A stretch of 60,940 nucleotides of DNA, counting the filler, from Sluysia triapertura (lineage: Eukaryota), in NCBI GenBank assembly GCA_046118255.1. It is 5 parts of 5 records of this genome, joined end to end, with 100 filler letters (N's around TTAATTAATTAA, not from the genome) between each part and the next. Parts side by side here need not be neighbours in the genome. Positions count along the whole stretch, not along the records: positions 1 to 12,080 come from JBJNIA010141281.1; 4 more parts are not named here. One strand, given 5' to 3'. The translations under genes and the position numbers were made by a program. Under the pieces are notes generated by a model. That model worked only from the letters and a program-made list of their open reading frames with translations. It made no database searches and was not told the DNA's origin. Positions 1-60,940 of this stretch are shown here, one piece after another. Each line of letters starts with the position of its first letter. Position 1 is the stretch's first letter.

Positions 1-149
1 TGCACACACTTTAAAAGCAGAAACGATTATGCAAAACATTGTCCTTATTTAATCCTCTAAAACAATATGCAACATGATCTGCTTAAGCCTGAGAAACTTG
101 CAGAAATACGAGCAGAGCCAATTGGTCTTAGGGGCGACGAAAGGGTTAA
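1..149. mobile_element. Probable piggyBac element right end
   Basis: Relatively GC-rich stretch ending AAAGGG-TTAA (146-149); similar ends at 21935-21944 and 36699-36708. Confidence 0.4.
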
Positions 150-150
150 A

Positions 151-196
151 CTGACTTTTAAACTGACTTTTAAACTGACTTTTAAACTGACTTTTA
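151..196 (+). repeat. 12-bp tandem repeat (ctgacttttaaa), about 4 copies
   Basis: Directly visible right after the TTAA at 146-149. Confidence 0.9.
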
Positions 197-529
197 TCGA
201 CAATTAAAAACTTTTTTCTGTACCACTTGTTATTTATTTAAAAATAAGTATAAATATATGAATATACATGCGACAAAATTCTGATTGTCGCAGCATTTCA
301 CGTTTATTCATTTATTTATTTCATTTTAAGAAATCTCTTAATAATTTCTTTTTCATTTGTCAAACTGTTTTCAAACAATTTTATTGCTTTCTTTATTTTT
401 TCGTTGAAATCCGACACAAACTTATGAATTGAGTCGCCACAACCTGTACCAGTAATTTATTGGATAAATTCAGACTTCCGTTTAATATTGTTGAGGATTT
501 GCTAAGTAAGTACAATATCCTGAAAATAA

Positions 530-1030
530 AATATAATAATATTGTGCTCATAAAAGTAAGTACTCATAAGTGCTTAAAATAAATCATTCACCATAATATT
601 TCTGAAACACAAAGTGTACTACCTTTTTCTTAAATATTTCATAATCTTCCAGTAATTTGACAATCTCTGGTAACTGGTTATATATTTTTGAAATATAAAC
701 GGTATTTAACTTATCAACTAGCTTATCATTGTGGATTCTGTACGGATATAATCATCTTCGTTTCTAAATTTATTATTATTTCTAAGAGATATTCAGGACC
801 TCCGTAATGTAAACATTTGTAAATTATTGTCATGATTTTGATATGCTTTTACTGGCAACCAATGTAATTCCTTGAGATAAAGTATTTCATGAGATCTTCT
901 TCCCACTTGCAGAATTAGTCTTGCTGCTTGATTAATTATTAATTGTAATTTTTTCACCTTTCTATATGAATTGAGTACAATAAACTTTTCAAACTTTTTA
1001 TTTCTTAAAAATAAGAAATCATTAAGCATT
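530..1030 (-). mobile_element. 3' fragment of an L2/CR1-clade LINE (ORF2 C-terminus plus 3' UTR)
   Basis: ORF 793-1029 has KKLQLIINQAARLI..H..LKELHWLPV, the L2 ORF2 C-terminal motif; its 3' UTR recurs at 11690-11830, 11995-12080 and 28155-28312. Confidence 0.85.
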
Positions 1031-1086
1031 ACGCATAGTTTTGAATTCGATTCCGTGTTACAACTTTAATTGGGTTAGTTTACTTT

Positions 1087-1880
1087 TGTTGGATTGCCAT
1101 CATAACCCTCTAAAATTATGAAAAATATTATTAAAATTTCTTTTAAATCATTTAAAAAATATTTTAGTGTTTCCAAATATCCAAAAAACATTTATTTTCC
1201 AAAAAAGAAAATAGAATTTCTAAAAGAGAAAATTTGCTTCTATAAAAAGAATAGAAGCTTCTAGAATGTTCTAGAACATTCTAAAACATTTCACAGATTT
1301 TCGTTGGCTGATGACTAGTATATAAGCTAGCATCATTTTAATGCACATCGCCATTTTATTTATACTGTTATTTTTACAATCCATAGCCATTTTTATCAAT
1401 AACACAATATTCATTATCAATTTTAATTACTGTCTATTTTCAAGAATTTTTGTCTAATATACTTGGTATCTGGAAACTATATTCGTCATCCATGTCCACG
1501 GTAATTTGTGTTTTATAAGGGAATTTTTATCTCGGAGAAATATTTTACATTATTTATTTTTTCCTCAATGTAAGGAGAGGAAATTATAATATTAAAATTA
1601 TTGACTAAATTAAATATTTCATTGAAATTTTAATTTTAATTATCTTATTTATAGTTTTACAAAAATTTTTGTTAATAAAAGTTCAGCAGTGTTTGCTATT
1701 TTTGATAAATTGAAACCCTCCAGAAGTTGCTAGGATAAGAGTTATTACTAAGATAAGTAATATTATTGACTTATTAGTTACAGAGGTGCCAACTATTAGT
1801 TGTAAGACGCTTACTGTAACCGGACCTTGCTCAATTTTATTTTGCCGTAGGTTTAGCATTAAGGAAAACCACAGTACTTT
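1087..1880 (+). mobile_element. TGT-initiated repeat (LTR-like or TIR arm), copy 1
   Basis: Starts tgttggattgccatcataaccct; shares the tagaagcttctagaatgttcta and ttagttacagaggtgccaac..gtaagacgctta blocks with 60110-60674 in inverted orientation. Confidence 0.6.
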
Positions 1881-2099
1881 TTGTTGTGTTAAATGTAATT
1901 GATTATTAAGTTTTGAATCAAATTGATAATATATATTACTTAATATATTATTTAAATATATTATTTTTTTTGTTTTTTAAAACTAAATCAAAAGATTTTA
2001 TTTTGTTGGAAAAAAAAGTAAATAAAGATTAAAAAAACATTTATTACGAATTATAAAAATATATAAAATTTTATTATTTATAGTATTTTCAGATGCAAA

Positions 2100-4525
2100 A
2101 AGCCGGATTCTGCATACTTTTTTCAATTGGCTATGTTCCCAATCTAAAAAGTAAATAAAATTCATAATGTTATAAGCATAAATAAAAGTATAGGATACTT
2201 GTTGTTTGTTTTGATTTCAGTGTAGCTAGTAGTTCGTAATAGAAGCTCTTTGAGCAGTCTGACTATTCTCGTTGATTGATGACTACAGAATGATCCAATG
2301 TTATTTTCAGATGTTAATTCATACGTGGTATGCGCGTAGGGAGTTTTATAATCATTATCATCATAATACTTAATGTAATTAATGCCATACTTACTTTCTT
2401 GCACTCGATGTTCAGCATCTTTAACATGCTTGACGTGATAACTATTTTCTTTATATTGTTCAAAATTAACACAATTATTTTTATGGTAGTTGACATGATT
2501 GTTGTATTCATTGTATGCTTTGATATTGTATTCATCGTCTTTACGGTCACAGTTATCGACGTAGCAAGGTTTAACATAAAAATCATAGTCTTTATAATTA
2601 TCATCTTATAGTCATCATTGTAGGTATCGTAAGAATTGACTTTATTGTTGTCATCTTTATAATAATCGTTACTGATATCATAACTATTAACTTTAAGGTT
2701 GTTATCTTTAAAATCATCATTAACGATATCATAAATATTAGCTTTAAGTTTAGCATCTTTATAATCATCATTATAGATGTTGCAAGTATTAGGTTTAATG
2801 TTGTCATCTTTATAATCATCATTGTTGGTATCATAAGTATTAAGTTTAATGTTGTCATCTTTATGATCGTCATTATTGATATCGTAAGTATTAGATTTAA
2901 GGTTATCATCTTTATAATCATCATTATTGACATCGTAATCTTTATATTTATATTGTTTAAAATGGTTATTATAACAATTCAAGTCCATTTTTGATTTACT
3001 GTTTAGGATAAATTGAAGCTGTTTTTTAATTTTCTTGTTCAGATTATGATTAATTGACATTAAAAATATAACTGAGAAAATTGTGATTAAAATTGCCTGA
3101 TTTAATTTTTATGTTACCAAATTTTGAAATTGAGTATAATTATTTGTGCCAAAAATAGACATTAACATTGTATTTAATATTGCGTTCTGATTGGTTGTTT
3201 AATAGTACTGATGAACTGTTTGCTAACATACACATAATGATGTTAAATTTTTAAACATCAATGTGATTTGTCGTCCAACCAGAGAAAAATAAAGTAGTGA
3301 TGATAACAACTTTGGTTGGACGACCAGTAATAATGTGCATGATGGAATGAGCGAGAGATAAGCTACCATCCATGTTGACATTGATTTATACACAGTGATT
3401 AGTTATGTCAACATGGATGACGATAATTGCTGATTTATATCAAAATTAAAATCTTTTTAAAAATAATTAATAAAAATATAAAATTAAAAATGATAGCAAT
3501 AATAATAATAACAGAAGTATCATCATTATTATTTTTATTACCACATAAATTCTTATTTCTTATGTTAACACGAACTTTTCTTTGATTTTCTTAATTTTCT
3601 GGACATATTTGAAATAATTAAAGAAAATTAAATATACAAATAATAATAAAAATTAAAAATAGTAACAATAATAATAATAACAAAATGTTATTTTCATTAT
3701 CATTATAAACACATAAATTCTTTAAAATCTTGAAGTTTACATGATCTTCCTTTATTCTTTAACCTTTCTAACATATAAAAGTATTGGATAATTGTGAATT
3801 TATAAAGTTTTAGTGTACCTAAACAACTTATTTTGTAGTTCTAAAGTTATGAGTTTGAATGTTGGAAGCTTATGATTTGAATATTTTAGAATAATATGAG
3901 TGTTTTGAATGAAATTGATTTGGTTGTTAGGCTTTAATGGTACAAGATCATGAATTTATAATGCTTGATTGTTATGGATATAGATGTTGATTAAATTCGA
4001 ATGTGATTGTGTTTGAAATTTATAAATGTGTAGCTTGGCGTATAAAAGTAGGTAAGTTATAGTCTAACTTCTGTATGTTCAGAAGGTGATTATACACTAC
4101 TGAATTGTAATTTAAATTGAATTGTTAAGAATGAAAATTAAAATATTTTAGATGGATTTCAATGTGATTTAATGGTTTAAGATGTTATTGTGGTTTGGAT
4201 GTTATGAGGTGTCGAATAAATATTTTTGATGAATCGCTTGATGTAGATTGATGGTATTATATGTTATGAGATTGTAGGCCTGCAGTATTCTGAAAAGTGA
4301 AAGTTTACCCTGATGGCTCTGAAGAGAAATAAGATATAAAAACCGTTGTGATGAATTTTACAAGGTTGTTGTATGTTATTAAAGAATATGATTTTAGTTT
4401 TGTTGGATTAATTTTAAGTAAATTTAAAAATGTGTATTGTGTATTTTGAAGGCTTATGTGGTTTTAATATATTTGGACTAGGCTTTTTAGTAAAATTTAT
4501 TAAGATTAATGGGTTGGCCACCACA
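2100..4525. mobile_element. Copy A of a dispersed ~2-2.5 kb element (DYKDD-repeat ORF, twin hairpins, AAT tract, GT-rich arm, terminus GGTTGGCCACCACA)
   Basis: Colinear with 38860-40798 (3940-4525 vs 40340-40798 closely similar) and with 31490-32560; left boundary approximate. Confidence 0.75.
2162..3060 (-). pseudogene. D/N/K/Y-rich tandem-repeat ORF (17-aa unit), one frameshift near 2605, ~300 aa if repaired
   Basis: About 6.5 copies of YDxxNDDYKDDNxKxNT (2605-2937, 51-nt period); the same composition continues in the frame of ORF 2162-2404. Confidence 0.5.
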
Positions 4526-4602
4526 TAAAGGATAGTTACATTAATCAAATAAGAATTATATAGTCATTCGAAGCAATAAAATATTTTTGGCTTCCGTAAC
4601 AT

Positions 4603-4822
4603 CGCGAATATTTAAGGCTAAAGATTCAAAAAATACTGCATGTGCAACTATCATGCAAAATTATATGAAACGTTGGATCTTTACGTTGTAGTAGATGTTG
4701 AAGGTAGAATAACTGGTAAAAGTTCTTCAAAATCCAATAATACTAATCCAAAATAAAACGAAAATGTCAATTTTGACTGTATGAATAATAGTGCATATTA
4801 TGAAGGTTTAATTATGTTTTAG
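4603..4822 (+). pseudogene. Decayed C2-domain fragment resembling novel PKC (epsilon/eta) N-terminus
   Basis: YLRLKI (frameshift) LDLYVVVDVEGRITGKSSSKSNNTNPK*NENVNFD vs LDPY..xVD..IG.T..K.KT..PxWxEEF; TAA at 4754-4756 sits at the conserved Trp. Confidence 0.5.
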
Positions 4823-7800
4823 TATGTAAATTTCACTATATTATATAGTTATTACACCAATCATTTAATAATAAAATTTTGTTTCTATTTTATTCGTTTT
4901 AGGACAGATATCCATCCATGCATAAGTTCTACTCTTCACCAACATTTAATTTGTAACAGATATTACAAACATCAGACAATATTACAATCTCATCTAAGTT
5001 CTTTACATCACTTAAATATGTTATAATATCATTTAAACCTTTGATTCATTAAAAATGCAAAAAAATATTCACATAAATTTGTAATAACGAAAGTGATGTT
5101 ACAAAATTTTGATATCTATCAGGGTGCTTATTTTGCGAAAAACTTTAAGTTAATATTGTGCAAATTCTGTAAAGCATTAAAATAAATTTTAAAATAAATC
5201 ATAAGATTTATTACATTAAACTTTTAAATGTTTCCGATTTTTGATTTTTTAATTGTGTTGAGTTGAAGTTTGAATTCACCACAGTAATAGTTACAATACT
5301 TAGTCAGAAAACCATGACTTATGGATTTCATAATCAAAGTTAATTTTCATGATGGACAAAATTCAGAAAAAAATGTTTTAGAAAAAATAATGTTCAAATT
5401 TAAAATAAAAAGAAAATAAAGTATTTCGCTTGATTTATTTAAATAAAATTTACTTAGTGGTTTATGATACCGTGTAGGTGACTGAGATATCTCTATTGTG
5501 ATTTTATTTTCTTTATGAAAATAAATTAAAAAAATGCGAAATCATAAATTCATTTGAAAACGTGTAATATATAAGTTCTAGACCACATGTTTGTTTAGAT
5601 CACTTGAAAGTTCAAAATACAATTAATTGAACATAAAATTTTATTAATTAACCTGTTTATTAGCACTGTTACATGTTAAATATCAAAAGTATCCTTAAAT
5701 AAAATAGATATTTTGTTTTAAAAGTTATTAAAGTTCATGTTGCAAAATAAAATTAACATTAAATTAATGCATTTAATTTTGTTATTTAATTATACTATCT
5801 TTCACAACAAGAATATAAAAGTCTAATTATTCCGAATATTTTTAAAGGCAACTTCTGAATTTTTATAGATACTAATTTCAAATATCTTCAAATCGATTAT
5901 ATAAAGCAATTAAAAATCATTTGCACATAAACTATAACATTATTGTACAAATTTCGAAAGCCTAAGGGACCCTAATCATCCACTATCTTTGGAATGATTA
6001 GAGCTCACGGTACTCCAAAAGAAATTGCAGGTTGACCGCCGTGCATTATGTTTTCTAAGTATAATGAAGTTTTAATCATTCAATTTATTCAATTTCATAT
6101 CTTACATAAAAAAGAAAAGGAAATCATTTGTAAAATTTCTTTCAACTTTCAACTTATATCTGTATAAACAAGTACTTATAAAAATAGCTTCCTTAATAAA
6201 CATATTTTTGATTCAAGCATTAAAAACATTTATCAATAGGTAGTCATCTTGATATTAATAAAATTATCTTGAATTTTTTTAATTCCTAATTTATAATTTA
6301 GTCTATTATTAATATACTTTCATTAAATTTCCAAAAAGAATTATTTGGCATTATGACAAGGATAGATTTAGATCAAAGAAAGTACGTGTTAAAGAAAGTT
6401 TTAAATATTTTATTTAAACTATATTACCATTTGACAGTGTACAATAATAAAAGAAATTTTTGATATTACAAAAACTGCCTTGGCGATAATGGTCATTGGA
6501 TTCATTATGAATATAATTGTGTCGAATTATTTACACCGCTTGTCCTTTATCTTAATGAAGCTGAGAAAATTCTATAGCTCTATTTTTCAACCGAAATAGC
6601 TCTGTTATTTCATAAGAAAATTAAAAAATTAACAGGTAATTAACAGATAATCGCACAAATATATTATACAGATTTTCAGGAATAAAGTTCAGTCAATAAA
6701 ACACAAAATTAATATTAATCATATTAATTAACACTTATGATAACCGTACAAAATTTTAGAAAAATATTTGAGTATAATTTCTAAAAATAATAATCAATTA
6801 AATGAAAGTAGAATTTACTGCCCTTATTATTAAATTCAAATATGCAATCTCATACCACTTCGTTATTAATATTCTACAACACATTATATCTGTAGTACAT
6901 TTTCGAGATAAAACAATTAAATGTTCAATAATTTTAACATATTTATCCTAAGTTCGATATTGAAAAAAATATAGTTTTTGTACTAATAATTACTTTGAAT
7001 ATCTATCAAAATTTTTATTTTAGCAATAAAATTTCTAACGTCTTTTTAAAGTAAAATGTCCCTTAAAAATTAAAAGGCTAAATTTTCATATTTGATATTC
7101 AACTGAAAATTTTCTAACTATAATGTAAATTAATGACTAAAATTACTTTAAATTTATATAATTAAAACTTGAAATTAATTTATAATTATTTAATGTAATT
7201 AATAAATATAAAGTTATTCATATGCATAATTTCTAAAATACGTCCTTAAATGTAATGCTTGAGTATAAGTTGTATGTATATCAAATGATTGAATGTTTGA
7301 ATTATAAATAAAATTTTATTTAACACAAAAATGAAATTAGCTCTAAAATCTCTCCATTTATTCTTGTTACAATATTAATATATTTAAAACTATTTTTATC
7401 GAAAGTGTCAAAAGACGCATTTTGAAATTACCACTTTACATTATTGTCATTATTTAATCGTTTTTCCTCAATTAAGTTTTTGACTTTTCTTATAGCGGCT
7501 TTTGAATTATTGGTATATTTTTTCTTCAATACCTTTATGGAGCTAAAAAAAAGTATTCAGAAAACCTATTCCTACCCTAAGATGCCTTTTGAGACCTTAA
7601 AAATTTTATAAAATTATGTAACCTTTACACACAAATATCAACTCCATTTCAATTATTACGAATCCTTGTTGTAGTTATTTCATTATAATTATATTTGAAA
7701 ATTTGGAATTGATAAGACCAAAGTCGAGCTATGAAATTTATTTCGTGCATATTTATTCATATTTATTATCGTAAAAAATTTGTTGAAATATTATAAATAC

Positions 7801-8109
7801 TTTTACATTGTAATTTATTTTTATTCTAATTTTTTTCTAATGATAGGGTTATCAAGAATGAAAAAAATTAAAGATGTATAGATAATATGGATAAATATCC
7901 TGGGACAGAATCACAATATGCAAGTGCAAATGAATTACGTGATTTTTTTTGAAAGTGATCGTAAAATCCATAGCGAATATTAAGAAAATATTTTGAATGG
8001 GTATAAAAATAAAGAGAATGCTAATGATAGATTCTGAGGATGAAGATAGTGAAGAAACCAGATAAATTTGGCACAAAAGCTAGTTTAAATGCCAGGAGTA
8101 AGAAGTGAA

Positions 8110-8330
8110 TTGAACCACTTCGTAGAGATTTTTTTATTCCAATTGGAAAAACTAGCAGGAATGTACCAAGAACCATTTCCGGAAAGAGAAAACCTTCAAG
8201 ATCTAGTAAAATCACTTCTACAAAAAGAAATAAAAGATGCCAAATAAAATGCTGTTCAGGTAACAGAGCAACTAAAATGTGCTCAGTATAAAAAATACAA
8301 ATACAGAAAATGTTTAGCATATCTAAAAAT
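8110..8330 (+). pseudogene. Decayed piggyBac-like transposase C-terminal cysteine-rich region
   Basis: LRRDFFIPIGK ... KRNKRCQIKCCSGNRATKMCSV* resembles the PGBD C-terminal RRxF..L / KRC..C..(K/R)T...C..C pattern. Confidence 0.4.
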
Positions 8331-8569
8331 TGTGATGGTAAGAAAGACGTATTTTTGTTATTTTTTTATTATTGCAATGATAAAATAATTACATATAAAA
8401 TTAAAGTTTATTTTTAACAATTATTTTCATGATATTTGCAAAAAAATAAAAAAGCTTTTGTTCTAAGTTAAAAAAGTGATATCTTCTTATTCACATTTTT
8501 TTTACTTTTGCAATAAAAAATAAAATTTACATTTTCAATAGCTCCTTATTTTCTTTAGAATATCTTAAT

Positions 8570-11314
8570 TTAATACAAACCTGTACTCAGATTTTCATTT
8601 TCTTCTAAGCGTATGTCTTTCTTTTCCTTGTCATTATCTTCGTCTTCGTCTTCGACTGCGCTTTCGTCTTCATCTTCATCTTCATCTTCATCTTCTTCAT
8701 TATCCTCAACTTCATCCTTACCAGAATACTGATTAATTATAGACATAGTCGAATCCCTTAATATTACCATACATTTATTTAGAGCTTCTCGGCCTGTATA
8801 AGTTTTATCAACATCAAAATTATCTTTAATTTTTTTAAAAATATTGTTCATAATCGTTCTTAAATCTGAAGCCAATTTTTCATTATCAATTTGCAATCTG
8901 TTATCTTTATTAGAGTTCAATTCTTGTTTTTTGTACATTTCTAAGTGTAACATCAAATTCGTTGATTTTGATTCTGCGTTTTCTAATTCAACAAGCAATT
9001 TTTCTGATTTATCTTTTAATGATGCATTTTCAGTTTCAATTTTTTGCAATTTATAGTGCAATTCATTAAATTGAGATAATTTCAATTGTGTTTCATTCAA
9101 ATCTTGTAATAATTGTTTATTATTATTTTTTACTGCTTCTAATTCTGAAAGAACATTCGCATTCGAGTATGAAACTTTTTCTCGTAATTCAAGCAACTCT
9201 CTGTTCGAATTCGATATTTCTACCATTAATTGATTGTTTCTTTCAGACAATTTGGTTATTTTTCCTGCTTCAGATTTTCTTAATTCATCAAATTGTATCT
9301 CCCAATCCCGAGTAAGGTTTTCAATTTCTTTATTTAAATCTGTATGCTTAGTAGATGACTTCTGACGCTCAACTTTTAATTTACGTTTCCATTCTTCTAT
9401 TTCATTACTGTGTTGTTCTCTTAATTCTTGGAGTTCTGAATCATATTCTTTGCGAACAATAATAATATTTTCATTCATTGTTGATATTTGCTTCTTTAAA
9501 TCTTCAATCTTTTGTATAAATTTGTTTTCTTTTGCTACAAAATCTTCCTTCAAAACATTAAATTCAGATTGTTTGTGACTATCAGATTTTTGAATTTCTT
9601 TCAAATCATTTAATTCTATAATGGTAGAATTGTGTTTTATCTTTAAATCTTGAAATTCTTCTGTCAATTTCGTAAGTTGTTCAAAATACTCAAGTGACTG
9701 AGACTTATACTTAGCAACATCCGAATGCAGGTTATCTACCTTCATTTGTGTGTCACTTAATTCAGATGTTTTTTGGCTTAAGCTTCTTATATATTTCAAT
9801 TTTTCTTCTTCTAATTCTAAAATTTTGTTGTGATGTTCAGTGACACTTGAACTTAAAGACACCGATTTACGCTCTAAAATACTATGACTATCATCTAAAT
9901 ATTGCTGATTTGTTTTCAATAACTCATTTATTCTTTTATTTAGAGACTCTATAGTACTAGATTTTTGAGAGCACTCATCTTTTAACGAATCATTCTCAAC
10001 AATAATTCGTTTAATATTATCATAAACATTTTCTGCATCCATATAACGACTAAGGCGTTTAGACGAAACTGCTGAAGAACCGGAATCTAATTTTTCCAAA
10101 ATCTTATCCAATTTATCTTGTAATTTACTTAATGCTATTCGAGTTTCAGTATTATTCTGCCGCGTTTCTGTAAACAATATGGTTAAATCATTATTACTTG
10201 ATTGTGGCAAAACCAAAGGAACAGTAGTAATACTAGGAGTGAAATTAGAATAAGTTTGATTATTTGATTGATATGGCAACAACTGGCTGCTCCCTACGAC
10301 ATACGAAGCATTATAATCGCTAACAGAAACATAAGGTGTTGTAATGACAGTCGATGGAATGGATTTAGTGGGAAAGGAAGGAGGATCATTTACAAAGTTG
10401 TCTGTACTATTGAAACCAACTATAGGTTTACCCATTTTTGCCATTCTCGATAACAATTCCGTTTTTTTTGATTCTTGGTCACTTTTATCAACATGTAAAT
10501 TTGAAACTGAAGCATCGGTATCTCCAAAATCAGGCAAATTAGGTCTTTCAACTTTTGATTTAAACCTTATTAATTTTATGTGCAAAAGCACATCTGTATC
10601 AGAAGGAATATCTACATTACTGGACTTTATCATAATACTTTTTGAAGATATTACAATAATTCTCCATCCACCTTTAGACATACCGACAGTAAGTTTATCG
10701 ATTACTGGTAATATTTTATTAGATCCTAATTTCAAACGTACTAACTTATTTTCCAAGTCATTTGTTGAATAAAGTGTGCGGGTAATTTCACCACTGGAAA
10801 TTGAATAAATGTTAATCTCCAATTCACATAAATCATTGTCACTACAACTACAACCTTCTCCTAATTTATAATCTACAGATACATATTCCTGTTTCGAAAC
10901 TACGAACTTACATATACATATTCGATTAAGAAAATCTCTTACAGATTCCGAAGAATCAAATATTACTGACCAATTGTCACTTTTGTTGTCATAAAAAGAC
11001 ACATAAGAATCTTTACTGCATGTAACATTAAAATCCAAATTTATATTACACTGAGTCACAGCTTGACTTCCTTTTGCATAAATTAAAATACTATAATTAT
11101 TTGTCTTAGATTCTAATAATGCAAGTCCGAGTTTGCCTTTATTTTCATATTTTCCATTAATCAATTTATAAGCATTAACTTGATAGGCTTTAAGCAAAGG
11201 ATTATTATTTTGACTAGTTCCTTTGATATTCTTCTTACTTACTGGAGTATCATTAGATGGAAGCAATTCATCTTCGCTAAAATTTGATGTGTGCATAAAT
11301 GTAGAATTAAACAT
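8570..11314 (-). CDS. FKBP15: FK506-binding protein 15 (FKBP15/WAFL) orthologue, 914 aa, single uninterrupted ORF
   Basis: N-terminal WH1/PH-like segment (KGKLGLALL..NYSILIY..SFYDNKSDNWSVIFDS); degenerate FKBP domain (RLKLGSNKILPVIDKLTVGMSKGGWRIIVI); family motifs LLSRMAKMGKP, TETRQNNTETRIALSKLQDKLD, NIKRIIVENDSLK; long coiled coil; IMNNIFKKIKDNF..YTG block; acidic tail. Confidence 0.93.
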   Translation of the reverse strand: MFNSTFMHTSNFSEDELLPSNDTPVSKKNIKGTSQNNNPLLKAYQVNAYKLINGKYENKGKLGLALLESKTNNYSILIYAKGSQAVTQCNINLDFNVTCSKDSYVSFYDNKSDNWSVIFDSSESVRDFLNRICICKFVVSKQEYVSVDYKLGEGCSCSDNDLCELEINIYSISSGEITRTLYSTNDLENKLVRLKLGSNKILPVIDKLTVGMSKGGWRIIVISSKSIMIKSSNVDIPSDTDVLLHIKLIRFKSKVERPNLPDFGDTDASVSNLHVDKSDQESKKTELLSRMAKMGKPIVGFNSTDNFVNDPPSFPTKSIPSTVITTPYVSVSDYNASYVVGSSQLLPYQSNNQTYSNFTPSITTVPLVLPQSSNNDLTILFTETRQNNTETRIALSKLQDKLDKILEKLDSGSSAVSSKRLSRYMDAENVYDNIKRIIVENDSLKDECSQKSSTIESLNKRINELLKTNQQYLDDSHSILERKSVSLSSSVTEHHNKILELEEEKLKYIRSLSQKTSELSDTQMKVDNLHSDVAKYKSQSLEYFEQLTKLTEEFQDLKIKHNSTIIELNDLKEIQKSDSHKQSEFNVLKEDFVAKENKFIQKIEDLKKQISTMNENIIIVRKEYDSELQELREQHSNEIEEWKRKLKVERQKSSTKHTDLNKEIENLTRDWEIQFDELRKSEAGKITKLSERNNQLMVEISNSNRELLELREKVSYSNANVLSELEAVKNNNKQLLQDLNETQLKLSQFNELHYKLQKIETENASLKDKSEKLLVELENAESKSTNLMLHLEMYKKQELNSNKDNRLQIDNEKLASDLRTIMNNIFKKIKDNFDVDKTYTGREALNKCMVILRDSTMSIINQYSGKDEVEDNEEDEDEDEDEDESAVEDEDEDNDKEKKDIRLEENENLSTGLY

Positions 11315-11689
11315 AAAAAGATGAGAATTAATGTAAAATAAATCAAAATAAATTAATATTATAAATGAAAAAAGTATAACATAATTTCGAATATTTGAAT
11401 ATCGTAAGTAAAAATCAAGAATTTATTCAAATTCATGAATGATTTATTTGATTTTAATGAAGGAATATTTCATATAAATATATTAAAACAATTTGTAAAA
11501 TAATTTTAAGATATTAAGGATAAGATTGCCACATTTAAAATTGAGATAAATACATTTGGAATAAATAACTAATAAATTGGTAAACTCTCAAAAGTCTTTC
11601 GAAATGTTACAAAACACTGTTAGATTTTCATAATGTCTGGTAATAATTTTGTTGGGTTGTGGGAAATTATGTGATTGTAAAGATATTAA

Positions 11690-11830
11690 TAATAATATTA
11701 TTATTTCACATTCCATTCATATCTACTGCAAAATACGTACTCAAAAACGCTTAAAATAAATCATTCACTATAATATTCCTGAAGCAAAAAGAACTTCGTC
11801 TTTTTCTTAAATATTTCATAATGTTGCTTC
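11690..11830 (-). mobile_element. L2 LINE 3' end fragment
   Basis: Matches 545-645 (gtactca..aa.gcttaaaataaatcattcac.ataat..ctgaa..tttttcttaaatatttcataat) and ends in a (TAT)n-type tail. Confidence 0.75.
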
Positions 11831-11994
11831 TTTGAAATTAATAGTAACAATAAATCAATATCAGTTTACTTTACTTAAATAGAATCTTAGTAATTTCAAT
11901 ATTCACTAAATCAAGTATAAATTACAGCAAATATTCTTATTTTATTAATAATATTAATTGTAAATATATATAATTAAATTTTAATGTATGTAAG

Positions 11995-12080
11995 TAATGT
12001 AAATTAATAATAATAATAATATATTAATTTATATTGCGCTTATATCTACCGCGAAAGTACTCAAAAGCGCTTAAGGTAAA
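11995..12080 (-). mobile_element. L2 LINE 3' tail at contig end
   Basis: attaatttatattgcgcttatatctaccgcgaaagtactcaaaagcgcttaa is the reverse complement of the 28250-28310 tail. Confidence 0.7.
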
Positions 12081-12180
12081 NNNNNNNNNNNNNNNNNNNN
12101 NNNNNNNNNNNNNNNNNNNNNNNNTTAATTAATTAANNNNNNNNNNNNNNNNNNNNNNNNNNNNNNNNNNNNNNNNNNNN
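12081..12180. other. Artificial contig spacer N44-TTAATTAATTAA-N44
   Basis: Identical 100-nt construct also at 27213-27312, 38252-38351 and 49868-49967; the 12-mer has stops in all six frames. Confidence 0.97.
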
Positions 12181-12285
12181 CTATTCCCCGATTTACACGG
12201 TACTTGTTTTACACGGTTTTCCAAATAAGTTTTTTTACGTTTTTCCCAGGAACGTATCTACCGTGTGAATCGGGGATTCCAAGTA
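12181..12285. mobile_element. Short pogo/Tigger-like (Tc1-mariner) MITE
   Basis: Inverted repeats attccccgatttacacgg / ccgtgtgaatcggggatt, right end flanked by TA; left end cut by the spacer. Confidence 0.55.
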
Positions 12286-12728
12286 ATATTTAGATTAATT
12301 AATCGTTGTCGAAAAATGATATGTTCGTATACACAATAAAAACGAGATGAACTATTTTGATTGTCACCAATTTCGAATATACCTCAAAATCTGTGTTTCT
12401 CTGGAATTAAAATAATAAGAACTGTGAAAATTATCCTTACTTTAATAACATTCGAAGATTCTTTTGCATTGAAATATTTTAAGCGTCCAGTGTTAAATTT
12501 ATTTCATCTTAAGGGTTTGAAAGTACATTGAAACAGATATTAAGAAATGTAATTAGCGTAGTTGAAAGTTTTAAATAATTGTCTTGCTGATTTCTGCAAT
12601 TGGTATAAGCTGATGTTTGATATGGATCGAAATGTATAAGAAAAGTCATGTGATAATTAGTCAATCTATATAATGAGACACCTTCGATTTGCTTTCATTT
12701 TCTTTCTTTGAGATTGTATGAAAAAACT

Positions 12729-12778
12729 ATTATTATTATTATTATTATTATTGTTATTGTTATTATTATTATTATTAT
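12729..12778. repeat. (TAT)n microsatellite
   Basis: Directly visible. Confidence 0.9.
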
Positions 12779-15700
12779 GACTATAATAACATTATTAAAT
12801 AAAAATTATTAGGAAATGAAATTTAATTAATAAAATATCCTGAGACTACAAATAAGTATTTAATGAATTAAAAAACTACTAATGGTTTTCAAAAAATTAT
12901 ATTAATGGATTTTTAAAATTATTTAATAAATTATTGGGTTTAATTAATGGAAAAAATTGAACGGATTGTTTCAAAAAATTAATGGATAATTTAATGTAAT
13001 CCATTCTCAGTATAAACAGACTCAATAAACACAATATTGTACACAGTTTTATAAATTCTTAAATACCCATTTTAATTAAATCGAATTGATTGGAAGAAAC
13101 ATAATTATCATCGATTCGTAAACACCCGATTGAGATATCAAAGATTTATTATCATATATCCCTGGAGAACAATAATTTATCACATTAATGAAGTAGTAAG
13201 TTTAATTTTTATAAGTTGTGCAATCTCGTAAGAGTTTAAAAATATTACTTAAATTATTCATATTTCCGTTGGTCCTTAAGGCCAATGATAAAATCATCTT
13301 AAATTCTTTAATACTAATTTGACCGAGCCTTTATTAGATTACGTTCTTTGAATTAAACTTATTATCATTATTATTATTGTTTATAATTCGTCTGGACAAT
13401 TTTGTTACAAAATGTTGTATTATTAATTCGTCGATAGAATGTACCTTAATAACACTTGTTTTTATTCCACGAATACGAATAGTTCATTAATACACGTTAT
13501 TGAATTATCGATAAATTTTTAACGATATTTTTGAATAAGGTGTTTTTACTTTGCGATACAACTACGAATAATTTATTAACAAACAAATAATTGAGTAACT
13601 AAATCATTAATAAATTTTACATATATTTGACATCAAATATTTCTTTATTGAAATAGCGCATCCTCACTTGACTGGTAAAGGGATCTATTGAATCATTCAT
13701 TGCATATTAGCTACGCTCGCGTACTTACAAATATGCCACTGATAAGCCGTATAATGTAAGCGAACTCGGTCAATCTGTTTTGCTGATTAGGATAAATTTT
13801 GTACATAAAACCACAACCCGGGCAAATTACCTCTTCCAGTAGATATAGTATTAGAACATTAGCAAATAATTTAGATCGTAAATTAGAATTAACTAATGTG
13901 GAAATAAATATTCAAATTCAAGACAAAGTTCGGAGATGACTGAAATGATTCAAGTTAAACAATGAATAATTTATAATTAAACACCAAATACAAGTCCAAG
14001 AAATTAAAAAGGTCAAAGATAATGTAGCTGAAAATATTGGCGAAAAACTACAAGAAAAATAGAAAAATGAGAAAATTCTACTTGACATTTTAAATATTGT
14101 CCAGTGTTCTCTTATTTTTTTGACAATGCATGTAAACAATGAAATGAAAGTTGCTTATTCTAATTATATTGCGGACATTTTAAAGACCTCATGAATACAT
14201 CATAAAGATATCGTGAAGACATCATCATGAAAAAAAGTTATCAGCCACACCTACTATAGGCTGATTCATAGCATTTTGTGCAATTGATATAAAAGAAATA
14301 AAAGTCACAAAATAATAAAATTGATAGACAGATAAATCGATTACAACGAGAAAGATGAGTACATTGCACATCATTTATTAATTATGGATAAATGCTAATT
14401 GTCATTCATTCATTGACACGTTTTACTACATAAAAATTAACTACATAAGCGAGTTGATTTCACAATGAACCAATAATTATATTTTATCTAACGTTATTGA
14501 AAGGAAAACCATGCGTTAGATACCAGTTATATTATTAGAGGATAAGGGTTTGTTATTACTCCGCTTTACTCCGTTTATATTTCTTTGGAACATTAAAGTT
14601 TTTCTTGTTTACATCATTTATTTGGAATATTTAACTTTTATTCGTGATAATTGATAAATTTATAACTATTCACCAAATAATTTATAATTATTCTTAATAT
14701 TTGAATTAGACTTTAAATGATTCATTAAAAAAGTCTACTTAAGAAAATGTTAAGAAATTTAATACATTGTTTCTTTGTTTCATCAATTATTATTATTAAT
14801 AATTACGACTTGTCGACGTAACTTGTTATATCTTTGGAAAGTTCATATTAAACATCAAAAGTTTATCGTTAATTTAAGCACTTGATTTATAATAATAAAC
14901 GAAACAATGAATATTATAAATTTTATAATTGCCATTACTACTAATTATAATCATATCTAAAAGCTAGTTCAAGATAGTTTGTATTTTTGTTTTAATAACT
15001 TCATCATGCACTTAATCATGTTTCTGGTTCAAAATGGAACAATCCTCATATACTTTTATAATTATTGTACCGAAATGAAAATTTTTTAACAAAAGTCGAT
15101 GTGCTTTTCTTCAAACAATATCCTAAAAAATTAATATTAAAGTCAATTCAATCAAAGCATCATTAAAACGAATAGTTTTGTAACGAGGAAAATCTGAAAG
15201 ATAAAACAAATATTTGAAAAGTTTAACAGCTATTCTAATCCGGGATTTATTGTAGCCAGTTTCTTGAATACTTTCAACATTGATTTATAATGTTCATAAA
15301 TCATTTTTTAGGGGTAGTAATTATTTATTACTTGTAACTATCACATTAGAAAAATAGTTTAAACATAAATTTCAATTTGTAATAAACAAAACTTGATTTT
15401 TTAAAATTTTTATTCTATTATTATTTAAAAGTTTAATATTTTTTTTTAGTGTTTTTAATTCGAGAAAAATTTCAAAAATAAATTATTAAAACATTAAATT
15501 ATTAAGCTAAAACATTTCCATTTTGTTAGAGTTCATTAAAAGTATTACTTAAAACAAATAACAAAATTGGATTTTAATTTTTAAAGTTTTTTTACAAATT
15601 TTTTCAAAATTATTCTCTTATTGTTATATTTCTTTGAAAATTCAGTTGAAACAATTTTGAAACACGATCATCAAAAGTAATTATTTCCAATTTTAGTTAT

Positions 15701-16285
15701 TTTTATTTTTCTTATTTTCTACTAGAAAATAATAACACAATATGTTTTTTTTCTTTTGTATCTAACCGATATTTTCAATAAAAATTGTCATTCATTTTTA
15801 AATAATTGAATTTATTTTATTTTTCTTTAAATGTGTCAATTAAATTTAAATCATCATCATCTTCATCGTTTTTTTTATTATATTTAATTATATTAATATT
15901 TAAATTATTTAAAAATATGATTTACTTTATATGATTTAATTATTTTGAAATTGTTCAATTAAATTAAATAAATAATTTTTATTACATTTTGGATTAATCA
16001 TTTTAAATAAACATTTAAGTGAATTTTTCATTACTTATACATAAATTTTTTGAAAACTATTTTCCAAACTATTATAAAATAAGTGAATATATTATAATTA
16101 TGCCTTGATTGTAATTATCAATTCTCGATCATTGGTTTATGTAAATTGTAAGAAAATGGAAGTGTAAGAAAATAAAAATAAGTGTAATTACATTAATTAT
16201 GCGATATAATTATAATAAATTCTTAAATTATATTATTTAAATAAATTATATTATTAAATCCATTGTACAAGTAATACATTCAGTG

Positions 16286-17235
16286 TGTTGGGATAGAATA
16301 ATGATAATGTAGTTGAATATAATAAAACAAAATTGTTTGTCGGGGAAAATAGCTCAGTGGGTAGCTCAGCGAGAGGTCAAGGGTTCCATTCTCGGCCAGT
16401 CCATTTTATGGGGTCTAGCATATCGAATACCGTTCTGATGTTGAAATTAATGATTTATATGATGTTTGAGGTCAAACATAATTAAATTGGGTGAGATATG
16501 TTGGGATACAGGCCTAAAGTGCCATAGAGTAATTGTTAGACTTCGAACCCGGGATCATCGCTGCGCAGTTCGATTTATCCACCACTGAGCTATGAGCCCC
16601 GTATAACAAAATTTATTTTATTATAGTCAATTTTACCAGATGGCACTTTAGGCCTTTTTACCCCCCACATATCTCACCCAATTCAATTATGTTTGTCCTC
16701 AATCATAAATCATTAATTTCAATATCAGAAGAGTATTCGATATGTGGACTAACCAAATGTTAGACGTCATAAAATGGTTCGAACCCGGGACCTCTCCATG
16801 CTCTACCACTAAGTTATCAGCCCCGTCTAACAATTTTTAGATATTGTACTCAATTACACTATGGCACTTTAGGTCTGTATCCCAACATAATGATAATATA
16901 ATTGACTATAATAAAACAAAATTGTTAGACGGGACTGAGAGTTCAGCGAGAAGTCCTGGAATAGATTCCAGTCGGTCCATTTTTGAAGTCTAACAAATGT
17001 AAGGCCGAAAATGATATATGATAAACGGAAAAGTTCTTGCTCCACAAAGGCCATCAACAAGATTGAAAAATTGGACTATTGTTAAATTCAATAAGTGGAC
17101 TGACCGGGAATCGAACCTGGTACCTCTCACTTCACAATTGTGTAGTTCGATGCTCTGACCAATGAGCGATTGGACAATTTTGTTTTATTAGAGTCAATTA
17201 CACTATCATTATTCTGTGGCACTTTAGGCCTTTAC
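16286..17235. repeat. Cluster of about six copies of a ~220-bp unit containing a tRNA-like (A-box/B-box) module, in tandem and inverted orientation
   Basis: Units begin TGTTGGGATA..GGCCTAAAGTGCCA..TTGTTAGAC, then GGGCTGATAGCTCAGTGGTAGAGC..GGGTTCGA..TCAGTCCA. Plus copies 16286-16498, 16499-16541, ~16900-17000; minus copies 16542-16669, 16670-16887, ~17095-17235. Confidence 0.85.
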
Positions 17236-17533
17236 TTCTTTTACAGTCTTTTCCGATCAGCGAGTCATTCTGTGAAAATAAAATCAAAAAAACAGTTTCT
17301 GATGAAAGGACCAATAAATTAAATAAAAATCAAATTATTATCAAACATTACTTAAAACAATAAATAAATAAATAATCACAATTTTCATTAATTTTATGAT
17401 TATTAATTAAACACTTTTATCATAAAATAAACTACTTATTAATGTAAATAGTTAATAAACATTTATTTTCAAATTGTTTACATACAAATATCAAAAGTTT
17501 CTATTACTCAATTTATTATTAAATAGACAAATG

Positions 17534-17591
<58 letters not shown>
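17534..17591. repeat. (AAT)n microsatellite
   Basis: Directly visible. Confidence 0.95.
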
Positions 17592-19604
17592 TTTCGACAA
17601 ATATAAAAATTATATCATTCATAACCGTCCATCAAGCATTGAATTGTTAAAATTAATCATGCGGATATTGTTTTGAAATTATAATTTATATTTTAAAATA
17701 GTGCTACAATATTTGGTTATACATATATATAATACAATAATGCTATATTGAAATTCTAAATAAATTCCTCTATTGTTTATTTTATTTTGATTACTGTGTT
17801 TCAAAAATGCACCCCACTTCAATTAATTTAATAGTTCTATTTAATGACGAAGTCCACTTTTTTAAAATGCTAATCTAACGTCGAAATTTCAGTTCGATAA
17901 TGATAACGAAAAAAAAATGAAATATAATTATAATGATTATTATTTTTCTTCAGTATTATCAAAAAAAATTCTCATCAAATATTTGTTTATTTATGTATTT
18001 GTTTACCTAGTTTTGTTTGTTTAAATTATAGCTTATAATTTATTTGGTTATAGATGCATTTTATGAATAAAAATATGTTTATATCTACAATTTATAATAA
18101 TAATCATAAATAATCATAATAATAATATTTACAATTTATAGTAAAAGGTCGTAACATTCATTTATTTATTTATAATACGATTTTTAAACATTTCGATCAA
18201 TTATTTCCAAAAATAGATTATTATGTCATAAGATTTTTAATAAATATAAATCCAATTAAGACGTGATTTTTTGAAGATTTATTATTTTATTCAAATTTGT
18301 AGTTGAATACTGTAACTCCTTTATTTTAATATCTACGACATTATCGTATTTTGCAATTAATTAATGGAAATGTTTGATAAAACAAATATAAAAGTATGTT
18401 ACAAATTAATAATAACAAAATTAACGATAAAATTAATGGTACGATGCAAGTTAACTAGAAACAAAAAAATAACTGAAAAATAAATATCATAATTATTTGC
18501 TAATAATAAAATATATTAATTATAATCGTATCAAATTTAGTGAAGCAAAACCAATATTAGAAATATTTATATATTTGTTTATTCGAATAAGTAATTAATA
18601 GTTGAATATATGATCATTTAAACAAATTACATTATAAATAATTATTAAACATGAAAAACATTAAAAATATCATTCATGCACCACAAAAAGCATGAAAAAA
18701 AACATTACTAAAGAAGATCTTAATCTAAGTTTAACCTAAGATTATTTATTTGTTATTTAAAAATTAAATCAAATAACAAAATGTAAATATTAAATTTCGT
18801 AATATTAAATCTAAAATCTATGGAAAATAATACTCATTTTTAACATCAAAGAATATTTATAATATATAAAACTTTTAAGATCGATAAATATCACTGAAAT
18901 CTGTTAAATAATGAATAATTAAAACTGAGATAATTAAAAAATTCAAAATTCCTAAATAACTCTGAAAAATTTTTTAATACGTTTATATACACATCACATT
19001 ATTAATGAGAAATATTTAGTAACAGATGAATAGTTTCTGTTTTTACTGACTTAATTTTAGTAATATATAAATTAAAATCATATGGATAAATATTAATTAT
19101 TAATGTAATTGTTGAAGTATTATAAAATTTAGCAGATCTAGCAAACACATGTAATAATAATTAATTATTAATATCATTAATTGGCAATTTCCCTAATAGT
19201 CTTAAGGTTTTTTCTTAATTCAGAATATGATGATTCTGCCTTTAGCAGTAATTATAATAAATATGCTTAATACGTTTTTTCTCGAAACGAAATATTAAGA
19301 CATTCTCACGATAATTAAATTGATATTTTCAATTATTTATGTATTTTGTTTTTACAAATCATAAATTCTTAATTTAAGTGTTTTTTATATTTTTATAATG
19401 ATTTTCATTTTTATATAGAAAAATTGTAACATTTTTTGGTGTTTTAATAATCATAATAAAAATGACCTTCCATCTTAAAACCATATGAATTTAAATACAT
19501 AATAATCAAAAATGTCTAAAAATAAATCTACGAATTATCAATGTCAGTTTCTAATAAAACAAATGTTTCAGCATTGTGATTATTTTTTGATATTTGTTCA
19601 TCAA

Positions 19605-20194
19605 TTATGTGACTGTCTTGAATTTTTTAAAAGCACATAATTTATTATTTAAATCATTAATTGATTTTTCGTCAGTTATTGTATGATATTTCCGATTAAT
19701 ATTTGTTTCATTGATATTCGTTTTACTGTTTTCAACTAAACGTCTATCTCTGTTGGTACCAGTATCGATCATATTGTTTCGAATTATACGTCGTTTAAAA
19801 AGTAAGCTTGCAAAAGCTCTTCTGAAATTATCCGACAAAAATGCATATAAAATCGGATTGACCATACTGTTGAAATGTGACAAACAATTGCTGATGACAT
19901 GAATAGTTCGAAATGTTTCCACCAGGGTCACCAAGGTAGATTTGGATTATAAATACAGATTGAATTGGAGTCCAGCAAAGTGCAAATACAACTATAACGA
20001 TAATAACCATTTTTGTGACTCGTTTTTTAGCAATTACTGCTTCTGATGAGTGTGCAGTATTGGCACGACGACCGCACAGTAATTTGCAAATCAATAAACC
20101 ATACAGAACTGATATGATAATAACTGGAAACAAATGAAACATACAAAAGAATAAAGTGTAAGACATTTTATTGAATTGGTTATTATCTTGCCAC
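19605..20194 (-). CDS. Terminal exon (ECL2-TM5-TM6-TM7-C-tail) of a class A neuropeptide GPCR, allatostatin-A/galanin receptor-like, with a +1 frame break near 19915-19935
   Basis: Acceptor tttcag|g at 20195/20194. TM5 HLFPVIIISVLYGLLI and TM6 AKKRVTKMVIIVIVVFALCWTPIQ are in ORF 19828-20208; TM7/helix 8 SNCLSHFNSMVNPILYAFLSDNFRRAF is in overlapping ORF 19605-19934. Upstream exons (TM1-4) not recognised. Confidence 0.85.
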
Positions 20195-20259
20195 CTGAAA
20201 TTATACAAGGAATAATGTCTAAATTATAAAATGATTATATTGTTAAGTTTTTTTGGATA

Positions 20260-20550
20260 ATGACTGGATTAATAACGTTACAATTATTATTTACAACTGT
20301 ATTAATATGCATAGGCTCATCTATGAATTTTGGATATACTATCGCTGTATTAAGTAATTCGGAACTCTTCAAAGACAAAATTATCTACGAAACTCATTCA
20401 ACAAATTTTTTATGTTTTGATGACTATGGTAGAAATTGTTACCCGATAAATGACTCATTAAATCGGATTTGCTCAGATAGCTATCGATCATATCATCTTA
20501 AAGACAAAGATACTCAAACTGTAAATTATAATAAGTGTACTATGTCATGA
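20260..20550 (+). pseudogene. N-terminal fragment of an SLC2A/GLUT-type sugar porter (TM1 and first loop), truncated
   Basis: MTGLITLQLLFTTVLICIGSSMNFGYTIAVLSN resembles the GLUT TM1 signature (GSSFQFGYNxAVxN); the frame ends at TGA 20548-20550 and further stops follow. Confidence 0.55.
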
Positions 20551-23500
20551 CAGTATCATATAACGACTCAAACTCAGATGAATGTTTCTAACTGTCGACA
20601 AGATGAAACTAAAGATAGATGATGCTTTTATCGAAATATGTACGAACAATTAAAAATCCTATTATAAAATATAGTGATAATTTATTTAATCCAATGTCAC
20701 CTGATTCCATGTTTCATGGTGCAGTGCCATTCCCAACTAATAAGTCACTTTATCCTCCAAGTATTCAATATAATTTGTCATTACAATGTCAAAGGACTCT
20801 CAATATCAATAACATACATTTCTCACATGAAAATTCTCGTTCCAGTCCTTTCCCTAAAACGTATTTTTATATTTTTTAAATACACATTTGTTTTTTTAAC
20901 GAGATAACAGATTTTGTTAAGCTTTTAAATTTCCTAGTTATTTCAGGCCTTAAGCCTATTTTGTTAGCAATTTTAAAATTAATATTTAATTCATTTCTAA
21001 CATAAATGTTTGATGTAGCGACGATCTTACGTCTTGATCAGCGCAGTGAAGTACAACGACAGGTACAACTTGAATAGATTCGGCCTAAAGATAAGGATGT
21101 TTTCTGGGTTTAGTGAACGAATGTATTAGGAACTACTAGGTACGTATTGCTATTTGTAGTGGAGGTATATAATGAAATTATAAGTATGCTATTTCAATAA
21201 TGAATATTAGAGATCTAATGAGAGATTACTTTATTTTTACTTAATTTTATTTTACTTTTAAAAGACTTATAACGTTTAATATGGATAAGAATAAAAAGAT
21301 TGTTACGATAAAGGCAGAATTCTTAATAAAAAAGGATTGTAAACTTAATTTATAACATGCGTAGAAGAACAAATGAAATGTACACTAACCTTAATTTCTG
21401 AATAAAAATGATAACCCTTTTTGTGATAATTGATATGTAAGTTATTAATATCTACTATAAAATAAATACTCAAAGAATTGTGAGAAGCGCTATGTTATTC
21501 TTCATAAAAAAATGAATTTGATTTGTATTGGTATTGAATTGATTGACTTTGATAACGGTGTTATTGAGAATTGGATTTATTCTTCTGGCTCTTATTACTG
21601 TTTCTTCGATAATCTTTTTTGTTTTGTTTATTTGTTAATAGTTATAATGAAAATTAGTGAGATATAATAAACTATCATTGTAGGATTTTTGAAATCATCG
21701 TGAATATTTACATTACCGTATATCTATTGATGTAAGCCCTATTACGATTATAGTTCTTGATAATTTTAATAAAATTATTATTAAATGTAATTAAATCATT
21801 TATTGTTTTGTATGAACAACGTGCTAAGGAAGCAAAATTGAACTAGTTCCTGGATGAATGCTTTTAGACGTGTATGAAGACCGTTTTGATAATATGTGGT
21901 TCCACATGTATATTCATAGACGTTTTGATATGGTAAAGGGTTAAAGTTTTATATACTTCAGAATAATATTTGTGACAATAAAACTATCGAAATAGAAGTG
22001 TTAAAAATTATCATTGTTTTTAATGGTTCTCTTGCAGAGTTTTTCAGAGTATTTGTTGGGGGTTTGAATTTTTTTATTATCTTATTTTATGAATTATATA
22101 GGTAATCGGTATAATTTTATATTAGAGAAAAAAATTTTAATTTAATTTATGTTTGGTATGAATGAAAGGTAAAATATTTAAAACTTATTTTAATACCTGT
22201 CAATAATACTTATTTATTGCTATTATTATTACTGTAATGGTGATAGTGGTAATAATATTGTTATTGTTAATATTATTATTGTTGAACTTTAATATTCTTT
22301 ATTGTTTATGTGTTCTTTTGATTCAATTACTATTATTATACTTTCTTTTTCTAAAATGGGTGATATTTTTAACATCTTGACTGAATTTTATTGGGAACAA
22401 TGTATTGAAGTGCACGCATTTTCCTGACTAATCATTTGTTGGTGATAATGACTTCTTTTTCTTAAAATGTCAAAATGTAGACCAATAATAATAAGTCTAC
22501 AAAGATAATTATAATTTTCATTAATCTTACAAGTGTTAACAAGGAACTTTAGTTTCTGTATTTTTTATTTTATACATTACAGCCATGATTTTGAATTGTA
22601 GTGATTATCAGTATAATTCTTAATGTGAGATGTTACATGCGATCTTCTTCGCACTTAGAAAATTATTCAATAGTAATTGTAATTTTTGAACTTTTCTCTA
22701 TAATAGCGTTATTGATTACTGAATCTGATCGTTCCAATTATTAAAGATTGCAACGAAATTATCTCTAAATAAATCAACAATACAAATAATATTGTCATTC
22801 ATTTTTCAATATGAAGAATTTATATTCCCGTGATTCTGCCCTGCCTTTATTATTTTACAAATATTTGTCTAAAATAAACAAACATTTTTGTAAAAAGTGC
22901 TGTTTTTCAATAAAATACAAAATGATAGTTTTGTTCGAGTGTCATATGTACTTGCATTACTCGTCTAACGTCATATAACGAGAGATTAATATACAAAGAT
23001 TATTCAGAAACTTGGATAATATTAAATTTTTCATTAAATTTTAAGTACTCATAAACAAAATTAATCGATTATTTGCAGTGAAGATGGTATTCGATATGTA
23101 ATTGGTTATGTTGGTAACTTCACGTATCTTCATGTTTTAAGAACTTATATTGATTTGGATTAGAATTATTGGATATTTTACTACTACAGCAAAAATATAC
23201 TATACTAAATAAATATTTTTCAAACTGATTTGTTATTTCTTATTATCTAACACTAATATGTACAATAAATTACGGAAGTGTTGTTCACCAAGCACAATTC
23301 GGCTCAAAACGCCAGCGCAACTATATCAAGCAAATTAGCACTATTAAATGTCTGAAAGTGCCGCATGAAGACATTATTTATTGAATCTTGTAGTGATTCT
23401 TTTATTTTTTTCGACTTTCAAATTAATAAATTTATTTTAGTATTATGTATCTTAAACGGTTGTAGGCACTTAATATTAATGTAAAATTATTAATGCTCTG

Positions 23501-23983
23501 TGAAGTTAAAAACGGGTACCATTCTGTAGGTAAAAACTTATTGCAAATATCGCACATAATATTGCAATAATATTATTGTATAAATTACATATTCAAACAA
23601 TATCTATAAGCTCAAACAGTACGCTCATTTCCAATTTATTCACACATAAAATTCACTGGGAAATATGTCCGAGCAAGAACCCACCAACATTCATTTTGAG
23701 AATGCATGTGTTTTAACGGAAATATACATGTATTTTCATCAATATTATCATTATTATTAATATTAATATTANNNNNNNNNNNNNNNNNNNNNNNNNNNNN
23801 NNNNNNNNNNNNNNNNNNNNNNNNNNNNNNNNNNNNNNNNNNNNNNNNNNNNNNNNNNNNNNNNNNNNNNNNNNNNNNNNNNNNNNNNNNNNNNNNNNNN
23901 NNNNNNNNNNNNNNNNNNNNNNNNNNNATTATTATTAATATTATGAACATTATTATTAATAGTATTATAAATATTATCATGAT

Positions 23984-24069
23984 TACCACCGAACTATCAG
24001 CTCCGTCTAACAAATATATTTTATTATAGTCAATTTTACCAAATGGCACTTTAGGTATTTAACCCAACA
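23984..24069 (-). repeat. Truncated dispersed copy of the tRNA-like unit
   Basis: accaccgaactatcagctccgtctaacaaa..tggcactttagg..cccaaca matches the 16800-16887 copy. Confidence 0.75.
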
Positions 24070-24299
24070 TTAATATTCTCATGTCCAGATGTAAATCATC
24101 TATAAAGCGGACCTATAATTTGATATTTTGCTGAAAAGTTAAAGTTAATAAAATCCTAGCACTTATTCGCAAATATTATACCCGATTTTCCGATTACTCT
24201 TGAGCGGAACAGTGACATATTCCATCATTATCCGTATACGAATTGACGTTTGACTAGTCAATCAATATCAAAAAAGATATGTATCATGTTTATTATTAG

Positions 24300-24750
24300 T
24301 AGGCCTAAAAACGGAATACCATAGTTTTGCTGGTGATAAAGATGTAAGTTTTTAAATAAGGTTGAAGAACGTGTTCAAAATATAGTTATACCTTATTACC
24401 AAGATCAAAAAAATGAATTTAAATTCTTACGAATAATTTCAGTTTATTAATAATTATAATTCTGTAAAAAGTAGTAGCCAAACTTGTTAAAGATAATTTT
24501 AATGGTAAGTATTTAGGTGCATCACGTAATAAATGCAATTTAAGTTGAAAAATTCGTCCGACTTTATCTGTAGTATTTTATAATTTACGTGCATATGACA
24601 TTCATTATACATTGGATGAATTAATAAATTGGTAAATAATTTGCATACCACAAATTTCAGAAACGTTTCAAACTGTTGTGTCTTTTAATACTTTTATTCT
24701 TCCAAATTATTAAATTAAAATTCAATACCTAAATAATTCAAAATCTCGAT
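24300..24750 (+). pseudogene. Second decayed copy of the EndoVII-PolB N-terminal region
   Basis: Translates KLVKDNFNGKYLGASRNKCNLS*KIRPTLSVVFYNLRAYDIHY (cf. VRDHCH..GKYRGAAH..CNL..PVVFHNL.GYD.H); nucleotide similarity to the reverse complement of 33500-33700 (gttcaaaata.agttatacc, caaacttgttaaagat). Confidence 0.8.
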
Positions 24751-27212
24751 ATATTCTTTATATTATCACAAGATTACAACTCTTTGTAACAATGAAAATA
24801 CAAATTATACTTTATAACAATAATCGTACGAATTATTATTTATAGCAATATAAATCACTCTTCAATGACAAATATTAACCAAAAGTGAAACAACTTATTT
24901 AAATATTCGCACCTGTATTAATGAAAAATATAAACAGTAAAAAATGTATTACTAACCCTTGTTCTAAAAAGAAAATAGTTTATTTTAGTCACTAAAGAAA
25001 TAACTTTAGTGTCACCGTTATCCACAGATGAACTAAAGCAGCTTCCCTAAAGATAATTTGATTCTTCTTTACACTATTTTAATGTCACTTTCCTTCTGTT
25101 TTTATTGCAGAAATGTAACTGCTTATATAGCATTTTTATGGCAATTCGTGAAACTTTTTATCGTATTCTTATATCAAAAAATGAGTTACTGGTTTTAGTT
25201 TTTTGCGAAAATGGTGTACAAGATGGAATGACATTTGTCAACAGACATTAGGCAAAAAATTATAATAATGCTACTTAATTGTACATAGATAATAATTTAT
25301 ATGTTTGGGCATTATCACATTATTGTAGATGTATATTTATTTATATTAAAATTATAATCTTTATTTTTAATAATAACTAAGTTATCGTTATTGTTTTATT
25401 ACTATTAATTTTATTATGTAATTCACTATAAAAATTCTTATTACAATCTAAACAAATGCTTAAGGCACATAACAAATTCATTATAACATAAACTTTTAAC
25501 ACAATAATAAGACAAAATTCGTTTATTTACTGGCGATAACATTAAGTTTCTAATCACTCTTGACACATCAATAAAATGAGTAGTTTTAAGTATGTAAGGC
25601 TTATGTTCTCGACGGATCATCGTTCCAACTGATACGGGATGGCTATACTGCCGAGTACCATCTACATTCGTGAACACAACTTCTTTACCAAAGGAGATAC
25701 CAGTCTTTTTGTCATTGGGATATAGTTCATCCGTCGTGTTACCATTATTTAGTTGGTACATTTTAGCATTGAAGTAATCGGTTTTACAAGAGAAAACATT
25801 TTTTGAACCACATAATGAGCATTATGGAAAGTGGACAACAAGACATCTTCAAAATGAAGAGTATCTTGTCCATAAATTTTAAAACTTAAGAACCAAACAG
25901 TGTTACTAAAATTATGAACATAATTTGAATTAATATAAATGTTTTTATAAACTTTAAAAAACAAAATATGTTTTGAATTAAAAACTTGAAGACATAAAAT
26001 AAAGCTAAAACAATTAAACTTTAAAACATTCAAATCGTTCTTTAGTAGTGTGGTGTCTCAGTCATATACTGTACTTTTATTCCCACATATAGTCACATAT
26101 TTACATAAAAGTCATTCGGTAATACTCTTGACATTGCACAACTTCAACTCATATCACACAAATTACAAGACTCAAAAATAAAAAAATCTTCAACTATTAT
26201 TATAAATTATCATATCATCTTTCTAATTTGCCTCAATATCACCTCTGAGAACTCTTTTTATTCCATGTTCTAAATAACTCCTTATCATTAGTGTAACAAA
26301 ATGGTATTATTCTATACATATAGTAATCGATTTGAAATCTATAAATAAATTATTTAGTGCTAAGTAAATGTTAAAACTTATTTTATAATCTTTATATTTG
26401 ACTCTGTAAATGTCTATTTCGATTTATTTTTTTGATTTTTCTTATAATTATTAATTTCTGTTGTAACTATTTTCTCTTTTTTATAATTATCAATATTTTA
26501 AACATTTTTCATACATATTGAAGTATAATTTTGTATTCTTCATGAACTATATGATTTGAATCACTTTTAATTGCCACTTGTTTAAATATTACTTTGTAAA
26601 GATTTGAATCACTTTTAAAAGTTTTTGTTATGTAAAATCGGCTGTAAATATGGATGACGTTAATAAATTTGTCTTAGAGATGGCGTTTTATAAAGAGTTT
26701 AGTTTACAAAACCATTTTATCGAACAAGCTATTTTCAAACAGAAAAACCCAATGAAACTAAGTGGAAAAGCCTTCGAGTGAATTTCGTGATTTTGGCACA
26801 AATTATGAACGAAGGTTCGATGAAAGAAATCAATGACAGTTTGAGATCAAAGCTGGCTATTGATAAAATGCTAATATGGTAAAAAAACTAACGATAATCA
26901 AGATTTGAAAAAGTTCTGAATAGAATTGTTCCGAATAACTGAATAATAACTCCTCCAAAGAATGTTTGATGCACACGTAAAATTATTGTAATTGATAACA
27001 CGGAAGAAGAGTTGAAAGTAATGCTTTAAAAAACACTTTAAATAATTTGTATGTCAAAAAATTTTGTGCGCATTTGCTAAAACCGTAACTCTTTAAATAT
27101 ATTTTTCAAAGTTGACCTTAAAGACATTAAAACAAAATTAAAGGAGATAAAAATAAAGAAATTAATTTTTTATACAGAATTATTTTATTGATATTTATTT
27201 TAGTATTTTTTA

Positions 27213-27312
27213 NNNNNNNNNNNNNNNNNNNNNNNNNNNNNNNNNNNNNNNNNNNNTTAATTAATTAANNNNNNNNNNNNNNNNNNNNNNNNNNNNNNNN
27301 NNNNNNNNNNNN
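27213..27312. other. Artificial contig spacer
   Basis: Same construct as 12081-12180. Confidence 0.97.
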
Positions 27313-28100
27313 TGATTTGTGTGAGAGAGTGTTTGGTTGTGAGATTGTGAATTGATTGGATGATGAGAGAGTATAAAATAAAGATTTCTGAATTTTTACA
27401 ACACAATAGTAGCGATGACCCACTAGTAGTTATACGAAGATCCATGTTTGTAGTAAATTTTTTTGTATTGTTAATTTTATTTTATTTAAATTAACGGACA
27501 AATTTTATTTGAATTATTTTTTAACAATTATGTGGGTAACTGATCGCATAATTTATTGCAAAATATTTTGTGAGATTTTTGCTAGGAAACACCTATCTAA
27601 ATTCTATTTCTATTCAGTTATTTTAAAGTGATTTTAGAGACAACACTCTGCCAAATTTTTGTTAAGAATTATATATTTAAAATACTTTTGATTTTCAGCT
27701 ATTTTAAAGTAATTTCAGAGATTACACTCTGCTCAATTTAATTTTTTAAAATATTTTTATTTAAGACTACTATTCTAAACTTTCTGGATATCCAATTTTT
27801 TTGGGTTGTTTTGTTTTAATTAGATTGTATAGTCTTTAATTTTATTATAAACATTATTGTCATTTTAGTGATTATCAGCATTTAGTCAAGATTTTCACTA
27901 ATAATAAATTGTATTACGAATTTTTGTTTAAAAGTATATTAACGACTTAGTTTTGATTTTGATTCCAAGAACTTGAATTTGGGATAATAGTTATTGATAT
28001 AGTTACACGATAAAATTATACTTGATGTACTAACTATTGAAATGATTAAGGTTTAAACTGATCAAGATAATAATACTGAGTCTTAATAATTAACAAGTTT
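27313..28100 (+). repeat. Repeat related to the interior of the 44098-45624 element
   Basis: atttgt.tgagaga.tgttt..tgattggatgatgaga.a.tataaaa..acacaa..ga.gatccatg is shared with 44800-44945; right boundary approximate. Confidence 0.5.
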
Positions 28101-28154
28101 AAAGACGCAACAGTTGTATAGCGTTGCGTTTGTTTCAAAAGCACACAACCAACT

Positions 28155-28312
28155 ACCAGGGAGTGTCAAATTGCTGAAAGATTATAAAATGTTTAAGAAA
28201 AGGCAAAATTCCTTCTGTTTCAGAAATATTATAATGAATGATTTATTTTAAGCGCTTTTGAGTGCTTACTTTGCAGTGGATGTGAGCACAATATAAATTA
28301 ATATATTATTAT
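28155..28312 (+). mobile_element. L2 LINE 3' end fragment
   Basis: Reverse-complement match to 540-675; ends ...gagcacaatataaattaatatattattat. Confidence 0.75.
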
Positions 28313-30352
28313 ATGCTCTAACTCTTAAGAACCCTTAACAGTGATAACTCTAAATGTTTTGACGAATATCTTTATGAATAATTTCCTATTACGTTCAATA
28401 TTAAAGCGTTAATAATAAATAATTAATTGCAATATTTCTGAAATAGAAATATTTTAATATTCCTGTAGTTAAATATTATCTAATGTCTCGTAATGTATTT
28501 TCAAAGATGGTGCATATAAGATATCACCTTTCGTATTATTACTATACATTATGTATCAATTGTTATATTTTAAAGCCATGATCATCAAAGTTTGCCTATT
28601 GTTTATTTCCATATAATAATAATCATGTGTATATTATTATTCTAATTTTGAATTCTACTTTTCATTTTGTTAATGTTTTGTTAATAAAAAATTAAAAATA
28701 TAATTATTAATTTTTTATAATGCATTTGTTTTAATTTGATATTTATTAATTTTGGTAAATAGTAAATTGTTTATGCAAAATTTAAATTTTATGAATTTAA
28801 AGTAAATAATATCGGTTATTCTGAAAAATATTGTTTCTTAGTTATTCATTATAAAATTGTTTGAAATACCTAACTTAGTGAATGGTGAAATCAAATTAGT
28901 GAATTTCGGTGAAATGTTTACTATGAAAACCCATACTAATCAAAAATGATAGTCAAATAATATATAGCAGATTGCAAAATTCATCGTTGATACATCGGTT
29001 ATATTTATTTGTTTTTTAACATAACCGATTAGATTTTTTTAAACAAAATTGATATTTTATTCATTTGAATTTTTCCGTTATTTTTTGCGAAATTAATTTT
29101 AATTATCTTCAATTATTTTCTGTTTAATGATTTTTCGTACATTAATCTTCTGTGAAATATATTTGAAGAAATCAAAAATGATATTGGAATTATAATGCTG
29201 TAGCAGTTTATTGTGATTCAAATTTAAGTTTGTTATTAAGTGAAATTTAGAGAAAAAGTCAACTGGACATTAAATTCATAATATTATGTATACATGGGAT
29301 ATTGTTGCAATGCGAAATGATTTAAAACTGTATCTAATTTCAGTAACTAATCTAAAAATGCGATAATTAATGATGATTTTATGTTGAAAGAAACAGAATT
29401 TAATGCTGTAACCTATAAATTAATTCCATATATTGAAGTGTTTTTAAGCAATATTTTTATATTAAAAAACGTATCTATAAACGAATAATGTGTAACAATT
29501 TAGTTCAAAATTGAAGGTCTAAATATTATTTGGAAGTTTCAAAAATAATAAATATTTGATGTAGATTTATTAAACTTGAACTCGTTAATAATGTTTATTA
29601 AAGAATGCTGATGACGCTTAGGGCGTTCATTAAATAAAGTAATTATCAACAAATTAATTTTATTTAAAAAGTTTAGTAATGTTCAACTTATCTCATGGCA
29701 CTAATTTGGTAACGTTACATTTATAAAATTTATCTTTAATAAGTTTAATAATACTTGAGCAGAAATATTTGAACTTAGTCTTAATTGATAAATGAATCTT
29801 TCTATCTTAAAGTTGAATTTTATGAACTCTTTGTTTGTGTTACTAATGTTAACTTTACTGTGATTAATATAATTAAAGCTAAAATACAATTCACTAATAA
29901 TAAAAGATTGACAACGCATTAACAAATGTGAATTTTATATTGAATATAAAAACACGAATTTTCGATTTTACTGCCTTATCACTACATGCGAATCTCGTAT
30001 TGAATATAAAAATATGAATTTTCAACTTTATTGCCCTATGTCTACTTGCGTCAATCTGCCTAGCTTTGCGAAGATCATCTAAATAAAAATGATAATTTAA
30101 TTTGTAGAAAATTTTAATAAAAGAAAAATCTACGTTCTCAGTATGTTCAATAAACATTAATTTCCAAACCATTATACCGCCACACTGGAACTATGAGTGA
30201 CCGATAGAGTTAATTTTTTCCGAATAGAAGTTTATTTTATCTTTAAACTAATATGATTTTGATCTGGAAAATGTCATTATTATATTATAGTTATACGATT
30301 TGAACAGGTTCTTAATATTGATATAATTCTTACAATTTATCATTTAAAGATG

Positions 30353-31243
30353 TCAACAAATATTATTCAAAACATTAGCATAAAAATTAGTTATATATAC
30401 ACTATTCTTTATAAACTTTCTAGAGATATGATTTATTCCATAATTCAAATTATTCGACACAGGCAATAAATTAGGGATATCTACGATAGCCCTATCAACT
30501 AAGGTAACACTAATTTCAAAATATATATAATTGTTAACAACATCAAATTCTAGAAAAAGCATAAAAGACAACATTAAAATAGACTCATATTTATCAAACA
30601 GACCAAATGATTCATTATCGGAACATATAAAAGAGCATACACATAAAATAGATATTAAATTATAATTGACATATTTGTAAACTTTATAACCTTTTTGATA
30701 ATTATGCATATAGAATATTACTTTATGATTGCCATTGGTAACAACTGAAGATGGATCATCATTCGTTTTTCTAGGGTAGACATTTCTGATAGTACTTAAA
30801 ATTAATTTCACCAAGCTTTCACATTCAATTTGATTATCGAAGTCTAATCTAACAATTTATTCTTGTATACTATTTAATTTCATACTATAAACTATAGACT
30901 TAGGGATTTTAATACGCATTTCACCATTTGAAATTGGAGCAGTACAGATAATCGACTTAATTGGTTCCAACATAAACTTTAATCTTAATTTCTGGATTCC
31001 ATTATACTTTCCAATAAATAAATCATTATGACTAATATATACATGGTAGTTCGATATTGATATTGATTTATAACTTTTCCAACATTGATCTTCTAACGAA
31101 ATATTAACAGCAGTTATTAGTTTTAAGACGGTACATAAGCCACTTAAATTCTTAAACCAGAATGTTTCATTGTCGAATCTGATAAATACAGTTTTACTAA
31201 AATACTGACTGATTTCCATTGCCAGATGTTGCATTGATGCCAC
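30353..31243 (-). pseudogene. ~296-codon reading frame of unknown family broken by one in-frame TAA
   Basis: ORFs 30857-31243 and 30353-30814 are in the same frame, separated by one TAA plus 14 open codons; non-repetitive composition. Confidence 0.4.
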
Positions 31244-31489
31244 ATTAGAAGCCTGTTTATAGATAAAATTAGTGATAACTTTTATTAAAAAGACACAATT
31301 GAGGATTGAATCTGGAATTTTGAAAAATACTTCTTAAGGTAGTAGGCAAATCACCTTCCATTGCTGACTGCATAAGTCGTGAATCGCGAATTTGATCTTG
31401 GTTTATATGTAACAAAATAAAAGTGATTAGTTAATGTTAGTTGTGGATAAATAATGATCATATAAAAATAGTACTTGATTTTTAGATTA

Positions 31490-32560
31490 TGATGATCGGT
31501 GATTGGTCATCCAACCAAAAATGTTTGTTTGCAAAGTATTAAACTTCATTCTGGTTGGATGGCCAGTAATATGAGTAGAAAATTTATTAATTAATGTACC
31601 AACGCACAAGGGACAAACCACCATTCATGTTGACATTCATTTGGACATGGTGATTAACTATGTCAGCATGAATGGTGGTAATTTGCTGATTGATACACAA
31701 ATTTATTTCATTAAAATTAAAATGTCAATAATAAAAAGTATAATAATAAAATTAGTAATAATAATAATAGTATAACATAATAAAAGCTTGGCAATAATAA
31801 TAACAATAACAATATTGTTATTATTATTGTCAATATAAAAAGAAAATGCATAAACTTCTTTTCCTTGAGATTTAAACACGAACTTCCTTTAAATTCTTTA
31901 GATTTCTAGACATATTGGAAAAAAATTTAAAGTATATTTGAAACTGCAATTTCTGAATAGACTATTTTAAATGAATTTACATTCGTGATAAATGTTTTAA
32001 GGTATGGTAGTATTTCTAATGCAATGTAGTGAAATGTAGAACACTGGAATGAAATTTTAGGTATTGACTTATGTTTCTGATTAAGAGTGTATTTGAATAT
32101 TGGAAGATCGTGAATAAAAGACCTGTTGATAAGAGTCTGGTTTAATAAATGTGAAAGGTAAATTATAACGCAACTTTTAATTTGTTTGAAGTATTATTAT
32201 GAAATGTTTTATGTAATTTATTTATTTGTTGTTTTAGAAAGATATTGTATTGTGTTGTTGGTGACAATGCAAAGGCAAACGTTGAATTTAAGGTGTTATA
32301 ATTGATTCGAAAGTGTGAAATACATGATTTCAAATGTGGATATTATTTGGTTATTATGGATGTCGTGTTACATGTTTTTGGTGTAAGTCGATGGTATTAG
32401 ATGTAACTGTGGTTTGTATATTATGAGATTGCGAAAATGGCTTAGTCTAGGCAATGAACTGTTTTGTAAGTGTGTAGGATGTAAGTGTGTGAATATCAAA
32501 GTGTTGAAGATTTAATTAATTTTTTTTAAATTTTAACGGTTATAAAGGTTGTCCACTACA
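31490..32560. mobile_element. Copy B of the twin-hairpin element, more diverged, abutting the PolB relic
   Basis: Hairpins at 31500-31680, AAT tract, GT-rich arm, terminus ggttgtccactaca at 32560. Confidence 0.7.
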
Positions 32561-33710
32561 ATATATAGAATTAAATTTAGGTTTATGAGTTAATAATAAT
32601 TTTTTAACTTTAGCACTTGGTAAACATTTACATTCAAGAGCTAAAGATGACATACACAATAAGAGTAAGTCATCTAACTTATAGTGTATAGGAAATGGAA
32701 TAATTAAGTCAATTTCGAATATATAAACTATTTAGAGTATCTGTATTTGGTAAATTTATAATTAATTTATTTAAATCATAAATCCATTATGCGGTAATGA
32801 TAAAGCTCAACCAAATAATTTATTAATATTTATGTACAATAAATTAGCATTGTTATCAGCTGTTGCATAATATTTGTTGACAGATGCTATATTACCTCTT
32901 AGACCATTTTCGAAAAAACTACACTGATCATGATCATTTAAAACCAATAACTCATCATCTTTCAATTTAAGCTGATGCCAACTTAAACCAGGTAATGATA
33001 AAAAGTTGACTGGATCTAAATGACCTTCACTTATCGTTGTTTTCCTAAATTCTCAAAGATATCAGCCAATAAATATGTATTTAATTTTAAGTAAGCCATC
33101 ATGTAATCAAATAAATTATCACAATTTAATTATCATGTTTTAATTTTTTATTATAATCTTCAACACTTATACCATTATTCTACTCTAATGGTAATGTTAT
33201 TAATATTTTGTAGTACACAAAGTGAATTAGCCATATGATATGGAAAAATACATTTTGATTTTGCTAAGCTATTTGAAAAAACTTTACTAGTTAATGGTAA
33301 AGTAGACTCGTGCTAGTGAAATTTGCTAAATCACTTTCTAAAAGTTGTAAACTATCTACAAATTTAATTGAAAATTTTTTAAATGATTTAGTATAAGCAA
33401 ATAAGGCTTGAAAAGTTTTTGAACTTTGTCCTACACAAGTTATTTCTCAATTTATTAATTCACCCAATGCGTATTTTAATACATTTACTAAATACTATAG
33501 GTAAAGTCTGACGAATTTTTCTATTTAAATTACATTTATTATAAGATGCACCTAAATAGTTACAGCTAAAATGGTTATGATCTTTAACAAGTTTAGTTTC
33601 TAGTTTTGTATTACTAAACTGAAATTGTTCGTAACTAGTTAAATTCATTCATTTTTAATCGTTGTATTAGGGTATAACTGTATTTTGAACAAGTTTGTGT
33701 TTTAAAATAG
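32561..33710 (-). pseudogene. Decayed Maverick/Polinton/adintovirus-type family B DNA polymerase with N-terminal endonuclease VII-like motif
   Basis: Manual minus-strand translation across frameshifts gives, in order: VKDHNHFSCNYLGASYNKCNL..LPIVF; IKFVDSLQLL; KCIFPYHM..GISVEDY; YMMAYLKLNTYLLADIFE/FRK..HLDPVNFLSLPGLSW; FFENGLRGNIASVNKYYATADN; YININKLFG*ALS; YIFEIDL..KKLLLTH. This is the motif order of invertebrate Maverick-type PolB. Confidence 0.85.
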
Positions 33711-36700
33711 AAATAAATAACAATTATAATTTTGAAAATATTTTTTATGTATGAATAAATTCAAATTACGAATAATATATTATATTGTAATATTGTGATA
33801 TTATTTGTAATATTTAATAATTGCCTAATAATTGTAATGATATGAACAAGGATTCTCAAAGTCGAATATTAAGACATATGAGTTGTAACTCTATAACCGA
33901 TGAAGATAAAACACTGGATAATCTTAGGGATTTAAATTCCAATTTGATGAGATTTAAAAGAAAGGGGTCCAAACCTATTAAAGCAACCGCTGAATTTATG
34001 TGTTTAGAAGATGAATATGTAGATTGTGATTTTATAGCTAAAGATTTTTTTGTTCATTTCGTCAATGATCATTTTAAAATCTAAAGATTTTAAACTAAAA
34101 GTTTTATTGTCATTTTGTAAAAGATTTTGGAAAAGAATTCAAAGTTAACATTTCGTTGTTAATAAGTATTTTAATAGACATTAAAATTTTTGACTTTCGA
34201 TTTTTAAAGCAAGGTTTTTTATCCAACACGATTTGAGTTATTTTAGATTTGGGATGTAGGTTTATTGTTAATAAACAATTTTCTTGTTCGTTGTGTTTTG
34301 ATTATTACCAAAAACTTTTGTCGTCTAAAGTTATGGTCAATTATAAATACAATTTTCATTTCATCAAGGACCTTAATTCCATGATTATTTTATATGAACG
34401 CGTCAACAGTTCAATAATATTACCAGTAAAATGACTACATACTTAAATATTATAATCAGAGGTATTAAGCGAGTACTAACTTTGTATCGTAACTTTGCAC
34501 CTTAAGCGCCAACTCAATTTTTTAATTTTAACTATAATTTTAATTACATGATTGTAATTAAAATTCCAAATTAAATTGGTGTCATGACCCAACTCCTGTT
34601 TGGGTGCTCAACACGCCTTCGTTTTCTTTTTAAACAATTTTATTTGCAATGGTAATAAATGTAATAGTTATAACAATAATAAATGTAATAATAATCAGAT
34701 TATTAACAAAATTACTAATAATATTAATAGCGACAATAATATTAATAACGATGATTTTAACAATAATAATATCAAAATTAATGAAATATTTTCAAAACTT
34801 CTTATATGCATCACTTATAAAACATCTTTACTTAAACCATGCACAAAAAGGTTTTTTAGAATACATACAAGATATGTATAGTCTTCCTTTTTGATTTTTA
34901 AAACCCGTTGAATATACTTCAACTCAATGTTTTGAATAAAAAAAGTCGGACATTTAACGCTAAAGGAATCTAATATCACGTATCCTACAATGACACTAGT
35001 CGTAGTTACAATTACGGAGAAAAGTCTCGTTATCGTCACTTTGAAATGGATATTCTAATCGATGCTGATAGTCCAGTATTAATATCAGAATTTGTGGAAG
35101 AGAGAAATTTATTTAATAAAGATTGTAATGATGTAATCCATACATAACACGACACCTTTTCAGAAACGAGAACATAGCTTAATTATTTCATATCACATGT
35201 AAAGAGATTTTTATAATCTACTAAAAATACGATTTAATAAATCAAAATTTAAATACATATCTACGATATTTAATAATGTATTTTATACTTGCTGCCACAA
35301 TAACAAATTATTTCATGTTATTATAATAAATAATAATTAGATAAAAATATAATATAATTTTTGGATAACAATAAATCAATAATGGATATAAACAATAAAT
35401 CCTCATTAATACTTTTACATGGCTTAGGAGCAATGGGAACTCATTTATGATTATTAGTATGTGTAGCAAATTAAATTAAATTAAATGTATTAAATTCAAA
35501 TAAAGCGTTCACTTTGTAATTCAAATTTACCAAAGTATTTAGAAAGTTTCATTTTGTAGAAATCATAAAGTTAAAAAATTAATATTATAAATAATTTTTA
35601 AGCAAAAACAATTAAGTGGAAAAAGAAAACTTTAGAAATTAAAATATTAAATTTTGAATTCTAAAACAACTGTAGCATATGAAAAGCAATATTAAAAAAT
35701 TCAATTGAAATATTAAATTAAATCCAGCTGAAATATTTTTGATATTATAAATACAGTACAAAAGTAAATTGTTTAAAAACAACACAACAAATAATGGATT
35801 TTAGAATTAGTAAGGTTTAAAAATAGAGAAGATTTTTCGATATTCGAGAAGTTGTATTCAAATACTCAAATCCACAACAGAACATTCGATTGGAGATAAA
35901 CCAAGCATCGAACGGAACTAATTTAATTTTACAATGATTTTGTAAGTTCATTCATTGTAAGTTAGCTTCCTTATGGGAGTGATAATTCAGACTCAAATTA
36001 CATTCATTTAACGATAAAATCAATTAAAATAATTAAATTTATTATTATAATTGTTTTAATAAATGAGTATACCTTTTAGTATAATAAAATCTGTATTATA
36101 AGTGCACAATCTAACATTTTGATAAATAAATTTACCACTTAGTTCATTATTAAATAAACAGACCGCAAAGTTTGTAATATAAGTAATTCAAAAATCAGAG
36201 AAGATATAAGCAAATAGAATTCAAGATTATTTTGCAAGACTTACAATTTTAAATCTCTGGTTTTGTGAAATTAAACCAAAGTAATATAGAATACCATAAT
36301 TTGATATAAAGTACACAAAAGGTTTTATGTTTTGTATTTTTATAATTATATGAATTTTAAAATGTTAATTGATATCGATAGTTGACATTCCATACATTAA
36401 ATATTATATTTTAATATATGGAATATCAACATTAAATGGCTTCGCGGAATGTTCGAAGTAATACAGAATACCATAGTATTAAAATTTCAAATAAACGTTT
36501 TACGATTAATAATAAAAATTTGGGTTTTTGCAAAGTTTAAAAACTACCTAGTATTCAAAACCTAAATTATAACTCTCCACTAAAATTAAATATGCAAACT
36601 TCTACATATACACATATATACATATTATCACTATTATTACTAATATTTGTTAATTCATTATAAATTTTACAACTTGACAAATAAAGTAAGTCGGAATGAA

Positions 36701-37782
36701 AGGGTTAATAATTAACAATTATCAAAGTAACTTTGGTGTCATATAATATTTGTAACTGCAGTATTTAATATTAAAATAAACTTGAAGTATAACTTGCACA
36801 ATTTATAACTTGATATTATTAATTCTTTACTTATGATAACTCGTTTACATAATTCGAATGTTTGCCCAACGGTCATATTTATAACTTTGTTGATGTTTGA
36901 TTACTCGAATTGGATTAAAGCAACCAAAATACTTCTAGGTAATTGAATTCTCCTAATTAACCTTATATTTAAAATTAATTAACAATTATTTTTACCTAAC
37001 GATAATTTTAGTAACGTTTAACATCTTTTGTCATCATTGTATTATCCGTAATTTTTTCATTTCATCTTAGTGACCATTATATATTAATTTACCAAGGAAT
37101 ACTTTGGTAAGATTTTAATTAAATTTAACTATTAAACCTCAGAAATAAGCTGAGACTAAATTGTAAGTGATCAATTTAAAATATGGTCACAAACTCGAAA
37201 ATAATTACCTAAGATATTTCTTTGTATAAACATTATGTTTAATCATATAAATAAATCACATGCTATTATTTAGTATGGCTTTTATTAAATTATTAAATTA
37301 GCATTATTTAGTTATGTAACAGAACCAAATATCAACTTTTTTTATTTGTCAATAATGTTTAATATTAACAACAATCTAGTTTAACCTTTCTTTTGAAATC
37401 CATAAATTAACTAAATCAACACGACATTCTTTTAAAGCTGTATCTACACTAATATAACTCATTTCTTCATCTAATTTTTCTGAATCCATTTGAGTGTTTA
37501 TTAAATTTTGTACATAATACAAAGCCTCTCTGTCTCCTACTTCTGTATAATTAAAATAATATTATGTTAATTCAATTACATTTAATTAAATTAGAAAAAG
37601 TTTTTAAATTTCGAACTTTCTTATGTTTAGAATTTACTTATAGACAAAAGTTTAGATAATTTATTTAGAAAAAAATGGAATTGGAATGAAGATTGTGATG
37701 TGTTTCAAGAGATTAAACATCGAAATTTCTTAAGATCTTATTACATATGAAATACAATACATCACCTTATAGAACACCATAT

Positions 37783-38251
37783 GTCTTGTTGCTTGATTAA
37801 TTATTAATTGTAATTTTTTTACTTTTCCATATGAAATTGAGTACAATATACCATTGTTAAAATCTAGGTTCTTAGTTATCAATGAATGAACAATATGTTT
37901 AGGTGTTTCTTTATTAATAAATTTTCGAATATGTGATATTTTCTTAACTGTAAAATTAATATTTATATAATCTACTTAACACCCTATATTTCGTACTTTT
38001 AGTTTCGCATTTAGTATCTTATCACCTACAATTAACATTGTTTCATTTATTTTGGTATTGAGGCTATTTTTATTGCTGAAGATTATAAATTCTGACTTTT
38101 GTTCATTGATTTTCAAGTATTTATTTCCAAGCCATTATATCAATTCAGATTCTAGTTCTTCTATTCTTTGAATAGTATTTTCTATGTTCATTTCAAATTC
38201 AGTATACATTTACACGTCATCAGCATACACATATGATTCGATCATACTTGA
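37783..38251 (-). mobile_element. L2/CR1 LINE reverse transcriptase fragment with stops and frameshifts, cut by the contig end
   Basis: YADD at 38216-38227, then WLGNKYLKINEQKSEFI, KVRNIG, IRKFINKETPKHIVHSLITKNLDFNN; 37783-37848 matches 917-982. Confidence 0.88.
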
Positions 38252-38351
38252 NNNNNNNNNNNNNNNNNNNNNNNNNNNNNNNNNNNNNNNNNNNNTTAAT
38301 TAATTAANNNNNNNNNNNNNNNNNNNNNNNNNNNNNNNNNNNNNNNNNNNN
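38252..38351. other. Artificial contig spacer
   Basis: Same construct as 12081-12180. Confidence 0.97.

Positions 38352-38424
<73 letters not shown>
38352..38424. repeat. (TAT)n microsatellite at contig start
   Basis: Directly visible. Confidence 0.95.
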
Positions 38425-38859
38425 GGAATTGTTACAAGATTATTATAAATTAGGTTCTTATCACTATTTGCAAGATACTATTTTAATTTCTTATTCTTGA
38501 CAAATTTAAAATTATTAAATTTGTAATGGCGCTTTAAAAAAATATATACTTTGTGAAACGTTTGGTTTTAATTTTGTGAATTTATAAATGGTAACTTTTA
38601 ATTACTTAACCAATCTCAAATATCTTTAAAATCTTATGTTGGTTGTTGCAAAAACAGGTTCTAAGTTAATTTATGATTATACAAAACATTAGTTAGTTTA
38701 TAGTTATAATATTTATTTAATAAATAAATAAACATTCATTAAATTTTATTTGTTTATTCATTACAGTTAAAAATTGACAATACTCATTAAAATCTTGTTC
38801 AAGATATAAAACACAACATTATATAACTTTCTATTTATAAGAATTATAAATGTTAACCT

Positions 38860-39934
38860 CGATCTTCTGTATGTGTCACCGTTTTCATGTTCTGTTCCAC
38901 TATCTGAAGAAAAACATTATTTATAATATTATTACAATGAGCAAGTGAATTAATTACTTCATGAAATTTCATAATAGATTTATTGCCAAAAACTAAGGCT
39001 CTCGTCTAATTCGTTAATTTCTGATTCGCAGGCCGTGTGGGTGTAACGACAATTAACTCCATTCTCATGCACACTCCATAATTATCTGTGGAGAATGAGC
39101 AAAAAGCGATGATTTTAGCTTTGTAAGCATCTTGTTTACTGACATTAATTTCGTGGTGATCATTGCTATCATCTTTATATTGTTCGACTTTATAATGATC
39201 ATCTTTATAGTGGTTAACATCATTACTACCATCCTTATATTCTACAATTCTATAATTATCATCTTTACAATGCTTAACATCGTTGCTATCATCTTTAAAT
39301 TCTTCGGCTTTATGATCATCATCATCATCATCTTTATAATGTTTAAACTCATTGTCAGCATCTTTATGATATGTAGCCACTTTATCATTTACTTTATTAT
39401 CTTTGTTGACATCATTATCGTTTATTGATTCTCTTTTGGTACCGAATTCTTCATGACATTTGGATTTAGGAGAAAACATGAATAAGTTTATATCATTTAT
39501 ATTCGAAGTCTTCACAAAATAAATTGAGCTGTTAAATTGTTGAAATTTTTCTGCCGGTCTGTTAAAAATATTTGTGATTTTTTAATAAGTTGCCAACTAT
39601 AATCTACTAAGAAAATCTTATAAATTCAACATGTTGACAGAAATAATTATGTTACATTGTAGTTGTGCATGTAACTCTTTTAACAAAAGCAATCGCTGAT
39701 TGGTCATTCAATCAACAGTGTTTTCATGATAATAGCAGTACTTGATGATTTGGCTGGATGGTCACTACAATTTAACAGAGGATGAAGAGAGACAAGCCAC
39801 CATCAATGTTGACATTTATTTATACACAGTGATTAGTTTTGTCAACATGGATGGTGGTGATTGCTGATTTATTTAAAAATTAATATTTAAAAATAAAATT
39901 AATAAAAATATAAAACTTTATTATAATATAAAAC

Positions 39935-39974
<40 letters not shown>

Positions 39975-40798
39975 GTTACCACATAAATTCTTTGTTATCT
40001 TCATAATCTTGCTCTTATATCCTTGATTTTCTTAACATATCTAAATTAAAAGTAAAGAGGAAAAGGAACTTTTAGGAAGATCAAGAATTTATAATGTAAC
40101 ATCTTAAAGATATAAGATATTGCTTTAGTTGAAGATAAGCTTGAACAATGAAAAGTTTTGATTTGTTTATTTCTAATTAAAATTGATGTTTGAATTGAAT
40201 TATAACTGTACCGTAGTGCTTTGAATGAAAATAATGTTTCAAGCTGAAGGTGTAATAAAGTATTAATATTTACAATTGCCTTTGGGTGCTGATTAATGTT
40301 TTTGAGTGAAGGTAATGTTTGAAAATTAGGATTTACTGGTATAAGATCATGAATTTATAATGTTTGATTCGTTATGGATATGTATGTTGATTAATTTCGA
40401 ATGTTATACAGGCGTAGTTTGACGTATAAAAGTAGGTAAGTTATAGTCTAACTTTTATACACTGTTGAGAATGTGGTTGTGGTTGGGTTGTTATGAGATG
40501 ATGAATCGCTTAATGTAAATTGATGGTATTATATGTTATGAGATTGTAGACTTGAAGTATTTTGAAAAGTGAGGGTTTATTATGGTGGATGTAAGGAGAA
40601 ATGAGATATAAAAACGGTTGTAATGAAGTTTACAAGGTTGTTTTATGTTATTAAAGAATATAATTTTATTTATGTTGAATTAGTTTTAAATAAATTTTAA
40701 AATGTGTATTGCATATTTTGAAAATCTAAGTGGTTTTAATATATTTGGACTAGAATCTTTTAGTAAAATTTATTAAAATTAATGGGTTGGCCACCACA
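38860..40798. mobile_element. Copy C of the twin-hairpin/DYKDD element
   Basis: Same terminus aatgggttggccaccaca (40781-40798), hairpins at 39697-39860, repeat ORF 39006-39515. Confidence 0.75.
39006..39515 (-). CDS. D/K/N/Y-rich repeat ORF (~20-aa unit) related to 2162-3060
   Basis: Repeats of KDDSNDVxHYKDDxYKVEQY; same position relative to the hairpins as in copy A; non-ATG start in the ORF track. Confidence 0.45.
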   Translation of the reverse strand: MKTSNINDINLFMFSPKSKCHEEFGTKRESINDNDVNKDNKVNDKVATYHKDADNEFKHYKDDDDDDHKAEEFKDDSNDVKHCKDDNYRIVEYKDGSNDVNHYKDDHYKVEQYKDDSNDHHEINVSKQDAYKAKIIAFCSFSTDNYGVCMRMELIVVTPTRPANQKLTN

Positions 40799-42160
40799 TC
40801 TTACTGTAAACAGTCTCCAACTGAAAGTTGTAGTCTTATATCATCTCTGACGTAAAAGACGGAAACGCGAAATCTCGATAAAAATTTAACAAAATCTAAA
40901 TTATATTCTTAAATTTTATTACATTTTATTGCAATAAAATAATGAAAATATAAAAAAATTGTCTTAACCTAAGTCATGTAAATGTNNNNNNNNNNNNNNN
41001 NNNNNNNNNNNNNNNNNNNNNNNNNNNNNNNNNNNNNNNNNNNNNNNNNNNNNNNNNNNNNNNNNNNNNNNNNNNNNNNNNNNNNNNNNNNNNNNNNNNN
41101 NNNNNNNNNNNNNNNNNNNNNNNNNNNNNNNNNNNNNNNNNNNNNNNNNNNNNNNNNNNNNNNNNNNNNNNNNNNNNNNNNNNNNNNNNNNNNNNNNNNN
41201 NNNNNNNNNNAATAAATTAATGATCAAGGTTTCTCTTAATTTAATTAAAAGTTTATATTGATATTGAACCAGGAATAATTTTTGGTTTTTAACAATTAAC
41301 AGATCTATGAATTTAATGCTGCGGTAACTGTAGGATAAAACTTAAAATAAATAATCTTACGACTTCATGGAGTAATTTTCATCAAATAATTTTCCACAAT
41401 AGCGTTTTGATAAATAATGTTCGTTAATTATTGTCCAATGGATTAGATGTAGAATACTGCTTAGAACTAATAGATCAAATAGCGGTTAATTGTCGAGCCT
41501 ATTCGTCAGCAATACGGTCGTACTTAGAATTTTTTATTGTGTGTGAAAATATCGTTTTACAATGCTTTTATATTCCACGAAGTCGTAAAAGAGCCATAAT
41601 TTTCAAAGAGAAATATTTAATAGTTTTTTAACCATAATTTTCAAATAAACTTTTTATTTCACATAAAATTTTGTATTATACATTCTTTATTTTTAAATTA
41701 TTAATTATTTACTTAAGTAAAATTTATTTATATATATTTTAAAATATACGACTATTTTACAAAACTATTAAAATTCATACAAAAACAAATTTAAATAATA
41801 TGAATTATTAAAAAAATAAAAAACATCTACATGGTATTTGCATATAAATATAAATATTTACATATATAAATATTAATTAATTTTTTTAATTAATTTATAT
41901 TTTATAATTATTAAGTTTGGAAAATTTAATAAATCATTCGAACAAAATTTTGTAATTAAAATTTAAAGAAAATGTAAAAAATTTAATGATTTTAATACGT
42001 GAATAAAAATAAAATATCCACACATAATGATAAATTCAAATGATACATAAATGTATTTTTGCGTTATTGTATATTTTTGAAAATTAAATTAACTAATGAA
42101 AATTTTACTTAAAGGAAAATATTATTGTTTAAATAATAAAAATTAAATAATAAATACAAA

Positions 42161-42826
42161 ATGAATTCAATAAAGAATAAACACATCTCAAATGCCTTGA
42201 TAAAAGCCCAAATGCATGCATTTTTCAAGAAGGAGCTTTCAGATTGCGGGTACGATTCGCTTGAATTACGAATTGCACCAAACAAAATCGAAGTCGTAGT
42301 AAAAGTTTTAAAAAGCCGGCTAGCAGTAGGAGATCAAGGAAAACGTGTTAAGGGAATGCAATTGTTACTTACAAATTGTTTAGATTTAAAGGAAAAACCT
42401 TTAACTATATTAATCGATCAGATTAAAGATAAAGAAATGTGCCCGGCAATTATTGCTTCTCTTTTGGCCAACAAAATTGAACAAGGTGTACCAGTACGTA
42501 AAGCAGTACAAAGTGCTTTAAATCAAGTTCAAAATTCAGATAAAGTTTATGGAGCAGAAATAATTGTTAGCGGAAAATTGACTGGTCAAAGGGCCAGGTC
42601 AACGAAATATACGACTGGATGGATGATAAACAGTGGTAATCCAGCCAATGAATTAATAAGACATGCAGTGCGCGCCGTTGAAACTAAGACTGGTGTAATA
42701 GGTTTCAAAGTGAGCATTATGATTAAACCTGAAAATGAATCAGGTTTAGTCGATAAAATTACAATCCTTCCTTCCAAAGAAGAAGACAAAGACGTTGAAA
42801 TCCGAGTTCAAAAGTACGAGGATTAA
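42161..42826 (+). CDS. RPS3: 40S ribosomal protein S3 (uS3), highly divergent, intronless, 221 aa
   Basis: KH-2 domain (ELSDCGYDSLELRIAP..GDQGKRV) and C-terminal S3 domain (GVPVRKA, GAEIIVSGKLTGQRARSTKY, GVIGFKVSIM); length typical of eukaryotic uS3; AAAATG start and TAA stop. Confidence 0.93.
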   Translation: MNSIKNKHISNALIKAQMHAFFKKELSDCGYDSLELRIAPNKIEVVVKVLKSRLAVGDQGKRVKGMQLLLTNCLDLKEKPLTILIDQIKDKEMCPAIIASLLANKIEQGVPVRKAVQSALNQVQNSDKVYGAEIIVSGKLTGQRARSTKYTTGWMINSGNPANELIRHAVRAVETKTGVIGFKVSIMIKPENESGLVDKITILPSKEEDKDVEIRVQKYED

Positions 42827-43920
42827 ATATATATTTTTTTTATTAATATGACAAAAAATTTGTTATCGAGAATTAGTCCAAATATTTATTAAATATATTT
42901 TATTAAATGTATTTTAATTTTTGAGTTTTAATATTTATGAGTTTCAAATTTTACATGTTTCATTAAATTGAAAATATTACCAATAAAGATTTTTCAGTAT
43001 TATTTACGAATGATATTTAAATGAAACAAATTAGAACAATTATTTGTTAATTTACTTTGAAATAGGATCGTTTTATTTTTTTAATGATTTTTAATGATCG
43101 AAAATAAATTAAATGTTCAACTCATTCTGATTATTGAAATAAATAATCAAAATACACAAATAATTTTAACAAATATTGATGTGTTCAAATTAATTCGAAC
43201 CAATTTAAACATCAGTTTTTCCAAGGCTAACTAACCGTGGCATATTTTGCAACGATATTTTCCAATTTATTTTATTAAATATTCTAGTGAAATTCAGAGA
43301 ATGCTTGTAGAATAATTCCAAATATTCATGAAAGTTTATTAAATATGTTTTAATTTTTGAAATTCAATATTTATGAGTTTCAAATTTTACATCTTCATTG
43401 CGCTCTTCTAAAATAATTTCTAACAATTGGCTACAATAATTGAAGAATTTGTCTTCGTCCTGTTAATGATTTAGCGCTAACGTCAGTGATCATCGCTTTC
43501 TATTTTAAAAGTATCATCAACATTCTATGATACACATTTCTTTAAACTAAATTCCATGTGTAAACCTTTGAACTAAATTTTTAGATTTCTTTCTCAAAAT
43601 TATCTAGTAATTCTTCCTTTTCAATAAAAACTCATTTCATTAAGAATAAAGTCTCGACATTTTTATTAAAATAGCATAAGCATCTATCAATTTGTTTCTG
43701 TTTAATGAATTTGCCATTAATAATTTGATATGTACTCTCTTCGATGAACTTAAATTCAATAAATCAATCAACGTTTAATTTTTGTTATTATTCGAATAAG
43801 AGCTTTAATATTGCTAATTATTTTAGCAACACGTACGGTAATTATATATTGCAAGACGCATTTTTATTGTACATGAAACACAATGCATAAGGTAATTGAG
43901 TATGTAAATTATCTGTAGAA

Positions 43921-43960
43921 TAGTGGTGTCAAACTCATACGCGCGAGGGCAAAACATTTG
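43921..43960 (+). mobile_element. hAT (Charlie/Buster-like) terminal fragment
   Basis: tagtggtgtcaaactcatacgcgcgagggc resembles CAGTGGTGTCAAACT..GCGGGCC termini; related end at 60866. Confidence 0.45.
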
Positions 43961-43974
43961 GTTCAGAACTAAAT

Positions 43975-44098
43975 TCGAACCCGGAACCTTCGCTGCGCAG
44001 TTCAAATGCTATACCACTGAGCTATCAGCGCCGTCTAACAATTTTATTTTATTATAGTCAACATACCATCACGGCACTTTAGGCCTTTTATCCCAACA
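43975..44098 (-). repeat. Dispersed copy of the tRNA-like unit (leader plus tRNA-like head)
   Basis: Reverse complement reads TGTTGGGATAAAAAGGCCTAAAGTGCC..TTGTTAGACGGCGCTGATAGCTCAGTGGTATAGCATTTGAACTGCGCAGCGAAGGTTCCGGGTTCGAA. Confidence 0.85.
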
Positions 44099-45624
44099 GT
44101 AATAATTAACTTGAAGAAATAGAAAAGGAATCAGAGAGATGAAGGTGAATGCCTCCTGAATGTCTTATAAACTACTAAAAACTTTATAACTTCAATAAAA
44201 CCTTTAAACATAAAATAAAATTAATCTAAAAATAGATTAGTTAATTAAAAATTTTAATTAACATAATTAAGAAAAAGTAAGTTTTTCTGAATAAATTTTG
44301 AATGCGGAATGCTATGTTGAATTTGAAACTGTATGTAATTGTTTTGAAAAGACCTTTCAAGTTCATCCAAGGAAAGCCTTAATATTGAGAAAAGTCAAAT
44401 TTTAATTAATTTTTAATTATGAAATATGGAATTTTTTATACTTAGAATTGAATATGAGATGATAACTATGAAAGAGGAGAATCTAGAAGTGAGTTCGAAA
44501 TGTTTGTAGAGTGGTTTGTTTGAGAATAAGAACTTTAAACATTTTTCATTAGAAATTGGGTGTGAGAAACCAAAAATCAATTAAATACTGAAAACTAAAA
44601 TTAAATTCATTATTTTATACATGTTAACAATAATAAAGATTATTATATTAATGTGAGAATTAATTAGACTGAGTAGATTAAAGGAAAATAATAGATAATC
44701 GTAAATCAATTTTTTGTGTTTCGTACAAGCTTTGACAGTCCGTACCATGTAACTCTCAAAGTTATTATTGTGGGATTAATTTTCAAAGAATGTTGCAGTG
44801 ATTTGTTTGAGAGAATGTTTAATCAAAAATTTTGGAATGATTGGATGATGAGAAAATATAAAAAAGGAATACCAAAATTTTTTACCTCACACAACACAAC
44901 AGTAACAACAACAATTAATAATGCAAATGAGAGGATCCATGCTTTAAGTAATTTTTGAATTTATCTTATAATTAAAAATAATATTATTTTGGGGGATTTT
45001 ATTAAAATAGTTTTTGTTTTTGTGCTGTTTTTGAGAATGTTTTTGTTATGTATGTTTGAGAAATAATCGTGAATAATAATTAATATTTTTCTTAGTGTTT
45101 GTTGCGTCACGCCTGGTTTCTTTAGATTGTTATGTCCTTAATACTATTATAAGCGTATTGTTAATCTTATTACTTTAGTCATTTTTTTGTATTGTTTAGT
45201 GGAGATTTATAATAATAATTTGTAATTGATTTTTGTTTAATCAGTAAATTATTTTGTTGTTATTGATTTCAAACGCTTAATTACTAAGAATTTATACTTA
45301 ATATAGTGACTACTTAAATTATTGAGATTTTATAAAAGTTAATTAAATAGATATTGATTTATCGTAGCTAATAATTTCTAAAGGAGCAACAGTAATACTC
45401 ATTCAAAAGTTATTCACAAAAATGTACTTTTTAATTAAGATTTTAATTAATTAGATTTATTTTTATATTTTTATTTTTAGATTTATTTTTATTTTATGTT
45501 TAAATGTTTTATTAAGGTCCTAAAGATATTTAGTAATTTATATGGTATTCAAGAGGCTCTAGATGTTTTCACCTTCACCTTTCTGATTCCTTTTTTACTT
45601 CTTCATGTTAATTATTATTATACT
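44098..45624. mobile_element. Non-autonomous element with ~210-bp imperfect terminal inverted repeats
   Basis: 44098-44310 (agtaataattaacttgaagaaatagaaaaggaatcagagagatgaaggtgaa..gaataaattttgaatg) is the inverted counterpart of ~45398-45624; interior 44800-44950 resembles 27314-27450. Confidence 0.75.
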
Positions 45625-46379
45625 AGATTTATTCTTAATACCAATAAGAATGATTTTTTTCTCAACTATTTTAAAGTTTTTAAATGCCCTAAATACTCGA
45701 TGAACCCAAATGCTTATCAAGGTTTCAAGAACAGCTAAAGATTAATAAGGTCGCCGATGATCAAAGGTACTCTAATACCTTCAAAGGCTTTTCAAGTCCA
45801 TTTCAAGCTTACGCAAGGTCTCAACACCTTATAGGTCTTTAGAACTCAAAAGTATTCTTAATCCAACAATATTTTATTGTTTCTATTGATCGTTTTGTAT
45901 TTGTATTGGTTCTACATGATTTTCAATCTTTTCTCTGATCCACAGTTGGGTAATTCCAACAAAAGTAGAGCCAGCCAAAATCTTACAATTTATTTTACAT
46001 TAATTTAAATTCAAAATCAAACATAAATATAAGCTGAATATTATGTTTTTCAGCGAAACAAATAAATTATTGATTATTTTATTCATTTTACAATGAAAAT
46101 TGCTTACGGCTAAACTGTATCTAAATGATAAAAATATAAAAATTAAAACTAATCAATAAAAGTATAATTAAAACGGCATTATAAAATAATTATATCAGTA
46201 AAATTAACTTTACTTTTTACTCAATTGGTACTTCATCATTACAAATATCATTGTTTCTAAATATTTATCTAGTCGAAGTTTCTAAATGTATTACAAACTA
46301 TAAACTATATAAATATTAGATATCTAAATTTTATATAAATGATATTGTAATGCCCGTGAACATCTTGGAGACTGGACTT

Positions 46380-47212
46380 TAGAAATAATAAGAATAAAAT
46401 GATCATTGTCTAAAATGAAATAATAATAAGTCGAAATACCGTACTTGAAATGTTAAACACAATGTTTCTTCATCAATGAAGCGAACTTTGCAAAATGTTT
46501 TAATGTTGATTGAAGTATTGGATTGTACTGAGAAAATAATGAAATTACCACTTGTGTCAATTATATCATATTGGTATTCGTAGGTTACGCTTGAAATTAT
46601 GGTCAGCATATAGTGAATAACATTCATATATTTTGTTAATAAACGCATTGTTATAAGAGCATCATGATGTAAAGTTTGTTGAAAAACTGGTGATACATAT
46701 GTATTAAAACTAAAATGATATTCTTATTATAACTTTTGTTAATTTTAAAAACTTCTTTAATATCTTTTCATCTTTGGATTAGATAGAGTCTTAATCTTTA
46801 TCATTTTAGTGGATGAAGCTGAACAGTTCTTCATTAATCTCAAACATTGCCGATCAATACTCCAAGGTTCATAGCTACTTTCGTCAAATAAATTCTAATT
46901 CCTCGGTAAACATCAATAAGATATAAAGTTTCATAACTAGGATTAAAATAATTAGTTATAGAGATTAATGTAAATAATCTTGAAGCGAAAGTAATATATT
47001 ATTGACAATTTTCCATTGCTGCTACGCTTACTTCTAATATTTCTCCATTATAATTATGACAGCGTTTATGTTGTAGATAATAAGATTGGTGGTATTAATG
47101 GTCGTACTGCAACATCATGATCATTAAGATGATGGTCAATGAGTAAGAGATGTGTCGATTGTTTTGAATTTATTTTAAAATCTTTAAGAATGTTATAAGC
47201 CTTTTTAAACAT
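46380..47212 (-). pseudogene. Possible decayed Cys-loop channel extracellular domain
   Basis: LLIDHHLNDHDVAVRPL (cf. L..LL..YD..VRP), LRLMKNCSAS..IKIKTLSNPKMKRY, YQYDIIDTSG, FHFRQ*SFY in a plausible order; many stops. Confidence 0.3.
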
Positions 47213-48978
47213 GATTTTTAAAATTGTCAATTTTTTACGATGAGAAATTCAGTTTAAGTTTTTGTGTTAAATAAACTAAAAATCAATTTTTAAATTTTAA
47301 AACGGCCAATAAAAAGCAACTGTTTCGTTGCTACATTAATTTTCACTACAAACAAAGCTGTCAAATGATGACAGAAAATAAATTATTAAATAATTAAAAA
47401 CTGTCAAAATTGACAGTTAAAATAATTAATAGAAATGATAATAATTACAATAATGATAATAATAATTAATATTGGTAATAATAATAATAATAAAAATGTT
47501 TGATTAAAATACTACTACTACTAATAATAATAATAATAATAATGATAATAATAATAATATTGATAATTTAACATCTTCTGATTTCTGATTATCTTTGTTT
47601 TCTTTATCTTCTTTTTGGTCCAAATCCTTTTAAGAATTTGAATTATTGTTTAATTTGTTATTATTGTTCTCAAAACCAACTTTCTTATTGCTTTCAGAGT
47701 CAACTTCCTTCAATGTATTTTCGGTTTTCTGACTTGAATCACATATATCATTTTATGAGCGTTTACTAAGAAGTTGCTTAGCATTTTCCATAAAATTCTT
47801 TTTCCGTGAGACTTTATCACACTCCATTTGTTGTTTTGTCACGTTGCTCACTTTATCATAAATTTTATTATCATTTTCATTAGTGGTCAACGAAGTAGTA
47901 TTTGAAACATTCATAAAAAATGTAATAGCAATGTTTTAATGTAATTCATAGTTTAGAATCTATTTAGACTAAGTAAGACAATTACATGAAAATAAAAATA
48001 TAGTCGAAAAAGTAATTAAATTAATGATATATAAATCCCATGTAGTAAGTACCGTAATACTGATATTTTTATAATTAAATGCATTGAACGAAACAATGTT
48101 TTATATAACATTATACATTGTGAAGTAAATTTAAGGGTGTTAAAGAAATTCCATTTTGTCTTTTATTATTTTTAAATTTCAAATACAAATTAAATGATTT
48201 TTGAAGTAGTGAATGCTTTGGTCGTTGTAAAAATATGATTTTTAGTGTAGTGTGATTTATTGAAATTTTGTGAAAAGATGTTGGCCACCCCAATATTTTC
48301 AGGAAAAAAATGATAAAATAAAGAATTTTGAAAAACTACAACATCCAGTTGCTTCGATTCGATATACTTTTTAATTGTCCATCCATATTATTACTATAAC
48401 CGCTTTTTTATATAATTTACGTGTATACATTTTTATTTTATAATTCATAAAATAATATTTTATAAAATAATATTTATTTTATAATTCATTTTTATTTTAT
48501 AATTCATAAAATAACTTAGGCGCTCATACTTTTTTCATAAGGTTGATTCTTAACCAAATATATATATATATATATTTAAAATCGGTTTTATTGATTTTTA
48601 ATTTTGAGCCCTTTTTAAGATGTTTTATGAGTGGTTTTTACAAATGTGTTTGTATGTTGAAAATAAGATATTTTATTAAAATCTATAGTCGATTAACTTT
48701 TAATTGAACAATAATATTTTTTGACAAACTATTTTAATATTTGTATTTTCTATCAATCGAAAAAGAGAAATTTAATATTACATATATTAAGTACACTAGT
48801 ACACATATCGAGACAAATCACGCTATTTCTATATTTACTTTTTATATTTACAATAATGGTCAAAAGATGTATCACAAAATATGGTACCATTATTGAATTT
48901 ATTTTTTTTGTTTGAAGGCTTAATTTAACTCAGCACAAAATATTTAATATTATTATTTAGTAAAGCATTCCTGTTTAA

Positions 48979-49207
48979 CCCCTTAACGTTCAAAAAACGT
49001 CCAAAAAAACTCATTTTTTTATTGCTGCATTATTTACTAAATTATATTTTAGTGTAAGCGTCTTATAACTAGTAGTTAGCACCTCGGTAACTAACGCAAG
49101 TTAATTCTAATACCAAACAACTTAATATATTAATCAAATTAACTCGAGTGTGCTCATTTCTGGAGGTTTACCTCGCTCGAGTTAATTCGAGTGTGCGAGT
49201 TAAGGGG
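48979..49207. mobile_element. piggyBac-type MITE
   Basis: TTAA-CCCCTTAAC ... GTTAAGGGG-TTTAA termini; internal ttaactcgag/ctcgagttaa palindromes. Confidence 0.6.
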
Positions 49208-49867
49208 TTTAATATTTTGAACTATCATGTGGTGACACTTATAAATTAAATTTTCACATAAAACAATCAAAACATTGTCCCACCTGACAGTTTGAATGGT
49301 TGGAGACTAAAGCAATAATTGAAAATAATGTTTACTAATAACGATAATAACAATAAAAATTAATAATAATAAGTGATAAAAATGAAGAATTTGCATAATT
49401 TTCTTTACATAAAACATTTCTGTTTCTTGATAATTCTCTATTAAAATAAAATTAGAATGAATAATAATAATGACAATAAAAGTAAATAATAATAGTGAAA
49501 TAAATAAAACTAATAATAATAATGTGAAAATTGAGGAACACACATAATCTTTCTAATTTTGAACATACTTCTCTTAGATTTTTCTCATTATTTTCTTGTA
49601 ATTTCAATTTCTTAAACTAAATGTTCTTATTAAAATGAAGAATAAAAAGCCTGCTTGAGGAAATAAATAGCATTGTTCTGAATGAAACAATTGCATTAAT
49701 TCTTGTATGTTTTGATATAAGTTTAAAATGTAAGTTTGATCATTTTTGATGTTATGAGTGATTTATGAAGAATAAAAAGGTGAAATATTGGTGAAAAGTG
49801 ATTTTTTATTATATTGAATTAATTTTAAAATTCTGAGTAAAAGGTTAATTATATATATATATATATA

Positions 49868-49967
49868 NNNNNNNNNNNNNNNNNNNNNNNNNNNNNNNNN
49901 NNNNNNNNNNNTTAATTAATTAANNNNNNNNNNNNNNNNNNNNNNNNNNNNNNNNNNNNNNNNNNNN
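49868..49967. other. Artificial contig spacer
   Basis: Same construct as 12081-12180. Confidence 0.97.
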
Positions 49968-52900
49968 GTATTCAAATAAAAATTTATCAATGTACGAGTG
50001 ATTCATGAATAAAATTTATCAATGAAATGTACCAATGATTCATCATATAAATATGTTTGTCAGATTATTCTACGTTGAGTTCTTTTAGTTATATAGGTAC
50101 TGTTGATAATGATGCACGGATACTGACTTATTTAACTTGTTGAAAATTTAACTCATTTTAAAATATTTATTGTCGAGAGTACTCTACTCGTCTCAGTTGT
50201 TCGAGATAGCATTGCTTAATAAACAATCTCGCAAGTTTTGTTTATTTAAAATTTTTGTCTTTATTGAGTTACACCTTAATTCAATTAAGCTTTATCAAAT
50301 TTTTAAAAAACTTTGCTATATTTTATGAAAATTTCAATACACCTTATGAAACTTTAATTTATTTTATAAAATGTTATGCTTTCAATCCCTACTTATCCAC
50401 TAAAATCAAATAAAGTTAACAAAATTATATAAATAAAGTCTAATACGCATATAATGTTAACAATGAAATTTAACATCAACGAAAATCAACACATTCAATT
50501 TTATAATTTATCAATATTACAACTCGTTAATTTATAAATTATCTCTAATATTAAAACTTACCCCACAATAACTGTTCAATAATAAATAAATTTGGCAAAT
50601 TGTTTGTTAACTTCGGTTGTCGAATGTTCAGAAACTAATAACTCGATAAAAATTACTGATATACATATTACTATGTATACAATTTATTAATTCACATTTT
50701 ATGAAAAAGTGCTATGTAAAATTTACTAATTATGAAGAATTACAATGTATAAAATTAAAAAATTATTATTCCACTTATTTCTTATCTGAATTATTTGTAT
50801 TATTAAATTTTAATTTCTCATTATATTAATTCAATTTCAATTTATTTTGATTTTGGTCTATTATAATGTTTTTAAATTTTAATATCTATCTATTTTTTCT
50901 AATCTTTACTTTAAAATGATTTTGATCTAATGCAATGTTATTAAATTTCGTTTACTTATTATTTCTATTTAATCCTACTTTAGCATGATTTTACTTTATT
51001 TAACGGAATATTCTAAATCTTGTTTTTAAAATAATTTTAATCGAATATTATGCTCTTAAATTTTAATTTCATATTATTTGTTAAATATTTGGTTAAACCC
51101 TATTTGGATTGTGCTGTTTAGTTTACAAAACTTGTAGAAGAATTCATTTCTCAGGCCTGGATTTATAATTAAATCAATAAAAATTTAATATAATTATTAA
51201 TTTAATAATGAAGATGAAATTAATAATAAAAATTAATAATAAAAAATAAAATTTATGAAAATTATGAAATTAATAATTGAACATTTAAAAATAATAAAAA
51301 TAATTATAGATTTAACTAAAATTAATTATGTCGAGGATTTTATGAAATATATTATTTCAATTATATTAAAACTTTTACCCATAACTTTGTTAACGATATA
51401 AAGATTTACTATCTTGTGAATTAACTAAAAAATAACTTTACGAATGTTTAAATTAGGCGCAATGCCTTTAATAAAAATTGTAAAGCTTAATTTAAACAAT
51501 ACAATTAAACTCATAACAAAGAAATTTATATTAAACAATAAAACAATGTTAACTAATGAATAAAATACCTTTATAAACTGAAAATGTAAATAAAACGTAT
51601 ATTCTAAATAATTGTTCGTTTCTGATATCTAAATTAGTATTGTCCTTGATGTTTAATCATAAATTGCACCATAAATTTTTTTAAAGTATGATTATCTTTT
51701 ATTAAAAGAATCCGAAATTGATCTCTTAGAAATCAATTGAACTTCTGCTGGGAAACAAAACATAATCGAAGGTTTCCATGTAACTCAACGCATCAATTAC
51801 AGTAATATATTTTTTAAACACTGTATCATTAGAAATGAGCTATAAATTGTAAAATCAAGTACAACTATGTATTTCTGCCTCCATTTAACTTCATAACTCC
51901 ATTTAAATCCATAACTTCAGGATTTAAATCACAGCCTAATTTATACGTTGAATTGTAAACTGTTGGACAGTATTTAACTGAAGTGTATTGAGTAGCACAA
52001 TAAACCTCATTCTGTATTATTTCCACATTAAAAATTAATTCAATCACAATAAAATATTTCATTCTACTCATTAGGTATGCATTGATTTTTTTATTTAATT
52101 ATTTTTATGCTTTACTTAAATTTAAATAAAAATTAACTATTATAAAAGTATGAATTGTATTTTAAAAGTGTAAATACCAATTAAGCAAAATAATAATAAA
52201 ACTCTAATAAGTCATAATGTCATTATCTTGATAATGCAATATTTTTTCAGTTAAATAAAAACTATTGTTTCGATTATCTTAATAATTACATTATTGACAG
52301 TATGTGAAGTTGGCGTTAAAATATATATAATTGCAACACAATTTTAACTCTTTGATATGGTAGCTTATCAAATAACAAGAATAATGACGTTAAGATCAAC
52401 TGTCGATAATATTTCGGATTACAAAATATGGACAAAAGATATGAAGTAATTAATAAAGCTAAACAATTTATTAATCATTTCTTCTTTCTTGACTGAATAG
52501 AAGTGATACTACAAAAGACCGTCTATTAAACCGAATTTCATTATTTTAATAACTATAATATTGACGCTATAAATCGAATTTCGATAACGTTAGAATGTTC
52601 TTTGATACAATCACAATTTTTACTAATGTTCTTTATGCTTCAGAAGTGTTTTAACGAATGATTTATCTTAAGCTATTTTGAGCATTACATGAATATTACT
52701 ATTTATGATATAATAATAATTATTATTATTTTATAATAATAATGAAAATAATAATAATCATAACAATGAGAATATTAATAATAAAGATTGTGAACGGATA
52801 AATCACGCAAGAAAGGTGATAATGAGACATTGTCCTTTATATGATATTTTTCGACAACTTATTAAAAAGATTATGAAATCATAAAATATGTTTTAACCTA

Positions 52901-53439
52901 TAAAATTGACAAAAGTACCTTTATTAATTATTTTAATTAAATTAATTAAAGTACGCTTTGTAAAATAACTTTGAATTAAAGTGATATTTTTGAAAAATTG
53001 ATCTATTTGAATATAAAGTGTTTTGGTATATTAAGTTAACTGAAATTATATTTTTAATAAATTTCAAAAATGTTAACAAGTAATTACGTATCATAGAATA
53101 ATCAGATTCATTGGAAATACATATATAGAGTGAATCTTTTTGATATTTATTTAATGAAAAACTTAGCAATGACGTGATAGGCATTGAAAATTACTTTCAC
53201 ATGATAGACTTTGTTAAAATTAGAGAAAATCATATCACAAGTTAACTAGATCATAATATGAGAAAATATAATTTAAAGTGAGGTGTGTTTATTGTGAAAT
53301 ATAAAGAAACATATAATGTAAAGTTAATTAGTCGAATTAATCACCATATTATTTGTCGTTTCAGCAAAGGAATTGAATATAAGCAAAAATATGTTAATTA
53401 TAGATTTTAGAGATATATTACTTAAGTAAACAAAATATT

Positions 53440-53960
53440 GAGAACGTCAACCAAGTCATTATTACTATCCTTATATCTACTAATTATTCTTATTATCACA
53501 CACAGGCAAAATATGTAAGGACTCTATGAAAAAGTAAATCAAGATACATATACAAATTGAGTGATCTGAGGAGGGCTTCTTTGTTGAATAAAGTAAACGA
53601 ATCTATTATATAATAAATTTTATTCAAATAAACTTTTAAAAATCAAGTAACTTGTTATTGCAACAGTACTGCAAGGCAGCATCACAGGTACATAATTTAT
53701 TTTCAGTTGATGTCATTTTTGTACTTGGGAAGAGAAAATCTATTTTTATAAGGTTCCGAATATGGCAAAATTGAAACGTTACCAATTATATCCATCTGTT
53801 ATTTTGAAAAACTTCAATTTCCCAAATCATTTTAGTGATCCATCATGCACTTGACTGCAAATTTAAATTCAGTTATGCATGAATATGTACGAGACAGAGT
53901 TTTGTCATTGTATCAAATAAAATGTAAATGATATCCATGCTAATAATGCTGATACACTTT
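53440..53960 (-). pseudogene. Decayed Cys-loop (nAChR-like) ligand-gated channel fragment
   Basis: Across frameshifts: VSALLAWI..YNDK..FKFAVK/HDGSLK*FGKLKF (cf. IWxPDIxLYN..V..DG.V.W), INYVPVMLPCSTVAITSYLIF (TM1-like), QRSPPQ..LCVIIRI (M2-M3-like). Confidence 0.4.
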
Positions 53961-56900
53961 AAGAGTAAGTTTAAATCTTTAATAGAGTTAAGAATTAATT
54001 CACATTACGATAAAATGTTAAAATTATGGTATAAATTTTGCAAAACTTATATTTAAATGCTAATCTATTTTCGAATTTTTTATATTGATAATCTATTTTA
54101 TATCTAATTTTCCAAAACAGCAAAACCATCATTACCAAAATGACAATAAATTAATCTAAATTTTAGATTAATTAAATTAAGCAATCTAACATTAAGTATA
54201 TATTGTTAATTTTAGTCCAAACTAATCTTGATTTTTAAAAATTATTTTTACTGATATATCATTTATGAATAAGTAGCAATTGAAAATTTTAAAAATTATT
54301 AAAATGTCTTAGGCGAATAAAATTGTGTTACTTTTGTGTATTTCAAGGCGTGGAAATATTTTACTGTTACTCAATATAAAATATAAAACAAGTTATTAAT
54401 CATATTATTACTAATTTGATATTAGTTTGAGAATTTTATTTTACGGTATATTGAATTTTGACATACACATACAATTAACTTTAATCAAATCGAAAAGTCA
54501 CATCTATAGTGCACACAAAAGTACACATTTCTTTATCGTATACTGAGGTTGTGTAATCTGATATCTCATTAACATGTTCTTGTACATAATATCAATACAA
54601 ACAAAAACGTTCTCATCGTTATTAAATCTGTGTACTTTTGGTGTGTTCTACAAAATGTAATTATGTCATAATTGATTTAAAATTGAAAATCAATTTTTGT
54701 GACTCATGAACAAGATGCATAATTTCTTAAACTTGATTAATTAATGTTAACTGATTTTGCATTTTGAAATTTTAATACATCTTGTTTACTTTTACATTAG
54801 TTACAAAATATGATGATAACGATAATATTGATAATGATGAAGTATATTTTTTAAATTTTATTTAAGTAAACACAATTTGAGTCAATAACTTTATGAAAAT
54901 AATAAAGTAAATTAAAACAGATAATAAATAAACTATGATATTTGATTCTTTTGTATTCTTTTTTAATAATACAAACAAAAAGTCACGTGCTACTGCTTAT
55001 TTTAAATCTAACAATTTTTATTTAATATTCAATAAGTTAAATATTTAATAAAAAATTTAATTATGTACAAATTTTATGAAAGATTTAATTACATAAATTA
55101 ACAAGCAATTTTATATTTAAACTGTCACATTTAGAGTTACAAGTTTTCCTCAAATTGAATATTAACAAGATTCAATATTAATTATTTAAATCATTGTTAA
55201 ATCTCTACGAGAAATTATTTAAATGATGTTTTTATTTTTTTAAAATAAAATTAAAATGAAACAATAGCTTCGATATCTTCGGAGAAACATCTTAAAAATC
55301 CGAATTCAAGTAAAAATATCTTGAAAAATATGTTTAACCTTAGAAGAAAATAAAAAATTAGTACATTAAAAATGTGGTGTAGAACTTTGGTATGTCAAAC
55401 TCCAAAAACCACGCATTTACATAAATAACACGCTTTTAATACTCATAACATTAATAATATACATCTAATCACTTATAATCTCTTCATATCTTTATACGCA
55501 ACATTCTTCTTTACAGAATTTAAGCTTTTAAAAAGTCTAGGAATTGATAAGCAGTGCAAAGGAAAGAACTGCAAAGATAAATATTATCTGCAAATCTTTT
55601 AAATACAGTAATATTTAAGTATAATTTGAATATTATTATATTATTATTTTGCTGTAGTTTTTTATTCTTAACCTACGGAAAATAAATTTTAGCAGGGTTC
55701 GGTTCCAGTACGGGTATTGGTGTATTTGTAACTAAAAATGATAATTTTTAATATAATTTAACTTTTAATCCCTTCACCTTCAACTAGTCTTATTAAAAAG
55801 ATGGATGCAATGACTTTTAACTTACTGTGGAGGTGTGATGAGTGAGATGAAAGTAAAATTGTAAATAAAGTAAATATTATAATTAATTTCGTTATTAAAA
55901 TTTCATATTATTTTATTGTATAATTAATTTTTCAAAATATAAATTATTTGTCAGAAAATTTTATTATTATTTTATCACAAGTTTTGTTATGCAAATCATT
56001 AATTTTTACGACTTATTTTGTGACTTTAGGTAACTATGAATCGAATATGGTTTTATTGCTTACTTTATGACTTTATGTAATCAAAATATTTTATTGCTCA
56101 TTTAATTTTATTTCTTATTTTAAATCATGGAATAACAAACATTTAATTACCAATCAAAAATTTTTTTAAAAATTTCTTATTTTAATTGAAAAATCAAGAG
56201 GTAATTTTTGATAGCCATTAATTAATATATAAAGGATTAGTTTTATAAAAATATCGCAACCAAAACCAAATTCGTAAAAGGATTAAGTCTAAAAACGATC
56301 AACTATTATTATTATTATCAACTATTTTTGGCAGTTTAACAGCGAGGAGAAAACTTTATTCGTATTGATCCAGTTTCCAATAGTGAAGAAACATTTCAAC
56401 ATATTTTTTAATTAGCTGTTATTCCATGAATACTAAAGTTTTATTTCTGTAAGGTAAAGTTATAATACTTAGCTTTAAAATCGATTTCAATTCTAATTTT
56501 TTCGATACCCCAAGTATTAAACCTAGATCAATAATTTAATACTAAAATCATAACAATTTCGGAGTGATCCAAAATTTCAAATAATTTTATTATTATCATT
56601 ATTATATATAATGAAAAATTTTGTACACGTTATTATTAACATTTTTATTTATTTATTTAAATAAATTCTTGGTAGTTAATTTTATATTTCATCTAGTTAA
56701 TTTGTTTTATAGAATTGATTTAAACTTAAAATAGCCTAGTTGATCTAAACTTACAATAACCCCATTATCATTAATTTAGGAAAAATATTAAAAAATAATA
56801 AAAGAAAAATTTTAATTAGTAAACATGCTCATTAACATTTTAACCCTCAATTTAAAGCAAAGAAACGTAGCTTTTGCGTCTTCTTTACGGCATAAATCGC

Positions 56901-57190
56901 AAATTATAGGCGGACCCTTCACATTGAGAAATTAATTTTATAATTGTTGTCAAGTTTTAAGAGTGAACCACAACATTCCATTATATTTACTTGAGCAGAT
57001 GGTCTAAATTTTACTTAAGAACGTTCACATCTGGATTCTTTAATTATCTTACAACAAAATATTTCACAAAATTAACTTTTTTAAACATGTTTATTAACTC
57101 AACAATCACACATAATACAATACTACAAGTTTAATATTAAAAATCGAGCTACGCTGTAATTAAGATGAAGTAAAAGAAATAAGGTTTTGG

Positions 57191-57335
57191 AAAACCACGA
57201 ACAATTTAAATGTATATTTTGATTTTTAACCACCAGGTAGCCACAAAAACTTTTAATCAGATAAAAACCACGAACATTTTAAATGTTATCGTTTGATTTC
57301 AACCAATAAATAACCACAAAAACTTTTATCATAAA
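57191..57335 (+). repeat. Two-copy ~73-bp tandem duplication
   Basis: aaaaccacgaaca.tttaaatg..tgattt..aacca..ta.ccacaaaaactttta occurs twice. Confidence 0.8.
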
Positions 57336-60109
57336 ACTTCTATCACTTGTGCAAAAATCTCGTCACGAACAATAAACCAAAAATTTATGTGCCGTATATC
57401 TTTTGGCTCATTTTTATATATCAATTGGATGTTTACCAAAATTTACAAAGGTAAATTTTCTGGAAAGTTATTTATTTATTTAATTTTTTACTTTCAGGTC
57501 TGAAATTATTTGCTTAAAATTTCAAAATTTCAGAAATGGTTAGTTAGTTGTTATTTACATTTAATATTATTATTATTTACTTTTACTTTAGAATTTTCAT
57601 GGGTATTTTAAATAGAAATTTAAATGGGTATTTTATTATTATAATTCATTATTATTTTCTATTTTTAATTTCAGATCTGGTGATAGTCACAGTTTCACAC
57701 CTTACAAAGCCCTTTAGGTATTTAATCTGAAAGCTTGTTTTAAATGATAATTTTTCCCAACATTAAATCGGGTATAAAATTTATAAGCAGGGATTTTAAG
57801 TTGATTTTATTATTTTACTATTATGAGTAAAACCACCTTAACATTGAAAAAACTTACTAATTTTTTGGTATAAATATATTTATTCAAAATGTGCTTTTCC
57901 AGACACTAAAAATCGTAATAAATTAGAACTGAACTTGAGATAAAAATTTATTATTGCAATTGTGAATAAACTATTTAATTATGCTTGCTTTTACACTAGT
58001 ATTAGACCAATCACATTTTGCTACTTGCAATAAAAATTAAATATTTGTATTACTTATTAAAGTAAGCAACTTACTTTAAAATTAAAACCAAGAAATTTTT
58101 AAAATAAAAACTCTCAAATCTTATTTTTTAATTACCTACTTATTTTAATAAGTAGATAATTATTTATTAATATTTGTTTTGATATTTAATATTATTTTGA
58201 TATTTATTATTTTTATTATTACTGATAATAATAATATTATTTTATTACACTATCAAAATTTCTCCAAACGGGGTTAAGAAGTGTGAATTTAACATTTTAA
58301 TAAATTTTTATCTTATGACAATTGCTGAGTATTTTTTTAATCTAAATTATTATTCTGAGTCCGTTTACAGCATACGACTTACTAATGGCGTACCTGCAAA
58401 ATTACGTGAAAACAATTATCAAAATTAATCGTACAAAAATATTCTTTGCCTTAACTTAATAATAGTGGGCAAAATCGTCGTTTATGTCAATTAACAATAA
58501 ATAATTTAAAAACTAATTAAGAGCAACGCTAGCCTATGGAATATCTAAACTAATATAAAAATCAAGTAAATAATATTTGTATAAAAACGTGTCATTCCTT
58601 ATGTCTTCAAGTCTTAATATAATGACAGTTAGAGCTTGTTAGTTTTTCCTTTTAAAAGTTCAATGAAACAATATTTGAATTAATGTTTTTACAATAAAAA
58701 ATATATTCAAGTATAAATTGATCGTAGTGCAAGGTAGCTATAAAATGAATTTAAATTACAACGTTAATATTATGACGATTATAGTAGAAACAAGACTTAA
58801 AAACTCTCTAATATTTTTATTGTACAAAATTAAGATAAAAGCAACAAATATTATAAATCTATAAAAATTCAATAAAAAACAATTGTCAAAAATACAAAAT
58901 TTTATAAATAATAAATTTATAATAACAATAATAATTAAGCTATAATAAGGGTCTAGTCAAGAGACTGGATCCTGTAATACTGATTTTATAATTGACATTA
59001 AGGGCCAACTAAAGGTTGAAGATTTTATATTTTAGCTTGATTTTATGATTGGCCTTAATGAGCAACCGTGAAAAACAGTAGTTTACGTTTTGATTTTTTT
59101 AGCGCAATGAGAGTTTTTACACTTATGTAAATCAAACTTATGGATCAAATAATAATACGAAAAGTATATCTTCAGTAATATGATTTGTAATTGAATTGAT
59201 TTGTTGAACTGCTACTGCTTGAAAAGTGCTATCCCTCTTATCGAATACGCGGGTATCGCACAATAACTCGAATGATGGATTTGAAACCTTTGCACACGAA
59301 TGATCTAACAATAAATGTTTTGATGATGATGATGAGTCGAATGATGCCGCGAGTAATCTTTTTGTAACTACTTTATCGAATTGATGAATTTCAAAATGGC
59401 TTAACAACAATTTTCTTTATATTTATTTTTAATGGCTTCTTTATTTCATAATGGCGACTTCTTTATTTGTGTGTGTCTTTATATGTAGACATAAATACAT
59501 TTTAAAATTTTTATTTTATCTAACAAACTTCTTTAAAGAAGTTTCTTTTTAGTTATTTTTTAATTTATAATAATAATAATTTTAATTTTAGTACAATTTA
59601 AATAATAATTTTTTAAATAATACAATTTTAATAATTTTATTTCTACATAAAACCATAAAAATGTGACACTTAACTTTACAAAATTCAGAACCTAAAGAGT
59701 TGCCTAAAATCTTTCCTGAAAGATGTCTTGAAGGACTAAAAGAAACTCTTAAATTGTTAAAGGATTGATCCTTGTCATTTAAATCTAATTGACTCCACTG
59801 ATTATTAATATTAAGTAATTATTATGGCACATTATAAGATAATATGCATTCAAATAGTAATTCTTTTGCGCTTTTCAAAAGTTTTCGTAAATCGAAATAA
59901 TGCTTGTTCGTGTAAAAGAAAACACAGAAATTAATTGCATAAAATAAATCATATTTTTAAAACTGACCAAGTTTAAATTGAAAAAAGAATTTAAAAAATG
60001 AGTTTTATTCAAAATTATTATATTTGACCACACAAGTAATGATGTTAATGATGTTAATAAGATTGGAATAAGAATTTGTAAAACTATGCCTTCTTTATTT
60101 TTACTTTTG

Positions 60110-60674
60110 CTGTGGTTTTTCTAACACTTAACCTATATTAAGCGTCTTACAACGTATCGTTGGCACTTCTGTAACTAATAAGTTAAAAGAATACTTAAAA
60201 ATAACGTCTCTAACACTTAATTGAAGAGGGTCTTACAATTACTAAATAATTTAATATTCAATTCAATAATTTAATGATTAAATAATATAGAAACACTAAT
60301 TCGTTTAGTAAAGTATACAAAAAATCCAAATAGTTTAGTATAGTAAATTATGAGAATAAGATAAAATAATCACTTTTAAAGATTAAAGCGTTTAATCTGA
60401 TTCTAATAAAGTTTAAGTAGAGTTTATTCCTCACTATTTTAGAACATTTTAGAAGCTTCTAATCTATTTTTAGAAGCTTATTTTCTATTTTAGAAATTTT
60501 ATTTTCTTTTTGGAAAATAATTGTTTTTAAAGTAATTTTAAAAATTAATAATTGATTTTAAGATGTTTTATTTGCTTTTACTTAATTTTTGATAGTTTTA
60601 AATATTTTTAATTATTTTTAAGGTGTCATTTTGACATTTATATTATTTTATAGGGTTGTGATGACAACCTAACA
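60110..60674 (-). mobile_element. TGT-initiated repeat, copy 2 (inverted relative to 1087-1880)
   Basis: Reverse complement starts tgttaggttgtcatcacaaccct; same internal blocks. Confidence 0.6.
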
Positions 60675-60865
60675 GTTTGAATGCTGTAGGATTGGAGGAA
60701 AGCTTTTCATTTGAAAATTTCATTTAACTAGATATTTAACCAAAGAATTTAATATATTTTACAAATACTTTAAATTCAGCCATGAGTTTAAGATTAAATA
60801 CCTTAAGCGCAATTAAATTCACAATTAAAGGAACTTACTAAACTTAATTAACATAACCACTAAAA

Positions 60866-60892
60866 CAGTGGTGTCAAAGTGGCGGCCCGTGT
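60866..60892 (+). mobile_element. hAT (Charlie/Buster-like) terminal fragment
   Basis: cagtggtgtcaaagtggcggcccgtg. Confidence 0.5.
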
Positions 60893-60940
60893 ATTTACAA
60901 ACAATACCAGGATAGGTACACGAATATTCATCCGTTATTT

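What the first reader, a model, noticed from the sequence alone, without database searches (positions are those of the whole stretch)
3262..3422. Twin hairpins with compensatory base changes, conserved in three copies of a dispersed element
Seen: two long stems in the same order at 3264-3420, 31500-31680 and 39697-39860. Hairpin 1 is gtcgtccaacca..tggttggacgac (A) vs gtcatccaacca..tggttggatggc (B), a G-C to A-T double change. Hairpin 2 is catccatgttgacat..atgtcaacatggatg (A) vs cattcatgttgacat..atgtcagcatgaatg (B), a C-G to T-A double change. The hairpin 1 loop diverges freely. By my count most non-Watson-Crick pairs are G-U when read on the + strand, antisense to the neighbouring repeat ORF. 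Inference: structure is under selection in + strand RNA or ssDNA, e.g. an element-borne pre-miRNA-sized pair (each about 60-70 nt) or a replication/packaging signal.
Basis: partly seen in the sequence, partly recalled or inferred. Interest (0 to 1): 0.75.

Follow-up and report, generated by a model that had tools for sequence, protein, structure and literature searches.

The report
Twin DNA palindromes in mobile repeat
Two real, unusually strong hairpin-forming palindromes lie next to a 51-base tandem array in AT-rich animal DNA; they look more like structural signals of a non-coding mobile repeat than microRNA genes, and the claimed compensatory changes could not be checked because no other copy is reachable.

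Summary
Both hairpins exist as described. H1 has arms 3270-3284/3310-3324: 15 bp, one G.T, 25-nt loop. H2 has arms 3367-3381/3405-3419: 15 perfect bp, 23-nt loop. They are the two most stable folds in the 12-kb piece and are not chance.

The other two copies lie outside my piece. No relative turned up in viral, metagenome or prokaryote-genome scans, or in two protein collections. The covariation claim, the core of the finding, is therefore untested.

What could be tested argues against a pre-miRNA pair:
- The stems are too short and too perfect.
- There is no lower stem under H2.
- No Rfam family reaches threshold.
- As DNA, both strands fold equally well.

The 'repeat ORF' is probably a by-product of a 51-nt array. 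Three of six frames are open, there is no third-codon-position excess, one frame change, and no homologue.

One new observation: a 13-nt inverted copy of H2's outer arm plus flank lies at 1483-1495 (composition-weighted p about 0.005). Together the two would bracket a 1.94-kb unit holding the array. That layout resembles DINE-1/HINE non-autonomous rolling-circle elements, whose stems are also reported to keep pairing through compensatory change. The fit is partial.

Verdict: a real structure, most likely a transposon-borne DNA signal. Modest interest.

The parts
3270..3324 (.). Hairpin/palindrome H1: 15-bp arms (one G.T on the + strand), 25-nt loop; 12-bp core is 58% G+C in 25% G+C DNA
3325..3366 (.). 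42-nt linker between the two palindromes
3367..3419 (.). Hairpin/palindrome H2: 15-bp perfect arms, 23-nt loop
3411..3423 (-). Outer arm of H2 plus 4 flanking bases: right member of a 13-nt long-range inverted repeat (candidate subterminal inverted repeat)
1483..1495 (+). Left member of the 13-nt inverted repeat: exact over 13 nt, 15 of 17 with flanks. It has no partner arm and no stem-loop beside it
1483..3423 (.). Candidate element span (1.94 kb) bracketed by the 13-nt inverted repeat. Inferred only: boundaries are not confirmed by other copies
   Evidence: inference
2345..3009 (.). Tandem array of a 51-nt unit. 6.6 clear copies at 2598-2938 (79% matches, no indels); degenerate copies extend to about 2345
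2162..3060 (-). Broken once by a change of reading frame, with no stop inside either frame piece. Probably not a gene
3430..3433 (+). CTGA followed by T, ending 14 nt after H2. A lead for a Helitron-type 3' end; weak
3436..3775 (.). Neighbour: two tandem units of about 170 nt, each with an A-rich half. The array starts just after H2

Best explanation
H1 and H2 are DNA-level palindromes belonging to a non-coding, non-autonomous mobile repeat of about 1.9 kb (candidate span 1483-3423) that carries a central 51-bp tandem array.

H2 is made of a subterminal inverted repeat and an adjacent internal inverted copy of it. H1 is a second subterminal palindrome that shares the 8-nt base motif GTCRTCCA.

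By analogy with DINE-1/HINE (Helentron-type) and Helitron elements, such palindromes would act when the element's DNA is single-stranded or bound by its partner's Rep/transposase, marking where copying starts or stops.

Their arms stay complementary because the hairpin, not the sequence, is what is recognised, and/or because replication template switching copies one arm onto the other.

Shown: the palindromes, the array, the 13-nt inverted copy, and the absence of coding signal.
Inferred: mobility, the boundaries, the class of the element, and the mechanism.
For: Strength and symmetry:
- The palindromes are the two strongest folds in the piece.
- As DNA they fold equally on both strands, -13.6 to -14.4 kcal/mol.

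The long-range inverted repeat:
- A 13-nt exact inverted copy of H2's outer arm plus flank lies at 1483-1495.
- A composition-weighted match this good arose in 5 of 1000 Markov simulations.
- The 13-mer is found at 2 sites with up to 2 mismatches allowed, against 0.18 expected.
- GTCRTCCA occurs 4 times against 0.16 expected.

Concerted arms or a young copy: H2's two arms are identical to each other (15/15), yet the left copy matches them at only 11 of 15 arm positions.

The array and the ORF:
- A 51-bp tandem array lies between the two repeat members.
- Three of six frames are open across it.
- Variable columns by codon position are 12/9/11.
- There are no homologues and no Pfam family.

Boundary: a different tandem repeat begins within about 15 nt of H2's end, consistent with an element boundary there.

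[quoted passage not shown] They also have a stem-loop whose stem sequence changes while pairing is kept (PMC2374699; PMC4067079; PMC7492417).
Against: - Only one copy could be seen, so copy number, boundaries and insertion sites are unknown.
- The 13-nt match is modest evidence and was found post hoc.
- There is no stem-loop beside the left repeat member, although DINE-1/HINE elements have one after the 3' subTIR.
- The arms (15 bp) and loops (23-25 nt) are larger than the published 5-11 nt stems.
- H1 has no counterpart in the published layout.
- There is no target-site duplication beyond a trivial TA.
- No Rep/helicase, transposase or other element protein is present in the piece.
Confidence: 0.4

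Rival explanations
1. The palindromes have no function. They are young or self-correcting products of replication template switching (quasi-palindrome correction) in a recently duplicated, repeat-rich segment. The 'compensatory' double changes are single mutational events that copy one arm onto the other.
For: - The arms are perfect or nearly so (29 of 30 Watson-Crick pairs), as expected from templated copying.
- Template switching is documented to create perfect stems and multibase compensatory changes without selection (PMC8794818; PMC5453318).
- Three other loci in the same 12 kb fold at -20.7 to -22.2 kcal/mol, so this genome makes palindromes readily.
- Tandem duplications surround the site.
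Against: - Two strong palindromes 42 nt apart share a base motif, and a 13-nt copy lies 1.9 kb away. That suggests a reused motif rather than two independent accidents.
Confidence: 0.2
2. The hairpins are 3'-terminal RNA stem-loops of a non-LTR retroposon (SINE-like, or a 5'-truncated LINE) transcribed from the + strand. The partner LINE's reverse transcriptase recognises them, and an A-rich tail follows.
For: - The 75 nt from 3440 are 60% A, in the top 0.2% of the piece.
- + strand RNA folds 2-3 kcal/mol better per hairpin through G.U pairs.
- Stringent-type LINEs need a 3' stem-loop (PMC4176376).
- The genome does carry LINE remains (the repeats).
Against: - The A-rich stretch is half of a 170-nt unit that is tandemly duplicated, not a clean tail.
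- No reverse-transcriptase ORF or remnant lies upstream on the + strand.
- Published LINE stem-loops are shorter.
- The inverted 13-mer at the far end is not expected of a retroposon.
Confidence: 0.12
3. The hairpins are cis-regulatory palindromes about 200-360 nt upstream of a multicopy, intronless gene for a tandem-repeat protein on the - strand. The whole unit (promoter plus gene) was duplicated.
For: - On the - strand a CCAAT-box-like sequence (around 3190-3200) and AT-rich TATA-like sequence lie between the hairpins and the ORF's first ATG.
- An AATAAA lies about 110 nt after the stop.
- The ORF is 248 codons as it stands.
Against: - Three of six frames are open over the array.
- There is no third-codon-position excess.
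- The ORF has one frame change.
- No relative was found by word search or by full HMMER search of 1.84 billion representatives.
- No Pfam family matches.
- 15-bp arms with 23-25 nt spacers are unlike usual factor sites.
Confidence: 0.1
4. The hairpins are a structured RNA gene: an element-borne pair of miRNA-like or other small-RNA precursors on the + strand.
For: - The two hairpins are each about 55 nt, or 60-70 nt with flanks, and sit close together.
- The + strand is slightly favoured.
- The only weak Rfam similarities are to miRNA hairpin models.
Against: - All Rfam hits are far below gathering score (23 against 65, 18.7 against 97) and occur on both strands.
- H2 has no lower stem and only 15+5 bp.
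- H1 reaches 27 bp only across a 7-nt asymmetric loop.
- Canonical animal precursors need about 33-35 bp of imperfect stem (established knowledge).
- As for an H/ACA reading, the stems have no internal pockets, and no H box or ACA box sits in place.
Confidence: 0.07

Closest known systems
DINE-1 / HINE (non-autonomous Helentron elements of insects, mites, bivalves)
   Same: - A short subterminal inverted repeat pair (13 nt here; 11-15 nt published).
- An inverted copy next to one subTIR.
- A central tandem array with a unit of 50-500 bp.
- No real coding capacity.
- Hairpin stems reported to keep pairing through compensatory change (PMC2374699, PMC4067079, PMC7492417).
   Different: - No stem-loop next to the other subTIR.
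- Arms and loops here are two to three times longer.
- There is an extra palindrome (H1).
- TT insertion, copy number and the autonomous partner could not be examined.
Canonical Helitron 3' end
   Same: A palindrome followed, 14 nt later, by a CTRR end (CTGA) and a flanking T. This lies within the published 10-15 nt distance (PMC2267711).
   Different: - The published palindrome is 16-20 nt in all; here it is 53 nt with a 23-nt loop.
- The CTRR+T coincidence has about a 7% chance over the four hairpin ends tested.
- The 5' TC end could not be located.
- Helitrons lack inverted repeats at their ends.
3' tail stem-loops of stringent-type LINEs and their SINEs
   Same: An element-borne stem-loop close to an A-rich stretch, with the structure recognised by the element's enzyme (PMC4176376, PMC1636434).
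   Different: - No reverse-transcriptase gene on that strand.
- The tail-like stretch is part of a tandem duplication.
- A far-end inverted repeat is present.
Mitochondrial double-hairpin elements (chytrid fungi, Schizosaccharomyces)
   Same: Dispersed units that fold into two adjacent hairpins, richer in G+C than an AT-rich background, and thought to be mobile (PMC10085805).
   Different: Those are mitochondrial, much shorter and over 75% G+C. This locus is nuclear (next to an FKBP15-like gene and LINE remains), 150 nt long, and its arms are 40-58% G+C.
Transposon-derived miRNA hairpins (for example MITE-derived precursors)
   Same: An inverted-repeat structure carried by a repeat family (my own knowledge; not tested by a named hit).
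   Different: Those hairpins have long stems of 30 bp or more formed by the whole element. Here there are two short perfect stems with large loops.

Membership tests
Animal pre-miRNA (canonical) | Imperfect stem of about 33-35 bp (about 22-bp upper plus about 11-bp lower stem) flanked by single strands | tested here: not met
   H2 has 15 bp plus a 5-bp inner extension and no lower stem. H1 has 27 bp in all, across a 7-nt asymmetric loop.
Animal pre-miRNA (canonical) | Match to a curated miRNA family | tested here: not met
   No hits at E<=1 over the piece. In a focused scan the best hit scored 23 bits against a gathering score of 65.
Animal pre-miRNA (canonical) | Discrete 21-23 nt products from both arms | not testable with these tools
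   No expression data, and the organism is unidentified.
DINE-1 / HINE (Helentron non-autonomous) | Pair of 11-15 bp subterminal inverted repeats | tested here: inconclusive
   13/13 exact inverted match between 1483-1495 and 3411-3423, p about 0.005. Only one copy was seen, so terminal position is unproven.
DINE-1 / HINE (Helentron non-autonomous) | Inverted repeat complementary to the 5' subTIR close by | tested here: met
   The inner arm of H2 is 15/15 complementary, 23 nt away. Published spacing is 1-22 nt.
DINE-1 / HINE (Helentron non-autonomous) | Central tandem repeats, unit about 50-500 bp | tested here: met
   51-nt unit, 6.6 clear copies, with degenerate copies beyond.
DINE-1 / HINE (Helentron non-autonomous) | Stem-loop a few nt after the 3' subTIR | tested here: not met
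   DNA folds of 1405-1500 and 1478-1570 are no better than shuffles.
DINE-1 / HINE (Helentron non-autonomous) | Insertion between TT without duplication; many copies with the same ends | not testable with these tools
   No other copy or empty site is reachable.
Canonical Helitron | 3' CTRR end 10-15 nt after a palindrome, with host T next | tested here: inconclusive
   CTGA at 3430-3433 followed by T. Chance is about 0.018 per hairpin end, and four ends were looked at.
Canonical Helitron | Palindrome of 16-20 nt | tested here: not met
   H2 spans 53 nt with a 23-nt loop (definition).
Canonical Helitron | 5' TC end after host A | tested here: inconclusive
   The published maize 5' pattern was found only once, on the other strand at 7892. 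Animal 5' ends differ, so this says little.
Stringent LINE/SINE 3' tail | Stem-loop just before a tail of A or short repeats at the element's 3' end | tested here: inconclusive
   An A-rich stretch starts about 20 nt after H2, but it belongs to a duplicated 170-nt unit.
H/ACA snoRNA | Hairpin, H box, hairpin, ACA, with internal pockets in both hairpins | tested here: not met
   The stems are perfect, without pockets. There is no ANANNA after H1, and ACG rather than ACA follows H2. No Rfam hit.
Mitochondrial double-hairpin elements | Mitochondrial location, over 75% G+C, very short | tested here: not met
   Nuclear context. Arms are 40-58% G+C.

The most novel reading that the evidence does not exclude
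A so far undescribed kind of nuclear mobile module in an animal genome. Its twin hairpins would be kept by selection on + strand RNA and processed into small RNAs, or used as a packaging or replication signal. It would be a nuclear analogue of mitochondrial double-hairpin elements, or a transposon-borne small-RNA pair.
Probability: 0.07. Interest if true: 0.6.

Novelty: new member of a known kind. Interest (0 to 1): 0.25.

Why it matters
If the best reading holds, this is one more lineage-specific, non-autonomous DNA element whose ends are recognised by shape. That is useful for annotating the repeats of a poorly sampled, AT-rich animal genome, and as a caution: 'compensatory' changes in transposon palindromes do not imply an RNA gene. 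It would matter more only if many copies showed phylogeny-aware covariation together with strand-specific small RNAs.

Tried and rejected
Searches for other copies:
- Exact look-up of both window proteins in the contig index found nothing on record.
- Word search with the repeat part and with the other frame piece of the ORF gave 0 hits.
- A full HMMER search of 1.84 billion representatives gave 0 hits.
- H2 pattern in viral contigs gave 0 matches. H1 pattern in metagenomes gave 0 matches.
- A looser H2 pattern gave 10 metagenome loci and 7 prokaryote-genome loci. All were unrelated chance palindromes with 32-69% G+C and no further similarity.
- A loose H1 pattern in viral contigs gave 116 or more chance matches. 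None had the 12-bp arms and none gave a blastn hit.

Organism: the FKBP15-like protein's best relative is only 42% identical, with fish and mussel at about 26%. The source lineage is not in the collections.

Are H1 and H2 duplicates of one unit? Local alignment was not significant (422 of 2000 shuffles did as well). Only the 6-8 nt base motif is shared.

A 1.6-kb tandem unit (2012-2228 against 3612-3821): score 39 against a shuffle mean of 29 and maximum of 47, so rejected as low-complexity similarity.

Other checks:
- tRNA scan found none.
- Target-site duplications: only 2-nt candidates.
- GTCRTCCA with one mismatch shows no clustering.
- Pfam on 27 further open segments: nothing at threshold.

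Full report
Context. The usable piece (1-12080) is about 25% G+C and looks like nuclear DNA of an animal.
- An intronless 914-codon ORF at 8570-11314 (-) matches the Pfam FKBP15 domain. It also matches FKBP15 of fishes and a mussel at about 26% identity over more than 90% of its length.
- Its best relative anywhere is only 42% identical, so the source lineage is poorly sampled.
- A short ORF at 793-1029 (-) looks, from my own knowledge, like the C-terminal tail of a non-LTR reverse transcriptase; no Pfam family matched it. About 100 nt lying downstream of it on that strand recur at 11697-11837 and 12020-12080.
- The N run after 12080 was left untouched.

The observation.
- H1: arms 3270-3284 and 3310-3324. 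14 Watson-Crick pairs and one G.T. Loop 25 nt.
- H2: arms 3367-3381 and 3405-3419. 15 perfect pairs. Loop 23 nt.
- 42 nt separate them.
- As RNA, the 176-nt region folds at -54.8 kcal/mol on the + strand and -46.7 on the - strand, both more than 5 sd below shuffles.
- As DNA, each hairpin folds at about -14 kcal/mol on either strand.
- A perfect 15-bp stem arose in 1 of 100 shuffles of the piece. A second G+C-rich stem within 100 nt makes chance negligible (my inference from those counts).
- In sliding 70-nt folds the two rank first and second. Three other loci (1231-1300, 246-315, 5951-6020) come within 2-4 kcal/mol, so strong palindromes are not rare in this DNA.

What could not be checked. 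The other two copies are outside my piece, and the piece holds no second twin-hairpin copy.
- Exact look-ups.
- Two word searches and one full HMMER search with the neighbouring ORF's two frame pieces, searched apart.
- Pattern scans of viral, metagenome and prokaryote-genome collections.
Everything returned was either nothing or chance palindromes in unrelated bacterial or viral contigs. Even taken at face value, two double changes in three copies are too few for a covariation test. Replication template switching is documented to produce exactly such paired changes and perfect stems without selection (PMC8794818).

The miRNA idea.
- No Rfam family is hit at E<=1 over the piece.
- A focused, permissive scan gives only generic hairpin similarities far below gathering scores, on both strands.
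- Geometry is wrong for a canonical animal precursor. H2 is 15 bp plus a weak 5-bp inner helix with no lower stem. H1 reaches 27 bp only across a 7-nt asymmetric loop.
- An H/ACA reading fails too: there are no pockets and no H or ACA boxes in place.
- The + strand preference rests on one G.T in H1 and two predicted G.U in H2's inner helix.

The 'repeat ORF'. The ORF at 2314-3060 (-) overlies a 51-nt tandem array with 6.6 clear units and degenerate ones out to about 2345-3009.
- Three of the six frames are open across the array.
- Variable columns fall 12/9/11 on codon positions 1/2/3.
- The reading continues to a stop near 2162 only after one change of frame.
- Neither piece has any relative or Pfam family.
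I take it to be a by-product of the array, not a gene.

New evidence on what the hairpins belong to.
- The 8-nt base motif shared by both hairpins (GTCRTCCA) occurs four times in the piece against 0.16 expected. The fourth site, at 1485, extends to a 13-nt exact match (1483-1495) with the reverse complement of H2's outer arm plus its 4 flanking bases (3411-3423).
- By length alone this is unremarkable in AT-rich DNA: 32 of 300 simulations did as well. Weighted by composition, only 5 of 1000 did.
- H2's two arms are identical to each other, while the left copy matches them at only 11 of 15 arm positions. So the arms either evolve in concert or the inner arm is young.
- The two 13-mers are inverted. 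They bracket 1.94 kb that contains the tandem array, H1 and H2. An unrelated 170-nt tandem duplication begins within about 15 nt of the right end.

Comparison with known elements. The layout is a subterminal inverted repeat, an inverted copy right next to one of them, and central tandem repeats with no coding capacity. That is what is described for DINE-1 and other Helentron-derived non-autonomous elements. The DINE-1 paper also notes a stem whose sequence changes while pairing is kept, and proposes that it terminates rolling-circle copying.

The fit is partial:
- No stem-loop lies beside the left repeat.
- The arms and loops are larger than published.
- H1 has no counterpart.
- Insertion sites cannot be examined.

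Other leads:
- Canonical Helitron end: CTGA followed by T ends 14 nt after H2 (definition). It has about a 7% chance over the four ends inspected, and the palindrome is far larger than the defining 16-20 nt.
- Retroposon: the most A-rich stretches of the piece follow H2. However, they are halves of the duplicated 170-nt unit, and no reverse-transcriptase remnant lies upstream on that strand.
- No Rep, transposase or reverse-transcriptase domain was detected anywhere in the piece.

Verdict. The structure is real and non-random.
- Best reading (confidence 0.4): DNA-level palindromes of a lineage-specific, non-autonomous mobile repeat. It resembles DINE-1/HINE without meeting all of that family's defining features.
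- Neutral template-switch palindromes (0.2) and a retroposon tail (0.12) remain open.
- A small-RNA gene is unlikely (0.07).
Novelty is that of a new member of a known kind.

Conduct. The conservation lines printed by the alignment tool were not used. The only external pattern used was copied from PMC2267711.

Noticed in passing
window 8570-11314 (-): Intronless 914-codon FKBP15-like gene with an acidic repeat tail (hexamer array 8637-8695). The best database relative is only 42% identical, so the source animal lineage is barely sampled.
   Followed up: partly
window 520-660, 11697-11837, 12020-12080: Three copies of a roughly 100-nt dispersed repeat. The first lies just downstream (on the - strand) of a reverse-transcriptase-tail-like ORF at 793-1029. 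The last two are 320 nt apart, and the third is cut by the piece's edge. Probably LINE/SINE 3' ends.
   Followed up: partly
window 1216-1300: Another cluster of adjacent palindromes: an 8-bp stem, then a loop-less 10+10 palindrome at 1259-1286. It folds at -22.2 kcal/mol and lies about 190 nt outside the left 13-nt repeat.
   Followed up: no
window 246-315 and 5951-6020: Two further strong hairpins (-21.5 and -20.7 kcal/mol in 70 nt), unrelated in sequence to H1 and H2.
   Followed up: no
window 146-196: Perfect 12-nt tandem repeat, 4.2 copies.
   Followed up: no
window 3436-3775: Two tandem units of about 170 nt (roughly 65% identical), each starting with the most A-rich stretch of the piece (60-68% A).
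   Followed up: partly
window 4001-4500: Strong strand asymmetry: GC skew +0.585, G/T-rich on the + strand, with no ORF and no repeat found.
   Followed up: no
window 8089-8244 (+): Short 52-codon ORF with ordinary protein-like composition just downstream of the FKBP15-like gene's end. No Pfam match.
   Followed up: partly
window 3258-3269 and 4159-4170: A 12-nt exact direct match of the bases just before H1. It is within the range expected by chance in this AT-rich DNA.
   Followed up: partly
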